DNA from: a candidate division WOR-3 bacterium
GTDB taxonomy: Bacteria > Hydrothermota > Tepidihabitantia > Tepidihabitantales > Tepidihabitantaceae
Assembly: GCA_965648935.1 (NCBI GenBank)
Contig: CBFGIY010000004.1
Coordinates: forward strand, 1-56,809
Direction of reading: 5' to 3'
DNA length: 56,809 nt
Part shown: in pieces, positions 1 through 56,809 of the stretch
Layout of the letters: every line of letters begins with the position of its first letter
How positions within the stretch are numbered: position 1 is the first letter of the stretch
The notes under the pieces: generated by a model
What the model was told of the DNA's origin: nothing
Seen by the model: only the letters and a program-made list of their open reading frames with translations
Database searches by the model: none
Program-made: the position numbers and the translations under genes

Positions 1-1
1 G

Positions 2-1735
2 GCCCTGATGCTGGAGAAGAACCCGGGCCTGCTGCCCGAAGAGGTCGACGAGATAATGCAGAACTCGGTGCTGCCCCGCGGCAGCCAGCCGAAGAACAAC
101 ACCTACGGCACGGGCCGGATTGACGCGATGCTGTGCATCGAGAACACGCCACTGCCGGGCGCGCGCCACGACGTGGCGGTTGGGCCGGTGCTTGCGCCGG
201 CGGACAAGATTGACCCGATGACGCCGCTGGCGCCGATGGTGGTGGTGAAGAACCGGGGGACGTATCCGGAGCCTTCGGTGAGCGTGTACTGCAAGGTCGA
301 GTCGCTGGGCACGCAGATATACAGCCGGAACGTGACGGTGAGCCTGGACTCGGCCGGGACCGACACGGCGGTCTTCCCGAACTGGAACGTCGGGCCGGGC
401 AGCCAGACGTACGAGCTGACGTTCTGGCACACGCTGGCCGGCGACACCAACCGGCGCAACGATACGATAACCAAGTCGACCACGACCCGGGGCCATGACG
501 TGCGCGTCGCCGGGATGAACATCGGCGGCCGCGTGCGCGCCAACAACACGATCACCCCGCGCATCACGCTCGCGAGCACCGACTACACCGAGCGCGGTTT
601 CCGGGCCTGGTGCGTGGTTGACTCGGCCGGGACGACCGTGTACCGCGACAGCGTCGATGTCGACAGCGTGCCCGAGATGGGCTCGCGCAGTTTCCCGTTC
701 CCGTCGAGCTGGAGCGTCGGGCCGGTCGGCGCTTCATACGGCGTCGCGATGTGGCACAACTGCGGGCCGGACCAGAACCGCGCCAACGACACGCTGCGCG
801 GCACCGCGACCGCGGTCGATCAGATCCGCGTGCTGTGGATATACTCCGACTACGGCGCGCCCGAGACCACGCTGGCGGTGCGCCTGCGCGCGCTGGGCGA
901 TTCGATCGAGTTCTTCGACGGCCAGGCCGGGACGCCGACCCTGGCCCAGCTCCAGCCCTACGACGCGGTCGGGGCGCACTCGAACTACCCTTATCAGAAC
1001 GCGACCGCGCTCGGCAACGTACTTGCCGACTATGTGGACGCGGGCGGCGGCGTTGTGCTGGGCACGTTCAGCTTCTCGACCGGCTGGGCGATGGCCGGAC
1101 GGATAATGACCGGCAGCTACCAGACGATAGTGCCGGGTAACAACCCGTACAACAACGTGACGCTGGCCTGGTACCAGACCGGTCACCCGATCTTCGCCGG
1201 GGTTGACTCGGTGCGCGAGTACTACGCGGGTGACGGCCCGTTCGCGGCCGGCGCCGAGTCGGTGGCCAAGTGGTCGGACGGCCGGCGCTACGTGGCGGTG
1301 AGCGCGAACCAGAAGGTGGCCGGCGTGAACTCGTACCCGGGCATCTACAGCGCGAACCCGCCTCAGCGCGGCGGTCACTGGGCGCTGGTGTTCCACAATG
1401 CGCTAGCCTTTGTCTCCGGCAGCCAGACCGGCATCAAGGGCTTTGACCCTCTGGCGCCGGTTCTGCGCGTCGAGCTGGTCACTTCGCCCAACCCGGCCCA
1501 GGGCCTTGTCGGTATCACCTATGCCGTGCCGATGGGCGGACCGGTCGAGCTGGGCGTTTACGACCTGAGCGGACGGCTGGTGCGCACGCTGGTGCGCGGC
1601 AGTGCCCCGAGCGGGGTCAGCCGGCTGAGCTGGGACCGGACCGACGACGCGGGCCGCGTGGTCGCGGCCGGAGTGTACGTCTGCCGGCTCACCGCGGGCG
1701 AGAAGTCGGAGAGCCGCAAGCTCGTCATCCGCTAG
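2..1735 (+). CDS. secreted multidomain protein, 5'-truncated at window edge (tail of a subtilisin/S8-like peptidase domain, two CARDB-like repeats, C-terminal FlgD-Ig/T9SS-type sorting domain)
   Basis: The frame is open to the window start. The N-terminal YGTGRIDA stretch resembles the end of S8 peptidase domains. Two repeats of about 100 aa end in D.N..NDT. The C-terminus (VTSPNPAQG...LGVYDLSGRLVRTL...WDRTDDAGRVVAAGVYVCRL...RKLVIR) matches the Por_Secre_tail/FlgD-Ig pattern. Confidence 0.6.
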   Translation, partial: ALMLEKNPGLLPEEVDEIMQNSVLPRGSQPKNNTYGTGRIDAMLCIENTPLPGARHDVAVGPVLAPADKIDPMTPLAPMVVVKNRGTYPEPSVSVYCKVESLGTQIYSRNVTVSLDSAGTDTAVFPNWNVGPGSQTYELTFWHTLAGDTNRRNDTITKSTTTRGHDVRVAGMNIGGRVRANNTITPRITLASTDYTERGFRAWCVVDSAGTTVYRDSVDVDSVPEMGSRSFPFPSSWSVGPVGASYGVAMWHNCGPDQNRANDTLRGTATAVDQIRVLWIYSDYGAPETTLAVRLRALGDSIEFFDGQAGTPTLAQLQPYDAVGAHSNYPYQNATALGNVLADYVDAGGGVVLGTFSFSTGWAMAGRIMTGSYQTIVPGNNPYNNVTLAWYQTGHPIFAGVDSVREYYAGDGPFAAGAESVAKWSDGRRYVAVSANQKVAGVNSYPGIYSANPPQRGGHWALVFHNALAFVSGSQTGIKGFDPLAPVLRVELVTSPNPAQGLVGITYAVPMGGPVELGVYDLSGRLVRTLVRGSAPSGVSRLSWDRTDDAGRVVAAGVYVCRLTAGEKSESRKLVIR

Positions 1736-1753
1736 GTTCGACTGTCCGAATGT

Positions 1754-1788
1754 CACCGGGGCGGCGCTAAGCCGCCCCGGTGCTTTCG
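1754..1788 (+). terminator. intrinsic terminator-like hairpin after the S8-like gene
   Basis: A perfect 12-bp stem caccggggcggc / gccgccccggtg with loop gctaa is followed by ctttcg. Confidence 0.55.
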
Positions 1789-1802
1789 CACAGCCGGCCG
1801 GC

Positions 1803-1830
1803 TTGACTCTGTTGGTCGCCCGGCTATGAT
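1803..1830 (+). promoter_or_regulatory. sigma70-type promoter of the EF-G paralogue (leadered)
   Basis: TTGACT (1803-1808), a 16-nt spacer, then TATGAT (1825-1830). AGGAGG at 1856-1861 precedes the GTG at 1867. Confidence 0.55.
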
Positions 1831-1866
1831 ACGCGTCAGCCCGCATAGCAGTCTCAGGAGGACCCT

Positions 1867-3948
1867 GTGAAAGACTTCGGCCCGGACCGCATACGCAATC
1901 TCGGATTCTTCGGCCACGGCGGCAGCGGCAAGACCTCGATCTGCGAGGCGCTGCTCTTCGCGATGAAGCAGAATACCCGGCTCGGCTCGACCGCCGACGG
2001 GACTTCGCTGCTGGACTACGATGAGGACGAGGTGGCGCGCAAGATATCGATCAACCTTTCGCTCGGACACGGCGAGTGGCGCGACACGCTGGTCAACATC
2101 GTGGACACGCCGGGATACGCCGATTTCTTCGGCAACGTCGTGTCGGCCCTGCGCGCGGTCGATGTCGCGGTCCTGGTCGTTGATGCGTCCGCCGGCGTCG
2201 AGGTCGGCACCGAGATGGCCTGGCGCCGGGCCGACGACGCGAAGCTGCCCCGGGCGGTCGTCGTCAACAAGCTCGCGCGCGAACACACCAGCTACGCCCG
2301 CACCGCCGAGGAGGTGCGCAAGGCTTTCGGCAGCCGCGTGACGCCGCTCTACCTGCCGATCGGCGAGCAGGCCGCGTTCGCCGGTGTGGTCGACCTGCTT
2401 AATGACAAGGCCTACAGCTATTCCGGCGGCGTGCGCAAGGAAGTGCCGGTGCCGGCCGATATGGCCGGGGCGATCGCCGAGTGGAAGGAGAAGCTCGTCG
2501 AGGCCGCGGCCGAGGCTGACGAGGCGCTGATGGAGAAATTTCTCGAGGGCGGCCAGATTTCGCCCGAGGAGATGCGCAAGGCCGTGCGCCAGGGCATCAA
2601 GCAGGGCGTCGTGTTTCCGATGCTGTGTTCTGACGCGCTGAGCCAGGTCGGGGTCGATCTGCTGCTCGACCTGGCCGTGGACGTTCTGCCCAGCCCGGCC
2701 GAGATGGCCCCGCAGCCGGCCGTGGCGGTGGGTTCGGGCGCGCAGGTCGAGGTCAAGCCCGACCCGGCCGGGCCGACGGTCGCGTTCGTGTTCAAGACCG
2801 TGTCGGAGTCGCACGTCGGCGACATGATGTACGTGCGCGTGCTGCGCGGCGCGATCGAGCCGGGCAACGTGCTGGTCAACGGCACGAGCGAGCGCGAGGA
2901 GAAGATTAACCAGCTCTACATCGTCAAGGGCAAGGAGCGGGGCGAGGTGAACCGGCTGGGCACCGGGATGATCGGCGCCCTGGTCAAGCTCAAGGACACC
3001 CACACCGGCGACACGCTCGCGGACAAGCGCCAGCCGGTCAGGTTACCGGCGGTCGCCTTCCCGCGGCCGTCGATATCCGTGGCGATCGTGCCGCACAGCA
3101 AGGGCGACGAGGAACGCGTGTCCAACGGCCTGGCCCGCCTGCACGAGGAGGACCCGACCTTCTCCTACGAGTTCAATCCCGAGATTGCGCAGCAGCTCAT
3201 CAACGGGATGGGCGAGCTGCATCTGGATGTCATCATCGGGCGGCTGAAGCGCCGCTTCGACACCAGCGTCGACCTCGTCAAACCACGCATTCCCTACCGC
3301 GAGACCATAGCGAAGAAGGCCGAGGCCCAGGGCCGGCACAAGAAGCAGACCGGCGGCCGGGGCCAGTTCGGTGACTGCTGGCTGCGCGTCGAGCCGCTGC
3401 CGCGCAGCACCGGCTTCGAGTTTGTTGACGAAATCAAGGGCGGCGCGATTCCTTCAAAGTTCGTGCCCTCGGTTGAAAAGGGCGTGGTCGAGACGATGGA
3501 GAAGGGCGTGCTCGCCGGCTACAAGATGCAGGACATCCGCGTCACCGTGTTCGACGGCTCCTATCACGACGTCGACTCGTCGGACATCGCCTTCAAGCTT
3601 GCCGCGAACATCGGGTTCAAGGCCGCCTGCGAGAAGGCCGGCATCGTCCTGCTCGAGCCGATAATGAACGTCGAGGTCACGGTGCCGGACAACTACACCG
3701 GTGACGTGATGGGCGACCTGAACTCCCGCCGCGGCCGGATAATGGGAATGGAAGCGCAGGGCAACCTGCAGGTCATCAAGGCCCAGGCGCCGATGGCCGA
3801 GATGTACAAGTACTCGAACAGCCTGCGTTCGATGACCCAGGGCCGCGGCTTCTTCACGATGGAGTTTTCGCACTACGAGGAAGTGCCGCGCGACGCCGCG
3901 GCCAAGGTTGTCGAAGAGGCCAGGGCGCTGAAGGAAGAAGCGAAGTAG
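1867..3948 (+). CDS. fusA: elongation factor G paralogue (EF-G2-like translational GTPase)
   Basis: 693 aa. The P-loop is GHGGSGKTS, followed by DTPGYADF and NKLAR (NKxD-like), with full EF-G domains II-V. The N-terminus resembles the Thermus EF-G2 type (VGHxGSGKTT) rather than the canonical AHIDAGKTT. The gene is not in an rpsL-rpsG-fusA-tuf context. Confidence 0.9.
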   Translation: MKDFGPDRIRNLGFFGHGGSGKTSICEALLFAMKQNTRLGSTADGTSLLDYDEDEVARKISINLSLGHGEWRDTLVNIVDTPGYADFFGNVVSALRAVDVAVLVVDASAGVEVGTEMAWRRADDAKLPRAVVVNKLAREHTSYARTAEEVRKAFGSRVTPLYLPIGEQAAFAGVVDLLNDKAYSYSGGVRKEVPVPADMAGAIAEWKEKLVEAAAEADEALMEKFLEGGQISPEEMRKAVRQGIKQGVVFPMLCSDALSQVGVDLLLDLAVDVLPSPAEMAPQPAVAVGSGAQVEVKPDPAGPTVAFVFKTVSESHVGDMMYVRVLRGAIEPGNVLVNGTSEREEKINQLYIVKGKERGEVNRLGTGMIGALVKLKDTHTGDTLADKRQPVRLPAVAFPRPSISVAIVPHSKGDEERVSNGLARLHEEDPTFSYEFNPEIAQQLINGMGELHLDVIIGRLKRRFDTSVDLVKPRIPYRETIAKKAEAQGRHKKQTGGRGQFGDCWLRVEPLPRSTGFEFVDEIKGGAIPSKFVPSVEKGVVETMEKGVLAGYKMQDIRVTVFDGSYHDVDSSDIAFKLAANIGFKAACEKAGIVLLEPIMNVEVTVPDNYTGDVMGDLNSRRGRIMGMEAQGNLQVIKAQAPMAEMYKYSNSLRSMTQGRGFFTMEFSHYEEVPRDAAAKVVEEARALKEEAK

Positions 3949-3950
3949 TT

Positions 3951-5369
3951 TTATCCCGACCGGCGAGGCGCCCGCGGGGTTTGCGCCCGGCGGGCGCCGG
4001 CTTTTCCGCGGGCGCCGGACCCGGCCAGTCCGGCCGCGGCGAGCACGCAGAGCAGCGGCTCCACCGGCGAACGGAAGCGCGCTTCGCCGACCGGCCCGGG
4101 CAGCAGCGTGAAATAGAGCGCGGGCAGGAGCAGCCAGGCCATCGGCCTGAGGCGTCCCCGCAGCGAAGCGAGGACCACCCCGGCGAGCAGCACCAACAGA
4201 TGCAGTCCGGCCAGCGCGAGCAGCACGAGGGCCAGCGGCGGCAGTATGGCAAGGCGGCCGCGCCAGACCACCGATGCGGCCGTGCCGATGCGGCCGGCGG
4301 TAATCAGGCGCAGGGCTTCCTGCATTACGTGGGGGGGTGCTGCGGCGTACCCGGCGGCGCCGCAGTGCACGAGCAGCGGCTGGACCCCGAGGGGCAGAAG
4401 CATCGTCGCGGCGAAGCCGGTCGCCTGGACAGCGGCGGCGCGCAGGGGCCTCTGCCAGTAGACTTCGGCCGCTACCGCGGCGAGTCTGGTCCAGTAGCCG
4501 GCCTCGTCGCTGGAGTCGAGCGGGCCGAAACGCTCGCGGGCCATCGCCTGCATCGAGTCGCGGGCCTGAGCCAGTGTGATGCCCTTGTCCGACGCCAGCA
4601 CCGTGGCGGCGTTGTACAGGTAGAGGTTGTGCTCTGCCGCGGTGGATAGTCCGGGGAAGGCGGCAAGCCGCCAGTTGCGCACGGCCCAGGGCAGGATTGC
4701 CAGCGAGGCCGCGGCAAGCAGCACGACCGGGGAGAGCGGGGCGGAGCGGCGCCGGAGCGCGCGCCAGAGCAGGTGTGCCGCCATCACAACCGGAAGGTAC
4801 AGCGCGATGGGCCGGACAAGAGAGAGCAGCCCGAACCCGACGCCGGCCGCCAGCAGGTCGGTCGTGCGGCCTTGCCCGAGATAACGCGCATACAGGAGCA
4901 GGCCGATGACGAGCAGTGTCGCGAACAGCGTTTCGGTGACCAGTTTCGTCGATAGAAACGCGAGATTGACGCTAAGGGCAGTGAGCAGCGCGGCGGTGTT
5001 GGCGGGCCGCTGGTCAAGGCCCAGCGTGCGCGCCAGTGAGCGAACCAGCAGGAGCATAAGGAGTGAAAGCAGCGTCTGAACTGCCAGGCCCCACCAGAGC
5101 ACGCCGCCGGGCATCGCGACTCCCGGGGCGAGCAAGAGCGGGTACGCCGGGGTCCGGAACAGCTCGGGCCGGAACGGCGGGGCGGTATCGCGGCTGAAAA
5201 CCCGATGGGTGGCGATGTTTCCGGCGAGGGCTTCGTACTCGCGGGCGTCGCTGATGGCCTCGAGCGCCTTCACGCGAACCGGCACTTCTGCCGGCAGGGC
5301 GATGAGAGCCGCCCGAGTCAGGAGCACCGCCAGCGCGGCCGGGACAAGGACGCGGCTAGCGGATTTCAT
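3951..5369 (-). CDS. polytopic membrane glycosyltransferase, GT-C fold (GT39/ArnT-like)
   Basis: About 12 hydrophobic segments. The N-terminal loop motif DAREYEALAGNI...FRTPAYPLLLA is typical of ArnT/PMT-like enzymes. I moved the start to ATG 5369 (MKSASRV...), which leaves a 14-nt overlap with the rhomboid stop. Confidence 0.6.
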   Translation of the reverse strand: MKSASRVLVPAALAVLLTRAALIALPAEVPVRVKALEAISDAREYEALAGNIATHRVFSRDTAPPFRPELFRTPAYPLLLAPGVAMPGGVLWWGLAVQTLLSLLMLLLVRSLARTLGLDQRPANTAALLTALSVNLAFLSTKLVTETLFATLLVIGLLLYARYLGQGRTTDLLAAGVGFGLLSLVRPIALYLPVVMAAHLLWRALRRRSAPLSPVVLLAAASLAILPWAVRNWRLAAFPGLSTAAEHNLYLYNAATVLASDKGITLAQARDSMQAMARERFGPLDSSDEAGYWTRLAAVAAEVYWQRPLRAAAVQATGFAATMLLPLGVQPLLVHCGAAGYAAAPPHVMQEALRLITAGRIGTAASVVWRGRLAILPPLALVLLALAGLHLLVLLAGVVLASLRGRLRPMAWLLLPALYFTLLPGPVGEARFRSPVEPLLCVLAAAGLAGSGARGKAGARRAQTPRAPRRSG

Positions 5370-6027
5370 ACCAGGTGCGCCGAGCCTTCCTCTTGATGAG
5401 CAGGCCGAACAGCGCGCCCGCGCCGAAGCCGCCGATGTGGGCGAAGTACGCGACGCCGCCGGCATCGGGCGCCGAACTGCAACCGTGGAGCAGCTGGAAC
5501 ACGATCCAGAAGCCGAGGAGCACCGGTGCCGGCAGATAGAGAAAGCGCAGGAAGAAGAAGACGGGCACCAGCGTGAGCACGCGGGCTCGCGGGAACAGCA
5601 CGAAGTAGGCGCCCATCACTCCTGATATCGCGCCGGACGCGCCGATCGTCGGTATCGTCGAGCCGGGCGCGACCGCTATCTGCGACAAGCTGCCGAGCAG
5701 TCCGGACACCAGATAAACGCCGAGGTACCCGATCCGGCCGAACGCATCCTCGACGTTGTCGCCGAAAATCCAGAGGTAGAGCATGTTGCCGAGAAAGTGG
5801 AAGAGGCCTCCGTGCAGAAACATCGATGTCAGCAGGGTCCAGAGGCGTTGGCCGGCAACGATCTGGGCCGGCACCATCCCCCAGTTTGTGATGAACTCGG
5901 TGCCGCTCAACCGGTCCGAGGCAGCGCCGAAGAACTGCACGCCGTATACGGCGGCGCAGGCCGTCATCAGCAGGTATGTTACCCACGGCCGGCGGTCAGA
6001 CTGGATGTCGTCGCGGAGCGGTATCAC
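5356..6027 (-). CDS. rhomboid family intramembrane serine protease
   Basis: Carries the catalytic GASGAISGVMGAY (GxSG) and HIGGFGAG histidine motifs, plus a WRLLTSMFLHGG-like LWTLLTSMFLHGGLFH. GTG start with a GTGA overlap onto the ispF stop. Confidence 0.9.
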   Translation of the reverse strand: MIPLRDDIQSDRRPWVTYLLMTACAAVYGVQFFGAASDRLSGTEFITNWGMVPAQIVAGQRLWTLLTSMFLHGGLFHFLGNMLYLWIFGDNVEDAFGRIGYLGVYLVSGLLGSLSQIAVAPGSTIPTIGASGAISGVMGAYFVLFPRARVLTLVPVFFFLRFLYLPAPVLLGFWIVFQLLHGCSSAPDAGGVAYFAHIGGFGAGALFGLLIKRKARRTWYEIR

Positions 6028-6521
6028 CGGGCCTTGACCTCAAGCAGGACCGTGACGAAGGCTGCGATGCTGCCCGACTTCAGCGCGATACCTGTGCCTT
6101 CGGTCGTCTTGGCCTTGATGCCGACCGCGTCCGGTCTGATGGCCAGCAGCCGCGCGATGTTCTGCCGGATTGCGTCGTGGTGGGGGGCAAGCCTGGGCCG
6201 GTCGCAGACGAGCACGCAGTCGACATTGACCACCGCCGCGCCAAGGCTGCGAATTCGCTTCATTACCAGGGCGGTAAGTTTCGCGCTGTCAGAGTCTTTC
6301 AGCGACGGGTCGGTGTCGGGAAACAGCGAGCCGATGTCGGGCTGGGCCACGGCGCCGAGCAGTGCGTCCATCAGGGCGTGCAGCAGCACGTCGGCGTCAG
6401 AGTGACCGGCAAGACCGGTGGCTGACGGAACGGTGACGCCGCCGAGCTTCAGGGCACGTCCGGCACGAAGCGGGTGCGCGTCGAATCCGAGGCCGATGCG
6501 GTTGCTGCTTCTGGATGGCAA
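6024..6521 (-). CDS. ispF: 2-C-methyl-D-erythritol 2,4-cyclodiphosphate synthase
   Basis: RIGLGFDAHPL...GHSDADVLLHALMDALLGA is the IspF signature. TTG start at 6521. Confidence 0.93.
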   Translation of the reverse strand: MPSRSSNRIGLGFDAHPLRAGRALKLGGVTVPSATGLAGHSDADVLLHALMDALLGAVAQPDIGSLFPDTDPSLKDSDSAKLTALVMKRIRSLGAAVVNVDCVLVCDRPRLAPHHDAIRQNIARLLAIRPDAVGIKAKTTEGTGIALKSGSIAAFVTVLLEVKAR

Positions 6522-6529
6522 GGTTGTCG

Positions 6530-6557
6530 ATTCTAGCCCTCAAGCGAGCGCGGTCAA
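6530..6557 (-). promoter_or_regulatory. promoter of the ispF-rhomboid-GT operon, start codon 8 nt after the -10
   Basis: On the minus strand: TTGACC (6557-6552), N16, TAGAAT (6535-6530), 8 nt, then the TTG start at 6521. Confidence 0.55.
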
Positions 6558-6587
6558 GCCGAGTGCCGCGAGTGCAGGTCGTTGGCG

Positions 6588-6615
6588 TTGACAGTTGTCG
6601 CTTCAGAGGTATCAT
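6588..6615 (+). promoter_or_regulatory. promoter of thrS-infC-rpmI-rplT, start codon 6 nt after the -10
   Basis: TTGACA (6588-6593), N16, TATCAT (6610-6615). An in-frame GTG at 6622 gives MIKVSVNGEE, a typical ThrRS N-terminus. Confidence 0.55.
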
Positions 6616-6621
6616 TGCACC

Positions 6622-8520
6622 GTGATAAAAGTGTCGGTCAACGGCGAGGAGCGCCAGGTCGAGGCGGGCGCGCGCGTCGGCGATGTCATCAATGACGGGG
6701 CCGCCTTCGCCGCGCGAGTGGACGGCCGCCTGGTCGACCTGAACGCGACGCTGGACAGCGACGCCGTTGTCGAACCCGTGACCTTCGATTCTGAGGACGG
6801 TCGCGACATATTCCAGCATTCCGGCTCGCACCTGATGGCGCAGGCCGTCAAGCAGCTCTTTCCCGATGCCAAAGTGACCATCGGACCGGCCGTCGCGCAG
6901 GGGTTCTACTACGATTTCGACGTCGAGCGTCCGTTCACCGAGGACGACCTCGCCCGGATAGAGGAGCGAATGGCCGAGCTATCCCGGCAGCGGTTGCCGG
7001 TGGTTCACAAGATGCTGCCCCGCGACGAGGCCCTCAGGTTGTTCCGTGATCGCAACGAGCCCTACAAGGTCGAGATAATCGAGGGTCTGCCCGATGCCGA
7101 GATTTCGGTCTACGAGCAGGGTGACTTCGTCGACGTCTGCCGCGGCCCGCACGTGCCGCACACCGGCCGCATCAAGGCAGTCAAGCTGCTGTCGGTGGCC
7201 GGCGCGTACTGGCATGGCGACGAGCGCAACCGGATGCTGTCGCGCGTCTACGGCGTCGCTTTTCCCAGCCGCGACCTGCTCAAGGCTCATCTCGACAAGC
7301 TCGAGGAGGCCAGGCGCCGTGACCACCGCAAGCTCGGCCCCGCCCTTGACCTGTTCAGCTTCCACGAGGAGGCGGGCGCCGGCCTGGCGTTCTGGCATCC
7401 CAAAGGCGCGACGGTGCGCCGCATCATTCAGCAGTACTGGGAGCGAGAGCACATCGCTGCCGGGTACCAGATAGTGCTCACGCCGCACATCGCCCGCGCC
7501 GGTCTCTGGCAGACCTCGGGGCACCTCGACTACTATCTTGAGAACATGTACCTGCTCGACGTCGAGAACGAGCAGTACGTCCTCAAGCCGATGAACTGCC
7601 CGGGCCACATGCTGATCTACCGCACGAAGGTGCACTCCTATCGCGATCTGCCTCTGAGGATGGGCGAGTGGGGAACCGTCTACCGCCGCGAGCGTTCGGG
7701 CGTGCTGCACGGCATGATGCGCGTGCGCGGGTTCACTCAGGACGACGCCCACATCTTCTGCACGCCGGAGCAGGTCGAGGACGAGGTCTACGGCGTCGTC
7801 AGCCTGTCGGTGCGAATGCTGCGTGCTTTCGGTTTCGACAAGTTCCGGGTCGACCTGTCGGTGCGCGACCCGCGGCACCGCGACAAGTATCTCGGTACCG
7901 ACGAGCAGTGGCAGCTCGGCGAGCAGGCGCTCGTGCGTGCGCTTGAGCGAACCGGTCTGCCCTATCACAGGGCCGAGGGCGAGGCGGTCTTCTACGGCCC
8001 GAAGATCGACATCAAGCTGCTCGACTCGCTCGACCGCGAATGGCAGTGCCCGACCTGCCAGTTCGATTTCAACGAGGGCGAGCGCTTCAACCTGTATTTC
8101 ATGGGCCAGGACGGGCAGCATCACCCGGTCTACCTTGTTCACCGGACCGTGCTCGGCGGCATCGAACGGTTCATGGGCATCCTGGTCGAGCACTATGCCG
8201 GCGCCTTTCCGACCTGGCTCGCCCCGGTTCAGGCCAGGGTGCTGACCGTGACCGACCGGGACATCGCCTATGGCGGCGAGGTGCTGGCGCAGCTGCAGTC
8301 GGCCGGACTGCGCGTCGAGCTTGATGCCAAGGGCGACAAGATCAATTTCAAGATAGCCGAGGCCGAGCGGCAGAAGATCCCATACATGCTGGTGGTAGGT
8401 GCGCGCGAGGCGGAACAGCGCAGCGTTGCCGTGCGCAGGCACGGCAAGGGCAACGTGGGTGCCGCCCCGCTCGAGCAGGCGATCGCGCAGATCAAGGAGG
8501 ATGCCAACGTACCAGGGTAG
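6622..8520 (+). CDS. thrS: threonine--tRNA ligase
   Basis: A TGS-like N-terminus, an editing domain, class II core motifs (FRDLPLRMGEWGTVYRRE, GFTQDDAHIF) and an anticodon-binding C-terminus. The start is placed at GTG 6622, because the track's start at 6595 lies inside the promoter. The next in-frame GTG, at 6631, is also possible. Confidence 0.93.
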   Translation: MIKVSVNGEERQVEAGARVGDVINDGAAFAARVDGRLVDLNATLDSDAVVEPVTFDSEDGRDIFQHSGSHLMAQAVKQLFPDAKVTIGPAVAQGFYYDFDVERPFTEDDLARIEERMAELSRQRLPVVHKMLPRDEALRLFRDRNEPYKVEIIEGLPDAEISVYEQGDFVDVCRGPHVPHTGRIKAVKLLSVAGAYWHGDERNRMLSRVYGVAFPSRDLLKAHLDKLEEARRRDHRKLGPALDLFSFHEEAGAGLAFWHPKGATVRRIIQQYWEREHIAAGYQIVLTPHIARAGLWQTSGHLDYYLENMYLLDVENEQYVLKPMNCPGHMLIYRTKVHSYRDLPLRMGEWGTVYRRERSGVLHGMMRVRGFTQDDAHIFCTPEQVEDEVYGVVSLSVRMLRAFGFDKFRVDLSVRDPRHRDKYLGTDEQWQLGEQALVRALERTGLPYHRAEGEAVFYGPKIDIKLLDSLDREWQCPTCQFDFNEGERFNLYFMGQDGQHHPVYLVHRTVLGGIERFMGILVEHYAGAFPTWLAPVQARVLTVTDRDIAYGGEVLAQLQSAGLRVELDAKGDKINFKIAEAERQKIPYMLVVGAREAEQRSVAVRRHGKGNVGAAPLEQAIAQIKEDANVPG

Positions 8521-9052
8521 AGTTCCGAGAGACGGTTTCAAGGACAGGCCGAAGGTCAACGAGCAGATACGTGTGCCCTATGTCCGGGTGATCGGCACCG
8601 ATCGCAAACCGATCGGCATCCTGCCGACGCGTGACGCGATAAGCCTAGCCCGGCGCCAGGGCCTTGACCTGGTGGTCCTGGCCCCGAACGAGGACCCGCC
8701 GGTCTGCGGTATCGTCGACTTTGGGCGCTACCTCTACGAGCAGAAGGTCAAGCAGCGCGAATCGAAGAAGCGCCAGCACACCACCGAGGTCCGCGACATG
8801 CGGATGAAGATGAAGATTGACACGCATGATTACGAGGTCAAGATAAAGAAGATGCGCGAGTTTCTGCTTGAGAAAGATCGGATCAGGGTCACGCTGTGGC
8901 TGCGTGGACGCGAGATCGTCCACTCGGACCTCGGTCTCAAGCTGATGGAGCGCATCGGCAACGACCTCGGCGATGTCGCGCGTATTGAAGCGCCGCCGAG
9001 GATTCAGACCGAGGGTCGCAAATCGATACAGATGATGTTGGTGCCGAAATGA
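8501..9052 (+). CDS. infC: translation initiation factor IF-3
   Basis: VNEQIRVPYVRVIG...LDLVVLAPNEDPPVCGIVDFGRYLYE...IQMMLVPK. The track ORF extends upstream inside thrS. The first plausible start is ATG 8501, which directly abuts AAGGAGG (8494-8500), so the start is uncertain. Confidence 0.88.
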   Translation: MPTYQGRVPRDGFKDRPKVNEQIRVPYVRVIGTDRKPIGILPTRDAISLARRQGLDLVVLAPNEDPPVCGIVDFGRYLYEQKVKQRESKKRQHTTEVRDMRMKMKIDTHDYEVKIKKMREFLLEKDRIRVTLWLRGREIVHSDLGLKLMERIGNDLGDVARIEAPPRIQTEGRKSIQMMLVPK

Positions 9053-9243
9053 AGACAAAGTCACTGAGTTCGCTGAAGAAGAGAATCAAGAAGACCGCCG
9101 GCGGCAAGTTCGTCCATGCCCGGTGCGGCACGAGCCACAACAACGGCTCGAAGAGCAAGCGTCGCAAGCGTCAGCTGCACACGCCGGCCGTCGCCTGTGG
9201 CAAGCTCGCCCGCCGGATTCGCGAGCTCGTGCCGCACAAGTAA
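9049..9243 (+). CDS. rpmI: 50S ribosomal protein L35
   Basis: 64 aa. MKTKSLSSLKKRIKKTAGGKFVH... with an ATGA overlap onto infC. Confidence 0.93.
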   Translation: MKTKSLSSLKKRIKKTAGGKFVHARCGTSHNNGSKSKRRKRQLHTPAVACGKLARRIRELVPHK

Positions 9244-9252
9244 GGAGCAGCG

Positions 9253-9621
9253 ATGCCGAGGGTCAAGAACGGACCGTACACTAAGCAGCGCCGGCGCAAG
9301 TGGCTGAGCGCAGCCAAGGGCTACTGGGGGGGCAAGTCCAAGCAGTACAAGGCCGCCCGGCAGCAGGTGATGAAGGCGCTGATGAGCTCCTACAAGGAGC
9401 GGCGTCGCAAGAAGCGCGTGTTCCGCTCGCTGATGATCACCCGCATCAACGCGGCCTTGGAGCAGCATGACATGAGTTACAGCACTTTCATCCACGGGCT
9501 CAAGGTCGCCGGTGTTGCGCTCGATCGCAGCGCCCTGTCGGAGATGGCCCACGCCGCGCCGGACGATTTCGGAAGGCTTGTTGAAGCGGCCCGTGCGGCA
9601 CTGGCCGAGCCCGCCGCCTGA
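9253..9621 (+). CDS. rplT: 50S ribosomal protein L20
   Basis: MPRVKNGPYTKQRRRKWLSAAKGYWGGKSKQYKAARQQVMKAL... Confidence 0.95.
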   Translation: MPRVKNGPYTKQRRRKWLSAAKGYWGGKSKQYKAARQQVMKALMSSYKERRRKKRVFRSLMITRINAALEQHDMSYSTFIHGLKVAGVALDRSALSEMAHAAPDDFGRLVEAARAALAEPAA

Positions 9622-9640
9622 TTCAGGGCCGGATATAGCA

Positions 9641-9672
9641 GAACCCGCCGCTGTTGCGGCGGGTTCTCTACT
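9641..9672 (+). terminator. intrinsic terminator-like hairpin after rplT
   Basis: An 11-bp stem gaacccgccgc / gcggcgggttc with loop tgtt, then tctact. It lies between rplT and the convergent tRNA. Confidence 0.55.
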
Positions 9673-9680
9673 TGAGCAAG

Positions 9681-9754
9681 TCGGGGCGACCCGATTTGAA
9701 CGGGCGACCCCCAGCACCCCAAGCTGGTGCGCTAGCCAACTGCGCCACGCCCCG
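9681..9754 (-). tRNA. tRNA-Pro (anticodon GGG)
   Basis: The reverse complement folds as a 74-nt cloverleaf. Acceptor stem CGGGGCG/CGCCCCG, D arm GCGC-AGTTGGCTA-GCGC, anticodon arm CCAGC-TTGGGGT-GCTGG (GGG, with G37), T arm GCCCG-TTCAAAT-CGGGT, discriminator A. CCA is not encoded. Confidence 0.92.
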
Positions 9755-9765
9755 TTGCTGATGCA

Positions 9766-9793
9766 ATGCTATTTGCGGCCGGTGCGAAGTCAA
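9766..9793 (-). promoter_or_regulatory. promoter of tRNA-Pro
   Basis: On the minus strand: TTGACT (9793-9788), N16, TAGCAT (9771-9766), then 11 nt to the mature tRNA 5' end at 9754. Confidence 0.5.
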
Positions 9794-9804
9794 GCCGGCA
9801 CCGC

Positions 9805-10230
9805 TCACTCGAGGGGGAGTGCTTCGACGAACGCGGCGCAGAGACGCGTTGCCGGAAGCGAGTACACCAGCTGCACCTGCCAGCCGGCGATCTCGATCGG
9901 GACCGGGTTGTACGCGAAGTAGCGCAGTATCAGGCGCCGGTTGGTCGAGTCGTAACCGGCATACATGAAGTGGAACTCGAGCGGAACATCGGCTTCGAAC
10001 CGCTCGCGTACCAGAGTGCGGAGCAGGCCCTCGTGGCGCTCGACATCGGCGCGCAGGCGTCGGACCGGGCGGTAGGCACGGTGGCCGGGGTTGATCATCA
10101 CGAATGCGGGCTCATAGCGTCCAGTTCCGACTTTGGACGGGGCGACGCGCGAAAGACGCGCAACCTGTGACTGAAGCGCGCAGCCGGCAAGGGTGGCGAG
10201 CAGCAGGCAGCCCAGACTTCTGAACTTCAC
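9805..10230 (-). CDS. small hypothetical lipoprotein
   Basis: The ORF is trimmed to GTG 10230, giving (M)KFRSLGCLLLATLAGC with a lipobox LAGC. I recognise no family. Confidence 0.5.
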   Translation of the reverse strand: MKFRSLGCLLLATLAGCALQSQVARLSRVAPSKVGTGRYEPAFVMINPGHRAYRPVRRLRADVERHEGLLRTLVRERFEADVPLEFHFMYAGYDSTNRRLILRYFAYNPVPIEIAGWQVQLVYSLPATRLCAAFVEALPLE

Positions 10231-10235
10231 ATGGT

Positions 10236-10263
10236 ATGGTAATGAGGGCCGCCGTTGCGTCAA
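10236..10263 (-). promoter_or_regulatory. promoter of the small lipoprotein gene, start codon 5 nt after the -10
   Basis: On the minus strand: TTGACG (10263-10258), N16, TACCAT (10241-10236), 5 nt, then GTG 10230. Confidence 0.4.
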
Positions 10264-10304
10264 CGGCCGGGCCGTTTGCTTGTGACCCTGCCCGGCTCGA
10301 AGTA

Positions 10305-10332
10305 TTGACATGGCCGAAGCTGGCGTTAGATT
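10305..10332 (+). promoter_or_regulatory. promoter of the cold-shock gene (leadered)
   Basis: TTGACA (10305-10310), N16, TAGATT (10327-10332). The leader is about 45 nt with a small hairpin ggcgt...acgcc, and AAAGGGG precedes ATG 10382. Confidence 0.55.
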
Positions 10333-10381
10333 GGACCATGGCGTGGTGTTTGACGCCGTTGCGCCTAGAAAGGGGTTGATT

Positions 10382-10603
10382 ATGCCTCTGACCGGCAAGG
10401 TCAAGTGGTTTGATGGCAAGAAAGGCTACGGATTCATCGAGCCGAGCGATGGCGGACGAGATGTCTTCGTGCACTTTGGTGACATCGTCGGGGACGGCTA
10501 CCGGTCGCTGGAAACCGGCGACCGGGTCCAGTACGAGGCCACCGAGACTCCGCGCGGCCCCAACGCCGCGCAGGGTCGCAAGCTGGAGGGGCCGGCCGCC
10601 TAG
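10382..10603 (+). CDS. cspA: cold-shock protein (CspA family, CSD)
   Basis: [32 protein letters not shown] carries RNP1 KGYGFI and RNP2 VFVHF. The start is trimmed to ATG 10382. Confidence 0.92.
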
Positions 10604-10611
10604 CGCTGTCG

Positions 10612-10639
10612 TTGACAGCCTGCGCGCACGGCCTACCCT
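10612..10639 (+). promoter_or_regulatory. promoter of the folK operon, start codon 7 nt after the -10
   Basis: TTGACA (10612-10617), N16, TACCCT (10634-10639), 7 nt, then ATG 10647. There is no SD. Confidence 0.5.
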
Positions 10640-10646
10640 TTGTCTG

Positions 10647-11123
10647 ATGCCGACGGCGTATCTCGGAATCGGGTCGAATTTGGGCGACCGCCTGGCGAAC
10701 GTCAGTCATGCCGTCGAGCAGCTGGCGCAATTCGGCCGAGTCCGACAGTCGCCTTGGTACGAGACCAGCCCGGCGGACATGTCCTCCGGGCGTGAGTTCG
10801 TGAACGGTGTGGTGGAGTTCGATTCCGCTCTCGCTCCCTTCGAGTTGCTTGAACTGGCCCAGGCTGTGGAGCGAGACCTGGGAAGGCTGCCGCGAGCAGA
10901 CCTCAGCCGGCCGATTGACATCGACATTCTGTTTTTCGGCGCAGTCGTTCTGAGCATCGGCACGCTGGCGATTCCGCATCCCGGCGTGGCGATGCGGCCG
11001 TTCGTTCTCGTGCCGCTGGTTCAGCTTGCGCCCGGACTGCGCCATCCCGTCTTCGGTCTGACGGTGTCGGAAATGCTGGAACGCGTCGGAAACACGGGAG
11101 TCCGGTCGCGCATCGCACAGTGA
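10647..11123 (+). CDS. folK: 2-amino-4-hydroxy-6-hydroxymethyldihydropteridine diphosphokinase (HPPK)
   Basis: AYLGIGSNLGDR...SPWYETSP...RPIDIDILFFG...IPHPGVAMRPFVLVPL. The upstream part of the track ORF (from 10410) overlaps cspA and is discarded. Confidence 0.9.
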   Translation: MPTAYLGIGSNLGDRLANVSHAVEQLAQFGRVRQSPWYETSPADMSSGREFVNGVVEFDSALAPFELLELAQAVERDLGRLPRADLSRPIDIDILFFGAVVLSIGTLAIPHPGVAMRPFVLVPLVQLAPGLRHPVFGLTVSEMLERVGNTGVRSRIAQ

Positions 11124-11755
11124 AGTACATCGCGGTCGAGGGTCCCATCGGGGTTGGGAAGACTTCGCTGGCGAGGCTGCTGGCCAAGGAACTTGATGCT
11201 CGACTCGTGCTGGAGGCAGCCGAAGAGAACCCGTTCCTTGAGAAGTTCTACCTCGATATCCGGGGCTATGCGTTCCAGACGCAGGTGTTCTTTCTCCTCG
11301 CACGGCACAAGCAGCAGCGGGATATCGCTCAGCCCGAGCTTTTCAAATCGGTCGTTGTCAGCGACTACGTCTTTGACAAGGACCGGGTTTTTGCCTGTCT
11401 GAACCTGACCGAGCACGAGTTGATGCTCTACGACCGCATCTACGCGACCCTGGTCAAGGAAGTGCCTAAGCCCGACCTGGTCGTCTACCTGCAGGCGAGG
11501 ACAGAGGTACTCCTGGCCCGCATCCGTCAGCGGGCAAGGCCGTTCGAGTCGGCGATCGATCCGGAGTATCTCGACAGTCTGGCAAACGCTTACAACAGGT
11601 TCTTTCTGCACTACGACGCAGCGCCTCTGCTGATTGTCAATACCGAGCGGCTTGACTTCGTGAGCAGTCGCGACGACTTCGAGGACCTGTTGCGAACCAT
11701 ACAGGCGACCTCGAAGGGCAGGCGCTTCTACTCACCCAGAGGAAAGACCCGCTGA
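11120..11755 (+). CDS. deoxynucleoside kinase family protein
   Basis: KYIAVEGPIGVGKTSLARLLAKEL (P-loop), ENPFLEKFY and YAFQTQVFFLLAR are dNK/dGK-family motifs. GTG start with a GTGA overlap onto folK. Confidence 0.85.
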   Translation: MKYIAVEGPIGVGKTSLARLLAKELDARLVLEAAEENPFLEKFYLDIRGYAFQTQVFFLLARHKQQRDIAQPELFKSVVVSDYVFDKDRVFACLNLTEHELMLYDRIYATLVKEVPKPDLVVYLQARTEVLLARIRQRARPFESAIDPEYLDSLANAYNRFFLHYDAAPLLIVNTERLDFVSSRDDFEDLLRTIQATSKGRRFYSPRGKTR

Positions 11756-11756
11756 G

Positions 11757-12587
11757 ATGTACGGTCCCGGCAATCCCGATAAGATGACCACACGCAGGAT
11801 CGTCGCCAAGAAGCGGCGCGGTGAGAAGATAGTCTGCCTTACGGCGTACGACTACTCGCTGGCCCGCTTGCTCGATACCGCGGGAGTCGACCTTGTGCTC
11901 GTCGGCGATTCGCTGGCGAATGTCGTCTACGGTCATCCGACAACACTGAGTGTGGGAATCGAGGAGATGGTCTTTCACACCCGAGCGGTTGCCGCCGGGC
12001 TGCAGCGCGCTCTCCTGGTTGTTGATATGCCCTTCCTGTCTTACCAGGTTTCGGTCGAGCAGACGGTCGAGAATGCCGGTCGGTTGCTCAAGGCCGGGGC
12101 AGAGGCGGTGAAGCTTGAAGGCGCAGGTCCGGTTCTGCCGGCAGTTGTGCGTCTTGTCGAGTTAGGGATACCGGTGATGGGACACGTCGGCCTGATGCCG
12201 CAATCGGTCCACCGACTGGGCGGGTACCGCCTGCAAGGGCGCACTGCCGAGGAGCGCCGCCGCCTCGTCGACGAAGCGGTCCAGCTTGAACGCGCCGGGT
12301 GTTTCGCGGTCGTCGTCGAGAAGGTTCCCGCCGAGTGCGCGGCCGAGATCACCGCAGCCGTCGGGATACCGGTGATCGGCATCGGCGCAGGGGGCGCCTG
12401 TGATGGGCAGGTGCTGGTGACGAATGACATGCTCGGCCTGTCGGAGCACGCGCCGTTCCGGTTTGTCAGACAGTACGCCCGGCTCTGGGAGGTGGCCAGG
12501 GGCGCGATTGCCGAATACTGCGATGATGTTCGTGCGGGCCGCTTCCCCGACGACGAGCACAGCTTTCATATCGATGAAACTGGTTAG
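11757..12587 (+). CDS. panB: 3-methyl-2-oxobutanoate hydroxymethyltransferase
   Basis: IVCLTAYDYSLARLLDTAGVDLVLVGDSLANVVYGH...VVDMPF...AVKLEG. Confidence 0.93.
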   Translation: MYGPGNPDKMTTRRIVAKKRRGEKIVCLTAYDYSLARLLDTAGVDLVLVGDSLANVVYGHPTTLSVGIEEMVFHTRAVAAGLQRALLVVDMPFLSYQVSVEQTVENAGRLLKAGAEAVKLEGAGPVLPAVVRLVELGIPVMGHVGLMPQSVHRLGGYRLQGRTAEERRRLVDEAVQLERAGCFAVVVEKVPAECAAEITAAVGIPVIGIGAGGACDGQVLVTNDMLGLSEHAPFRFVRQYARLWEVARGAIAEYCDDVRAGRFPDDEHSFHIDETG

Positions 12588-13443
12588 GTCGATTCGTGCG
12601 ATGCGGCGACTTGCCGAGAGAATGCGTCAGACCGGCACGGTTGGTCTTGTCCCGACCATGGGCGCGCTCCACGAGGGGCACGCCGAGCTGATCAGGCGGT
12701 GCCGGCGTGCGGTTGACGGAGTTGTGGTATCGCTTTTCGTGAATCCGATACAGTTCGGTCCGAACGAGGACTTTGACCGCTATCCGCGCGATCTGGCGGC
12801 GGACCGTTCGCTGCTTGTGAAGCTCGGGACGGATGTGCTGTTCGCCCCGACGCGCGAGGAAATGTACCCGGACGGCTTCGCGACCAGCGTCGAAGTGCGT
12901 GGGCTCGCCGATCATCTCTGCGGCGCTTCCAGGCCGGGTCATTTCAGCGGAGTGGCCACCGTTGTGGTCAAGCTTCTCAACATTGTGCGTCCTGATGTCG
13001 CGGTGTTCGGCAAGAAGGACTTTCAGCAGCTTGCCGTCATAAGGCGGATGGTGGCTGACCTGGAATTCGATGTGAGGATTATCGGCGTTCCTGTCGTTCG
13101 CGACCGCGAAGGGTTGGCTTTGAGTTCGAGGAATGCTTACCTGACGCCGTCCCAGCGGCGTGCGGCGCCGGCTGTTCATCGTGCGCTGGTCGAGGCAAGA
13201 CGGGCTGTTCAACTGGGTGAACGGCGGGTCGCGCGAATCCGGCGGCTTGTCGTTGACCGCATAGAGAAGGCCGGCGGCCAGGTTGACTACGTGGAAGTCG
13301 TTGAGCCTCGACGGCTCGAGCCGGTCCGTCGCCTGGACGGCACCGCTGTCCTCGTTGTGGCCGCATTCTACGGCCAGACAAGGCTGATTGACAATATGGT
13401 GTTGCAGATTTCACCGGGGACGGGCCGGACGCTGTGTTCGTGA
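12574..13443 (+). CDS. panC: pantoate--beta-alanine ligase
   Basis: VGLVPTMGALHEGHAELIRR...VVSLFVNPIQFGPNEDF..YPR. The start is trimmed to ATG 12574, leaving a 14-nt overlap with panB. Confidence 0.92.
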   Translation: MKLVRSIRAMRRLAERMRQTGTVGLVPTMGALHEGHAELIRRCRRAVDGVVVSLFVNPIQFGPNEDFDRYPRDLAADRSLLVKLGTDVLFAPTREEMYPDGFATSVEVRGLADHLCGASRPGHFSGVATVVVKLLNIVRPDVAVFGKKDFQQLAVIRRMVADLEFDVRIIGVPVVRDREGLALSSRNAYLTPSQRRAAPAVHRALVEARRAVQLGERRVARIRRLVVDRIEKAGGQVDYVEVVEPRRLEPVRRLDGTAVLVVAAFYGQTRLIDNMVLQISPGTGRTLCS

Positions 13444-13476
13444 GTGCCAGTCATCGGTACTGAGTAAGGAGGCTGA

Positions 13477-14571
13477 ATGCGTTTCGAGATCGACCGCGGT
13501 GTCCTTCTAGAAGTCCTGGGTACGGTTGTGAGCTGCGTGCCGGCCAAATCGGCGTATCCGGTTCTTGCGAACATCATGCTGGAAGTCAGCGGCGGCGTGC
13601 TGACCCTCAGCAGCACCGACCTGGACATCTACGTGACGAAGAGGGTGCCGCTCTCCGGTTCTGTCGAGGATGGCCGCATCACGGCCCCGGGCAAGAAGCT
13701 CCTCGAGATGGTACGCGAGAGTGCCGAGGGGACGGTTACGATCGTCGGCAGCGACCAGCGTGTCAAGGTGGCGGCGGGCGGTGTCAGAGCGATGTTCTCC
13801 GTTGTTGACCCGGCCGAGTATCCGGAGATGGCTACGGTACCAGAGGGCGTCAAGACCGAGGTGCCGCTCTCGACGCTGCTTGCGATGTATGACACCGTCG
13901 GCTTCGCCGCGTCCAAGGACGAGAGCCGGCCGGTTATGAGCGCCCTGAACTGGGAGGTCGGCAAGAACGAGACGCGCCTTGTCGCCACCGACGGTCATCG
14001 TCTGGCGCTGACAACTCACAAGGGCAAGTTCGCCGGTCGCGTCAAGGCGATAATTCCCCCCAAGGTCTTCGGCCTTTTTCCGCGCGGCGAGAGCGTTGCC
14101 ACGGTTACGTCTGACCCGGCCAAGACCGGTTTCGTTTTTCAGGATATGATTGTTGTGGTGCGCGCGATCGAGGGCCCCTATCCCGACTACGAAAAGGTCA
14201 TCCCCAAGGGGTCTCCGGGCAGCGCCACGCTCGATCGCGACGTGCTGGCGGCGGCCGTTCGCAGGGCCGGGGTCCTCGCCCACCCGATCGGCCGGACGAT
14301 CGCGTTGAACTTCGCCAAGTCGCAGCTGGCGATTCACGCGGAAACGCCCGACCTCGGATCGAGCGACGAGGAACTCGAGTGCCGGTACAGCTGGGAACCC
14401 CTCCGGATAGGGTTCAATGCGACTTATGTTCTTGATGTGCTGAAGCGGCTGCCACCGGGCGATGTCACCGTCGAGCTGTCCAGCTCGCTTGCGCCTGCGC
14501 TGTTCCGCTCGAGCACGGCCCGGCCGGACGTGGATGACACTTTCCTTTTGATGCCGATAAGGCTGGACTAG
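13477..14571 (+). CDS. dnaN: DNA polymerase III beta sliding clamp
   Basis: 364 aa. MRFEIDRGVLLEVLGTVVSCVPAKSAYPVLANIMLEV...LTLSSTDLDI, a three-domain length, with TAAGGAGG before the ATG. Confidence 0.9.
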   Translation: MRFEIDRGVLLEVLGTVVSCVPAKSAYPVLANIMLEVSGGVLTLSSTDLDIYVTKRVPLSGSVEDGRITAPGKKLLEMVRESAEGTVTIVGSDQRVKVAAGGVRAMFSVVDPAEYPEMATVPEGVKTEVPLSTLLAMYDTVGFAASKDESRPVMSALNWEVGKNETRLVATDGHRLALTTHKGKFAGRVKAIIPPKVFGLFPRGESVATVTSDPAKTGFVFQDMIVVVRAIEGPYPDYEKVIPKGSPGSATLDRDVLAAAVRRAGVLAHPIGRTIALNFAKSQLAIHAETPDLGSSDEELECRYSWEPLRIGFNATYVLDVLKRLPPGDVTVELSSSLAPALFRSSTARPDVDDTFLLMPIRLD

Positions 14572-14576
14572 CCGAC

Positions 14577-15410
14577 ATGCTACCCCGTGGCTTGCTAGCG
14601 CTGACGCTGCTTGTCATCACGGTAGCCTGCGAGCGAGTGCCGCCTGCGGCCAGCCCGAACTACAGCGAGCCGATCGTCTTCGCCTACCTCTACCGGATCG
14701 AGTACATCGACCGTACGGTCGAGTACGACAGGGACGTTCAGGTGCTCGACAGCCGCGGCCTGCGCAGAGTGCCGGTAGTTCAGATCAACGGCGAGGAACT
14801 CAAGCCTTACTCCTACCGTCCGACCGAGTACCGCTACGGAGACGGCAAGCCCTTTCCCGTTGTGCGGCGCTATGACCTGAACGTGAGCCACTTCTGGGGC
14901 GAGGCCTTCTCGCGCGTAGTAATGCCGGGCAACTTCGCGATTTCCACCCCGCCCCGGCGTTTCATACTGGCGCGCGATTCGGCTCTGCGCCTGGCATGGC
15001 AACCGTCCGAGGGTGCCCAGTGGTACTGGGTCGAGCTGTTCCTTGACTACGAGTACAACGATTCGTTCGGCAGCTGGGATGACTATCAGTTCTCGCTTGA
15101 CACGCTGGTGACAACCACCAGCCTTGACATCGAGCCAGAGCGCATGTTCCCGGGTTTCGTGGCCGAGTTGCTTGAGGGCGACGGGTCGGTGATGGTGTGG
15201 GCAGGCAGCGGCCCAGCTGTCGAGCCCGGTGATGTCGGCAACGTGAGGGGCGCGGGGTTCGGTTTCTTCACTGCGATAAACGAGCCTGCCGAGCGCTATT
15301 TCTACGTCGGGGCACCACCGGCGTCGAGGCGAGTCCCTTCGCCAGGCAAGGACAGGGGAGTCGCGCGTCTGCATCGTCTGGCCGCCCGGGCTGCGGCGGC
15401 GCATGAGTAG
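14577..15410 (+). CDS. hypothetical lipoprotein
   Basis: Signal peptide and lipobox LLALTLLVITVAC. I recognise no family. It starts 6 nt after the dnaN stop. Confidence 0.5.
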   Translation: MLPRGLLALTLLVITVACERVPPAASPNYSEPIVFAYLYRIEYIDRTVEYDRDVQVLDSRGLRRVPVVQINGEELKPYSYRPTEYRYGDGKPFPVVRRYDLNVSHFWGEAFSRVVMPGNFAISTPPRRFILARDSALRLAWQPSEGAQWYWVELFLDYEYNDSFGSWDDYQFSLDTLVTTTSLDIEPERMFPGFVAELLEGDGSVMVWAGSGPAVEPGDVGNVRGAGFGFFTAINEPAERYFYVGAPPASRRVPSPGKDRGVARLHRLAARAAAAHE

Positions 15411-16248
15411 CGGCGGCGTGTCAACAGGGCGGACGGATAACCGGCGGTTGGCGGTCCTTTTTGCCGGTCTGATCTTCGTCGCCTGCCGGCACGCGGTCAG
15501 CCCAGCCGGCGAAACGCCGGTCCGGCTCGTCGTTCCCGCCGAGGTACTGACTCTTGCGACACCGGCCGCTGCCGTCGCGTCAGACATCGGTAGAGTCGCC
15601 GTGATCGAACTTGACGGGTCGCGCATTGTTGCTTTCGATGCCGCCTTCCGACCGGTCGACACGCTCATCCTCAGCCCGAAGCTGGCGGGCGTGCGCGGCC
15701 TGCTGGCGGATCGGTTTTACTACTACATCGCCGATGACAGTCGCGTTTGGCGGCTCGGGCGTGCCGATGGCCGGCTGGAAACCTGGCTGACGAACGTTCA
15801 GGTCGTCGGAATGGCAGGCTACGCGCCCGGCGAGATACTGCTGGCCGATGCTCAGCGGCGTTCAATCTGGCACAAGGCGATGTTCATGCAGAGCCGGCGA
15901 CTGGTCGACCCGTCGGGGATCAGAGACCCGGGGGCGATCGCGGCGCTGATTGATGGCAGTTTCGTCGTTCTGTCCGGGGGCGATGCCGTGGTCAGAATCG
16001 ACCGTTCCGGCGTCACCGTTGCACAGTCGGCGCGACCGGCAGGCACCGACCTTGTGGGAGCCGACGCTGCCGGCAGGATATACCTCATGCGTCGAGGCGG
16101 CCCCGCTCTCTGGCGCTTGGATGATGCCGGCATTGCGCAGTACGAGCTGGTCCAGGCGGGTTCGCCGGACGGCTTCGCAGTGACCGACTCGGGACTTGTG
16201 GTTCTGGACAGGTCCAGCCGCCTCATTCTCTACCGACTCGGCTTCTAG
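15403..16248 (+). CDS. hypothetical lipoprotein, possibly beta-propeller-like
   Basis: AVLFAGLIFVAC lipobox. Short strand-turn segments recur (DxxGRIYL, VVLDRSSRLILY). 8-nt overlap with the upstream gene. Confidence 0.45.
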   Translation: MSSGGVSTGRTDNRRLAVLFAGLIFVACRHAVSPAGETPVRLVVPAEVLTLATPAAAVASDIGRVAVIELDGSRIVAFDAAFRPVDTLILSPKLAGVRGLLADRFYYYIADDSRVWRLGRADGRLETWLTNVQVVGMAGYAPGEILLADAQRRSIWHKAMFMQSRRLVDPSGIRDPGAIAALIDGSFVVLSGGDAVVRIDRSGVTVAQSARPAGTDLVGADAAGRIYLMRRGGPALWRLDDAGIAQYELVQAGSPDGFAVTDSGLVVLDRSSRLILYRLGF

Positions 16249-16305
16249 ACGAGATCAGCTCACTCGGTTCGTCCGTCATTTCGTTCCCTGAACGGGTCTG
16301 TTGAA

Positions 16306-19300
16306 TTGACCAGATCAGCCGAGCAGCGTGCTTCGCGGTGGGCGGTGCGGATGGCCATCCTGACCCTGGTGCTGGCATCCGCGGTCGGGTACGGAGAGCA
16401 GTCAGACGGGCGCGCAGTGCAGTATTTCGTTGTCGAGGGTTGGCCATCGGTGGTCGCTTTCAGACCGGCAGCGATGCTGGTCGGCTCAGAGTCACTATGG
16501 GTCAACGAGTCCTTGCTCAAGCCAGATGATTACGTGATCGACGCGGTTGCCGGGCTGGTCTGGTTGAAGGCGGCAGGCCCCGGTTCCAACAGCGTCCGCC
16601 TGACCTACCGCACGGCCGGTTCGGCACAGGGGGCAGGCGTCAGGGTCGTCAGTCTCGACCGTGTCGAAGCGGGTGCTGGAAGTGAAGCACCGCGGCCGGG
16701 CACCCAACCGCTTGCCAATGCCGATCAGGGGATCGATGTGTCCGGTGACAAGCGCATAGCGGTAACCGTGGGTGGCGGCCGGAGCGGCATCAGCCAGATC
16801 ACCAACGTTTCAGCGCGAGGGGTAGTCGACGGGTGGCTTATCCGGGCCGAGCTCAGCGATCAAGGCTTGCCTCTGTCGGCGGATGGGACTACCCGCGAAC
16901 TGCAGGAGCTGGAACGCGTCGCGATCGATGTGGCCGGGCACGGATGGCGCGGTCAGTTCGGCGACGCGCGACTGGCCCTGCCGGGTAGCGCCTTCGGCCG
17001 GATTGAGCGCAGCCTCATCGGCGGCTCGGTCTTCCGTGATTCTGGGGCAGTCCTCATGTCGGTAGGCTTCGGCACACCACGCGGAGAGTATGGTGAGGTC
17101 GTCGTCATGCCGGTCGAAGGAGTGCAGGGGCCTTATCGCCTCACTGCGCGCGGGTCTGCGATTCGCATAGTGCCCGGCTCGGAACAGGTCCTGCTGGAAG
17201 GCCGCCAGCTTGTCAGGGGATGGGATGCGGACTACGTCATCGACTATGAAACCGCCGAACTGGTCTTTACGAATCGCCGCAGATTGACGGCGCGCAGCCG
17301 CACCGAAGTCCGGTTTCAGTATGCGACAGACGCCTATCGCCGGGAGGCTTTCTCGGCGACCGTTGCTTCGAACCTGGGCGCCGTGACGGTTGGCGCCGGG
17401 GTCCTGCGTGAGGGGGACGACCCGAAGCGCAGTGTGCTTGAGGCGTTCAACGATGAGGAGCTTGCCGAGCTGGCGAAGGTGGCCGGCGACTCCGGGGTCG
17501 CCTGGTTGGATGGCGCCGAGCAGGTTCAGCCGGGCGACGGTGACTACGTACTCGAAGAAGGTGTGTATCGCTTCGTCGGAGCCGGCAGAGGCAACTACCG
17601 GGTCAGATTCACTCTGGTCGGCGATTCGCTGGGACGCTATCGATACGATGACACGTTGTTCGCGTACCGCTATGTAGGCAGCGGGTCAGGCGAGTTCGAG
17701 CCAGCAGTCCGGGTGCTCTTGCCTGCCCGCAATGAAGCTGCACAGGCCAGCATCACGTATCGCCTTGGCCCTGCGATTGGCCGGGCAGAAGCCGTCGGGC
17801 TGCGCCACAGCACAAACCTGTTCGCACCGGGCAGTTCGGCGAGGGTCGATGGCGGACTGGCGCTGGGCGTCGATATCGGCGACTCGAGCCTGGGTTGCGG
17901 TTACACCCGGCGAATGCGTTCGGGCAGGTTCGAGCTTCCGGGCGCTGAGGCGGAGTCTGATATGGCTTTCCGGTGGGGAACTGCTGGCCGTTCTCCACTG
18001 CTGAGTCAAGATGGCCTGGCGGCTCACTGGCGTCCTCTTCCAAACGTATCCGGACTCCTGCGAATCGGGCGAGGGCAGACTCGGGCGGGTGATGTGTTGT
18101 CGCTGCTGGAGGGACTGGCCAGCATCGGCTTCGTCGAGGCCTGGCTGTTGAGGAACGCGGTGGCAACGCGGTGGCGGCTGACCGCCAGACCGGAGCTGGG
18201 CGCGGTGCAGCCGCTGGCTGAAGTCGTGGTATCCGATTCCAGCGTCACGCGCCGCGTCGAGCCTGGGTTCGGCATTGCGGTCCGGCCGTTGTCCGGCTCC
18301 AGGTTCGAAGTGAACTACCGGCTTGATTGGTTCGGGCCTGCAGGATCGAGCCTGTTGCCGACGGCCGCAGTCGAAAGGCACTGGATCGATGCGGCAGGGG
18401 AGCTGGAGAGAGGCCACTGGCGCGCCGGCGTCTTCGGGACCCTGGCTCTGCCAGCGCCTGCCGGGTCGACAGGCAATTCGGCCCGGTTGAGTGGCACGGC
18501 CAGCGCCGCGTGGTTCCCTGCCGGCGGGCTGCGCGTGCAGGCGGAGGTGGCGCAGTCTCACCGACTCCAGCCGCGTTTCGATGAGCTCTTCCGCTTTGTC
18601 GGTCCAGGGCGCGGTGAGTACGAGCGTGATACGGCGAGTGGCCGTTACTATCCCGTGGCCGGCGGCAGCTACAAGCGTCTGCTCGTGCGTTCGGGTGAGG
18701 AAGCCACCGGGCTGGAGCGCGTCGTGTCCGGCTCGGGAGAGTTTTCGAGGCTCAGGCCGATTGTCGTGACGGCATCGCTTAACAGCAGTCGAGTTTCTGC
18801 CGCGACCGCAGACGGCTTTTCTCAGACCGGTGCCAACGTGCGATTGCGCACAAGTCAGGGGTTGGCACGGCTCTGGCCCGAGGGCGGCTTGGACATTCAG
18901 ACGCGACGTGACCCCAGTCTGCCGGCGACAGGGCAGGCAAGGTCCGAGCGGCGCGTCTACGCAGGGGCAGGATGGGGTGCCAGCGCGCGGCTGTTCATTC
19001 AGTCACGAGTCGAGCTGTACAGACGTGATGGAGGCGGCAGCGGCGCGGCCGTGAAACAGGAGGGCCTGGTGCTGGAAGTCAAGCCGGACCTGGACAGAGT
19101 GGGCGACGGTCTGGCAGGGATGGACTGGCGACGGGTCGCAACCGCGGGCAGCGATTCCGCCCGCCTTGTCGCCATGCAGATCGGTGTGGGACGCGGTTTG
19201 ACCCTGCCTTGGCGTGCGCGGGTTCGCGGTGATGCCGGTGTAGTGTATCGCACCGCTGATGGGCCGCTGCCCCCAGAGGTCGGTGTCACCGAGCCCCTGG

Positions 19301-19440
19301 GATTCAGCCCGCGCGCTTCGCTTTCGTACGAGCAGACCTTGGCCGAACGATTCAACGGAGCACTCGGCTACAGCTTTGAGCGCCGACCGGGCCGCGCCGT
19401 TGAGCACGTCCTCGATGCTTCCCTGAGAATCTCGTTCTAG
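16306..19440 (+). CDS. very large hypothetical outer-membrane protein (beta-barrel-like)
   Basis: 1044 aa with an N-terminal signal-like MAILTLVLASAVG. The body is long, glycine/arginine-rich, with alternating-strand character. The C-terminus LDASLRISF ends in Phe like OMP beta-signals. The start could be TTG 16306 or ATG 16351. Confidence 0.55.
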   Translation: MTRSAEQRASRWAVRMAILTLVLASAVGYGEQSDGRAVQYFVVEGWPSVVAFRPAAMLVGSESLWVNESLLKPDDYVIDAVAGLVWLKAAGPGSNSVRLTYRTAGSAQGAGVRVVSLDRVEAGAGSEAPRPGTQPLANADQGIDVSGDKRIAVTVGGGRSGISQITNVSARGVVDGWLIRAELSDQGLPLSADGTTRELQELERVAIDVAGHGWRGQFGDARLALPGSAFGRIERSLIGGSVFRDSGAVLMSVGFGTPRGEYGEVVVMPVEGVQGPYRLTARGSAIRIVPGSEQVLLEGRQLVRGWDADYVIDYETAELVFTNRRRLTARSRTEVRFQYATDAYRREAFSATVASNLGAVTVGAGVLREGDDPKRSVLEAFNDEELAELAKVAGDSGVAWLDGAEQVQPGDGDYVLEEGVYRFVGAGRGNYRVRFTLVGDSLGRYRYDDTLFAYRYVGSGSGEFEPAVRVLLPARNEAAQASITYRLGPAIGRAEAVGLRHSTNLFAPGSSARVDGGLALGVDIGDSSLGCGYTRRMRSGRFELPGAEAESDMAFRWGTAGRSPLLSQDGLAAHWRPLPNVSGLLRIGRGQTRAGDVLSLLEGLASIGFVEAWLLRNAVATRWRLTARPELGAVQPLAEVVVSDSSVTRRVEPGFGIAVRPLSGSRFEVNYRLDWFGPAGSSLLPTAAVERHWIDAAGELERGHWRAGVFGTLALPAPAGSTGNSARLSGTASAAWFPAGGLRVQAEVAQSHRLQPRFDELFRFVGPGRGEYERDTASGRYYPVAGGSYKRLLVRSGEEATGLERVVSGSGEFSRLRPIVVTASLNSSRVSAATADGFSQTGANVRLRTSQGLARLWPEGGLDIQTRRDPSLPATGQARSERRVYAGAGWGASARLFIQSRVELYRRDGGGSGAAVKQEGLVLEVKPDLDRVGDGLAGMDWRRVATAGSDSARLVAMQIGVGRGLTLPWRARVRGDAGVVYRTADGPLPPEVGVTEPLGFSPRASLSYEQTLAERFNGALGYSFERRPGRAVEHVLDASLRISF

Positions 19441-19482
19441 CAAGATGTTGACACCGCGCGGTGGCGCGGGCAAGCTGTTGTG

Positions 19483-19491
19483 TGATAGAAT
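19483..19491 (+). promoter_or_regulatory. possible extended -10 promoter element
   Basis: TGaTAGAAT, with no good -35 at a 16-17 nt spacing. A hairpin ccgcgc-ggtg-gcgcgg (19453-19468) lies just upstream and could terminate the 1044-aa gene. Confidence 0.3.
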
Positions 19492-19546
19492 CGGCGCTTA
19501 GGCGGCCGGGCTCCAGTAGTTCGGTCGACAAAAGGAGTGAACTGCA

Positions 19547-20125
19547 ATGATGTCATCAATGAGAGGCGCGGCATCGGGCGGACGCGCCCCGCGGCGCGGC
19601 AAGGGCCAGTCGTCGAACACCCAGTACCTGTTGATCGGCATCATCGGTGTGGCCGTCATAGTGGCAGCCGTGTTGATGCTCAGCGGCGGCAAGCCTAAGT
19701 CGACACGACCGGCGAGTTCAAAGAAGTCCAGCACATCGGCCGTCTCAAGCAAGAAGCAACGCTCAAGCAGGAGGTCGGAGTTCTCCGGTCAAGAGAGGGT
19801 CAGCTCCCGGGACCTGCGCCGTATGGAGAAGGCGAAGCGCAGAGAAGAGGCCCGCGCAGCCCGGTCCGGTGGCAGCCGGCGTGGCTCGAAGCGTTCACGG
19901 TCGGGCGGTACGGCTGGGGCGAGAGTCGCGAACTACAGCCCGAGCACGCTGCGCGCGATCATCACTGACGAGTCCGGAACGCGAATGGCTCTGGTCGGAG
20001 AGAGGCGCCTCAAACCCGGCGATGTCCTCGAAGGCCGTAGGGTGACCGAGGTCGGGCCCGATGCTGTCAAGGTCGAGTTCCGGCAGTCTGAGTACACGGT
20101 CCGTGTCGGTGGCTCGATCTACTAA
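19547..20125 (+). CDS. hypothetical membrane-anchored protein with a basic low-complexity linker and a PilP/GspC-like C-terminal beta domain
   Basis: One TM segment (YLLIGIIGVAVIVAAVLML), about 90 aa rich in K/R/S, and a C-terminus ALVGERRLKPGDVLEGRRVTEVGPDAVKVEF. AAGGAG lies 9 nt before the ATG. Confidence 0.5.
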   Translation: MMSSMRGAASGGRAPRRGKGQSSNTQYLLIGIIGVAVIVAAVLMLSGGKPKSTRPASSKKSSTSAVSSKKQRSSRRSEFSGQERVSSRDLRRMEKAKRREEARAARSGGSRRGSKRSRSGGTAGARVANYSPSTLRAIITDESGTRMALVGERRLKPGDVLEGRRVTEVGPDAVKVEFRQSEYTVRVGGSIY

Positions 20126-20144
20126 CGTAGTCACGTCCGGCGTA

Positions 20145-20741
20145 GTGCCAAGCGGCGTGACACGTCTTGCCGCTGTTGCCGTCTGCCTGCTGGTCCTGAC
20201 GGCCGTCTTGGCTCACGCCGCAGAGCTGCTGGTAAACGGAGCCTTCGAGGAACCGCCGGAAGTCGGATGGCGTTACCGCGTCTGGGGCGATTTCCCCGAC
20301 ACCGCCAACTGCCGGCTGGTCTGGCGCCACGACCACGAGCCGGACCGCGACTTCGAGATTCTGCTGCACAAGATGCTGCATCAGGGTGCGGTGCTGTCCC
20401 AGCTTGTCGAACTGCCGACGCTGGATGCGGCGTTCTCGGTCACCTGCCGCCTGACCGCCAAGACCGAACTGGAATCGCTCTACGCCGCGGCCGCGGTCTG
20501 TGTTGAGTACATCGACCGGCACGATTCCGTGCTGGGCGAGACCCGCATCTACTCTGCGACGCGGGGCTGCGATTGGTCCAACAGTAGCCGGCTGCATCTT
20601 GTACGCGCGCCAGATTCCCTGAACTGGCACCGCTACCGTTTCATCCTGCGGGATGAGCTTGTCAACCTGCCCGGGGTCAATCCCGACTCGGTGCGCTGCG
20701 TGCGGGTCAGCCTGCTGTCGTTTGTGCTCGGCAACTGCTGA
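20145..20741 (+). CDS. secreted protein fragment: signal peptide plus most of a jelly-roll/CBM-like domain, ended by an in-frame TGA
   Basis: RLAAVAVCLLVLTAVLAHA signal, then ELLVNGAFEE, a typical first strand of CBM4/9-like domains. The start could be GTG 20145 or 20157. It ends at TGA 20739-20741 in the same frame as the next ORF. Confidence 0.55.
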   Translation: MPSGVTRLAAVAVCLLVLTAVLAHAAELLVNGAFEEPPEVGWRYRVWGDFPDTANCRLVWRHDHEPDRDFEILLHKMLHQGAVLSQLVELPTLDAAFSVTCRLTAKTELESLYAAAAVCVEYIDRHDSVLGETRIYSATRGCDWSNSSRLHLVRAPDSLNWHRYRFILRDELVNLPGVNPDSVRCVRVSLLSFVLGNC

Positions 20742-20751
20742 AGTGTATACC

Positions 20752-20775
20752 CAGCGGCGAAGGTCTTCGCCGATG
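20752..20775 (+). other. SECIS-like hairpin 13 nt downstream of the in-frame TGA
   Basis: Apical stem GGCGAA/TTCGCC (20756-20761 / 20766-20771) with loop GGTC (20762-20765). It extends through c20755-g20772, a G.A mismatch, a20753-t20774 and c20752-g20775. Confidence 0.25.
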
Positions 20776-20894
20776 ACGTCTCGCTGGCGACGCGTGACGC
20801 GCCGGCGCTGACCTTCAAGTCGTTTCGGGTATCTGACACAGGCCGCGCCGCGAATCGCAAGCTTGACCCGGGTGAGACAGCCGACCTGACCCTG

Positions 20895-22115
20895 GTGCTG
20901 CGTAACTGCGGCAGCGCCAGCGGCCCGGTCACGGCGACGCTGGAGAGCGATTCGCCGTGGCTCGTTGTGCGCGAGCCGAGCGGTCATTTCCCGGCAGCGG
21001 AAGAGGGCGAGACGACCGCTTCGGCGGGCCGCGGGTTCGTGCTGAGCGTCCTGCCGGGAGCGCCGACCGAGGTTCACCAGCGGTGCCTGCTCGTCCTCGC
21101 CGGCAGCGGCTACTGTGAGACGCTGCAAGTGCCGCTGGTCGTCGGGGACTCGATGAACCTTCCCGCCGGGCCTGATGCCTACGGCTTCCGCATCTACGAC
21201 CGCACCGACTCAGCTTACATACTGCCGCGCTACGACTGGTGTGACCGGCAGGGCGCCGGCACCAGGCTTGTGCTTGGCGACGACGAGACGGTGACGCTGC
21301 GGCTGCCGGTGCGTTTCGGCGCATGGCGCTACTACGGGCAGGACTACGAGTCGCTGTCAGTCTGTTCGAACGGTTGGGTAGCGCCCGGCACCACTAGCCG
21401 CCGGGACTTCGTCAACGTCATCCTGCCGTACGCCAACGCTCCGCCGAACACGGTCGCGCTGTGCTGGGACAACCTCGACCCGTCCGCGCACGGCGCGGTG
21501 TGGTTCTATGATGACTCGCTCGGCGACCGACTTGTCATCGAGTTCGACTCCGTGCCCTATTTCGCGCCGGCCGACAAGTGGGAAAAGGCGCAGCTTCAGG
21601 TGCACGGCCGGAGCTTCCCGACCCCGTCCGGCGACAATGCGCTGAGCATGCACTTCAAGACATTCAACTACTACAAGACCGGCACGGTCGGGCTGCAGAA
21701 TCGCGACGGTACTGCCGGCCTGACTCACCTGTGGGATGTCTGGTATCCGCGCGTCGCAGCGCCGCTCGGGGCGGGGCAGGCGCTGCTGCTGATGGCCGAC
21801 GGGCCAAGCGGGGCTTGCGAGCCGAAGCCTGCTCCACAGACCGGCCGCGTCAGCGCCGGCGCACGACCCAACCCGTTTTCGGCGCTCACGACGCTGACCC
21901 TTGGCCCGGACCTGGACCGCAGCGCCAAGGCGCGGGTGCTTGACGTCGCCGGCCGGGCGGTAGTGAGTCTTCAGGTGTTGGTATCGAAAGGCGCAGCCCA
22001 GGCAGCGTGGGACGGCCGCGACCGCGCGGGCCGGCCGGCACCGGCCGGCGTGTACTTTGCCGAGGTTTCCGGGGGCGGAAACAAGGCGCTTGTCAGGCTG
22101 GAGCTGGTTCGCTAG
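20895..22115 (+). CDS. secreted protein with a CARDB-like module and a FlgD-Ig/T9SS-type C-terminal sorting domain; the reading frame is open back to 20742
   Basis: The C-terminus RPNPFSALTTLTL...ARVLDVAGRAVVSL...WDGRDRAGRPAPAGVYFAEV...LVRLELVR. The GTG at 20895 chosen by the ORF caller cuts a domain (KLDPGETADLTLVLRNCGSAS) in half. Confidence 0.6.
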   Translation: MLRNCGSASGPVTATLESDSPWLVVREPSGHFPAAEEGETTASAGRGFVLSVLPGAPTEVHQRCLLVLAGSGYCETLQVPLVVGDSMNLPAGPDAYGFRIYDRTDSAYILPRYDWCDRQGAGTRLVLGDDETVTLRLPVRFGAWRYYGQDYESLSVCSNGWVAPGTTSRRDFVNVILPYANAPPNTVALCWDNLDPSAHGAVWFYDDSLGDRLVIEFDSVPYFAPADKWEKAQLQVHGRSFPTPSGDNALSMHFKTFNYYKTGTVGLQNRDGTAGLTHLWDVWYPRVAAPLGAGQALLLMADGPSGACEPKPAPQTGRVSAGARPNPFSALTTLTLGPDLDRSAKARVLDVAGRAVVSLQVLVSKGAAQAAWDGRDRAGRPAPAGVYFAEVSGGGNKALVRLELVR

Positions 22116-22130
22116 CCCGGCCGCGCCTCG

Positions 22131-23387
22131 TTAGCGTGTTCCTTCGAGGAAGTCCTGGCGGCGGGCGAGGCTCGTGCGCAGGAAGTACACGAGCGTGTTG
22201 TAGAAACCGACGCGGCGCGGTCGGCGCACAAGCCGGCGGGCGATGCTTCCTATCGAGTAGAACTCACCCATAACCCACGATGGCTCGGCAGGGGTCACCC
22301 TTGCCCCCGCGCAGACCGGGTCGCAGAGCAACGCACGGTCGGCAGCGAAGCCGCAGCGACGCACGCACACGAAGTCGACATCGATGCGCCGGAACACCGT
22401 GAGCAACGGGCGGTAGTCGTCCCACCGGTCGGTTGCGGTGAGAGTGACTGTGGTGCCGACAAGCATCCGAGCCGAGTGCAGGGTCTTCACCGAGCGGTAG
22501 AGGGCGCGCGTGGTGTTCTCCGAGAAATCGCGGTCGCGCAGCACCGGCCGCAGGAAGCTCTCGTCCAGAGTGACGATGCGGGTGCCGCTGCGTGACAGGG
22601 CGCGGACAAGCCCGGGCTGGCGAAACAGCCGGGTCGAAGCCCGGACCATCCAGTGCCGCCGGTAGTGCCAGAGGAGGCGGAAAAGGTCGGTGTAGTACTC
22701 GGGCACGGCCGCGACATCGCAGTCCAGGACTTCAACCAGCTTGCCCGGCAGCGAGATGACTTCGCCGATGACCTCGTCGGCGGGGCGCAGGCAGACAGCA
22801 TCGCCGAAGTAGAGCCGTTCCGGGCAATACGGCGCGGACTCAGGCGGGCAGTTGCAGCCCCGCGCGAACTGGATTGCCTGGTAGCCGGGGTCGAGGCCGC
22901 CGAGTCGGGCGGCGGACATATCGGGCACGACATAGCCCGGCCTGGCCGGTGCGCGGATCACGCGCGGCACGTTGCCGGATTCCAGCGCCGGGCGCAGCGA
23001 CGGCCAGGCAAGGGTGATGTCGCCGAGCACGACGTGGCGCACCGGTTCGGGCGGCGCGTCGCCCCAGGCCGTGGCCTGCGGTCCGAAGAATACAAGCGGG
23101 CCGATGGCAGGCAATCGGGAACTGCCGTTCGCGGCCGCCCGGGCCAGTCGGCGGGCAGCGTCGTGACAGCCCGGCCCGACGTGGACCAGGGTCGCGTCGG
23201 CCTGGGGCAGCGAGCGCGTGTCAGCGGTGCGTTCGTCGAGGTACTCGAGGCGGTCGTGCGGGGCCGCCAGTGCTGCCAGCCGGCAGATTTCGGTGTTGGG
23301 AGCGAGAGCGAGGCGCGACCCGCGGGGCGGGTATCCGGGTCTGAGGCGCTGTGAGTCAGTCGCCAGCGCCAGCGCGGTTATCTTCAC
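22131..23387 (-). CDS. B12-binding-domain / radical-SAM-like protein with a non-canonical cysteine motif
   Basis: An N-terminal Rossmann-like region is followed by QFARGCNCPPESAPYCPERLYFG...RPADEVIGEV where class B radical SAM enzymes have RGCxxxCxFC...R..e.V..Ei. GTG start with a GTGA overlap onto rseP. Confidence 0.45.
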   Translation of the reverse strand: MKITALALATDSQRLRPGYPPRGSRLALAPNTEICRLAALAAPHDRLEYLDERTADTRSLPQADATLVHVGPGCHDAARRLARAAANGSSRLPAIGPLVFFGPQATAWGDAPPEPVRHVVLGDITLAWPSLRPALESGNVPRVIRAPARPGYVVPDMSAARLGGLDPGYQAIQFARGCNCPPESAPYCPERLYFGDAVCLRPADEVIGEVISLPGKLVEVLDCDVAAVPEYYTDLFRLLWHYRRHWMVRASTRLFRQPGLVRALSRSGTRIVTLDESFLRPVLRDRDFSENTTRALYRSVKTLHSARMLVGTTVTLTATDRWDDYRPLLTVFRRIDVDFVCVRRCGFAADRALLCDPVCAGARVTPAEPSWVMGEFYSIGSIARRLVRRPRRVGFYNTLVYFLRTSLARRQDFLEGTR

Positions 23388-24931
23388 CCGCCGACCAGGC
23401 GCAGTATATCGTTGAAGATAAGATATGCAAACAGCAGGCCGATCAGGGCCCAGCCGACACGCATCGCCCAGGTCATCTCGCGGTCGCTCAGGCGTCGCCG
23501 CCTCAGCGCCTCGATGCCGAACAGCGCGATGTGACCGCCGTCGAGGACCGGGACCGGCAGCATGTTGACGACGAAGAGGTTGATCGAGAGCAGCGCCCAG
23601 AGGGCGAGGAAGTACTCGATGCCCCAGCTCGTGCCCTCGTATGTCACCTTGGCGACGAACACCGGTCCGCCGATGGCGCGGCCGGGAATACGCCGGGTGA
23701 TGACCTTGTAGACGATTTCGAAGGTGCGCACGACCAGGTCGCCGGTGCGGGTTGTTGCCTGCCAGATCGCGGCAAAAAAGCCCAGCCGTTCGCGCGGCAT
23801 CGCCGGCATTATGCCAATCTCGCCGCGCTTCTCACCGGTGACGCCATCCGGGGTCGGGGTTGGCGTCACCGTGGCGGCCATCTCGGCTCCGTTGCGCGAC
23901 CAGACCAGATCAAGGGCGACGCCGGCGCTTGCCTGGACGATTCGGCGGTAGTCTTCCCAGCGCTCTACGCGGGTGCCCGATACGCTGATGATCGTGTCGC
24001 CGGCGCGCAAGCCGGCACGCTCGGCCGGGCTGCGGCGACGGACCTGGCCGACAACCGGGCGGATGAGCGCTTCGACCTGGCGCGCCGGCGACCGCAACGC
24101 TATACCAATCTGCCAGGTGCGTTCGGCCGTGTTCGGGTCGATGGCGGCGACCGGCGTAATCGACTCGGCCAGCGCAGCCCCGGCACGGCGCCACTCGACC
24201 TGGACCGGTCGTCCCGCGGATGAGCGGATGAGCCGGCTGACGCCGTCCCAGCGCAGCACGGCCGTGCCGTTCACCGCGGTTATCGTGTCACCGGGCAGTA
24301 TGCCTGCCTTTGCCGCCGGGCCGCCGGGGCGCACTTCCTCGACGATCGCGGTGCCGGGTCCGAGCCAGGTGTCGGACGGCACGGTCCATTTGACGGTCAG
24401 CAGTTCGCCGGCGCGGCGAACCGTGAAGTCGACCTCAGTCCCCGGGTTGGTGTAGAGCGCGTTCTCGAGCGCGGCGAAGTCGCGCACGGGCCGGCCGTGA
24501 GCCGATTCCACGACGTCGCCGATCCGGAAACCGGCCGCCTCGGCAGCGCCGCCCGGCGCCGGGTCGATGACCGGGGCGACATAGCTGAGGCCGAAAGCGG
24601 CGTACATCACGCAGAGCAGAACGAAGCCGAGCAGGAGATTCGAGACCGGGCCGGCCGCTATGACCGCGACACGCACGCCGACCGGCCGGTCGAGGAAGCC
24701 GCCGGTACCGGGCTTCTCGTCGCCGGCCATTTTGATGAAGCCGCCGAGCGGCACGATGGCCAGACGGTACTCGGTCTCGGCGATGCGTTTGCGCAGGATG
24801 ACCGGGCCGAACCCGACCGAGAATGCCTCGACCGGTATGCGGGCGGCCTTGGCCATCAGCAGGTGGCCGAACTCGTGGATGGTTATGAGCAGGCCGATGG
24901 TGACCGCGACGAGGAGTATCGATGGTATCAA
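23384..24931 (-). CDS. rseP: RIP metalloprotease RseP (site-2 protease, M50) with three PDZ-like segments
   Basis: HEFGHLLMAKAA (HExxH), three GxxxGDxI PDZ-like stretches, and a C-terminal NLLPVPVLDGGH motif (here NMLPVPVLDGGH). Confidence 0.92.
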   Translation of the reverse strand: MIPSILLVAVTIGLLITIHEFGHLLMAKAARIPVEAFSVGFGPVILRKRIAETEYRLAIVPLGGFIKMAGDEKPGTGGFLDRPVGVRVAVIAAGPVSNLLLGFVLLCVMYAAFGLSYVAPVIDPAPGGAAEAAGFRIGDVVESAHGRPVRDFAALENALYTNPGTEVDFTVRRAGELLTVKWTVPSDTWLGPGTAIVEEVRPGGPAAKAGILPGDTITAVNGTAVLRWDGVSRLIRSSAGRPVQVEWRRAGAALAESITPVAAIDPNTAERTWQIGIALRSPARQVEALIRPVVGQVRRRSPAERAGLRAGDTIISVSGTRVERWEDYRRIVQASAGVALDLVWSRNGAEMAATVTPTPTPDGVTGEKRGEIGIMPAMPRERLGFFAAIWQATTRTGDLVVRTFEIVYKVITRRIPGRAIGGPVFVAKVTYEGTSWGIEYFLALWALLSINLFVVNMLPVPVLDGGHIALFGIEALRRRRLSDREMTWAMRVGWALIGLLFAYLIFNDILRLVGG

Positions 24932-26091
24932 GGCAGCTCCTTTGCTGCGGCTGCGGCGGCCGCTCTGCGGGCACGGGCTTCAATCTGCAGCAATGCGCCA
25001 ATCGTGCGGGCCGGCGAACCGGTCCTGACCGTGGTCTTCATAGCGGCCCCTATGATGCGCGGTATCGCACCCAGTTCAAGCTTTGCCGAAAGGAAGGCTT
25101 CGACCGCGACGTCGTTGGCCGCATTGAGAGCGCAGGTCGCGGCCGGGCCGGCCCGCAGTGCCCGGCAGGCGAGGTCGAAGCAGGGGAACCGGCGCCGGTC
25201 AACCGGCGCGAACTCGAGCGCGAAAGCGCGTCCGAACCCGAGCGGCCGGACGAGCGCGGGGACCCGGTCGGGCCAGGTCAGCGCGTACTGCACCGGCAGC
25301 CGCATGTCCGGCACCGAGAGCTGGCCGAGCAGCGAACCGTCCGCATACTCGACCATGGAGTGGACCACGGATTGCGGATGAATCACGGCCGCGACCTGGG
25401 CCGGTGCGAGCCCGAACAGCCGGGCTGTCTCGATCAGCTCGAGGCCCTTGTTCATCAGCGTGGCCGAGTCGACGGTTATCTTGCGGCCCATCTTCCAGGT
25501 CGGGTGCCTGAGCACGTCGGCGATGCGGGCGCGCTGCGGCGGGCCGGTGCGGCGGAATGGGCCGCCCGAGGCGGTGAGTATCACCCGGCGGACTTCGCGC
25601 GCGCCGCGGCCGCACAGACACTGGTGCACGGCCGACAGCTCGGAGTCGATGGGCAGGACTTCGGCGCCGCGGCGCCGGGCAAGGCGCATCAGCGGTTCGC
25701 CGTAGCCGACAAGCAGTTCCTTGGTGGCGAGGCAGATGCGCTTGCCGCGCTCGGCCGCGGCCAGGGTCGGCAACAGCCCGGCTGTGCCCGACATCACCAT
25801 CACGACGGTGTCGACCGCGGCCAGCGCCGCGGCGTCAATCATCGCGCCCGGGCCGAACTCGACACGGCAATCGCGTCCCAGTTCGCGGCGCGCGTGCTCG
25901 CAGGCGGCGAGGTCGCTGAGAACGATGCGCCGCGGCGAGAACTCCCGCGCCTGGGCTATGATGGCGCGCACCGAGCGGTTCGCGGCAAGCGTGTGAATGC
26001 AGAACCTGTCGGGCAGGTGGCGCGCCACGTCGAGGACGGCGCGGCCGACCGACCCGGTGGAGCCGAAGACCGCTAGGTTCCGGCGGCGCAT
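24928..26091 (-). CDS. dxr: 1-deoxy-D-xylulose 5-phosphate reductoisomerase
   Basis: LAVFGSTGSVGRAVLDV...LPIDSELSAVHQCL...HPTWKMGRKITVDSATLMNKGLE. Confidence 0.95.
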   Translation of the reverse strand: MRRRNLAVFGSTGSVGRAVLDVARHLPDRFCIHTLAANRSVRAIIAQAREFSPRRIVLSDLAACEHARRELGRDCRVEFGPGAMIDAAALAAVDTVVMVMSGTAGLLPTLAAAERGKRICLATKELLVGYGEPLMRLARRRGAEVLPIDSELSAVHQCLCGRGAREVRRVILTASGGPFRRTGPPQRARIADVLRHPTWKMGRKITVDSATLMNKGLELIETARLFGLAPAQVAAVIHPQSVVHSMVEYADGSLLGQLSVPDMRLPVQYALTWPDRVPALVRPLGFGRAFALEFAPVDRRRFPCFDLACRALRAGPAATCALNAANDVAVEAFLSAKLELGAIPRIIGAAMKTTVRTGSPARTIGALLQIEARARRAAAAAAAKELP

Positions 26092-26771
26092 AGCAGTCGG
26101 GCAGCGAGCCTGAGGTCGGCGCGCGTGGTGACCTTGATGTTGTCGGCGGGCCCCTCAATCCAGCTGACCGCGACGCCGAGGCGTTCGACCAGAGCGCAGT
26201 CGTCGGTGGCCGCGACGCCTTCGGCCTCGGCCGCGGCGTGGGCACGCTTGATGAGCGGCAACGGGAAGAACTGCGGTGTCTGGACCGCGACCAGACCGGT
26301 GCGGTCGAGAGTCGCGATGATAGTGCCGCCCTGCGCGCGTTTGACCGTGTCGGTCACGGGACGGGCCAGCGTGACCGGCCCCAGCCTGCGCGCCGCGGCG
26401 AATCCGGAGCGCAGCAGGGCTCGGCTGATGAGCGGACGGGCCGCGTCGTGAATCGCGACGAAGCCGTCATCGGGCAGCCGCGCCAAGCCGAGCCGGACCG
26501 AGTCGGTGCGTTCACGTCCGCCCGGCACCACGGCGCTGACGCGGGTAAGGCCAGCGCGGCGGATGAGCGAGCGAACCCGCGTGAGCAGCCCGGCCGGCAC
26601 GACCACGACGCAGCCGCTGAGTCCGGGGCATGCTTCGAATGCTTCTAGCGAGTGGAGCAGAAGGGGTTTGCCGCACAGCCGCGCGAGCTGCTTGGTTCCG
26701 CCGAACCGCAGTCCCGCACCGCCGGCCGCGACCAGCCCCCACAGCGCAGGGCCGGCCCTTCTGGGTTTCAC
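26073..26771 (-). CDS. ispD: 2-C-methyl-D-erythritol 4-phosphate cytidylyltransferase
   Basis: VAAGGAGLRFGGTKQLARLCGKPLL...IHDAARPL...VQTPQFF. It overlaps dxr by 19 nt. Confidence 0.9.
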   Translation of the reverse strand: MKPRRAGPALWGLVAAGGAGLRFGGTKQLARLCGKPLLLHSLEAFEACPGLSGCVVVVPAGLLTRVRSLIRRAGLTRVSAVVPGGRERTDSVRLGLARLPDDGFVAIHDAARPLISRALLRSGFAAARRLGPVTLARPVTDTVKRAQGGTIIATLDRTGLVAVQTPQFFPLPLIKRAHAAAEAEGVAATDDCALVERLGVAVSWIEGPADNIKVTTRADLRLAARLLCAAGT

Positions 26772-27775
26772 GGTCGGGGCGGGGCGAAGTAGTTTGTGTG
26801 CAGCGCCTGGCGGACCAGTTCCATGGTCGCCGCGCCCTCGCGCCGGGCTGCGGCGGTGCCGGCGGCGAGTATCTCCCAGACCTTGCTCTCGTCCGTGGCC
26901 AGGGCGGCGCGGCGTTCGCGGATCGGGTCCAGCAGTTCATTCAGCACGGCCATCAGCCGCTTCTTGCAGGGCACGCAGCCGATTGTGCCGGCGCGGCAGC
27001 GCTCGGCGATGTCGTCGGACTCGCCGGCGTTGAACGCGCGGTGATAGGCGTATACGACGCAGATTTCCGGATGTCCCTTGTCGGTCGGGTGGATGCGCGC
27101 CGGGTCGGTGACCGCGCTCTGGACCTTGCGCTTGACTTCGTCGGGCGAGTCCTTGAGGTAGATGGCGTTGCCCAGGCTCTTGGACATCTTGGCGTTGCCG
27201 TCGAGCCCGACGAGGCGGGATACCTCGCTGACCATCGCCTCCGGCTCGACGAGCACCGGCGCGTACATCGCGTTGAACTTGCGCACTATCTTGCGCGTGA
27301 CCTCGATGTGGGGGAGCTGGTCTTCGCCGACCGGCACGAGATGGGCCCGGCAGAAGGTGATGTCCGCGGCCTGGCTCACCGGGTAGCCGAGGAATCCGTA
27401 GGGCATCGATTCCTCGAAGTTGTACTGGGCCGCCTCGGTCTTGATGGTGGGGTTGTGCGAGAGCTGCTGAACCGTGACGAGCAGGCCATAGATGACGGTC
27501 AGCTCCTGAATCTCCGGCACCATGGACTGGACAAACAGGGTGGCGCGTTCCGGGTCGATGCCGCAGGCGAGGTTGTCGAGCGCGACGTTGAGCACGTCGG
27601 CGCGGAGGTTCTCGGGCCGGTCGAAGTTGGTGGTCAGGGCCTGGACATCGGCGATGATGACGAACTCGTCGTAGCTGTCCTGGAGCCGGACCCGGTTGCG
27701 CACCGAGCCGACGTAGTGGCCGAGGTGCAGCGGGCCGGTCGGGCGGTCGCCGGTGAGGATTCGCTTCTTCTGCAT
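26768..27775 (-). CDS. trpS: tryptophan--tRNA ligase
   Basis: ILTGDRPTGPLHLGHYVG (HIGH) and KMSKSLGN (KMSKS). Confidence 0.95.
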   Translation of the reverse strand: MQKKRILTGDRPTGPLHLGHYVGSVRNRVRLQDSYDEFVIIADVQALTTNFDRPENLRADVLNVALDNLACGIDPERATLFVQSMVPEIQELTVIYGLLVTVQQLSHNPTIKTEAAQYNFEESMPYGFLGYPVSQAADITFCRAHLVPVGEDQLPHIEVTRKIVRKFNAMYAPVLVEPEAMVSEVSRLVGLDGNAKMSKSLGNAIYLKDSPDEVKRKVQSAVTDPARIHPTDKGHPEICVVYAYHRAFNAGESDDIAERCRAGTIGCVPCKKRLMAVLNELLDPIRERRAALATDESKVWEILAAGTAAARREGAATMELVRQALHTNYFAPPRP

Positions 27776-27782
27776 CGGGGCG

Positions 27783-27810
27783 ATTATAGAGGCGAGCTCA
27801 GGGCGGTCAA
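27783..27810 (-). promoter_or_regulatory. promoter of the trpS-ispD-dxr-rseP operon, ATG 7 nt after a consensus -10
   Basis: On the minus strand: TTGACC (27810-27805), N16, TATAAT (27788-27783), 7 nt, then ATG 27775. There is no SD. Confidence 0.65.
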
Positions 27811-27827
27811 GGATGCGGCCGCGCGGT

Positions 27828-27855
27828 TTGACGGTTCGCCTGCTCGCGATAACAT
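27828..27855 (+). promoter_or_regulatory. promoter of the M23-CARDB-Kelch gene (leadered)
   Basis: TTGACG (27828-27833), N16, TAACAT (27850-27855). GGAGGAG at 27911-27917 precedes TTG 27920. Confidence 0.45.
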
Positions 27856-27919
27856 TACTGGTTTTCGGCCTGTTTGCCGCCCCGCCCGGTTCCGGCCTGC
27901 TGACTCACTGGAGGAGAAC

Positions 27920-30900
27920 TTGAAGAAGGCTGTCCTCGGTTTGCTCTGTGCAGTCCTGCCCGCCGTTGCGTTCAACTGGCCGATCGCGCCCACGACCCAG
28001 GCGCACCCGCTGGGCAACAACTGGGGCGAGTTCCAGGACTACGGCGGCGGCGCGTACTTCCATAACGGCATCGACATCTTCCCGCTTTCGGTCGGCGCGC
28101 CGGTGTATGCCGTGGCGCACGGCTGGGTCAAGGGCTGGGGCACCATCCAGGCCAACCTGCACTACCGGCTGGCAATATCAGACTCGGCGATGGGCAATGC
28201 CAATCGCTGCACCGGCTGGCTCTATGCCCATATCGACCCGAACCGGTTCCACAAGAACGTCGGGGATGAGGTGCAGGCCGGCGAGCTCATCGGCTATCTC
28301 GTCGACTTCCCGTACAACTTCCAGCACATTCACTTCGCGCGCATCTCGGACACGGGCGCGACCTGGCAGCGATTCCCGAACTACACTTGGTGGTTCGTCC
28401 AGGACCCGTTGACCCTGCTTGCGCCCAACTCCGACACGGTCAGGCCGGTCTTCGAAGACGCGCGCTCCGGGTCACGCTTCGCCTACTGCCGCGACAACGC
28501 CTCGACCTACCTGTCGCCGGACAGCCTGTACGGCGATGTCGACATAGTCGCCCGGGTCCACGACAGGATGACGCTGTCGACCGGCAACTCGACCTGGGAC
28601 CGGCTCGCGCCTTTCATACTCGACTATCGTATCAAGGGTGACTGGGACTCGCTGCCGTGGCGGCTCGCGCTCTCGTACAAGTACGGCCTGCCGCCGCCGG
28701 GCACGCCCGAGATCAACGTGGTGTACAAGAAGGACGCGACCTGCAACACGCGGGGCGACTACAACTACCGCGAGTATTACCATGTAGTCACCAACACCGA
28801 TGGCGACTCGGTCATCGAGGCGTCGGACAGCACCGGGCGCTGGGCCACGGCCGGGTTTCACGACGGCTACTACTGGGTGTATGTGCGGGCGCTCGACGCG
28901 GCGGGCAACGCGCGGGTCGACTCCCAGCGGGTGCGCGTGGTGAACGGCAACCCGCCGCTCGAGGTCGCCTGCCTGGCCGTGACCTCGCCGCCGGCGCTGT
29001 GCGACACGGGCGATGTGATTGCGCCGGCCTGCTCGGTCGTCAACAACGGGCCGACCGCGGTGTCTTACAGCGTGCGGATGCGCATCGGGTCGGGCTACAA
29101 CGAGGTCGCGGCGGTCACGGCGCACGCGCCGGGGGAGCGGCGGCTGGTGAGCTTTCCGAACTGGACCGCGGGCGCGCGCGGGCCGACCGTTGTCCGCTGC
29201 TCAACCGAGCTCGCCGGCGACCTCGTGCCGGGCAACAACCGCCGCGTCGACACCGTCAACGTGCTGGTGCACGATGCCGCGGTCAGCGCGATTGCCGCAC
29301 CGGCCGGGGCGGTGCCGCCCGGCCCGGTCCAGCCGCGCGCGATTGTCCGCAACCGCGGCACCCAGCGCGAGCCGGTCCGGGTATGGTTTGCCATCGGCGC
29401 GGGTTACCGTGACAGCGTGTACCTCGCGGCCGGGCTGCCGCCGGCCGACACGGCGCTGACTTTCGCGCCGTGGCTGGCTGCCGCGGGCAACTGGACTGCC
29501 CGCTGTTCGGCGGCGCAGGTCGTGGACAACGTGCGCGCTAACGATACGCTTTCGGCCGGGTTCGCGGTTCACGCGGTTGATGTTGCGGTCGAGGCGATAG
29601 TATCGCCGGCCGACACGGTTGATTCGGTCGGCCTGGTCACGCCGATGGCGCGCCTGCGCAACAACGGCGCGCAGCCGGCCGACTTCACCGCGTGGTTCGA
29701 GATTGCCGGGCCGGGCACGGCTTTTCGGGAGTCGGTTTCCGTTTCGGGGCTCGGGTCGGGCGAGACCCTGACCGTCTGGGTCGGGGTCTGGCCGGAGCCG
29801 CGCCGGTCCGGCTGGCACGCGGCCCGGTGCTCGGTCGCGCTTGCCTTCGACGGCAACCCGGCAAACGACACGCTGGGCAAGCCTTTCCTCGTGGTCGGTT
29901 CGCATCTGCCGCCGCGGCCGGGCTGGGTCGAGATGCCCAACGTGCCCTATTTTCCTTCCGGCCGCGCGGTCAGAGAAGGCGCGTGGGTCGCATTCGATGC
30001 CCGGACCGGGCTGTTTGTCGTGGCCAAGGGCGGCAGGTCGGCCGACTGCTACGGGTTCCGGCCGGTGCTCGATGTTTTCGAATCGCTGCCCGGCTGGCCG
30101 GCCGGCATCGAGGGCAGGCTGCCGTACAGGGGCGCGGCCGCGTGCGCCGACGGCGCGGGCCGGGTGTACGCGACCAAGGGCAACAAGACGCGGGGTTTCT
30201 GGCGCTGCGACGTAGAAGGCGGCCGCTGGGAGCAGCTGGCCGATGTTCCGGCCGGGCCGGGCAACACCACGGTCAAGGCCGGGGCTGACCTTGCCTACGT
30301 CGCGGGGCCGGACTCGGACTATGTTTACCTCCTGAAGGGACAGCGCGGCGAGTTCTGGCGCTACAATGTCGGCTCGGGCGAGTGGCAACGGCTGCCCGAC
30401 GCCCCGGCTGGAGCAAGGCCCAAGTGGGACAGGGGGTCATGGTTGGTCTATTCGGACGACCGCGCGCCGGAGAGTGCGGTGCGCGGAACACAGTCCGCAG
30501 AGCGAGCCGACGGTGCGGCTTCGGGCGTCGCGCGCGGCGGGTCCGGCGTGACGCGCAGGGCCGGCGGCAGGCTCTACGCTCACAAGGCCAGGCTGCACGA
30601 GCTGCACGTTTTCGATGTCGCTTCGGGCGAGTGGCAGCAGCCGCTCGCCGGGATGCCGCTTCTCTGCGGCCAGACCGGCAAGAGCAAGAAGTCCAAGGAC
30701 GGCGGCTCTGCCGCGATGCTCGACGGCCGCATCTGGGCGCTGAAGGGCGGTAACACGCAGGACTTCTACAGCTTTGACCCGGCGACTCAGGCGTGGGCCG
30801 AACAGGACACGATGCCCGCGTTCGGCTCGTCGCTCAAACGCAAACGAGTCAAGGCCGGGGCCGACATCGCGGCCGACGGATGGGCCCTGTACGCGCTCAA

Positions 30901-31261
30901 AGGCAACAAGACCGTTGAGTTCTGGCGCTACGCGCCGCCGGGCCCGCTGTCTATGGCTGACAGGTCGGGTACGGAGCGTGTTGCCGCGCGGCGGGAAGCG
31001 CGGGGCGCGACATTCGCGGTCCGTGTCGAGCCGAACCCGGCCGCAGGGCGCTTTTTCGTCAGCCTGGCCAGCGATCCCGCGCCCGGCCGCGGTACGTTGC
31101 TCATGTCGCTGCACGACGTTGCGGGCCGTCGGGTTCGCCAAGCGCTGTGCGTACCGGGCAGCACGGTCGCATTTGATATCGGCAGTCTTCCGGCCGGGGT
31201 TTACTACCTGCACGTGCCGGCCGCAGCGGGCGGCGCGGTCCGCGTCGCGCTCGTGCGCTGA
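27920..31261 (+). CDS. large secreted protein: M23/LytM-like peptidase domain, CARDB-like repeats, Kelch-like beta-propeller repeats, FlgD-Ig/T9SS-type sorting domain
   Basis: The signal is LGLLCAVLPAVA. FHNGIDI (HxxxD) and FQHIHF (HxH) are M23 metal ligands. Several modules end in N..(R)(A)NDT. Five repeats match LKG(N)xTxEFWRY/..G.W..L. The C-terminus is VEPNPAAGRFFVSL...LHDVAGRRV...LPAGVYYLHV. The track ORF (from 26630) runs antisense through trpS, so I trimmed it to TTG 27920. Confidence 0.7.
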   Translation: MKKAVLGLLCAVLPAVAFNWPIAPTTQAHPLGNNWGEFQDYGGGAYFHNGIDIFPLSVGAPVYAVAHGWVKGWGTIQANLHYRLAISDSAMGNANRCTGWLYAHIDPNRFHKNVGDEVQAGELIGYLVDFPYNFQHIHFARISDTGATWQRFPNYTWWFVQDPLTLLAPNSDTVRPVFEDARSGSRFAYCRDNASTYLSPDSLYGDVDIVARVHDRMTLSTGNSTWDRLAPFILDYRIKGDWDSLPWRLALSYKYGLPPPGTPEINVVYKKDATCNTRGDYNYREYYHVVTNTDGDSVIEASDSTGRWATAGFHDGYYWVYVRALDAAGNARVDSQRVRVVNGNPPLEVACLAVTSPPALCDTGDVIAPACSVVNNGPTAVSYSVRMRIGSGYNEVAAVTAHAPGERRLVSFPNWTAGARGPTVVRCSTELAGDLVPGNNRRVDTVNVLVHDAAVSAIAAPAGAVPPGPVQPRAIVRNRGTQREPVRVWFAIGAGYRDSVYLAAGLPPADTALTFAPWLAAAGNWTARCSAAQVVDNVRANDTLSAGFAVHAVDVAVEAIVSPADTVDSVGLVTPMARLRNNGAQPADFTAWFEIAGPGTAFRESVSVSGLGSGETLTVWVGVWPEPRRSGWHAARCSVALAFDGNPANDTLGKPFLVVGSHLPPRPGWVEMPNVPYFPSGRAVREGAWVAFDARTGLFVVAKGGRSADCYGFRPVLDVFESLPGWPAGIEGRLPYRGAAACADGAGRVYATKGNKTRGFWRCDVEGGRWEQLADVPAGPGNTTVKAGADLAYVAGPDSDYVYLLKGQRGEFWRYNVGSGEWQRLPDAPAGARPKWDRGSWLVYSDDRAPESAVRGTQSAERADGAASGVARGGSGVTRRAGGRLYAHKARLHELHVFDVASGEWQQPLAGMPLLCGQTGKSKKSKDGGSAAMLDGRIWALKGGNTQDFYSFDPATQAWAEQDTMPAFGSSLKRKRVKAGADIAADGWALYALKGNKTVEFWRYAPPGPLSMADRSGTERVAARREARGATFAVRVEPNPAAGRFFVSLASDPAPGRGTLLMSLHDVAGRRVRQALCVPGSTVAFDIGSLPAGVYYLHVPAAAGGAVRVALVR

Positions 31262-31289
31262 CAGTAGAGCCAGTTGCCGCTGAAGGCAG

Positions 31290-31319
31290 GCGCGGGGCGG
31301 GAGTGAACCCGCCCCGCGC
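31290..31319. terminator. bidirectional terminator-like hairpin between convergent genes
   Basis: A perfect 12-bp stem gcgcggggcggg / cccgccccgcgc with loop agtgaa, followed by tgttgcggtt. Confidence 0.55.
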
Positions 31320-31335
31320 TGTTGCGGTTCGGCCG

Positions 31336-31704
31336 CTAGGATGGCGCAGGGATGTCGAAGACGTTGCTGCGGATGGCGGCGAGCACCTCGGGCCGCAGCC
31401 CGCGCGCCGACCACTTGTTCAAGAGGACCTGGGCCGCGAGCGCGAAACTGGGACCGGAGATGTGCCGGCCGCGCGTGAGCCGGTAGAGCTGGCGCGCGAA
31501 GTCGAGGTACGGCACGTACAGCGCCGTGTGGACCTCGGCCGCGTTGAGGACCTGCCGAACCTGCTCTTCCATTGCAACAAGTTCAACCGTCGCCGCTTCG
31601 TAGCGCCGGGCCATGTCGTCGTATATGCGCTCCAGCGTTTCGGCGGTCCGGGCCGGCGTGAACTTGCTCTTCCAGCGGTCGATGCGTCGGGTTACGTCAG
31701 CCAT
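31336..31704 (-). CDS. hypothetical protein (no family recognised)
   Basis: 122 aa with coding-like GC3-rich codon usage. AAAGGAG lies 7 nt before the ATG. It is alpha-helical in character with no TM segment or signal peptide. Confidence 0.5.
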   Translation of the reverse strand: MADVTRRIDRWKSKFTPARTAETLERIYDDMARRYEAATVELVAMEEQVRQVLNAAEVHTALYVPYLDFARQLYRLTRGRHISGPSFALAAQVLLNKWSARGLRPEVLAAIRSNVFDIPAPS

Positions 31705-32311
31705 TGCTCTGCTCCTTTGGTCAGTACTTGGCGGTCATTTGCGGCAACCGGGCCGATGCCCGTTGCCTTCTTGCTGAGTATTAGATGCAGTTCGCGGCGG
31801 AATTCGGACAGGAAACGTTGATGGCGATTCGCGTACAGCAAGCCGTGAGCTACAGGGGCATGGCCGGACGGTGACCTGTGAGTGAGTCTGGAGTCGGGCA
31901 GGCGCGCGGTTCGGCTGGCCGAGGAGCGCGGGGGGAGTGACCCGGGTGATCGTCGGCGGCCCGGACAGGCGCGTGAGGGCGGCTGCGATCGTGCCGGCGA
32001 GCGCGCCGTGGAGCGGGACATCGGCAGTCTCGATGGACGTCCGGCCGGGTGCGCCGGCGGGTGGGCAGCACAAGCCGGGCGCCTGCCGCGCCCCGGGCCG
32101 AGCGAGCAACCCTGTGCCTGCGCGACCGGCTGCCGGTCACCAGATGACCGGCATCACGCGCGAGGCTTGTCTGCACACAAGCCAGGGGCCGGACCGGCCG
32201 ACGTGCGCCTCGACTGCTCTGACCCTGATAAGCTGAAGGCGTCCCGAGATGCGTGGTAAGTAATTGTATTAAACTAGCTTGCGCGCCGAACCTCCAGCGG
32301 GACGGGGTGGG

Positions 32312-32346
32312 TGTTGCCGGATGCCGGCCAACGCTGTTGCCGGATG
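32312..32346 (+). repeat. 12-nt direct repeat tgttgccggatg x2 (period 23 nt) upstream of the rpsM promoter
   Basis: Copies at 32312-32323 and 32335-32346, ending 24 nt before the -35 hexamer. Confidence 0.6.
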
Positions 32347-32369
32347 TTCGAGCGGGTCTGGTTTCCGGC

Positions 32370-32397
32370 TTGACATTCCGCGCAAATCGGCTATAAA
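32370..32397 (+). promoter_or_regulatory. sigma70-type promoter of the alpha ribosomal operon
   Basis: TTGACA (32370-32375), N16, TATAAA (32392-32397). The surrounding patch is locally AT-rich in a GC-rich genome. Confidence 0.65.
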
Positions 32398-32403
32398 TTA
32401 CCA

Positions 32404-32462
32404 CTTAGGCAATCTGTCAGAGGATAATCCTTATTCGAGTAAGGCAGTAACCAGGAGGATTA
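32404..32462 (+). promoter_or_regulatory. rpsM 5' leader with an SD/start-sequestering helix
   Basis: TAATCCT (32425-32431) is complementary to AGGATTA (32456-32462). That segment covers the 3' half of the SD AGGAGG (32453-32458) and abuts GTG 32463. A competing hairpin CCTTA-ttcgag-TAAGG (32429-32444) shares nt 32429-32431. Confidence 0.4.
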
Positions 32463-32870
32463 GTGGCTCGTATTGCGGGTATTGATTTGCCCGACAAGAA
32501 GAAGATTCTGTATGCCCTGCCGCATATATACGGCATCGGGCCGTACTCGGCGCGCCGCATTCTTGCGGCCGCCAACATCGACCCCAACCGCCGCGTGGCG
32601 GAGTTGAGCGACGACGAGGTCGCCAGCATCCGCAAGGAGATCGAGAGCAACTACAAGGTCGAGGGCGAGTTGCGGGCTGCCGTGTCGGGCAATATCAAGC
32701 ACTACATCGAGATCAATTCTTACCGCGGGCTGCGGCACCGGGCGCGCCTGCCCGTGCGCGGGCAGCGGACGCGCACCAACGCCCGCACCCGCAAAGGGCC
32801 GCGCAGGACCTCGGGCGTGCTCAAGGTGAAGGCTTCGGCCGCGCCGGCCGCCGCAGGAGCGAAGAAGTAA
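32463..32870 (+). CDS. rpsM: 30S ribosomal protein S13
   Basis: (M)ARIAGIDLPDKKKILYALPHIYGIG...SYRGLRHRARLPVRGQRTRTNARTRKG, with GTG start. Confidence 0.96.
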   Translation: MARIAGIDLPDKKKILYALPHIYGIGPYSARRILAAANIDPNRRVAELSDDEVASIRKEIESNYKVEGELRAAVSGNIKHYIEINSYRGLRHRARLPVRGQRTRTNARTRKGPRRTSGVLKVKASAAPAAAGAKK

Positions 32871-33245
32871 ATGGCACGCAAGTCAACGCGCAAGAAGGCG
32901 GCGCTGCAGTGCGTCGCGCACATCGTCACGTCGTTCAATAACACAATGGTTACCATTGCCGACCCGACCGGCGCGGTCGTGTCCTGGTCGTCGTCGGGAC
33001 GGGTCGGTTTCAAGGGTTCAAAGAAGGGCACGCCGTTCGCCGCCGGGCAGTGCGCCGAGGCCGCGGCCAAGGAGGCCAGCGCCCTGGGCGTGCGCAAGCT
33101 CGAGGTGCGGGTCAGCGGGCCCGGCCCGGGCCGCGAGGCGGCGATCCGTTCGCTGCAGAACGCCGGCCTTGATATCACTTCAATCCGGGACGTGACACCG
33201 ATTCCGCACAACGGCTGCCGGCCGCCGAAGCAGCGGCGCGTGTAG
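32871..33245 (+). CDS. rpsK: 30S ribosomal protein S11
   Basis: [40 protein letters not shown]...[18 protein letters not shown]. Confidence 0.96.
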
Positions 33246-33297
33246 CGGGTGGACGAGTCCAGCGCCCGGATGGCTGTTACGACTAACAGGACATAAG

Positions 33298-33918
33298 ATG
33301 GCAAGAGCAATCGAACCGAAGTGCAAGCGGTGCCGCAAGGCGCGGGAGAAGCTGTTCCTGCGCGGCGACAAGTGCCTGTCGGACAAGTGCGTGCTGACCA
33401 AGCGGGGACAGGAGCCGGAGAAGATGACGCGCCGCCGGCGCAGTCCTTCACCCTACGCGGTGCAGCTGCGCGAAAAGCAGGTGCTCAAGCGCGTCTACGG
33501 CATTCTTGAGACCCAGTTCCACAACTACTTCCTGAAGGCGGCCAAGACGCGCAACACCGCGGCCAGCCTGATCATATTCCTCGAACAGCGGCTGGACAAC
33601 GTCGTGTTCCGGCTCGGTCTGGCGACCTCGCGGTCGCAGGCCCGCCAGTTCGTCCGGCATGGCCACATCACCGTCGACGGCCGGCGCATCACCATCCCGT
33701 CGTATCAGGTGCGGGCCGGGCAGACCATCGGCGTCAACGGCGAGGCCAGCAGCAAGATGGTGACGCCGCTGGTCGCGGGCCGCGAGCCGGCGATCATGAG
33801 CTGGCTGAGCATGAACCCGCAGACGCTGACCGGCACCGTGCTTCGCGCACCCGGGCCGGAAGATGTCAAGTCTATCCCCTGCAACACGCAGTTGATCGTG
33901 GAGCTGTACTCGAAATGA
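33298..33918 (+). CDS. rpsD: 30S ribosomal protein S4
   Basis: [20 protein letters not shown]...[16 protein letters not shown]...[31 protein letters not shown]. Confidence 0.96.
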
Positions 33919-34946
33919 AGCTCAAGCCATTTGTCATACCGGAGAAGCTCGAGGTCGACAGCGAGTCGGCCAGCGACAGCTACGCCCGCTTCACCATCGC
34001 GCCGCTGGAGAAGGGCTGGGGCCAGACCATGGGCACATCGCTGCGCCGGGCGTTGCTGTCGTCGGTGCAGGGGGCCGCGGTCACGGAACTGCGCATCGAC
34101 GGCGTGGCGCACGAGTTTCAGACCATCGACGATGTGGTCGAGGACGTCTCCGAGATAGTCCTCAACCTCAAGAAGCTGCGCCTGCGGCTCTGGTCGGAGA
34201 CGCCCAAGGTCTGCCACCTGCACGCCTCGGGCAAGCGCCAGTTCTCGGGCAAGGACCTGACTGTCCCGCCCGAGGTCGTCATCGCCAACCCGGAGCAGCC
34301 GATACTGACCATTTCGGACAGCAAGCGCTCGGTGAACCTGGAGATGCTCGTCGAGAACGGCCGCGGTTATGTCAAGGCCGAGCGGCTGAAGAAGAATCGC
34401 ACCGCGCCCGAGACGACGGTCTTTCTCGATGCCTTCTTCTCGCCGGTCAAGCGCGTGAACTTCTGGGTCGAGAGCATGCGCGTCCTGGACCGGACCGATT
34501 TCGAGCGGCTGGTGCTGGAGGTCTGGACCGACGGCACCGTGCGGCCGGACGAGGCGATGATCCAGTCCGCGACCATCCTCAAGAACCACATGGCCGTGCT
34601 CGTGCCGGCCGAGAAGGAGCCCGAGTTCATCGAGGAGGAGAAGCTCTACCGCGACCGCGACAAGCTGGTCGAGCTGCTGGCGATGGACATCGAGGAGCTC
34701 GAGCTGTCCAACCGTGCGTTGAACTGCCTGAAGAAGGGCCGGTCGAAGCGCACCGGCGAGCGGATTTCCATCACCAACATCGCCGACCTTGTCCAGCGCA
34801 CCGAGAAGGACATGCTCGACATCGAGAACTTCGGCCGCAAGTCGCTCGAGGAACTCAAGAAGGTGCTCGAGGACGTCGGCCTGTCGCTGGGCATGGACAT
34901 CAGCGGGCTGCCGATAATCGAGCCCGAACCCGAAGACAAGGAGTAG
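33915..34946 (+). CDS. rpoA: DNA-directed RNA polymerase subunit alpha
   Basis: [31 protein letters not shown]... plus the C-terminal domain [13 protein letters not shown]...I.DLV.....[15 protein letters not shown]. Confidence 0.96.
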
Positions 34947-34949
34947 ACT

Positions 34950-35423
34950 TTGCGGCACGGAGACAAGGTCAGGAAACTCGGCCGGCGCGTGAACCTGCGC
35001 ACCGCGCTGTTGCGCAACCTCGTCATCGCCCTGTTCACCCACGAGCGCATCCGGACCACCCTGCCCAAGGCCAGGGAGGCCGGTCGGCTGGCCGAAAGGC
35101 TCATCGCCTACGCCCGCAAGAACGATCTCGCGGCGCGGCGCGAAGCGGCGCGCGTCATCACAGACAAGACGTTGCTCAAGAAGCTGTTCGACAGCATCGG
35201 GCCGCGCTTCGCGGACCGGCCCGGCGGCTGCACCCGCGTGCTGCGGCTCGGGCCGCGGCCGGGCGATGCCGCCGAGATGGCGCTTCTTGAGCTCGTCGTT
35301 CGCGAGGAGACCCACAAGGAGAAGCAGGCCCGGGCCAAGGCCGCCAAGGAGAAGGGCGGCCGCAAGCCCAAGGCCGACAAGAAGCCGGCCGAGCCCAAGG
35401 GCCGCGCCAAGACCAAAGAGTAG
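34950..35423 (+). CDS. rplQ: 50S ribosomal protein L17 with a lysine-rich C-terminal tail
   Basis: (M)RHGDKVRKLGRRVNLRTALLRNLVIALFTHERIRTTLPKA. TTG start. The last 40 aa or so are K/A/E-rich. Confidence 0.94.
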   Translation: MRHGDKVRKLGRRVNLRTALLRNLVIALFTHERIRTTLPKAREAGRLAERLIAYARKNDLAARREAARVITDKTLLKKLFDSIGPRFADRPGGCTRVLRLGPRPGDAAEMALLELVVREETHKEKQARAKAAKEKGGRKPKADKKPAEPKGRAKTKE

Positions 35424-35529
35424 CCGGCCCGTGGTCGAGAGACCGGGTGAGTCGTCCTCGGCCCGGCAAGAGACCGAGCAGCGGCAGCAGGATGAAGACG
35501 CCTGCTGCCGCGCCGCTTCAGCAGTCAGC

Positions 35530-36270
35530 ATGACCGCGGTGATCCTGGCCGCGGGCCAGAGCAAGCGGATGCGCGCGGGCACGCCCAAGGTGCTGCTGCC
35601 GGCTGCGGGCCGACCGCTTGTCGCCTACGTGATTGACGCGGCGCGCGCGGCCGGGGCGACCAGGATTGCACTGGTCGTGGGCGCCGGGCGCGAACTGGTG
35701 ACCGCGGCGCTGGCCGGGCAGGGACTGGAGTTCGTTGTTCAGGCGGCGCCGAGGGGAACGGCCGACGCCGTGCTGGCCTGCCGCGACATCCTGTCGCCCG
35801 ACGATGAAATAGTGGTGCTCTGCGGCGATGCGCCGCTGGTCACGGCCGAGTCAATCCGCCGCCTGCGCGATGGGCGGGCCGCGAGCCGGGCCGACATCGC
35901 CGTGCTCACTGCGCTGCTTGACGATCCGGGCGCGTACGGCCGCATCATCCGGCGCGCCGACGGCGCGGTCGAGAGGATTGTCGAGAAGCGCGACGCCGCG
36001 CCGGGCGAGCTGGCCGTGCGCGAGGTCAACTCGGGCTGCTATTCGTTCCGGTGGGGCAGGGTACTGCCGTGCCTGGAGCGCATCAAGCCGAGCCCGGTAT
36101 CAGGCGAGCTTTACTTGACCGATGTCGTTGCCGAAGTCAACAGCGAAGGCGGCCGCGTCGTGCCAGTCGTGGCGGCAGACCCGGCCGAGATGATGGGCGC
36201 CAACACCCCCGAGGACCTTGCCGCGGTCGAGGCGGCGCTGCGCGCGAGGGCAGCAAGGGGGACCGGGTGA
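35530..36270 (+). CDS. sugar-1-phosphate nucleotidyltransferase resembling the GlmU N-terminal (uridyltransferase) domain only
   Basis: MTAVILAAGQSKRMRAGTPKVLLPAAGRPLV...QAAPRGTADAV...VLCGDAPLV...NSGCY...GELYLTDV. At 246 aa it has no left-handed beta-helix acetyltransferase half. The start is trimmed from 35266 to ATG 35530. Confidence 0.7.
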   Translation: MTAVILAAGQSKRMRAGTPKVLLPAAGRPLVAYVIDAARAAGATRIALVVGAGRELVTAALAGQGLEFVVQAAPRGTADAVLACRDILSPDDEIVVLCGDAPLVTAESIRRLRDGRAASRADIAVLTALLDDPGAYGRIIRRADGAVERIVEKRDAAPGELAVREVNSGCYSFRWGRVLPCLERIKPSPVSGELYLTDVVAEVNSEGGRVVPVVAADPAEMMGANTPEDLAAVEAALRARAARGTG

Positions 36271-36725
36271 GGCGCGCGCTGCCGTGGATTCTGCTGATTG
36301 TAGTCGTGCTGGGAGTCGGGCTCTCGATAGCCTGGCGTTTTCGGCCGCGGATTGAGCAAGTTGACTTCAATCGCGAGGCGCTGCGGATGGAGGTGCTGAA
36401 CGGCTGCGGCGAGGCGCGGCTCGCCCGGGCCGTGGCCGACGAGCTGCAGACACGCGGGTACAACGTCTACTCGACCGGGGATGCGCAGCGGCGTACCGAG
36501 AAGACGACGGTGGTCGACCTGCGCGACCCCACGGGCGCGGCCGCCGGGCTCGTGGCGCGCGCGCTCGGGGTCGAGGCGCAGAGCCGGATATGGGACATCC
36601 CGCTGGCCGCGGCGGTGGGCCCTCTGGTCGCAGTCGAGGTCGACTCGTCACGCTACCTCGAGTTGCGGCTTGTGCTGGGTAGCGACTGGCAGCGGTTCTT
36701 CCCGCAGGTGAGGCCGCTGCGCTAG
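36267..36725 (+). CDS. LytR C-terminal domain-containing membrane protein
   Basis: One TM segment (LPWILLIVVVLGVGLSI) followed by LRMEVLNGCGEARLARAVADELQTRGYNVYSTGDA. GTG start with a GTGA overlap. Confidence 0.65.
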   Translation: MRRALPWILLIVVVLGVGLSIAWRFRPRIEQVDFNREALRMEVLNGCGEARLARAVADELQTRGYNVYSTGDAQRRTEKTTVVDLRDPTGAAAGLVARALGVEAQSRIWDIPLAAAVGPLVAVEVDSSRYLELRLVLGSDWQRFFPQVRPLR

Positions 36726-36726
36726 G

Positions 36727-37104
36727 ATGAACGGACACGAACTGGCGCTCGCCGCCGCGCGCGTCTGCCGCGACAAGCTGGCCGACGACATAATGATGCT
36801 GGACCTGCGCGGCCATTCGGGGCTTGCCGACTGGTTCGTACTGGCCACGGCCGGCTCGACGGTCCATGCCCAGGCCGTGGCCCGGTCCGTCGCGGAGAAG
36901 CTCAGGGAACAGGGCGAGCGCGCGCATCACATCGAGGGCGAGGTGCCCGGCGATTGGATACTGCTTGACTACCTCGATGTCGTAGTGCATATTTTCACCG
37001 GTGAAGTTCGCCAGTTCTACGGTCTCGAGCGGTTGTGGGGAGACGTTCCCACCGAGCTTCTCGAGCAAGCCGACAGCAGTTCGAGCCAATCGGCCGGCCT
37101 CTAG
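36727..37104 (+). CDS. rsfS: ribosome silencing factor RsfS (iojap)
   Basis: ADDIMMLDLRGHSGLADWFVLATAGSTVHAQAV...WILLDYLDVVVHIF..EVRQFYGLERLWGD. Confidence 0.9.
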   Translation: MNGHELALAAARVCRDKLADDIMMLDLRGHSGLADWFVLATAGSTVHAQAVARSVAEKLREQGERAHHIEGEVPGDWILLDYLDVVVHIFTGEVRQFYGLERLWGDVPTELLEQADSSSSQSAGL

Positions 37105-37134
37105 CGGCCGGCTGCTTCTTTCAGGAGGTGTCTG

Positions 37135-37593
37135 TTGAATCTTACGTCCTTGCTCAGGCCGGACAGGATCAACCTGGACCTGAAGGCCAAGAAGAAGACC
37201 GATGTCCTGCGCGAGCTGGTCGCGACAGTGCGGGCAGGGGATGACGCCGAACTGCTGCAGCAGACCCTGCTCAAGCGCGAGGAACTCGGGTCGACCGGTA
37301 TCGGCAAGGGCATCGCGATTCCGCACGGGCGGTCACTGCTGATTGACAAGCTGGAGATGGCGGTCGGACGCTCGACCAAAGGTGTCGAGTACGATTCGAT
37401 CGACCGCAAGCCGGCGCACCTCTTTTTCCTCATCATGGCGCCGCCCCAGGATCCGGGCAACCAGTACCTCATAACGCTCGGCCGGGTCGCCATGGTGTGT
37501 CAGGAGCTGACCAAGAAGAAGCGCATCTTCGACCCGCAGACGCCCGAGGAGTTCATCGAACTGGTCCGTTCTCTGGAGGAGAAGATCCGATGA
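37135..37593 (+). CDS. ptsN: PTS EIIA(Ntr)-type nitrogen regulatory protein
   Basis: REELGSTGIGKGIAIPHGR, with the phospho-His context. 152 aa. AGGAGG lies 6 nt before TTG 37135. Confidence 0.85.
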   Translation: MNLTSLLRPDRINLDLKAKKKTDVLRELVATVRAGDDAELLQQTLLKREELGSTGIGKGIAIPHGRSLLIDKLEMAVGRSTKGVEYDSIDRKPAHLFFLIMAPPQDPGNQYLITLGRVAMVCQELTKKKRIFDPQTPEEFIELVRSLEEKIR

Positions 37594-37940
37594 ACCCGAA
37601 GGTTGAAACCCTCCGCTCGCTCGAGGAGTTCGACCACGTCCTGCGGGACATCGAGACCGAGGACTACCAGTCGGTCGGCTTCGGCGGAGTCAAGGCCTCG
37701 GAGGAGTTCATCAAGCTGGCCGAGCGCGAACGCGCCAAGCTGACCAAGAAGGTCGACCCGCGGCTGCTGGCGCAGTACGAGCGGATAATGAAGCGCTACG
37801 GCGGGCGCGTTGTCGTACAGGTCATCAAGGAGTTCTGCGGCGGCTGCTACGTCAAGCTGCCTTCAGAACTGGCCGCCCGCTGCCGCACCGAGCTGGTCAG
37901 CTGTCCCAACTGCGGCCGTTTTCTCTACTACGTGAAGTGA
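37590..37940 (+). CDS. C4 zinc-ribbon protein (COG1579-like C-terminal part)
   Basis: The C-terminus is CGGCYVKLPSELAARCRTELVSCPNCGRFLY. ATGA overlap with ptsN. Confidence 0.7.
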   Translation: MNPKVETLRSLEEFDHVLRDIETEDYQSVGFGGVKASEEFIKLAERERAKLTKKVDPRLLAQYERIMKRYGGRVVVQVIKEFCGGCYVKLPSELAARCRTELVSCPNCGRFLYYVK

Positions 37941-39901
37941 CCCCGGCCGCCGGGCCGGAAGCGCCCGAGGGGAGGGCTGTGTCCAGGCTTCGTCCGGTCC
38001 TGTTGTTTCTAGTCGCCGTCCTGGCCTGCCACCGGCCGGGCTGGGAGACCACGCTGACCGTGCCGGTCATGTCCCGCCGCTTCTCGATACAAGACCTCGG
38101 GTTCGTGCCGTTCATCGGCCATGTCCGGCCCGGTCCCAACGAAGTCCTTCAGTTCGACATCGATTACTCGCTGGACACGATCTGGGCCGATGAGCTGCTG
38201 GGCCGGTCTGCCGGCGAAGGCCGGACCGAGTTCATCCTGCCCGACTTCGTGATTTCGCCAGTCGGAACGGCGGCTTCGGCCCTGCCGGTCGGGCAACTGG
38301 TCGGTCTGCCGGTGCCCGACTCGGTCCTGACACCGGTGCCGCGGTTTGCGGCCGACACGCTGCTCGCCGCGACCATCACCGGCGTGGACTCGCTGTTCGT
38401 GGCGAGCGCCGTGGTCCGCATCCGGGTTGACAACCGCACCGACCTTGACTTCGATTCTGTCCGCGTCGAGCTTCCCGGTGTCGGTGCGCCGGCGTTCGCC
38501 GCCGCGGTGCCGGCTCGCTCCAGCGGCGTCCGGCGCAGCGTGGCAGCGGCGGTGCTCATGACATCGTGCCTGCCGATTTCGGTTCGGGCTGTCTGTCCCG
38601 GCAGCGGCGGGCAGCCGGTCTGGCTCCGGGCGCGGGATTCGGTGATTGTGACCGTTACCGTCGACTCGCTGAGGGCTGAATGGGGTCGGCTGTCGCTTGG
38701 ACAGCACGCCGGCGCCGAAGCGGTGCGCTTCGACACGCTCTATCTTAGCGGCCGGCATCGCATCAGGATCGATTCGGCGCACCTGGCCAGCGGCATCGTG
38801 ACGGTCGCACTGGCCAATGACCTGCCGTTCGGGGTGCGCTGTTCGCTGGCACTGGAGGAGGTCGGTCAGACCCACATGCTTGACCTCGGCGCGCGCGATT
38901 CGCTGGGCTGGCTGGTGAGCCTGAACGATGCCGTGTACCGGAACATCAACCGGGATTCGAGCCAGCTGACTCTCGCCTGCCGGGTCAGCGGCCGACTGAC
39001 CGGCGAACCGGTCGAACTGGGACCAGACGACGGGCTCAGGGTCGCGATGCAGGCAGAGAGCGTTGGCTTCAGCTACGCTCAGGGCCGCGTGCTCGATACC
39101 ATATGGAGTTCGTTGCTCAGCGACAGCCTGTTCTGGTCGGTGCCGGAGTCGCTGCGCGGGCTACCGGTGCGCCTGAGCTCGGTCAGGCTGATCGGTCGAG
39201 CCTTCTCCGCCTTCAATGCCGTTGGCGTGTTCGAGACTGAGTTCGCGGCGCGGGCACCGGGCGGCGCTACCGCGGTCGAATCGCTGCGCTTCAGCCTGGC
39301 CGCGGGCACGCCCGAGCAGCCGATGGGCACCGGGTTCGAGTGCGAGATCGCGCCGCTGCTCAACATCGTGCCGGATCGTCTGAGCGTCAGCGGCCGGGTC
39401 GGCGTGTTTGGAGCGGTCGAGCTCTGGGACCGGTCCTGGGTCACGAGCCATGGCTCAGCTGTGGTGCCGCTTCGGCTCAAACTGATGCCTTTCACGTACT
39501 CGGTCGGACCCTGGGCCGTGCCGCTGGATTCCGCGTTGCGCAGGTTCACCCGGAGCTACATCCGCGGCGCCGAGCTTGAAGCCGGAATGTCGAACCATCT
39601 TCCTCTCAGCGTCCGGGCCGAGATTCTGCTCTGGTCGGCCGGGCAGGATACTGCGCGCGTACCGATATCGCTGCCGGCGCCCCGCCTGGAGCCATCCGGC
39701 GGCTGGGTTATGGCGCCGCTGGATACACTGGTTAGAGCCGGGCTCGACAGTATCGGAGTGCAGGTTGTCGCGCAGGAGCCGTGCAGCGCGAAGCTCAGGC
39801 TGTACTTCGAGGAAACCGACACCGTCGCGCTGCGTTCGGTCGACTACTTCGAGGTCTCGCCCGCTCTGCTGCGTCTTGACGTGGACATACAGGAACGCTG
39901 A
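37937..39901 (+). CDS. hypothetical lipoprotein, 654 aa
   Basis: RPVLLFLVAVLAC lipobox-like signal. I recognise no family. GTGA overlap with the upstream gene. Confidence 0.5.
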   Translation: MTPAAGPEAPEGRAVSRLRPVLLFLVAVLACHRPGWETTLTVPVMSRRFSIQDLGFVPFIGHVRPGPNEVLQFDIDYSLDTIWADELLGRSAGEGRTEFILPDFVISPVGTAASALPVGQLVGLPVPDSVLTPVPRFAADTLLAATITGVDSLFVASAVVRIRVDNRTDLDFDSVRVELPGVGAPAFAAAVPARSSGVRRSVAAAVLMTSCLPISVRAVCPGSGGQPVWLRARDSVIVTVTVDSLRAEWGRLSLGQHAGAEAVRFDTLYLSGRHRIRIDSAHLASGIVTVALANDLPFGVRCSLALEEVGQTHMLDLGARDSLGWLVSLNDAVYRNINRDSSQLTLACRVSGRLTGEPVELGPDDGLRVAMQAESVGFSYAQGRVLDTIWSSLLSDSLFWSVPESLRGLPVRLSSVRLIGRAFSAFNAVGVFETEFAARAPGGATAVESLRFSLAAGTPEQPMGTGFECEIAPLLNIVPDRLSVSGRVGVFGAVELWDRSWVTSHGSAVVPLRLKLMPFTYSVGPWAVPLDSALRRFTRSYIRGAELEAGMSNHLPLSVRAEILLWSAGQDTARVPISLPAPRLEPSGGWVMAPLDTLVRAGLDSIGVQVVAQEPCSAKLRLYFEETDTVALRSVDYFEVSPALLRLDVDIQER

Positions 39902-39926
39902 TGAGTGCCGGCGTGCGATTGCGTCA

Positions 39927-41207
39927 TTGTGTTGTAGTGCCGGCCGGTGGAGCGGCCGGGTCAGACCGCGACACGGGCGGTGCCGAAGACTCGTGATCCT
40001 GCTGTTGATTCTCGCGCTGTGGGATCCGACGCTGTCGGGCGCTTTGCCCGATCCGGTACTGAGCAGCGGGTGCGATGCGGTCGCGGATAACCCCGCCCTC
40101 CTCGGGCTGGACAGCGCGCCGCCGGCATCGTTCCGTTTCCTGGGGTTCGGCGCAGGCGGACAGAGCGACGCTCTCACCCTGCCTTTCCTGTATCGCATCG
40201 CCACGACCCCGGTGCATCTGGACAGCGCCGCCAAGCAAGGATTGCTTGAGCGGATGGCCGACCGGTCGGGCAGTATTCTGACCGGCACCGAACTCAAGGT
40301 AGTTCACTTCCAAGCGTGGCACTTCGGCGGCGGGGTGACCCTTCAGGACCGCGTCAGAACGACCATACCGCGTGATGTCGCCGAACTCGTGTTCTTCGGC
40401 AACGAGCTCGGGCGGACCTACCTGCTCGACGGCATCGGACAGGATACGCTCCAGGTCCTGCGCGTTGCCGGTGCCGCCGGGTTTCCCATTCTGACCGCAG
40501 AGCGTCTCAAGGTGCACGCAGGCATCTCTGCGTCATGGCTGCGCGGGTTCGGATACGCAGAGGTGCTTCACTCCGCGGGCTGGCTGCTGACCACGGACCG
40601 GTACGCCTCGCTTAGCTACGAGCGTCAGACACGCCGCGCAAGCGGTGGCGACGGTGTCGCGCTGGGCTATGGCATTGCCATTGAGCTCGATTCACAGTGG
40701 CGCGCGGCCGCCGCTCTGGCCGATGCGCCGGGCGTGATATGGTGGTCCAGAGGATGCTTCAGACGCGACTATGCAGTCGCCGGTGATTCAATCAGCGTCC
40801 TGCGCCTCCTGCAACTCGGCAGTCTGGACTCGGTGTTGCTCGCGCGTGACACGACGCAGCCCACAGCCGGATTCGCGACCGCGTTGTCGCCGCGGTTCAG
40901 CCTGGGCGTGGGTTTTGTCGGCAGCGATGTGGTCCGGGCAGGGCTGGTCGCCGCTGCCGGCGGCGGCAGCGCGGGTGTTGAAGTGCCCGGCAGCTTCGCG
41001 GCTGCCCGGGTGATGCTGCGCGTGTTGCGCACTGCCGCGGTCGGTGCCGATGTCGGCTGGCGCTCCGGCGCCGGACCGTTCGGTCAGGTCGCCCTTGGCG
41101 GCAGGTTCCACGGACTGACTGCGGCGCTCACTCTGGGCGCTTCGCTGGGTACGTCAGCCGCGGTGAACGACGCCAGCGCTGGCTTGAGTCTCGGCTATAC
41201 CTACTGA
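39927..41207 (+). CDS. hypothetical outer-membrane beta-barrel-like protein
   Basis: Signal-like RRLVILLLILALWDPTLSGA, an early NPALLG motif as seen in FadL/PorP-like barrels, G/A-rich alternating strands, and a C-terminal aromatic LSLGYTY. The start is uncertain (TTG 39927 or GTG 39993). Confidence 0.45.
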   Translation: MCCSAGRWSGRVRPRHGRCRRLVILLLILALWDPTLSGALPDPVLSSGCDAVADNPALLGLDSAPPASFRFLGFGAGGQSDALTLPFLYRIATTPVHLDSAAKQGLLERMADRSGSILTGTELKVVHFQAWHFGGGVTLQDRVRTTIPRDVAELVFFGNELGRTYLLDGIGQDTLQVLRVAGAAGFPILTAERLKVHAGISASWLRGFGYAEVLHSAGWLLTTDRYASLSYERQTRRASGGDGVALGYGIAIELDSQWRAAAALADAPGVIWWSRGCFRRDYAVAGDSISVLRLLQLGSLDSVLLARDTTQPTAGFATALSPRFSLGVGFVGSDVVRAGLVAAAGGGSAGVEVPGSFAAARVMLRVLRTAAVGADVGWRSGAGPFGQVALGGRFHGLTAALTLGASLGTSAAVNDASAGLSLGYTY

Positions 41208-41215
41208 CCCGAGGG

Positions 41216-41974
41216 ATGCTGGCACTTCTGCTCTGCGCGGCATTCGAGTACGCCAGTTGGACTGCACCGGTCGCAACCGGCCTGGCCGGGGTGAGGTTAC
41301 AGAACTGGCGTCTTGCCCGGGCCAGTCCGGCGCAGTCGGCATCGGCGCCGCGGTTCGCCGGCCTGGTCGGATATTCGCGGCCGTTTGGCCTGGCCGGTCT
41401 GGACTGCGGTCGTGTCGCTCTGGCCGGGCGCGTTGGTCCACTCGGCCTCTTTGGCGGGGTGGAGGCGTTGCATCTTGCCGGCTACAGCGAGAGCGACTTC
41501 CATCTCGCGGTCGGCACAGAGGTGGGCACTCTGGCGGTGGGTACCGGCCTCCACCTGTACTTGCTCGGTGACCAGCAGAGAGGCGGTGTGGTCTCGCCTG
41601 GCTTCGACATTGGTGCGCGCTGGCGCACAGAGCGATTCGCCGCAGGCATCGACGCTCTGCGGCTGAATTCACCACGGCTGGCTGGGGACGAGCTGCCCGC
41701 GCGGCTGGTCCTGTCCGGCTCCTGGCAGCCGGTGCCGCAGTTTGCCGCAATGGGCGAATTGAGCCGGGAGAGCGGCGGCGAGGATGCCGCCTTGTCCTGC
41801 GAGTTTCGTCCGGTCGAGGCGGTCGGGTTGAGAGCCGGGATCGCTGTCCTGCCGATGCGCTACGCGGCCGGCATCGGCGTGGCGCTTAGCCGGTTTGACC
41901 TGGGCTATTGCTACGAGTTGAATCCGGCAATCGGTTCGAATCACCTCGTTGAGTTAGTGGTTTCGTGGCAGTAG
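41216..41974 (+). CDS. hypothetical small outer-membrane beta-barrel-like protein
   Basis: 252 aa with a short hydrophobic N-terminus, repeated G-rich strand pairs, and a C-terminus HLVELVVSWQ. Confidence 0.45.
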   Translation: MLALLLCAAFEYASWTAPVATGLAGVRLQNWRLARASPAQSASAPRFAGLVGYSRPFGLAGLDCGRVALAGRVGPLGLFGGVEALHLAGYSESDFHLAVGTEVGTLAVGTGLHLYLLGDQQRGGVVSPGFDIGARWRTERFAAGIDALRLNSPRLAGDELPARLVLSGSWQPVPQFAAMGELSRESGGEDAALSCEFRPVEAVGLRAGIAVLPMRYAAGIGVALSRFDLGYCYELNPAIGSNHLVELVVSWQ

Positions 41975-43701
41975 CTCTTGTTCTTGTTTGCTTCGCGCCG
42001 GGACTGCTCGAAGCACACGGCCCACCAGTGCTTGAGGATGATCTGGCCTGGCTGGCCGAAGCCGAGGCATTGCTGGCCGCACCGATGGACGTCAATTCGG
42101 TCAGGCTGGAAGATTTGCTCACGATTCCATGGTTACGGCCGTCTGTGGCGGCCGCGATAGTGAGGGCTCGCGACTCGCTCGGCCGTTTTGAGAGCTTGCG
42201 ACAGCTTGCAGACGTGCCCGGAATCGATCAATCGACGCTTGCCGTACTGGAGGTCCTGCCTCGTTCAGCGCAGATGCCTGTTCGCGCCATGATGACAGCG
42301 GGTGCAGCAACCGATTCTTTGCATGGAGGGTGGCGCAGCCTCAGTAGCATTGTCAGGCTGAGGGCTTCTGCGCAACCCTGGGATGCTTCTCTGCTGGCTG
42401 AGAAAGACCCGGGCGAGGCGAGCTGGGCAGACTATGTTGCGGCCGGGGTGGAGTATCGTCTGCCGCGACTGAGGATGTTGTTAGGGAACTTCACGCTGGC
42501 CTGCGGGCAGGGCCTTGTGCTCAGCGGTCCAGCCGGGCGCAGTCGCTATGGTCCGGGCAACGCTGGTGCAGGTAGGGTCTTGAGGCTTGCCACCAGCGTC
42601 GACGAGACGCGCTATCTGCGCGGGGTCGGTGTCGCCCGGGAGTCGGGGCGCGCGAGTCTGCAGGTGTGCTTGTCATCGGCCGCGCGTGACGCCAGGCTCG
42701 GACCGGATGGCAGCGTGGTCGCGTTCCGGCCAGGCGGACGGCACGACGATTCGGCATCGCTGGCGCAGAGGCGGCAAGTCGCCGAGTGGTCGGCCGCGGT
42801 CGCCGGGGGCGTCGCCATGACGGGTTGGGGTCTGGGCGGCTGCATTGCCGCCAGCCGGTTCGACCGCACCGTCGCGCCCCCCGATACGCTGTACGCGTTT
42901 GTCGGCCGCGACCTGGTGGCGGGCTCGGTGTCTGCCGGTGGCAGGGTCGGCCCGTACCAATTGGGCGTGGAGCTGGCTGGTTCAACGCCGCGCGGGCTCG
43001 CGGTCGCGACCTTCATTGACGGCACTTGGCAAGACCTGGATGCTGAGGCGACGGTGCGCTGGCGCTCGGACCGGTTCTTCGCGCCATACGGCCGCTGGAC
43101 GGCGCTTTCTGGCAGGCGTCGTCGGTTTGACGGGTCTGGAAACCTGCGCTATCGACTTGCGCCCGCTACGATTGGCGTTTCCGGCTCCACGTATCGCGAT
43201 TCCGATGCTGAGTCGCTGCCGGGGAGGCTCGAAGCGGTGGTCCAGCAGGACCTGGGGCGGGTCGACCTGGAGTTGCGTGCCGGGCAGCGGTACCGCGGCA
43301 ATCTCCCGACTTTGACCACCACTCGACTCACGGCGCGCATCAGGGCAAGTTCGGCCTGGTCAGCACAGGCTGTGGTTGCCTATGAGGCTGAGCCGAGATC
43401 GGGCGGGAGCGGGATGGTGACCGGACTGCGCGCCTGGGGCAAGACTGGCCCTGTTCGACTCGGTGTGGCCGCCGCGCGCTTCACCATCCCGGGTGGGGAT
43501 GTCCGGATGAGCTGGTATGAGCCGGGTCCACGTCGCACTGGCCGTTCTTTCTCAGCAGACACCAGCTGTTGGCGTGTTGCGGCAACAGCCGGTGTGGAGT
43601 TGCGTCAATTGCGCTTGGCCTGCGGCGTTGCCGGCTCACCGTTGGGGCCAGCCCGAGCAGAGCTGTCGGCCGAGGTCGAGGTGGGACTCAAACGTGGTTG
43701 A
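41965..43701 (+). CDS. ComEA-like helix-hairpin-helix domain fused to a large beta-rich (barrel-like) region
   Basis: An N-terminal signal, then VNSVRLEDLLTIPWLRPSVAAAIVRARDSLGRFESLRQLADVPGIDQSTLAVL (HhH pair). About 450 aa of R/G-rich alternating strands follow. Confidence 0.55.
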   Translation: MAVALVLVCFAPGLLEAHGPPVLEDDLAWLAEAEALLAAPMDVNSVRLEDLLTIPWLRPSVAAAIVRARDSLGRFESLRQLADVPGIDQSTLAVLEVLPRSAQMPVRAMMTAGAATDSLHGGWRSLSSIVRLRASAQPWDASLLAEKDPGEASWADYVAAGVEYRLPRLRMLLGNFTLACGQGLVLSGPAGRSRYGPGNAGAGRVLRLATSVDETRYLRGVGVARESGRASLQVCLSSAARDARLGPDGSVVAFRPGGRHDDSASLAQRRQVAEWSAAVAGGVAMTGWGLGGCIAASRFDRTVAPPDTLYAFVGRDLVAGSVSAGGRVGPYQLGVELAGSTPRGLAVATFIDGTWQDLDAEATVRWRSDRFFAPYGRWTALSGRRRRFDGSGNLRYRLAPATIGVSGSTYRDSDAESLPGRLEAVVQQDLGRVDLELRAGQRYRGNLPTLTTTRLTARIRASSAWSAQAVVAYEAEPRSGGSGMVTGLRAWGKTGPVRLGVAAARFTIPGGDVRMSWYEPGPRRTGRSFSADTSCWRVAATAGVELRQLRLACGVAGSPLGPARAELSAEVEVGLKRG

Positions 43702-44530
43702 CTATCACGTTCATCCCGGCTTCTCGCCCGATGCCGCCGGCGACCTGGGCGAATTCTGTGACCGGGCGGTCCGCATCGGGCTGTCCGAGCTGTGTTTCAC
43801 GACACACTATGAACCCGACCCCGCGCGAGCCGGCCGGGAATGGGTCAATGTCGCCGGGCAACGCGTGTCCATGCAGGCTGGCTGGGTTGAGCGCTATCTG
43901 TCCGAGATTGACGCTCTGCGCGGACGTTACAGGTCGCTAGTGATTCTGGCCGGCGTTGAGGTAGGTTATGAGCCGGGCCTGGAGGAAGCGATACGAAGCT
44001 TCGTCGTATGCCATCCGTTCGACTTCGTCATCGGCGCGGTACACGCACTTGACCACGTCGCCCTCACGTCTGGAGAGGAGGTTGACGACTTCAAGCGGGT
44101 GCATGGACAGCGCTCTCCGCATGAGGTCGCAGCGCAGTACCTCGGCCATCTTGCCGCACTCGCTGAGAGCCGGCTCTTTGACAGCGTTGCCCACCTGGAC
44201 GTCTATCGCAAGTACCTCCAGACAGTCTATGACGAACGATTCGCAGTCGCTCTGAAAGCGCAGCTTCCGGGCTTCCTTGCTCGTCTGGCCGCGTCCGGCT
44301 GTGCCCTTGAGGTGAATACCTCGGCGTTGCGGCGCGGCTCGGCCGAGCCATACCCGGCATGGGCCATAGTGGACCAGGCTCGTGCGGCCGGGGTCGAGCG
44401 GTACACGGTCGGCAGCGATGCCCATCGGCCGGAAGATGTCGGTCAGGGCATTGAGCTCGCGATCGACGGCCTTCTGAACCGAGGGCTTCGGCCGGCGCGC
44501 TTCAGGCGGCGCCGTATACTGCCAGACTAA
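43694..44530 (+). CDS. PHP-domain phosphoesterase (histidinol-phosphatase HisJ family-like)
   Basis: (M)VDYHVHPGFSPDA...CFTTHYE...GVEVGY...GAVHAL...SVAHLD...GSDAH metal-ligand pattern. GTG 43694 overlaps the upstream stop. Confidence 0.75.
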   Translation: MVDYHVHPGFSPDAAGDLGEFCDRAVRIGLSELCFTTHYEPDPARAGREWVNVAGQRVSMQAGWVERYLSEIDALRGRYRSLVILAGVEVGYEPGLEEAIRSFVVCHPFDFVIGAVHALDHVALTSGEEVDDFKRVHGQRSPHEVAAQYLGHLAALAESRLFDSVAHLDVYRKYLQTVYDERFAVALKAQLPGFLARLAASGCALEVNTSALRRGSAEPYPAWAIVDQARAAGVERYTVGSDAHRPEDVGQGIELAIDGLLNRGLRPARFRRRRILPD

Positions 44531-44575
44531 GCTGCCTTCGAGTCTGCTGCTGCCGGCAGTCTCCGGTCAGCGCTG

Positions 44576-44603
44576 TTGACTTGGCAGGCACCCGAACTAG
44601 AAT
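44576..44603 (+). promoter_or_regulatory. promoter of the DUF2229/activase/Memo-AMMECR1 operon, ATG 6 nt after the -10
   Basis: TTGACT (44576-44581), N16, TAGAAT (44598-44603), tcgctg, then ATG 44610. There is no SD. Confidence 0.6.
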
Positions 44604-44609
44604 TCGCTG

Positions 44610-45497
44610 ATGCGAGTTGGACTGCCACGGGCACTGCTGTATCATCGTTACGGCAGGTTCTGGGAGCACTTCCTGACCGGGCTCGGCGCCGAGGTCGTCG
44701 TGAGCCGACCGACCGACAAGCTGCTGCTGCAGGCCGGCGTCGGGCTCGTCCCCAGCGAGGTCTGCCTCCCGATCAAGATCGCCGCCGGGCACATCGCTGA
44801 CCTTGCCGACAAGGTCGATGCGGTCTTCCTGCCGCGGCTGATGTGGCTCGAGGACAGTCTGTATGCGTGCCCCAAGATGATCGGCATAGTGGACATCGCC
44901 CGGATGATACTCAAGGGAGGCACACGGCTCATAGCACCGGTGGTGAAGGGCGACTTCGCGGGGCCGCATCTTGCCGCCGGTCTGGCGCTGAGCCGCAGTC
45001 CGCTGCGCGTCGCCGGCGCCTACCGGCGTTCGCGGCACCTTATCAACGGCAACCGGTCGTTGCCTGAACTCCCGGCCGGCGAGAAGCGCGTTGCGGTGAT
45101 CGGCCACTTCTACAACGTCCTGGACGAATACGTGTCGCGGGTAATCATTGACACCTTCCGCACCCATGGCTACAGGACGCTCACCAAGGACGACCTGCCC
45201 GAGAGCTTGTTGCACAGCCGGGCCGGTTTCGCAACCAATATCCGCTGGGTGTACGAGCGCCAGCTCTACAACGCATTTCGATACCTGGTCGACAAGGTCG
45301 CCGGCGTCTGCGTGATCGTGTCAATGGGTTGTGGCCCTGATTCCCTGGTCGCCGAGTTCATGAATGACGAGGCGCGCGCGCTGGGGGTGCCGTTCATGCA
45401 GCTGGTGCTTGATGAACATACCGGCGCCGCAGGGCTGATAACGCGTATCGAGGCCTTCATAGAACTGGCGCAGCGGCGCGGCCGCAGAGCGGCGTAA
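44610..45497 (+). CDS. acyl-CoA dehydratase activase-related protein (DUF2229-like), part 1
   Basis: MRVGLPRALLYHRYGRFWEHFLTGLGAEVVVSRPT...EVCLPIKIAAGHI...CPKMIG resembles the uncharacterised domain normally fused to BcrAD/HgdC-type activases. Confidence 0.6.
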   Translation: MRVGLPRALLYHRYGRFWEHFLTGLGAEVVVSRPTDKLLLQAGVGLVPSEVCLPIKIAAGHIADLADKVDAVFLPRLMWLEDSLYACPKMIGIVDIARMILKGGTRLIAPVVKGDFAGPHLAAGLALSRSPLRVAGAYRRSRHLINGNRSLPELPAGEKRVAVIGHFYNVLDEYVSRVIIDTFRTHGYRTLTKDDLPESLLHSRAGFATNIRWVYERQLYNAFRYLVDKVAGVCVIVSMGCGPDSLVAEFMNDEARALGVPFMQLVLDEHTGAAGLITRIEAFIELAQRRGRRAA

Positions 45498-45506
45498 CCG
45501 GGTCTG

Positions 45507-46556
45507 ATGAAGGCCAGCTTCCCGTGGCTCGGCTATGACACCTATGCGCTCAAGACGTTTCTCGAGGAGCTGGGCGCCGAGGTCATCCTGCCGCCGGCGA
45601 ACTCGAAGCGCACGCTCGAGCTCGGCGTGCTCCATTCACCCGAGCTCATCTGCATGCCGTTCAAGATCACGCTCGGCAACTTCCTTGAGGCGCTCGACTG
45701 CGGTGCCGACACGCTGTTCATGGCCGCGGGAGCCCGCAAGTGCCGGTTCGGGTACTACCACTACCTCCAGGACCGCGCTTTGAACCGTCTGGGCAGAGCG
45801 TGTCGGTTTGTTCCGGTAACGCAGTACTCGCCGTTCGAGTTCGTCTTCCGGCTGATGCCCGGCGTCATGGGTGTTACGCCGCTGCGGGTTCTGCGGGCGC
45901 TGTTGTTGATGATCGAGAAGAGCAGGCTCACCCAGGACTTTCGTGAGCTTCTTAACCGGCGACGCGCGGTCGACTTCGCGGGTGCGGAGCGCGCCAAAGG
46001 TGAGGCACTGGCGCTCATCGACGGCGCCCGAACCCATCGTCAGATGCGCACAGCCCGACGCGAGGTTCGCGCGATGTTTCCCGCGAGCGGCCGTTCTCCT
46101 GCGCTCAGGGTTGCGCTCGTCGGCGAGATCTACTTCATGATCGAGCAGTTCGCCAATCAGGAGATAGAGAAGGAACTGGGCAGGCTAGGAGTTGAGGTGC
46201 TGTTCGAGCGGAGCCTGTACCGGCATCTGCGCCACCTGCTTGGAATAGACCCGCGCTTTCGGCGGTCCGAGCGGCTCGCCAGACGCTACCTGCAAGAGTC
46301 GCCGGGGGGCGAGGCGATGAGGACGGTAGGCGAGGCCGTGCATTACGCCGAGATCGGGGTGGACGGTATCGTACACGTCTTTCCATTCACGTGTATGCCG
46401 GAAAACATCGCGCTTGAGGCCCTGCAGAAGCTTGCCGAAGACTCCGGGGTGCCGGTCCTGTCGCTGTCCTTTGACGAGCACGCGTCACGCACCGGCCTTC
46501 TGACGCGACTGGAGGCTTTTGTCGACCTGCTGAAACGGAGAAAGCGAATTGGCTAA
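45507..46556 (+). CDS. acyl-CoA dehydratase activase-related protein (DUF2229-like), part 2
   Basis: FPWLGYDTYALKTFLEELGAEVILPP...ELICMPFKITLGNFLEAL has the same architecture as the preceding gene. The C-terminus FPFTCMPE...LSFDEH...RLEAF parallels the C-terminus of part 1 (MGCGPDS...LVLDEH...RIEAF). Confidence 0.6.
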   Translation: MKASFPWLGYDTYALKTFLEELGAEVILPPANSKRTLELGVLHSPELICMPFKITLGNFLEALDCGADTLFMAAGARKCRFGYYHYLQDRALNRLGRACRFVPVTQYSPFEFVFRLMPGVMGVTPLRVLRALLLMIEKSRLTQDFRELLNRRRAVDFAGAERAKGEALALIDGARTHRQMRTARREVRAMFPASGRSPALRVALVGEIYFMIEQFANQEIEKELGRLGVEVLFERSLYRHLRHLLGIDPRFRRSERLARRYLQESPGGEAMRTVGEAVHYAEIGVDGIVHVFPFTCMPENIALEALQKLAEDSGVPVLSLSFDEHASRTGLLTRLEAFVDLLKRRKRIG

Positions 46557-47502
46557 GGGATTCCTGGGCATCGATGTCGGCTCGATATCTACCAAGGGCG
46601 TAGTCCTCGATAGCTCGTATCGCGTTGTCGCCGAGCGCTACCTGCGAACTCAGGGGAACCCGATCAACTCGATTCGTCGGCTGCTGCGTGAGCTGGGCGA
46701 GGCAACCGACCCGGCGCTGCAGATAGCCGGCGCGGGCACCACCGGCTCTGCCCGGCGGCTGGCCGGCGTGATGATCCGGGCCGACATCGTCAAGAACGAG
46801 ATCATTGCCCACGCTGTTGCTGCAGGTCACTTCCACCCCGACGTTCAGACCGTGCTTGAGATCGGCGGTCAGGACTCCAAGATCATCATCCTGCGTGACG
46901 GCATCCCGGTTGACTTCGCGATGAACACCGTCTGCGCTGCGGGGACCGGGAGTTTTCTCGACCACCAGGCGACACGTCTCGGCATTCCGATCGACGAGTT
47001 CGGAGGCCGGGCGCTGAAGGCCGTGAACCGCGTCAACATTGCCGGCCGTTGCACGGTATTTGCCGAGAGCGACATGATTCACAAGGCGCAGTTGGGCATC
47101 GCGACCGAGGACATACTGGCCGGTCTGTGCGATGCCATCGTGCGCAACTACCTCAACACCGTTGCCAAGGGCAAGGAAATCAGGCCGCGGATTCTGTTTC
47201 AGGGCGGCGTGGCGGCCAACGTCGGAGTGCGCCGTGCCTTCGAGACCGCACTCGGACATGAGGTCACAATCCCCGACCACTTTCTCGTGATGGGCGCGGT
47301 TGGCGCGGCGATGCTGGCGGCCGAGGAGGTAGGTTCGACAAGCTCAACCTTCGCCGGATTCGAGGCTGCGGCAGTCGATTTTCAGAGCCGGGCATTTGAG
47401 TGTGACGGTTGCCCGAACCGCTGCGAGGTTGTCGAGACACTGCGATCCGCGGAGGTCATCGACCGCTACGGTGACCGATGCGGCAAGTGGTCGCGGGCAT
47501 GA
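46549..47502 (+). CDS. BcrAD/BadFG/HgdC-type ATPase (CoA-substrate-specific enzyme activase)
   Basis: FLGIDVGSISTKGVVLD, GAGTTGSARRL, EIIAHAVAA, VLEIGGQDSKII, NTVCAAGTGSFLD and GRCTVFAESD form an ASKHA fold with the cluster-bridging Cys positions. TTG start with an 8-nt overlap. Confidence 0.85.
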   Translation: MAKGFLGIDVGSISTKGVVLDSSYRVVAERYLRTQGNPINSIRRLLRELGEATDPALQIAGAGTTGSARRLAGVMIRADIVKNEIIAHAVAAGHFHPDVQTVLEIGGQDSKIIILRDGIPVDFAMNTVCAAGTGSFLDHQATRLGIPIDEFGGRALKAVNRVNIAGRCTVFAESDMIHKAQLGIATEDILAGLCDAIVRNYLNTVAKGKEIRPRILFQGGVAANVGVRRAFETALGHEVTIPDHFLVMGAVGAAMLAAEEVGSTSSTFAGFEAAAVDFQSRAFECDGCPNRCEVVETLRSAEVIDRYGDRCGKWSRA

Positions 47503-47573
47503 GCTGTTCGGGCTGGCTGAAGCTGGCGGTGCTGGTAGTGGCGGGCGCGGCCTGTGCCGGTCCAAAGGAGGGC

Positions 47574-48962
47574 ATGATGGTCAGAAAGCCGGTTGTGGCC
47601 GGTCAGTTCTATCCGGGCGATTCCGCGCAACTGGCGGCCGAGGTTGATGCGATGCTCGCGGCGGTGGAGCGACCGGCGGTCAGCGGAAGTCCAGTTGCGA
47701 TTCAGGTCCCGCACGCAGGCTATCAGTTTTCCGGGCCCACTGCGGCGCATGCTTTTCGGCTGCTGACAGGTCTCGACTCTGTAACGATCGTGATGCTCGG
47801 GCCGAGTCACAGAGCGATGATCGACCGGGCCGCGGTATGGTCGCGCGGGGCGTGGCGCACGCCGCTCGGCGACGTCCCGGTCGACGAGCAGTTCGCGGCG
47901 CGGCTGCTCGAAGCCGAGTCATTCTGTGCAGAACTGCCCCAGGCGCACGCTCTGGAACACTCGCTTGAGGTCCAGCTGCCGTTCCTGCAGCGGACTCTGC
48001 GGCACTTCGCGATTGTGCCGGTGATGCTGCTTGAGCCCAGTTACGATGAGTGCGAGCGTCTCGGACGGGCGATCGTGACTGCTGCACAAGGACAGCGCAC
48101 GCTCGTGCTGGCTTCGACAGACCTCTATCACGGTTACTCCTATGTCGAGGCGCGCCGGTACGATAGCACAACCCTGCGGAACGTGGTGGGGCTTGAACCA
48201 CGGCGGCTGTACGACGCCCTGGCGACCGGAGATGCCCAGGCCTGTGGTGGCTATCCGGTTGTCGTGGCGATCCTTGCTGCACGCGGTCTGGGCGCGGACA
48301 CGGCGGCGCTCCTGGCTCAGACCAACTCCAACGATGTCACCGGCGAGCGGGGCGGCTATTGCGTCGGGTACAGCGCTGTCGCCTTCCTGCGGGCCGGGTC
48401 CGACAGGACTGACGAACTGACACGCGATGAGCAGAAGGCGTTGCTGACTCTGGCGCGACAGTCCATCGAGAGCCGACTGCGCGGCGGCAGCCCCGCACCG
48501 TCAAGCGGTCATTCGGCACGGTTCGCCGAGAAGCGAGGCGTGTTCGTGACGCTGCACCGCAAGGGTGAGCTGCGCGGGTGCATCGGTTACCCTGAGGCGG
48601 TCAAGCCGCTGGGCGAGGCGGTCAGGGAGATGGCCGTCGCGGCCGCGACCGAGGACCCGCGCTTCGTGCCGGTCTCAGCAGACGAGCTTGGGGACATTGA
48701 TATTGAGATAACAGTCTTGTCGCCGTTGTTTCCGATCACGCCCGAGGCAGTCCAAGTCGGCGTTCACGGGCTGGTGATAAGGAAGGCAGGCCGTTCCGGG
48801 CTGCTTCTGCCTCAGGTGCCGGTGGAGCAGGGCTGGAACCGCGAGGAATACCTGGCGGGAGTCTGCCTCAAGGCCGGGCTGCCGCCTGACGCCTGGCGAG
48901 CGCCCGATGCCCGGCTGTTTGGATTCACCGGCCAGGTGTTCGGCGAACGGGACAGCGAGTGA
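47574..48962 (+). CDS. fusion of AmmeMemoRadiSam system protein B (Memo-like) and protein A (AMMECR1)
   Basis: The N-terminal half has VRKPVVAGQFYPG, VPHAGYQFSGPTAA, MLGPSH, EHSLEVQLPFLQ and STDLYH. The C-terminal half has GVFVTLHRKGELRGCIGY and HGLVIRKAGRSGLLLPQV. AAAGGAGGG (47564-47572) precedes ATG 47574/47577. An upstream ATG at 47499 is possible but would add a non-homologous hydrophobic extension. Confidence 0.85.
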   Translation: MMVRKPVVAGQFYPGDSAQLAAEVDAMLAAVERPAVSGSPVAIQVPHAGYQFSGPTAAHAFRLLTGLDSVTIVMLGPSHRAMIDRAAVWSRGAWRTPLGDVPVDEQFAARLLEAESFCAELPQAHALEHSLEVQLPFLQRTLRHFAIVPVMLLEPSYDECERLGRAIVTAAQGQRTLVLASTDLYHGYSYVEARRYDSTTLRNVVGLEPRRLYDALATGDAQACGGYPVVVAILAARGLGADTAALLAQTNSNDVTGERGGYCVGYSAVAFLRAGSDRTDELTRDEQKALLTLARQSIESRLRGGSPAPSSGHSARFAEKRGVFVTLHRKGELRGCIGYPEAVKPLGEAVREMAVAAATEDPRFVPVSADELGDIDIEITVLSPLFPITPEAVQVGVHGLVIRKAGRSGLLLPQVPVEQGWNREEYLAGVCLKAGLPPDAWRAPDARLFGFTGQVFGERDSE

Positions 48963-48974
48963 TTCGGCTGACGA

Positions 48975-49002
48975 TTGACACGCCGCATGACTGACCTATC
49001 AT
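48975..49002 (+). promoter_or_regulatory. promoter, ATG 7 nt after the -10
   Basis: TTGACA (48975-48980), N16, TATCAT (48997-49002), cgcgcat, then ATG 49010. It starts 13 nt after the Memo-AMMECR1 stop. Confidence 0.55.
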
Positions 49003-49009
49003 CGCGCAT

Positions 49010-49546
49010 ATGAGCGCGAATCAAGAAACTGAGCGATTTGCCCAACTCGCCGGGCTTGACCGGGGGCAGCTTGTTGACCTCCTGCAGGATGCGGCCAAGA
49101 ACTGGCTCGCCCACGACGGGCTGTGGTTTCAGGCGGTCGAGCGTGCGCACGGGATGGATGCGGCGATAGCGGCAGATACCGAGGCGTGGCGCAGGTTCAC
49201 CGAGGTTGAGGCGAAGCGGATAATGCAGCGCCACGGTATCGCGCCGGGCGGGGGCATTCCCGCGCTGGTTCGTGCGCTGTCCTACCGCCTCTACGCGTAC
49301 ATCAACGAGCAGTTGGTGGTTGAGCAGGATGACCGGCGCGTGGTTTTCCGGATGGTCGATTGCCGCGTTCAGTCGGCCCGCAAGCGGCGCGGTCTGCCCG
49401 ACTTTCCGTGCAAGTCAGTAGGCCTGGTCGAGTATGCGGGCTTCGCCCGGACAATCGACGAGCGCATCAGGACGCGTTGCCGGCACTGCCCGCCCGATGC
49501 GCATCCTGACGACTCCTGGTGCGAGTGGGAGTTCTACCTCGAGTGA
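49010..49546 (+). CDS. hypothetical cytosolic Cys-rich protein (ATC-hydrolase/DUF6125-like by resemblance)
   Basis: 178 aa. WLAHDGLWFQAVE near the N-terminus and a C-terminal Cys pattern DC...FPC...RCRHC...WCEW. The family call rests on memory only. Confidence 0.4.
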   Translation: MSANQETERFAQLAGLDRGQLVDLLQDAAKNWLAHDGLWFQAVERAHGMDAAIAADTEAWRRFTEVEAKRIMQRHGIAPGGGIPALVRALSYRLYAYINEQLVVEQDDRRVVFRMVDCRVQSARKRRGLPDFPCKSVGLVEYAGFARTIDERIRTRCRHCPPDAHPDDSWCEWEFYLE

Positions 49547-49548
49547 GT

Positions 49549-50244
49549 GTGCGGTCGAGGGCAAGGGGCGGGGCGTCGCTTGGCCCGGAACACGACCGGC
49601 CGCGGGAGCGTCTTGCCCGACTTGGTCCCGCCGCGCTGAGTGAGGTGGAGCTGCTCGCGGTCATCATCAGCAGCGGTTCGAAGAGGACTCCCGTGCTGGA
49701 CCTGTCGCGTGCACTGATCAGTCAGTTCGGGTCGGTTGCCGGCGTCGGCCGCGCGACGCTCGAAGAGCTGGAACAGGTGCCCGGCATCAAGCGCGCCAAG
49801 GCCGCGAAGATCGTCGCCGCGTTCGAGCTCGCGCGGCGGGGCGAAACCGAGTTCGCCTGTCGGGAACGGCAGGACCTGAGCGACGCGGCAAGCGCGGCGC
49901 GGCTGATGCGGTCGATTCTCAATGACTGGGACAAGGAGTGCTTCTGTTCCTTCTATCTGGACACCCGCAACCGGCTGCTGGGGCATGACAGGGTTTCGGT
50001 CGGCAGCCTCGACGCCACCCTGGCCCACCCCCGCGAGGTTTTCGAGAAAGCGGTTCGCGCCAAGGCGGCATCGGTTGTGGTCTGTCACAATCACCCTTCA
50101 GGCGACCCGACGCCGTCGGATGACGACGTGCGCCTGACGCGGCGGCTGGCCGAGGCGGGCAAGATACTTGGTATCCGCCTGCTTGACCATATCGTCGTCG
50201 CCCGAGACGCGCACTACAGCTTCCGCGCTCACGCACTGGTCTGA
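49549..50244 (+). CDS. radC: RadC-family (JAB/MPN) protein
   Basis: RPRERLARLGPAALSEVELLAVII, an HhH segment (LEELEQVPGIKRAKAAKI), and the JAMM-like VVCHNHPSGDPTPSDDDVRLTRRL. The start could be GTG 49549 or 49543. Confidence 0.88.
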   Translation: MRSRARGGASLGPEHDRPRERLARLGPAALSEVELLAVIISSGSKRTPVLDLSRALISQFGSVAGVGRATLEELEQVPGIKRAKAAKIVAAFELARRGETEFACRERQDLSDAASAARLMRSILNDWDKECFCSFYLDTRNRLLGHDRVSVGSLDATLAHPREVFEKAVRAKAASVVVCHNHPSGDPTPSDDDVRLTRRLAEAGKILGIRLLDHIVVARDAHYSFRAHALV

Positions 50245-50249
50245 CTGCA

Positions 50250-51053
50250 ATGGCCAAACGGAGAACAGCGCGTGACCGTCGGCGCGAGCCGGCCGCCTCT
50301 TCTTTTCCCATCGACAAGGTCGGCGTCAGGGGTCTGCGTTACCCGGTCGTCCTGCTGGACAAGGCACACCGGCGTCAGCACACAGTTGCGCTCATTAACA
50401 TGTACGTCGACCTGCCGCAGCAGTTCCGCGGGACCTATATGGGCCGGTTCGTCGATATCCTCAACCGGTATCACCGCGAAATCGATATCCACAAGCTGGG
50501 TTCGATACTGCGCGACATCCGCAGCGAGCTCGAGGCGCGGTCGGCGCACCTCGAGATGGATTTCCCATACTTCATCGAGAAGCGCGCGCCGGTCACGGGT
50601 GCGGTGGGTCTGATGGACTACCGCTGCACGATCGTCGCCAGCCTTGCCGAGCGCTTCCGGCTCAGGCTCGGGTCGGCGGTCCCTGTGGCAACGCTCTGCC
50701 CCTGTTCCAAGGATATGGTCGAGGTCTCCGCCCACAACCAGCGGGCCGAGATACGAGTGGCGGTCGAGTTCCGCGACTTCCTCTGGCTCGAGGACCTGAT
50801 CGAGATAGCCGAGGGCTGCGGTTCGAGCGAGGTCTACTCGCTGCTCAAGCGCGAGGATGAGCGGCATCTCACCGCACAGGCCTTTGAGAATCCCGCGTTC
50901 GTCGAGGACGTCGCGCGCAAGGTCGCCCAGCGACTGCGCGACCACCCGCTGGTCACGGGTTTCGAAGTCGGCGTCGAGAGTTACGAGTCGATTCACAACC
51001 ACGACGTCTACGCCTACATAGCGCGGTTTCCCAAACACAAGGAAGGCGAGTGA
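50250..51053 (+). CDS. folE2: GTP cyclohydrolase FolE2/MptA family (GCYH-IB)
   Basis: IDKVGVRGLRYPVVLLD...VALINMYVDLPQQFRGTYMGRF...LCPCSK...SAHNQRAEIRV. Confidence 0.8.
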   Translation: MAKRRTARDRRREPAASSFPIDKVGVRGLRYPVVLLDKAHRRQHTVALINMYVDLPQQFRGTYMGRFVDILNRYHREIDIHKLGSILRDIRSELEARSAHLEMDFPYFIEKRAPVTGAVGLMDYRCTIVASLAERFRLRLGSAVPVATLCPCSKDMVEVSAHNQRAEIRVAVEFRDFLWLEDLIEIAEGCGSSEVYSLLKREDERHLTAQAFENPAFVEDVARKVAQRLRDHPLVTGFEVGVESYESIHNHDVYAYIARFPKHKEGE

Positions 51054-51664
51054 GAACGCTGTTGATTGACTGCTACAGACGGGACGGGGCGTGGCGGATG
51101 GAGTTCTATCGCTCGATGATCCGACCCCATTCCGAGTGCGTGACGGTGAACGCCGGCTCGCTTCACCCGAGTTTCGACGCAAGCGGCTGCCACTGCGTCG
51201 TGATCAGCGGTTCGCAGGCGATGCTGGGCAGCGAGGAGCCGGAGCCGGGCCTGGCCGGGTTCGTCCAACGCTTGCGCGTCCCGACGCTGGGCATCTGTTT
51301 CGGGCACCAGTTGCTGGCCCGGGCGTTCGGCGGCCGGGTCCTTTCAGGCAGCCTGATCGAGCGGTTCGAAACGGTCAGGCTGCATCGTCCCGGGCCGCTG
51401 TTTGAGGGTCTGGGCAGTGAGGTCAGCGTGCTTGAAAGCCACAGGGAGTTTGTCGAGCCGGGCTCGATAGGGCAGGCCGGATGGAAGGTGTTCGCGGCGT
51501 CCGACTCCTGCCCGGTCGAGGCGATGCATCATCCGCTGCTGCCTCTGTTCGGGGTCCAATGCCACCCGGAGCGCTCGGGCGATATCGGGCGGCGCATCTT
51601 CGCCAACTTCTACAACAACGTCGTGCTGTCGTGGCTGGCGCGGCGGTTCTCGCACGACACCTAG
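51050..51664 (+). CDS. class I glutamine amidotransferase-like protein
   Basis: VPTLGICFGHQLLARAFGG (nucleophile elbow Cys) and FGVQCHPE (His/Glu). GTG start with a GTGA overlap onto folE2. Confidence 0.8.
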   Translation: MRTLLIDCYRRDGAWRMEFYRSMIRPHSECVTVNAGSLHPSFDASGCHCVVISGSQAMLGSEEPEPGLAGFVQRLRVPTLGICFGHQLLARAFGGRVLSGSLIERFETVRLHRPGPLFEGLGSEVSVLESHREFVEPGSIGQAGWKVFAASDSCPVEAMHHPLLPLFGVQCHPERSGDIGRRIFANFYNNVVLSWLARRFSHDT

Positions 51665-51680
51665 GCAGGGCAGAGTCAGA

Positions 51681-51719
51681 GCGCCGCGGCAGGCAGTCGC
51701 CGCGGCGCCTTTGTTTCTT
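51681..51719 (+). terminator. intrinsic terminator
   Basis: A 10-bp stem gcgccgcggc / gccgcggcgc with loop aggcagtc, then the T-rich tail ctttgtttctt. It lies between convergent genes. Confidence 0.7.
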
Positions 51720-51727
51720 GGCCGGAG

Positions 51728-53965
51728 CTAGAAGGTGCGTCCGAGCTGGAAGTGCGGCTCCCACTTGCCGCCGCCTTCCCGGTCAAAACCGTACCCGAAG
51801 TCAAAACCGATCAGGCCAAGCATCGGTATCTCGAGTCGCACACCGACGCCGGCCCCGCGTTTGAGGTCGGAGAGGCTGAACTGGTCGATGGAGTTCCAGG
51901 TGTTGCCGGCATCGCCGAACGCGATGATGGCGAGCTGGGGCGACAGGCGCAGCTTGTACTCGAGCGAGAAGATGGACAGGGCCCGGCCGCCGACGAAGTA
52001 ACCGCCATCGCGCGGGCCGACGCTGCGCTCGCCATACCCGCGAATACCGTCCGGTCCGGTGCCGCCAGGGGTGAAGCGGTCATAGACCGGCACGGTGTCG
52101 GCTTCGGTGAAACCGGTGATGTAGCCCAGCCGGGTCCGGGCCATCAGCCCGAACTTCCAGAACAGCGGGAAGTACTGGCTGGCGTCGACGATGTGGCGGT
52201 GGTAGCGGATGTCGCCGAAGGACAGCCCCAGGCTGTAGGTCAGGGCCGAGCCTGATATCGGGTTGAAGATGTAGTCGCGCGAGTCGCGGGTCAGGGTGAT
52301 GCCGGGCGTGAAAGCGGTCTTGTGAACCGTGTCGCGGTAGACGTTGAACGGGCCGGACGGAGTGTAGCCGGAGCGGACCGAGGTCGGGGGCACGTAGGCA
52401 TCGGAAAGGCGCAGGTTCAGGTAACCGCGAGTGTAGTCGAGCGGCAGCGGGCGCGAAAACGACAGGCCGCCGCCGATTTCCTGCTTCTCGTAGTAGTCGT
52501 AGGTCCGCGTCAGGTAGGAAACATCGGCCCCGGCCGAGGTGGGCGTATCGAACAGCCAGGGCTCGGTGAAACCCAGCTCGACGTTGGTCTTCTTGCCGCC
52601 CCTTTCCAGCTTGACGTTCGCGCGCTGGCCGCGGCCGAAGAGGTTGGGCTGCTGCAGCTCAAGGTAGCCGGTAAGCTTGTCGACGGCAGAATAGGAGACG
52701 CCGGCGCCGATCGTGCCGAAAAAGCCTTTCTCCTTCACCCGGTAGATGAGGTCGATGGCGCCGAGCGTGTCGGCGCGGTTGTAGTCGATGGCCACGTCTT
52801 CGAAGAAGCCGAGATTGAAGATGTCGCGCTGGCTGCGCATCACTTCGGAACGCTTGAAGGTGTATCCGGGCAGCGAGCTGATTTCGCGGCGGATGACCTT
52901 GTCGTGGGTCTGCTCGTTTCCCTCGATCCGAACAAGGCGGACCAGGGCAGGGCTGCCTTCGGTAACCTGGTACAGGATGTCGACGGTGTCGCCGCGGACC
53001 TCCTCGACCGGCGTAACCTGGGCGTAGATGTAGCCCTCCTCGGAGTAAAGCCCGTAGAGGTCGGCGAGCGTGGTCTGGGCCAGCTTGGTGTTGTAGACCT
53101 CGCCGGGCTTGTAACGGACGAGCCGCTCGAGCTGCTCACGGGTCATCACCGACTCGCCGGCAAAGGTCACGGCGCCGAAGTAGTAGCGCTCGCCCTCAAG
53201 CACGTGGATGGCGACATCGACCCAGCCGGCATCGAACTTCATGTCGTAGTCGAGAACGCGCGCGTCGATGAAACCGCGCTGCTTGTAGAACTCGACCACG
53301 CGGTCGAGGTCCTTGATGAACTCGTCTTCCTGCAAACGGCCCTTGCGCAGGAAGGCCCGGGGCTTGTTCTTCAGCTTGCTGGTGACCTGCTTGTCGGTGA
53401 AGAACTCGTTGCCGTAGACCTGGATCGAGCGGATGCGCACCGGCTCGCCTTCGTCGATCTTGTACGTGAGGATGACCTGACCGACCGAGTCCGTGCCAGT
53501 CACCTCGGGCTCGACCTGGACCAGCAGGAAACCTTTCTCCTTGTAGAGCTTCAGTATCTCAGCCCGCCAGTCGAAAAGCTTCTTGTCGGTGAGGACCTCA
53601 CCTTCTTTGGGCTTGACCTTGGCCTCGAGGTCCTTTCTGCGGATGCGGCGGAATCCCTCGAACTCGACCTTGCGCAGCCGCCGGAACTCGCGCACGGCAA
53701 ACGTCACGCTGACGCCGTCGGCGACGCGGGATGTGTCGACGCTGACCTGCTCATAGAGGCCGAGCGAGTAGATTCGCCGTACCGCTTCCTCGATGGCGGT
53801 GCGGAGCCCGGACCGGGTGTAACTCGTGCCTCGCGTGAGCCCGGCAGTCCGGACGACCAGCGCGGTGTCGGTTGCCTGAGTCCGCGCGGCAACCTCGATG
53901 AGCACGACCCGGGCGGTGTCGGGCTGGAACTGGCCGACCAGCAGGGCCAGGAGCAGGGCGTTCAC
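51728..53965 (-). CDS. bamA: outer membrane protein assembly factor BamA
   Basis: 745 aa with multiple POTRA-like repeats (I..I.i.Gn......i), an Omp85 barrel, RGY.. and GN.W motifs, and a terminal QLGRTF. Confidence 0.92.
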   Translation of the reverse strand: MNALLLALLVGQFQPDTARVVLIEVAARTQATDTALVVRTAGLTRGTSYTRSGLRTAIEEAVRRIYSLGLYEQVSVDTSRVADGVSVTFAVREFRRLRKVEFEGFRRIRRKDLEAKVKPKEGEVLTDKKLFDWRAEILKLYKEKGFLLVQVEPEVTGTDSVGQVILTYKIDEGEPVRIRSIQVYGNEFFTDKQVTSKLKNKPRAFLRKGRLQEDEFIKDLDRVVEFYKQRGFIDARVLDYDMKFDAGWVDVAIHVLEGERYYFGAVTFAGESVMTREQLERLVRYKPGEVYNTKLAQTTLADLYGLYSEEGYIYAQVTPVEEVRGDTVDILYQVTEGSPALVRLVRIEGNEQTHDKVIRREISSLPGYTFKRSEVMRSQRDIFNLGFFEDVAIDYNRADTLGAIDLIYRVKEKGFFGTIGAGVSYSAVDKLTGYLELQQPNLFGRGQRANVKLERGGKKTNVELGFTEPWLFDTPTSAGADVSYLTRTYDYYEKQEIGGGLSFSRPLPLDYTRGYLNLRLSDAYVPPTSVRSGYTPSGPFNVYRDTVHKTAFTPGITLTRDSRDYIFNPISGSALTYSLGLSFGDIRYHRHIVDASQYFPLFWKFGLMARTRLGYITGFTEADTVPVYDRFTPGGTGPDGIRGYGERSVGPRDGGYFVGGRALSIFSLEYKLRLSPQLAIIAFGDAGNTWNSIDQFSLSDLKRGAGVGVRLEIPMLGLIGFDFGYGFDREGGGKWEPHFQLGRTF

Positions 53966-56400
53966 TCTTTGACCGGTGTGACCGGCTCGGCCGGCTTCTC
54001 GGCGAAAACCAGGCGGTCGCCGTCGCGGTCGACGAGCACCCGCGAGTTCTCGCGGAACCGGTTGCGCAACAGCTCCTCGGCGAGCGGGTCCTCGATGAGC
54101 CGGCGCAGCGAGCGCTTGATCGGTCGCGCGCCGAACTGCGGGTCAAATCCTTCCTGCACGAGCAGGTCGCGGGCCGGCGCGGTCAGCTCGAGGGTGAGCT
54201 TGCGGGCGCGCAGCCGCTCGGTCAGGTCGCGCAGCTGGATTTCGACTATCTGCTCCATCTGCTCGCGGTCGAGCGGCCGGAACACTATCACCTCGTCGAC
54301 GCGGTTGAGAAACTCGGGTCGGAAGAAGCGCTTGACCTCGGTCATCACCTTGTCCTTGATGGACTCGTAACCCGCGCCCGGCGCCTCGGTCGTGAAGCCG
54401 AAGCCGCTCATCCCGCGAATCTCGGTCGAGGCGATATTGGAGGTCATTATGATGACCGTATTTTTGAAGTTCACGCGCCGGCCGAGCGAGTCGGTGGCCT
54501 GGCCGTCGTCGAGTATCTGCAGCAGGATGTTGAACACGTCGGGGTGGGCCTTTTCGATCTCGTCGAAGAGCACGACCGCGTACTGCTTGCGGCGCACCTT
54601 CTCGGTGAGCTGGCCGCCCTCCTCGTAGCCGACGTAGCCGGGCGGGGCGCCGACGAGCCGCGACACGTTGAACTTCTCCATGTACTCGGACATGTCGAAC
54701 CGGACGAGCGCCTCCTCGTCGCCGAACATGAAGCGGGCAAGCACGCGGGCCAGCTCGGTCTTGCCCACGCCGGTCGGGCCGAGGAAGATGAACGAGCCGA
54801 TCGGTCGGCGCGGGTCCTTCACCCCGGCGCGCGAGCGGCGGATCGCCTTGGCGATGGAGGTGATGGCCTGGTCCTGGCCGACGATGCGCTGCTTGATCTC
54901 GTCTTCCATCCGCAGCAGCCGGGCCGACTCCTTCTCCTCGAGCTTGGCGAGCGGGATGCCGGTCCAGGAAGACACGACGTAGGCGACGTCTTCCTCGGTT
55001 ACGACCGGGAAGCTGCCGCGCTTTTCCCACTCGCGGCGCTTCTTCTTGAGGTATTCGGTCAGCCGCTTCTGCTCGTCGCGGAACTCGGCGGCCTTTTCGA
55101 ACTCCTGGCGCCGGACCGCCTCTTCCTTGGCGCGCGAGGCCTTTTCGATGCGCGCTTCGAGGTCGTCGAGTTCGGGGTTGATGACCGGCCGCATCAGCTT
55201 GACGCGGGAGCCGGCCTCGTCGATGACGTCGATGGCCTTGTCGGGCAGGAACCGGTCCGAGATGTAGCGGTCCGCGAGGTAGGCGGCGGCCTCGAGCGCC
55301 TTGTCCTCGTAGGAGACGTTGTGGTGCAGCTCGTACTTCTCGCGCAGGCCGCCGAGGATGTTGACGGTTTCCTGAACCGACGGCGCCTCGACGAGCACCT
55401 TCTGGAACCGGCGCTCGAGCGCGGAGTGCTTCTCGATGTAGCGGCGGTACTCCTCGAGCGTTGTCGCGCCGATGGCCTGGAGCTCGCCCCGGGCCAGCGC
55501 CGGCTTGAGGATGCTGGATGCGTCAATCGCGCCCTCGGCCGCGCCCGCGCCGACGATGGTGTGCAGTTCGTCGATGAAGATGACGCACTCGCCCTGGTGC
55601 TGGATCTCGTTGATTATCGACTTGAGCCGCTCCTCGAACTGGCCGCGGTACTTCGTGCCGGCGACGATCGCGGCCATGTCGAGCGCGAGCACGCGCCGGT
55701 TCTTGAGGACGCCGGGGATGTTGCCCGACACTATGCGCTGGGCCAGGCCCTCGACGATCGCGGTCTTGCCCACGCCGGCCTCGCCGATGAGCACCGGGTT
55801 GTTCTTCTTGCGCCGGGCCAGAATCTGGATGACACGCTCGATCTCCTTGTCGCGGCCGATGATCGGGTCGAGCTTGTCCTCGCGGGCGAGCTGGGTCAGG
55901 TCGCGCGAGAAGTAGTCCAGCGCCGGGGTCTTGGACTTGGAGCGGGCCGGGCCCTCGCGCTTCTCGCCGCCGAGCAGGCGCACGGTTTCGTTGCGGACGA
56001 TGTCGATGTCCATCCCGAGCGACTGCAGCACCTGGCAGGCCACGCCGCGCTCCTCGCGCAGCAGCCCGAGCAGAAGGTGCTCGGTGCCGATGTAGGTGTG
56101 GTTCATCTTGCGCGCTTCGTCGACCGCGTAGTTCAGGGCCGAGCGCGCCTCCTGGTTGAGCGGCACCTCGCCGAGCACGAGGGTCTCGGAGCCGGTGCTG
56201 ACCGCGTTCTCGACGGCGCGGCGGAGGTCGTCGAGGTTGGTGCCGAGGTTGGCCAGCACCACCGACCCGACGCCCTCGCCTTCCTTGACAAGGCCGAGCA
56301 GCAGGTGCTCGGTGCCGATGTAGTCGTGGTGAAGGCGTATGGCCTCCTGCCGGGCCAGCGCGATGACCTTGCGGACTCTTTCGGTGAATCTCTCTTGCAT
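53962..56400 (-). CDS. clpC: ATP-dependent Clp protease ATP-binding subunit ClpC-type (class I AAA+)
   Basis: Two Clp_N repeats ([11 protein letters not shown] twice), Walker [10 protein letters not shown] and GPTGVGKTE, a UVR-like segment [15 protein letters not shown], and no long ClpB-type middle domain. Confidence 0.92.
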
Positions 56401-56409
56401 AGGTTTCCT

Positions 56410-56809
56410 CTAGTCTAGTTCCGGGCGCGATGATGTCAACGCGTCCGGGTCTATAGCGGCCGGGTCGAGCAGACGGGCGAGCTCGGCCGCGGTGTGAACC
56501 GGGGCGGAACAGGTGTGGCCGCGGCAGACATAGGCGGTGGGCCGGTCGGCCATGCCGCGGCGGCCATCGGTCAATGGTATGAGGCGGGCGCTGAGTTCGT
56601 CGGGCCGGTCCGCGGCGAAGACCACGACCGTGTCGCCGGTGTCGCGCGCGGCGAGCGCCGAGCGCATCTGCCGCGCTTCGGGTGACGCGTCGGGCGCGAA
56701 GAGCACGACCTCGGCTCCGGGCCTGAGCAGCAGGTCAAGCGATTCAAGCATCACGCCGAACCCGGTCGGGAACTGGCTGACCAGGGGCCAGAATCGGCGC
56801 AGGGCCGCG
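56410..56809 (-). CDS. C-terminal part of a YyaL/DUF255-like thioredoxin-domain protein (5' end outside window)
   Basis: The frame is open to the window edge. The C-terminus TAYVCRGHTCSAPVHTAAELARLL matches the usual ...AyVC....C..Pv.....l..lL ending of this family. Confidence 0.6.
   Translation of the reverse strand, partial: AALRRFWPLVSQFPTGFGVMLESLDLLLRPGAEVVLFAPDASPEARQMRSALAARDTGDTVVVFAADRPDELSARLIPLTDGRRGMADRPTAYVCRGHTCSAPVHTAAELARLLDPAAIDPDALTSSRPELD

Follow-up and report, generated by a model that had tools for sequence, protein, structure and literature searches.

Most known selenoproteins are thioredoxin-like proteins or metalloenzymes. In E. coli fdhF, which encodes a molybdopterin oxidoreductase, an in-frame UGA is followed by a stem-loop that lies inside the coding sequence, and the loop of this SECIS has the sequence GGUC. 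In the general model of the bacterial element (bSECIS), the loop measures 3-9 nt and has a G in its first two positions, the upper stem has 4-16 bp, the distance from the UGA is 16-37 nt and the minimum free energy is -7.5 kcal/mol or lower (bSECISearch criteria; PMC13188914). Catalogued exported or envelope selenoproteins include an FCYXU-type TonB-dependent receptor, the GSU2204/MtrB-PioB family barrel, the ExtKL cytochrome, the SaoB/SaoX binding proteins and DsbA/DsbG-like proteins (PMC13188914). In nearly all selenoproteins, Cys forms outnumber Sec forms (PMC13188914), and the authors of deep-Sep point out that their method may miss selenoproteins lacking Cys homologues (PMC12013277).

Within the window (the whole stretch of WOR-3 DNA analysed, 56,809 nt), an open reading frame that ends at 20741, with possible starts at 20061 and 20145, is followed in the same frame by a second one at 20895-22115. 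The ORF listing and the translation bear out the original prediction that no stop other than TGA 20739-20741 separates them. Read through this codon, the merged gene terminates at TAG 22113-22115 (Table 1), and many genera hold full-length homologues with exactly one in-frame TGA. Judged from the alignment of orthologue N-termini, GTG 20145 is the likely start, with 20157 or 20103 not excluded. TGA is not a general sense codon in the WOR-3 genome analysed: over 100 ORFs of 1000-1700 aa run without an internal stop, and TGA is the terminator of several genes of the family itself. At the level of sequence, the reading of TGA 20739-20741 as a Sec codon, and of the two frames as one gene, is strongly supported; that selenium is actually incorporated is inferred, without proteomic, transcript or read-level data.

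Table 1. Features of the predicted selenoprotein locus, in positions of the window
Feature	Position	Strand	Basis
Upstream membrane-anchored gene, 192 aa	19547..20125	+	Syntenic neighbour of orthologue group
Predicted selenoprotein gene, 656 aa, Sec at residue 199	20145..22115	+	Read-through translation, full-length homologues
Putative signal peptide (MPSGVTRLAAVAVCLLVLTAVLAHA / AELL)	20145..20216	+	Sequence reading, orthologue pattern
N-terminal lectin/CBM-like beta-sandwich, residues 25-218	20217..20798	+	AF2, Foldseek
UGA codon inferred to be read as selenocysteine (U199)	20739..20741	+	Alignment column, TGA-plus-hairpin model
Predicted bacterial SECIS hairpin; apical stem 20755-20761 / 20766-20772, loop GGUC 20762-20765	20752..20775	+	Folding, covariation
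CARDB-like Ig-type beta-sandwich, residues ~219-333	20799..21143	+	AF2 strands 222-333
Middle beta-rich domain, residues ~334-562	21144..21830	+	Module common to the genome's Peptidase_C25 and Peptidase_M14 proteins
C-terminal FlgD-Ig / T9SS type-A-like sorting domain, residues ~575-656	21867..22112	+	Pfam

As in fdhF, the UGA is followed by a stem-loop inside the coding sequence. It begins 13 nt 3′ of the TGA, has a 7-bp stem of which we tracked the six apical pairs, and doubles as code for the start of the last beta-strand (AAKVFAD). Its loop is GGUC, with G in the first two apical positions and an unpaired U, as in fdhF and the bSECIS model. The hairpin is present where it had been predicted, and G, G and U do sit 23, 24 and 25 nt past the U of the UGA, which makes the loop either 2 nt more distant from the UGA than in fdhF or 1 nt closer to it. 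In contrast to fdhF, no bulged U was seen in the upper stem, which forms a simple helix of 6-7 bp above a G.A mismatch. The hairpin satisfies all of the bSECIS criteria (loop of 4 nt, stem of 6-7 bp, G at the start of the loop, spacing of 17-23 nt, dG -11). In isolation the hairpin folds with a dG of -11 kcal/mol (z = -3.2), and none of 200 shuffles folded equally well, but in a 62-nt context its folding was unexceptional (z = -0.56). The single sequence would therefore be unconvincing, and it is the comparative data that carry the case. An Rfam scan of 20650-20900 matched nothing.

TGA occupied the same loop of the protein in 55 of the 56 homologues inspected: 39 of 40 when judged from the protein alignment, and all 16 of those assessed with an RNA (covariance) model. 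The 40 aligned homologues, both orthologues and paralogues (the latter at about 35% identity), come from about 20 genera and extend down to 29-35% identity, with the TGA column kept in 39. The 16 genes found with the RNA model are more distant members from other families and classes, and every one of them matches the combination of TGA and hairpin. In all 55 TGA genes the GGUC loop is invariant and lies 17-23 nt after the TGA (20 nt here). The six apical pairs are paired in 39/39 sequences and show compensatory double changes at four pairs, values of pairing and covariation that 0/500 shuffles attained, and the same pairing pattern recurs in the 16 further genes. One of the compensatory changes, from A-U to G-C, converts the encoded K to E and F to S (AKVFAD to AEVSAD). 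The change in base pairing forces both substitutions; RNA structure thus overrides protein sequence at this site, and a SECIS within the last beta-strand provides a clean natural case of such a constraint. The paralogue L053, the only aligned homologue without the TGA, has also lost the hairpin and serves as a natural control.

Over the whole 2.49-Mb genome, the covariance model gave matches at E < 0.01 at exactly the six TGA sites of the family. It was far more specific than searching the genome merely for a TGA followed by a GGTC hairpin, an approach that we set aside (21 sites, 16 of them in GC-rich frames without similarity to the family). The motifs around the TGA are ..GN[C/S/G]-U-[SGMT][VI]YPAAKVFADD and ..SG-U-GTPxA[K/E]V[F/S]ADD. 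The GNC-U context initially proposed for the site turned out not to be general: the residue preceding Sec is Cys in 25 of the 55 genes, Gly in 23 and Ser in 7.

The Sec system of this genome is like that of E. coli, with selA, selB, selC and selD all present. The tRNA-Sec scores 72 bits, and selA, selB and selD score 556, 352 and 339 bits, respectively; all of these matches are above curated cut-offs. On contig C5, selD adjoins selB (C5:13492-15366) and carries an in-frame TGA of its own; the tRNA-Sec gene is at C42:18-112. Across 272 genomes of the phylum, we found the N-domain in 107, representing 47 of 110 genera, in several copies per genome (up to nine paralogues), and almost every match contained exactly one TGA. 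selA was present in 101/107 family-positive genomes vs. 21/165 family-negative ones (odds ratio 115, Fisher p = 4e-45, uncorrected for phylogeny or shared ancestry). Because 83% of selA-positive WOR-3 genomes have the family, it may be a main reason why WOR-3 keeps its Sec machinery. Six family-positive genomes had no selA match at E <= 1e-30. One of them, G191 (estimated 90% complete), is a single contig, so fragmentation does not account for the absence; the remaining five comprise three genomes of 74-87% completeness and two (G023 and G186) of 92-96% that are split into 300 contigs each.

The machinery also bears on whether the UGA is recoded to something other than Sec, either by a Sec-like tRNA charged with Cys or by near-cognate read-through with Trp, Cys or Gly. 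Systems of the selC*/SelB* type, in which a Sec-like tRNA is charged with Cys, have been described in some bacteria, and such a tRNA could make use of this hairpin too. The comparative data prove a recoding signal and leave the inserted amino acid unidentified, and rare homologues tolerate Cys at the position. The genome, however, carries selA, whose product turns Ser-tRNA(Sec) into Sec-tRNA(Sec), and its SelD is a selenoprotein in its own right; the tRNA-SeC that ARAGORN calls in it is canonical, with a tca anticodon. No second selC-like gene stood out in Rfam and ARAGORN searches of the genome (the next-best Rfam match was a tRNA-Leu), and the family tracks selA across the phylum. We consider insertion of another amino acid unlikely, with only a slim chance of being correct.

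A further reading is that of two genes, with a secreted protein of 198 aa ending at the TGA, a second protein starting at GTG 20895 and a hairpin that is an attenuator or an accident. Public gene calls do contain ~190-aa 'hypothetical proteins' that end at the TGA, and among the six family genes of the source genome, five are two-ORF pairs and one is a stand-alone copy of the domain (C12:38840-38890), yet even this copy continues for 21 codons past its TGA. Protein conservation is unbroken across the TGA, the column stays fixed even at 30% identity, and the domain's last beta-strand is encoded downstream. The second protein would moreover start inside an Ig-like domain, without a signal peptide and yet with a secretion tail. 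The 51 codons that follow the TGA (20742-20894), whose translation we reproduced exactly as first given, contain no in-frame ATG, GTG or TTG, in agreement with the original prediction that this piece has no start; the earliest is at 20895. We find two genes very improbable. We give next to no weight to a pseudogene created by a recent nonsense mutation, or to an error of sequencing or assembly in this genome, which was assembled from a metagenome: a few relatives look damaged (G024:C4, with a TAG and a truncated match; L048, with a second TGA that has no hairpin), but independent assemblies representing 47 genera have the same TGA, as do six paralogues here, each with the covarying hairpin. 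It is this conservation of the TGA across dozens of genera that leads us to treat the pseudogene, assembly-error and two-gene readings as excluded.

The single gene with a SECIS-like hairpin, as first suggested, is thus supported by the conserved TGA, the covarying hairpin and the Sec machinery. Very probably, the best joint explanation is Sec insertion via a SECIS, in an exported protein of 656 residues that belongs to a multi-paralogue selenoprotein family of WOR-3. During translation of the mRNA, the hairpin would act as a bacterial SECIS; SelB with Sec-tRNA(Sec) would bind it and deliver Sec to the UGA, and translation would proceed past this codon to the TAG. The predicted product has, in order, a signal peptide, a lectin/CBM-like head with Sec199, a CARDB-like and a further beta domain, and a T9SS-type sorting domain. 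The CARDB-like and further beta domains would form a display cassette that is also attached to C25 and M14 peptidases.

Forms with Cys in place of Sec exist, and are rare. P0105 has DSHSCGDGWAEV where the C114 copy of the WOR-3 genome has DSGTUGGGWAEV, forming a Sec/Cys pair, and a Cys is also found at or beside the Sec column in P0141 (twice), P0179, P0083, P0107 and P0129. Only 6 of 16 read-through proteins are Cys forms, vs. 127 domain matches that end exactly at the Sec column. In the other 10 of the 16, the position is taken by neither Sec nor Cys; the residue is therefore not indispensable for folding. A homologous-protein search with the full-length query, limited to residues 1-230, gave zero matches; the conclusion that there are no Cys homologues, drawn from that search, was overturned by the exhaustive profile search that revealed these rare forms. 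The usual pattern (PMC13188914) is thus reversed in the WOR-3 family, with Sec forms far outnumbering Cys forms. The family was overlooked for this reason, as searches based on Cys/Sec pairs need many Cys homologues.

Current annotation misses the family, and the WOR-3 ORF pairs should be merged. None of the 119 prokaryotic selenoprotein families in a 2026 review (PMC13188914 Table 1) resembles it. An hmmscan of the protein and six relatives against NCBIfam r20 and Pfam-A (E <= 1) matched no selenoprotein model; the C-terminal domain matched FlgD_ig/T9SS-tail and flagellar FlgD-type models, and weak N-terminal matches were to BT4411, NTTRR-F1, CBM_4_9 and Crystall_2. This is a large multi-paralogue family, found so far only in the uncultivated phylum WOR-3, and it adds a phylum-wide member to the bacterial selenoproteome. 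We know of no cultured host.

The product is unrelated to that of fdhF and is predicted to be a secreted beta-sandwich protein. Its signal peptide has a basic n-region, a hydrophobic core and an AHA motif, and those of orthologues are alike (by reading, without a dedicated predictor); the AF2 model has a helix at residues 3-22 of this region. The N-domain is the family-specific head, with Sec in the loop preceding the last strand. It is modelled by AF2 with a pLDDT of 91.7 and, searched alone in Foldseek, resembles the Fbs1/FBG3 sugar-binding domain, CBM16 and CBM61 (probability 1.0, TM 0.40-0.52), as anticipated by the jelly-roll/CBM-like fold of the original prediction. The NGxFE opening strand and ..ADDxSL closing strand are typical of CBM4/9-like modules. 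The N-domain search replaced one with the whole 656-aa model, which gave multidomain noise (complement C3, SpyCEP, PorU).

The fold is that of galactose-binding-like beta-sandwiches (Fbs1/FBG3, CBM16, CBM61 and the Klebsiella phage K2-2 tailspike), whereas sequence identity to them is only about 12-15%, no family threshold is reached and there are no carbohydrate-binding data. To our knowledge, these proteins contain no Sec, and none of them has a conserved Cys at the equivalent loop. No family model in Pfam or NCBIfam covers the N-domain, and the CBM_4_9 match is weak (E = 0.087; 13.6 bits vs. a cut-off of 25.9) and limited to one paralogue. By these thresholds, the N-domain cannot be assigned to any defined CBM family.

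From residue ~218 onward, the protein aligns to stop-free proteins of 1000-1700 aa. The CARDB-like domain opens the shared display cassette. The middle domain, with the motif GTRLxLGDDETV...LSVCSNGW, also belongs to the cassette and is found C-terminally in Peptidase_C25 and Peptidase_M14 proteins of the same genome; it matched no Pfam model. The T9SS-type tail claimed at the outset is present, and the match is marginal: FlgD_ig reaches 27.8 bits at residues 589-643 vs. a cut-off of 27, and TIGR04183 remains at 18 bits, under its cut-off of 23. Searching genome contigs with the full protein was uninformative, as other phyla (Eisenbacteria, Latescibacterota and others) matched the C-terminal tail only. 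The genome has a homologue of the SprA/Sov translocon at C9:38569-43188 (394.8 bits summed vs. a cut-off of 200), the only T9SS component searched for. Export through the T9SS and surface display are inferred.

A selenoprotein exported as T9SS-type cargo was suggested to be very unusual; export by itself is not what is unusual, exported bacterial selenoproteins being already known (PMC13188914). Like the WOR-3 protein, the catalogued examples leave the cytoplasm, and several have CU or CxxU/UxxC motifs, as do some WOR-3 members. In contrast, there is no sequence relationship to them, and their descriptions include neither a T9SS-type tail nor a lectin/CBM-like fold; we found no T9SS-sorted selenoprotein in the literature searched. 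For Sec, a surface protein of T9SS type with a lectin/CBM-like fold would be a new setting.

A vicinal Cys-Sec (CU) dyad occurs in 25/55 genes (~45%), often followed by Gly (C-U-G); some members have UxxC and in many the Sec is alone. Mammalian thioredoxin reductase has a C-terminal Gly-Cys-Sec-Gly redox centre. The shared dyad makes a selenenylsulfide chemically possible; the WOR-3 Sec, however, lies in an internal loop of an extracellular beta-sandwich in a different protein, over half of the members have Gly or Ser instead of the Cys, and no reductant partner is evident. Neither the orthologue alignment nor the family as a whole has a universally conserved Cys that could be the selenenylsulfide partner. 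Our best guess, which is speculative, is that an exposed ligand-binding loop holds a site that is redox-active or binds metal or chalcogen. It is possible, and we put it forward only tentatively, that this is a Sec-dominant, T9SS-sorted, surface-displayed family of lectin-like proteins whose exposed selenol acts on an extracellular ligand, and which may sustain the Sec machinery of the phylum. If so, the selenol could take part in selenenylsulfide redox reactions with proteins or sulfur compounds as substrates, or capture a soft metal or chalcogen, and Sec would be in use outside its usual cytoplasmic thioredoxin-fold or metalloenzyme settings.

An obligatory tie to the upstream envelope cluster was considered and rejected. 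In one genus, the slot after the 192-aa gene is filled by a different protein of 885 aa with a T9SS-type tail, and G001, a relative from the same genus, lacks a family gene in this slot; we therefore do not claim a functional operon. The 192-aa gene ends 19 nt before the start of the selenoprotein gene and, by tblastn, lies directly upstream in 17 of 20 further loci of the orthologue group that were probed (L022-L040 and L058).

The window gene very probably belongs to a large, new family of predicted secreted selenoproteins that is spread throughout WOR-3. The ORF listing bore out the original prediction of a single frame shared by ORF 20061/20145..20741 and ORF 20895..22115, with the TGA at 20739-20741 as the sole intervening stop. 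The translation proposed for the 51 codons 3′ of this TGA was reproduced, and these codons do lack ATG, GTG and TTG, the earliest start being at 20895. Read-through of the TGA as selenocysteine (Sec, U) yields P0001, a protein of 656 residues in which position 199 is U. TGA does not act as a general sense codon in this genome. More than 100 ORFs of 1000-1700 aa without an internal stop occur in this genome and its relatives, and several family genes terminate with TGA. In the absence so far of a selenium-containing junction peptide or of data from a selenium- and selB-dependent reporter, we consider it very probable that this UGA truly encodes Sec.

A six-frame search of 60 relatives with P0001 gave full-length matches in nearly all, almost each with exactly one TGA. 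We extracted 40 genes from about 20 genera, consisting of an orthologue group (43-71% identity) and paralogues (29-37%). Of the 40 aligned homologues, 39 have a TGA in the same loop, within the motif ..FVLGN[C/S/G]-U-[SGMT][VI]YPAAKVFADD in orthologues and ..SYTxSG-U-GTPxA[K/E]V[F/S]ADD in paralogues. With the N-terminal domain as query, 107 of 272 phylum genomes (47 of 110 genera) were positive. A genome may carry as many as nine copies, in places arranged in tandem, and nearly every copy again shows one TGA. In a public collection of 5.8 billion proteins, the family appears as WOR-3 'hypothetical proteins' of about 190 aa that end at the TGA. When 1.84 billion representative proteins were searched exhaustively with a profile, 223 domain matches were obtained, 127 of which stop exactly at the Sec column; 16 proteins continue past it, six with Cys at the Sec position and the other ten with A, D, G, S or L. 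In the Cys form P0105, DSHSCGDGWAEV aligns with DSGTUGGGWAEV of a window-genome copy on contig C114. P0107, likewise with Cys, stems from a WOR-3 record matching genome G006, which also has Sec forms, and the Cys-bearing P0141 reads GNGC-E (two occurrences).

Sec is preceded by Cys in 25 of 55 genes, by Gly in 23 and by Ser in 7, and family alignments revealed no partner Cys conserved family-wide. One paralogue of the window genome (C6:22033) has GG-U-SGC, a UxxC arrangement, rather than CU or an isolated U, so where any partner Cys lies differs from paralogue to paralogue even in a single genome. The paralogue L048 (G016:C127:1300-4000) contains an additional in-frame TGA, at residue 311 (..IPAET-U-VHCILL) and without a GGUC hairpin; this could be another Sec codon relying on a different signal, the mark of a pseudogene, or an error. 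Two TGAs are also present in G197:C196.

The hairpin predicted at 20752-20775 was confirmed, with stem CGGCGAA/UUCGCCG and a GGUC loop at 20762-20765, and it satisfies all criteria of the published bacterial SECIS model (PMC13188914, section 5). A scan of the region against Rfam gave no match. In isolation the hairpin has a dG of -11 kcal/mol (z = -3.2; 0 of 200 shuffles equally good), but when folded within a 62-nt stretch of this GC-rich DNA it does not stand out (z = -0.56), so the single sequence is not decisive. GGCGAA-GGUC-UUCGCC, or a compensated variant of it, was found 17-23 nt 3′ of the UGA in 39/39 TGA-bearing genes. All six apical pairs are intact in each of these aligned sequences, and four show changes on both sides (GC37/AU2, GC38/AU1, AU31/GC8 and AU38/GC1); none of 500 column shuffles reached the observed pairing values. 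The commonest compensation, GGCGAA/UUCGCC to GGCGGA/UCCGCC, converts the peptide AKVFAD to AEVSAD, and the variant GGCGAG/CUCGCC encodes ARVLAD. RNA pairing thus forces coupled, non-conservative amino-acid changes. The only aligned paralogue without the TGA, L053 (..ATARQHSEAWAYADD), is likewise missing the hairpin.

The 39 TGA-bearing sequences were used to construct a covariance model, which, run on the entire 2.49-Mb window genome, matched exactly six sites at E < 0.01, every one an in-frame family TGA. Sixteen more genes, from other families and classes of the phylum, gave one match each with an identical loop and showed further compensations (AGCGAG/CUCGCU, UGCGAG/CUCGCA and GGCAAA/UUUGCC).

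Matches to the SECIS covariance model in the window genome, and loci where the family gene is replaced
Feature	Location	Strand	Remark
SECIS model match	C4:20736		family in-frame TGA
SECIS model match	C114:3594		family in-frame TGA
SECIS model match	C6:22030		family in-frame TGA
SECIS model match	C114:2289	(-)	family in-frame TGA
SECIS model match	C95:4351	(-)	family in-frame TGA
SECIS model match	C12:38840	(-)	stand-alone N-domain copy
~885-aa slot replacement (L080-L082)	G036:C31, G010:C122, G018:C126

The sixth family member of this genome, at C12:38840-38890 (-), reads ..GTGAC-U-GLWISAEVSARYVRLEPAPRGR* and stops 21 codons past the Sec codon, without a display cassette or sorting tail.

The Sec machinery on which the prediction depended was found in full in the window genome, an assembly of 147 contigs with the window on C4: tRNA-Sec (Rfam RF01852, 72 bits; ARAGORN tRNA-SeC, anticodon tca), selA (556 bits), selB (352 bits) and selD (339 bits), the last with its own in-frame TGA (VSCAG-U-ASKL). 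The selD and selB genes adjoin on one strand (C5:12537-15366). The hairpin that RNAfold places 3′ of the selD UGA lacks a GGUC loop. Across the phylum, selA was found in 122 of 272 genomes, absence being defined as no match at E <= 1e-30. Genomes with the family carry selA in 101 cases and lack it in 6, versus 21 and 144, respectively, for those without the family (odds ratio 115, Fisher p = 4e-45, uncorrected for phylogeny). Three of the six exceptions are 74-87% complete, and two (G023 and G186) are 92-96% complete in 300 contigs each. The sixth, G191, is a single contig with at least two family genes containing an in-frame TGA; its lack of selA is not attributable to fragmentation and remains unexplained, in a genome estimated to be only 90% complete.

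The family resembles none of the 119 prokaryotic selenoprotein families listed with model accessions in a 2026 review (PMC13188914), and the models of those families gave no match to it. Full-text searching brought up no relevant paper on selenoproteins or selenocysteine in connection with WOR-3 or with type IX secretion (T9SS). According to its authors, deep-Sep may miss selenoproteins without Cys homologues (PMC12013277), a limit that would explain why the family is uncatalogued.

AlphaFold modelled whole P0001 with a pLDDT of 79.8 (32-sequence alignment) and the N-domain alone with 91.7, residues 25-216 forming a beta-sandwich. Among solved structures, its fold comes closest to the Fbs1/FBG3 sugar-binding domain, CBM16, CBM61 and a phage tailspike domain (probability 1.0, TM 0.40-0.52, identity ~12-15%); Pfam and NCBIfam gave no match to the N-domains of seven members (best CBM_4_9, E = 0.087). 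In the model, Sec199 occupies the loop between the penultimate (185-195) and last (204-215) strands. Our best guess for the selenol, whose role is unknown, is that an exposed loop of the lectin-like head carries out redox or soft-ligand chemistry. From residue ~218 on, a CARDB-like domain, a second beta domain and a FlgD_ig tail form a cassette that recurs stop-free at the C-terminus of 1000-1700-aa proteins, including one Peptidase_C25 and one Peptidase_M14 in the window genome. What sets the protein apart is therefore the Sec domain, a 'head' mounted on a display cassette of general use. This genome also has a T9SS translocon, as it encodes a SprA/Sov homologue (C9:38569-43188). The reusable cassette spans ~440 aa (window 20799-22112); its middle domain ('GTRLxLxDDxT...CSNGW') has no Pfam family. 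In the window genome, carriers lie on C1 (1636-aa ORF), C12 (1018- and 1269-aa ORFs) and C9 (1245-aa ORF), and genomes throughout the order each have dozens of copies.

The orthologue group usually lies downstream of a 192-aa membrane-anchored gene and a 1044-aa OMP-like gene, and 17 of the 20 other orthologue loci probed have the 192-aa gene upstream. In one genus of the same family, the slot 3′ of the 192-aa gene is filled by an unrelated ~885-aa protein with a T9SS-type tail, and in a same-genus relative the family gene is absent from the slot; we therefore do not infer a functional operon. Part of the OMP-like protein (ORF 16306-19440; window 17155-17316) weakly matches positions 600-651 of the SprA/Sov model (E = 1.6e-4, 18.8 bits), the genome's real SprA homologue being the one on C9. 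At G024:C4:225609-226064, in the syntenic slot after the 192-aa gene, the orthologue matches only query residues 3-154 and contains a TAG, and is probably a decayed copy.

Follow-up and report, generated by a model that had tools for sequence, protein, structure and literature searches.

The window analysed here, a 56,809-nt stretch of contig CBFGIY010000004.1 (GCA_965648935.1) from a candidate division WOR-3 bacterium, carries at positions 44610-48962 four genes that form one tightly packed unit, namely D1, D2, ACT and a Memo-AMMECR1 (AmrB-AmrA) fusion, in this order (Table 1). All four reading frames were recovered on the forward strand by an ORF check of the window, domains were assigned by Pfam and NCBIfam profile searches, and the unit was compared with about 90 related loci. 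The original prediction of a four-gene same-strand unit behind a leaderless promoter, consisting of a DUF2229 pair, an HgdC/BcrAD-type activase and Memo-AMMECR1, is borne out by the reading frames, the profile matches and the conservation of the promoter preceding D1.

Table 1. Features of the four-gene unit and its borders (positions in the window)
Feature	Position	Strand	Description
Sigma-70-type promoter TTGACT-16-TAGAAT	44576..44603	+	10/12 matches; -10 box ends 6 nt before ATG 44610
D1	44610..45497	+	295 aa; full DUF2229 domain and short C-terminal HGD-D fragment
D2	45507..46556	+	349 aa; D1 paralogue; DUF2229 fragments and HGD-D
ACT	46549..47502	+	317 aa; TTG start; GGAG ~10 nt upstream; HgdC/HadI/BcrAD-type ATP-dependent activase
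In-frame N-terminal extension MSCSGWLKLAVLVVAGAACAGPKEG	47499..47573	+	signal-peptide or lipoprotein-like; hydrophobic, Cys-terminated
Shine-Dalgarno AAGGAGG	47565..47571	+	for internal start ATG 47574 or 47577
Memo-AMMECR1 (AmrB-AmrA) fusion	47574..48962	+	462 aa from internal start
Promoter of next gene TTGACA-16-TATCAT	48975..49002	+	11/12 matches; downstream end of the unit

D1 matches DUF2229 across the full Pfam profile (E=3.9e-36) and D2 matches it in fragments (E=2.6e-13), together with HGD-D (E=1.7e-8); the two proteins are paralogues (BLASTP E=7e-20, 25% identity) whose combined Pfam pattern reads D-H-D-D-H. Residues C52, C87 and C241 of D1 are invariant in 27 sequences and C234 is present in 26 of the 27, the D1 cysteines being kept in cassettes of other lineages as well; in D2, C49, C79 and C296 are invariant. 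An AlphaFold2 model of D2 (pLDDT 86.8) has 13 fold matches in the PDB at E<=1e-3, all of them to DCCP (7YYL, 6ENO), HadC (3O3M_B), BzdNO (8S02) or MbdON (9G87). D1 and D2 are predicted to be the two halves of a heterodimeric iron-sulfur catalytic component.

ACT is a BcrAD_BadFG protein (PF01869, E=3.4e-50; TIGR00241, 193 bits, cut-off 125) that matches 1HUX (8e-37), 4EHT and 9GAI_D in the PDB, and its invariant C129 and C168, found in CAAGTG and RCTVFAE motifs, are what we take to be the ligands of the bridging [4Fe-4S] cluster in the HgdC structure. The four cysteines of its C-terminal tail (C285-x2-C288-x3-C292...C311) do not vary in any of 30 sequences and are also conserved in cassettes from other lineages; the tail is specific to the cassette. 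The start of ACT lies inside the end of D2, with an overlap of 8 nt. No export signal was found in D1, D2 or ACT by a signal search across related sequences.

The fusion contains a Memo domain (~47589-48374; Pfam E=6e-54; TIGR04336, 254 bits, cut-off 26) and an AMMECR1 domain (~48447-48941; E=9.6e-56; TIGR04335, 180 bits, cut-off 99), matches PH0010 (1VAJ, 9e-40) and MEMO1 (3BCZ/7KQ8, 8e-19), and keeps the invariant Memo residues PHAG, SH, EHS.E, DLYHG and ACGG as well as the AMMECR1 motif LRGCIG. Fusions in B-A order are common and are already annotated as such by JGI and NCBI. The domains and the stop codon of the predicted 462-aa protein stand; its start does not, as the frame is open upstream of 47574 and offers earlier starts at ATG 47499, which overlaps the ACT stop as ATGA, or at ATG 47478. 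In the structural model (pLDDT 87.6) residues 5-18 form a helix, after which comes a disordered linker. Of 83 distinct homologous loci, 79 have a hydrophobic extension that begins at an upstream start codon, and in 63 of these a cysteine directly follows the extension, which occurs also in genomes of 35-40% GC; the Memo-AMMECR1 protein is probably exported. In 50 of 53 distinct loci the internal ATG or GTG is preceded, at a distance of 4-16 nt, by a Shine-Dalgarno-like 5-mer, compared to 12 of 413 (2.9%) other in-frame ATGs of the same genes, and GGAGG is conserved irrespective of codon phase. Initiation at this site, which is strongly conserved in lineages without an adjacent amrS, presumably yields a short cytoplasmic isoform lacking the signal. 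In many loci the start of the long form overlaps or abuts the ACT stop, which suggests translational coupling.

The promoter predicted ahead of D1 is present, and since no Shine-Dalgarno sequence accompanies it, the transcript would have no leader or almost none. It is kept in 27 of 28 related loci as TTGACT/A-16/17-TA[GCA]AAT, with the -10 box 5-10 nt before the start codon and again no Shine-Dalgarno sequence. A scan gave 4 promoter-like sites against 0.7 +/- 0.9 expected. The layout is a general trait of the window: of 13 sites of this kind, 9 are placed 5-11 nt ahead of the start codon of an ORF that is 80 aa or longer. The second predicted promoter was likewise found, beginning 13 nt past the fusion stop and preceding a DUF6125 gene (ATG 49010); locus L001 has a comparable TTGACA-16-TAACAT, 7 nt ahead of the start. 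Promoter and terminator scans of 47503-47573, where either signal would have separated the fusion from ACT, detected no such site, and the fold of this segment is not unusual (z=-1.46). Taking this result and the ATGA overlap as support, we infer that in this genome D1-D2-ACT and the fusion share a transcript that begins at the leaderless-type promoter before D1. In four other adjacent loci (L013, L014, L016, L017), which branch in the fusion tree near the lineages that lost the adjacency, a strong promoter lies between ACT and the fusion, and where the fusion is found away from the trio it has its own promoter just upstream of the N-terminal extension.

The recurrence of Memo-AMMECR1 beside activase and DUF2229 genes, proposed as a check, was found within limits. 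The D1-D2-ACT-fusion block occurs in 28 related loci (26 distinct) in which both flanks differ, and it is intact among fusions as little as 55% identical and in genomes whose GC content ranges from 46 to 68%; however, all adjacent cases fall inside one WOR-3 clade of the fusion tree, which points to a single evolutionary event, and within that clade the adjacency was lost at least three times (L012; L015 and L023; L021 and L027). In the sister clade the trio lies 5-6 kb from the fusion, and the complete WOR-3 chromosome CP070680 has the trio at 0.18 Mb but the fusion only at 1.94 Mb. The D1-D2-ACT order is also found without Memo or AMMECR1 in L085 and L086 (WOR-3), L088 (a Bacillota MAG), L089 and L091, and L090 has a fused D1D2 plus ACT; L088-L091 lie outside WOR-3. 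Such free-standing cassettes sit among housekeeping genes in a WOR-3 genome, the Bacillota MAG and three further loci. By this distribution, D1-D2-ACT is a widespread, self-contained three-gene cassette.

The three modules had been described as usually fused, but the split form is itself common. D1 has 2324 representative relatives (321 representative clusters at E<=1e-30), and among the best 150 almost all have the split size of ~300-380 aa and none exceeds 770 aa or reaches the size of PlsA or Ger, so the cassette is a subfamily separate from PlsA/Ger. The description of the large fused protein as one of unknown function is outdated, since it corresponds to the plasmalogen synthase PlsA/PlsR and the glycerol ester reductase Ger (PMC13159169; PMC12838417), ~1400-aa proteins of the form Act1-Act2-Red1-Red2 (PMC13159169, PMC12838417, PMC9702350). 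These anaerobic, ATP- and Fe-S-dependent types of radical enzyme share with the cassette the families BcrAD_BadFG, DUF2229 and HGD-D, and the D-H-D-D-H pattern of D1+D2 is collinear with the reductase half of Ger (BB-DHDDH, PMC13159169). In contrast, the cassette, whose activity is predicted from sequence, is split into three genes, ordered Red1-Red2-Act; where those enzymes have two fused activase domains, it has one activase gene, whose product presumably forms a homodimer, and ACT carries the additional four-cysteine tail.

The cassette was also compared with the 2-hydroxyacyl-CoA dehydratases and class I benzoyl-CoA reductases (HgdAB+HgdC, HadBC+HadI, BcrABCD, BzdNOPQ, MbdONPQ). ACT is clearly homologous to HgdC, HadI and MbdQ and keeps both cluster cysteines, the D2 model matches HadC, BzdO/N and MbdO/N, and both systems have a heterodimeric catalytic pair with three cysteines per subunit; however, the sequence similarity of D1 and D2 to these enzymes is marginal (E 0.06 or none), they belong to the DUF2229 branch, and no genes of CoA-ester metabolism are linked to them. 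The best match of the D2 model is DCCP (7YYL_A, E=1e-7), which, with DCCP-R (6ENO, 7YYL), also has an HgdC-type ATP-dependent reductase partner, whereas the 7YYL complex contains one DCCP sequence in chains A, C and D in place of a paralogue pair. The NF040772 (double_cubane) model scores 17 bits, far under its cut-off of 350.

The fusion itself resembles the AmmeMemoRadiSam system (TIGR04335 AmrA, TIGR04336 AmrB, TIGR04337 AmrS) in that its scores with the A and B models greatly exceed the cut-offs, in that the Memo and AMMECR1 signature residues are kept, and in that the same fusion follows amrS in sister phyla: amrS (TIGR04337, 411 bits) lies directly upstream of it in 19 loci of KSB1, Calditrichota, Latescibacterota, Omnitrophota and others. 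It differs in having D1-D2-ACT in the upstream position, no radical SAM partner in the window or near its WOR-3 homologues, and an N-terminal export or lipoprotein-like signal together with a second internal start. The claim that no radical SAM gene lies near the fusion holds, as no coding-like ORF of the window contains a CX3CX2C motif; nor was amrS found within 10 kb in any WOR-3 locus, or a WOR-3-named AmrS among the best 120 matches of an AmrS profile search. In the sister phyla AmrS carries a Tat signal (13 of 16 sequences), as does DUF362 (11 of 12 sequences), and the fusion has a lipoprotein-like signal. According to the fusion tree, amrS was already missing from beside the fusion across a much larger clade when the trio came to lie next to it; this clade comprises Cloacimonadota, Stahlbacteria-type genomes and both WOR-3 clades, mostly with no trio beside the fusion. 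Our literature search found no paper linking AMMECR1 with the activase or 2-hydroxyglutaryl-CoA dehydratase.

We slightly favour the explanation that the unit joins two separable modules, brought together a single time in the ancestor of one WOR-3 clade, that are co-transcribed here, are mutually dispensable, and include an activase that is no substitute for AmrS. Module 1 would belong, in a split and minimal form, to the benzoyl-CoA reductase / 2-hydroxyacyl-CoA dehydratase ("archerase") family of radical enzymes. Two copies of ACT, bridged by a [4Fe-4S] cluster, would hydrolyse ATP to drive a low-potential electron onto the D1/D2 heterodimer. The three invariant cysteines in each of D1 and D2 lead us to propose one [4Fe-4S] cluster per subunit, and the pair would reduce or dehydrate a carbonyl or ester substrate by ketyl-radical-type chemistry. 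Since the closest characterised relatives by domain family are the reductase halves of PlsA/PlsR and Ger, a membrane-lipid ester is the best substrate guess, and only a guess. Module 2 would be the AmrB-AmrA fusion in two forms, namely a long form with a signal or lipoprotein-like peptide that starts at or near the ACT stop codon and a short, presumably cytoplasmic form that starts at the conserved Shine-Dalgarno site. We infer these cofactors, the electron flow, the export and the two isoforms from sequence. Counting against separable modules are the persistence of the block in 28 loci despite flank change, which goes beyond usual neutral synteny, the overlap of the long-form start with the ACT stop that suggests translational coupling, the conserved internal start, whose cytoplasmic product could encounter D1, D2 and ACT, and the possible genome-wide absence of amrS in this WOR-3 clade.

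Some of the same observations would fit a common pathway, which we regard as doubtful, in which the DUF2229 cassette and Memo-AMMECR1 act in succession on one substrate class such as membrane lipids: a Ger/PlsA-like ester-to-ether reduction at the cytoplasmic face, action of Memo-AMMECR1 on the lipid or isoprenoid at the membrane via its lipid-anchored long form, and co-transcription to coordinate both steps, neither module replacing the radical SAM enzyme. Persistence of the block amid varying flanks, the ATGA overlap, the collinearity of D1+D2 with the reductase half of Ger and PlsA, and a lipoprotein-like anchor that would place the fusion at the membrane speak for it, and contexts of Memo were reportedly linked to aliphatic isoprenoid modification by Burroughs et al. 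in 2019. The adjacency is nevertheless of single origin and repeatedly lost, the fusion has its own promoter in some genomes, the cassette occurs with no Memo or AMMECR1 nearby in L088-L091 and other WOR-3 genomes, no lipid-biosynthesis genes are linked to the block, and the lipid assignment is weak because the 150 best D1 relatives include no protein of PlsA or Ger size.

It is unlikely, and we give it little credence, that the activase module replaces or complements the radical SAM initiator as originally suggested, so that an ATP-driven archerase cassette would supply AmrS's radical or low-potential electron in this clade and the unit would be a radical-SAM-independent AmmeMemoRadiSam version: the trio does occupy the position of amrS (immediately upstream, same strand), amrS is missing from every WOR-3 search above, and the conserved internal start would give a cytoplasmic isoform where no amrS is adjacent, but there was no direct swap, as amrS adjacency is gone from the larger clade mostly without a trio beside the fusion, the cassette is autonomous in many lineages, the fusion appears to work away from it in CP070680 and other genomes, D1/D2 own a complete catalytic architecture and are not a mere electron donor, and the signals on the fusion (Sec or lipoprotein) and on AmrS (Tat) make both seem to lie outside the cytoplasm, the compartment in which an ATP-dependent activase has to work.

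The favoured explanation of two separable modules implies, judged by their distribution, that the cassette and the fusion would be functionally independent of each other, and it suggests that the arrangement in this WOR-3 clade is not a new AmmeMemoRadiSam version.

Four closely packed open reading frames occupy the plus strand within 44576-49002 of the window, namely two DUF2229/HGD-D genes (D1 and D2), the gene of an HgdC-type activase (ACT), and a gene in which Memo (B) and AMMECR1 (A) of the AmmeMemoRadiSam system are fused in B-A order. Coordinates and profile matches are listed in the table. D1 and D2 are paralogous (25% identity, E=7e-20). The ORFs, the profile matches and a scan for the CX3CX2C motif agree with the original prediction, which had described a four-gene unit with these domains and promoters and with no radical SAM gene adjacent to it. 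It had also named a terminator or an independent promoter in the gap between ACT and the fusion as evidence that would count against it, and neither a terminator-like nor a promoter-like site is found there in the window. The gap likewise shows no structured RNA (the fold z-score of -1.46 is not unusual), and a scan of the window against Rfam gave zero matches. The promoter ahead of D1 is kept in 27 of the 28 loci that have the D1-D2-ACT trio upstream of the fusion. On balance we favor a reading in which the trio and the fusion are two separable modules that became neighbors once in WOR-3 and that in this genome most likely share one transcript driven by the D1 promoter.

Genes and promoters of the four-gene block
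Feature	Position	Strand	Description
D1	44610-45497	+	295 aa; whole DUF2229 profile (E=3.9e-36), short terminal HGD-D fragment
D2	45507-46556	+	349 aa; DUF2229 fragments and HGD-D domain (E=1.7e-8)
ACT	46549-47502	+	317 aa, TTG start; BcrAD_BadFG (E=3.4e-50) and TIGR00241 (193 bits, cut-off 125)
Memo-AMMECR1 fusion	47574 (start in the original prediction)	+	Memo (E=6e-54), then AMMECR1 (E=9.6e-56), both Pfam
Promoter TTGACT-16-TAGAAT	3' end 6 nt ahead of the D1 ATG	+	
Promoter TTGACA-16-TATCAT	first base 13 nt past the fusion stop codon	+	

Nine of the 13 sites in the window that fit the pattern TTGACN-16..18-TANNNT lie 5-11 nt ahead of the first codon of an ORF that is 80 aa or longer, so that most transcripts of this genome seem to be leaderless or nearly so. 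Such promoter and start pairs include 6588 and 6622, 10612 and 10647, and 48975 and 49010, as well as 27810 and 27775 and 56439 and 56400 on the minus strand. The surroundings of the block also contain several other genes. Directly upstream of D1 is a PHP/HisJ-family phosphatase gene (43517-44530), whose real start is probably further downstream because the annotated frame begins with a long N-terminal extension; it is likewise found upstream of D1 in L001-L003 and in L085, a locus without the fusion, and is missing in L004 and L087. The fusion is followed by a DUF6125 gene (49010-49546, E=1e-80) with its own leaderless-type promoter, as it also is in L002, L003 and L006, and in L001 a Na+/H+ exchanger gene is inserted between the two. 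Three large ORFs of the window (37607-39898, 39576-41207 and 41216-41974) gave no match to Pfam; since the first and second overlap in different frames, at most one of these two is likely to be real, and unannotated genes of similar size (about 630-640 and 404 aa) occupy matching positions in L001 and L002.

Conservation of the block was assessed in 80 genome loci and additional loci from metagenomes. The original prediction had suggested asking whether Memo/AMMECR1 genes recur beside BcrAD_BadFG/DUF2229 genes, and they do: D1-D2-ACT is found immediately upstream of the fusion in 28 loci (26 distinct), all of WOR-3 type and with fusions at least 55% identical to that of the window. The genes flanking the block on both sides vary among these loci, and the four-gene block is real and persistent. 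In a tree of the fusions all trio-adjacent loci fall into one clade, and for this reason the adjacency appears to have arisen a single time. It was lost at least three times inside the clade (in L012, in L015 and L023, and in L021 and L027), and on CP070680, a complete WOR-3 chromosome, the positions are 0.18 Mb for the trio and 1.94 Mb for the fusion. Four loci that retain the block (L013, L014, L016 and L017) have a strong promoter, e.g., TTGACA-17-TACCAT, between ACT and the fusion; these loci branch near the lineages that lose the adjacency, which suggests a stepwise uncoupling of the fusion from the trio. Two loci of the low-GC WOR-3 clade that is sister to this one have the trio 5-6 kb upstream of the fusion, and in the other loci of that sister clade it was not seen. 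The arrangement is new and lineage-specific, made from known families, and the export signals and double start of the fusion are more surprising results than the arrangement itself.

ACT is a clear homolog of HgdC (1HUX, E=8e-37), HadI (4EHT) and MbdQ (9GAI). As in the "archerases" of the benzoyl-CoA reductase and 2-hydroxyacyl-CoA dehydratase (BCR/HAD) family, it is an HgdC/BcrAD-type ATPase with two cysteines (PF01869, E=3.4e-50; TIGR00241; 1HUX). These residues, C129 and C168, do not vary among the 30 sequences compared and, from their motifs (CAAGTG and RCTVFAE) rather than a residue-level alignment, we take them to be the ligands that in HgdC hold the bridging [4Fe-4S] cluster. Behind the BcrAD_BadFG domain ACT carries an additional invariant C-x2-C-x3-C...C tail (residues 285-312, window 47401-47484), which is also kept in the cassettes of a Bacillota MAG and other lineages and possibly forms an additional site for a metal or cluster that is peculiar to the D1-D2-ACT cassette. 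Three cysteines are invariant in D1 (C52, C87 and C241) and three in D2 (C49, C79 and C296). Comparison with PDB sequences gave no match for D1 and only marginal ones for D2, so that the fold of D2 was compared instead. The AlphaFold2 model of D2 (pLDDT 86.8) matches among solved structures only DCCP, HadC, BzdNO and MbdON (13 matches, E<=1e-3). The cassette consequently has the second family feature, a pair of HgdAB/BcrBC-fold subunits with three conserved cysteines each, where D2 is placed by its model and D1 by Pfam and paralogy only. A CoA-thioester substrate is also a feature of the BCR/HAD family; no CoA-metabolism genes are linked to the cassette in any locus examined. Against the double-cubane cluster protein model NF040772, D2 scores 17.4 bits, far below the cut-off of 350, and D1 gives no match. 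Taken together, the homologies, the invariant cysteines and the D2 fold point to an enzyme with three subunits that belongs with the benzoyl-CoA reductases and 2-hydroxyacyl-CoA dehydratases. Judging from what is known of the family, the activase would use ATP to drive an electron into a catalytic D1/D2 heterodimer that contains Fe-S clusters, and both the cofactors and the electron flow are expected on the same grounds.

The original prediction held that these modules are usually fused into one large protein of unknown function, a statement that newer work has overtaken. Proteins with the fused Act1-Act2-Red1-Red2 layout are the plasmalogen synthase PlsA/PlsR and the glycerol ester reductase Ger (PMC13159169, PMC12838417, PMC9702350), and the split form is common. 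The cassette resembles these enzymes in its set of BcrAD_BadFG, DUF2229 and HGD-D domains in Ger order: D1 supplies D+H and D2 supplies D+D+H, giving D-H-D-D-H, which is collinear with the reductase half of Ger, where the domain pattern of the T. maritima protein is BB-DHDDH (PMC13159169); the comparison is with this published pattern and not with the sequences of experimentally verified proteins. It differs from them in that PlsA/PlsR and Ger are a large Act1-Act2-Red1-Red2 polypeptide or a PlsA+PlsR pair with two activase domains, whereas here separate genes of 295, 349 and 317 aa stand in the order Red1-Red2-Act with a single activase. The reaction of those enzymes turns the acyl ester at sn-1 into an alkyl or alkenyl ether. 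A search for relatives of D1 returned 2324 representatives, 321 of them at E<=1e-30. The best 150 of the 2324 range from 164 to 770 aa, nearly all of them 290-380 aa; a few of 690-770 aa are D1D2 fusions, and none has the size of PlsA/Ger (~1400 aa). The same D1-D2-ACT order is found amid housekeeping genes in the Bacillota MAG (L088), in two further lineages (L089 and L091) and in another WOR-3 locus (L086), and L090 has a fused D1D2 together with ACT; all five cassettes retain the cysteines and the ACT tail. Since split relatives are numerous and the order stands on its own in other lineages, D1-D2-ACT is an autonomous, widespread and uncharacterized unit. It represents a separate subfamily, and for that reason a lipid-ester substrate is only a best guess. 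An alternative to our reading is that both modules serve a shared pathway, acting for example on membrane lipids, which we consider rather unlikely.

In the second module, the A domain of the fusion scores 179.7 bits against TIGR04335 (cut-off 99; residues 321-488 of a 494-aa ORF), has the invariant AMMECR1 motif LRGCIG and matches PH0010 (1VAJ, E=9e-40), and the B domain scores 254.5 bits against TIGR04336 (cut-off 26; residues 36-303) and matches MEMO1 (3BCZ, E=8e-19). B-A fusions are common, with 5838 matches at E<=1e-20; Memo and AMMECR1 occur together in every one of the best 120, and databases already list many of them as "AmmeMemoRadiSam system protein B/A". The frame of the fusion is open upstream of 47574, where it encodes MSCSGWLKLAVLVVAGAACAGPKEG, and contains two further start codons, ATG 47499, which overlaps the ACT stop codon as ATGA, and ATG 47478. 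A hydrophobic N-terminal extension with an upstream start codon is present in 79 of 83 distinct homologous loci, and in 63 of the 83 a cysteine directly follows it. The lipoprotein pattern scored was a basic n-region, a hydrophobic h-region of about 10-15 residues and then the cysteine (lipobox); in WOR-3 fusions the residues preceding the cysteine often differ from the canonical [ASG]. Where the fusion is away from the trio, its own promoter (TTGACA-16/17-TAnGAT) is found just upstream of the extension, and in a structure model of the fusion the Memo domain is preceded by a short helix at the N terminus and by a linker without order. On the strength of the conserved extension, the separate promoter and the modeled helix and linker, the long product looks like an exported, probably lipid-anchored protein. 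An origin of the extension as a high-GC artefact was considered and rejected, since it is hydrophobic, has start codons ahead of it and occurs in genomes of 35-40% GC, and since a promoter precedes it where the gene stands alone.

The second start is marked by GGAGG, which precedes an internal ATG or GTG by 5-7 nt; in the window AAGGAGG is located at 47565-47571 and the start at ATG 47574/47577. A Shine-Dalgarno-like 5-mer accompanies the internal start in 50 of 53 distinct loci, compared to 2.9% of the other in-frame ATGs of the same genes. The conserved residues "P-K/R-E" before the internal methionine were considered as a protein motif, which was rejected in favor of a Shine-Dalgarno sequence because GGAGG is kept in any codon phase. 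Two products of the fusion are likely, a long one with the signal and a short one without it. Among low-GC WOR-3 relatives, the fusion of L031, L033, L037, L038 and L039 is directly preceded, at a distance of about 100-200 nt, by a short ORF that encodes a zinc ribbon (YCPxCKxKM...HKKRKWxCPKC); the two share a reading frame in L037. In four other loci (L055, L060, L073 and L074; one labeled Stahlbacteria, three unclassified) a gene of a family that by eye resembles TtcA-like PP-loop ATPases is located immediately downstream of the fusion, which fits an earlier suggestion that Memo contexts touch on nucleotide-base modification.

The dedicated radical SAM partner of A and B is AmrS (TIGR04337). 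The CX3CX2C motif is absent from every coding-like ORF of the 56.8-kb window, and no such gene was found within 10 kb of the fusion in any WOR-3 locus. Outside WOR-3, amrS (411 bits against TIGR04337) is located immediately upstream of the fusion in 19 loci from KSB1, Calditrichota, Latescibacterota, Zhuqueibacterota, Omnitrophota and other phyla, and in many cases a DUF362 gene comes before it. A profile of AmrS made with sequences from 18 loci and searched against a set of 5.8 billion proteins gave at least 7999 matches, and among the best 120 there is no WOR-3-named protein, those with names all being from KSB1, Calditrichota, Latescibacteria or Zhuqueibacterota. The original prediction suggested that the activase cassette replaces AmrS. 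In one WOR-3 clade the cassette would then work with a short cytoplasmic Memo-AMMECR1, and the long isoform would keep the extracytoplasmic role that the Tat-signal AmrS system seems to have in sister phyla, which would mean a second, radical-SAM-independent drive for Amme/Memo chemistry. This reading is improbable, because amrS is next to the fusion nowhere in the lower branch of the tree, which comprises Cloacimonadota, Stahlbacteria-type genomes and both WOR-3 clades and thus extends beyond the trio-bearing clade, so that the loss of amrS adjacency predates the arrival of the trio and no swap took place.

Cellular location also bears on how the two modules could interact. A twin-arginine N-terminus (SRRQFL, TRREFF and similar) is found in 13 of 16 AmrS sequences, which come from loci in the range L043-L078 (e.g., L071:5570-6715, L044:8753-9856 and L059:8741-9883) of KSB1, Calditrichota, Latescibacterota and Zhuqueibacterota, and in 11 of 12 of the DUF362 proteins encoded just upstream of amrS; the fusion in amrS-bearing loci has a lipoprotein-like signal. 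These signals suggest that in these phyla the canonical system is extracytoplasmic, and a literature search found no paper on an extracytoplasmic AmrS or a Tat-signal system of this kind. No export signal was found in D1, D2 or ACT. An ATP-dependent activase must be cytoplasmic, and consequently the three proteins of the trio could encounter the fusion in its short isoform only.

Our literature search found no link of AMMECR1 to an activase or a 2-hydroxyacyl-CoA dehydratase; outside that search lay the text of Burroughs et al. 2019 (JBC), where Memo-AMMECR1 gene contexts are reportedly discussed. The locus is of value in three respects, each of them open to ordinary experiments. It defines a compact autonomous D1-D2-ACT cassette, in which D1 and D2 have three cysteines each and the activase has a four-cysteine tail; nature offers here a minimal form of the PlsA/Ger-type enzymes that is easy to express. 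It draws attention to the export signals of the Memo-AMMECR1 fusions of this group of phyla and to the Tat signals of their AmrS partners, of which no earlier description was found and which would place a radical SAM system outside the cytoplasm. Finally, the conserved second translation start would yield two isoforms in different compartments. Both the AmmeMemoRadiSam system and the stand-alone DUF2229 cassette are widespread in anaerobes. If the link between them in WOR-3 is functional, it would provide a handle on both together.
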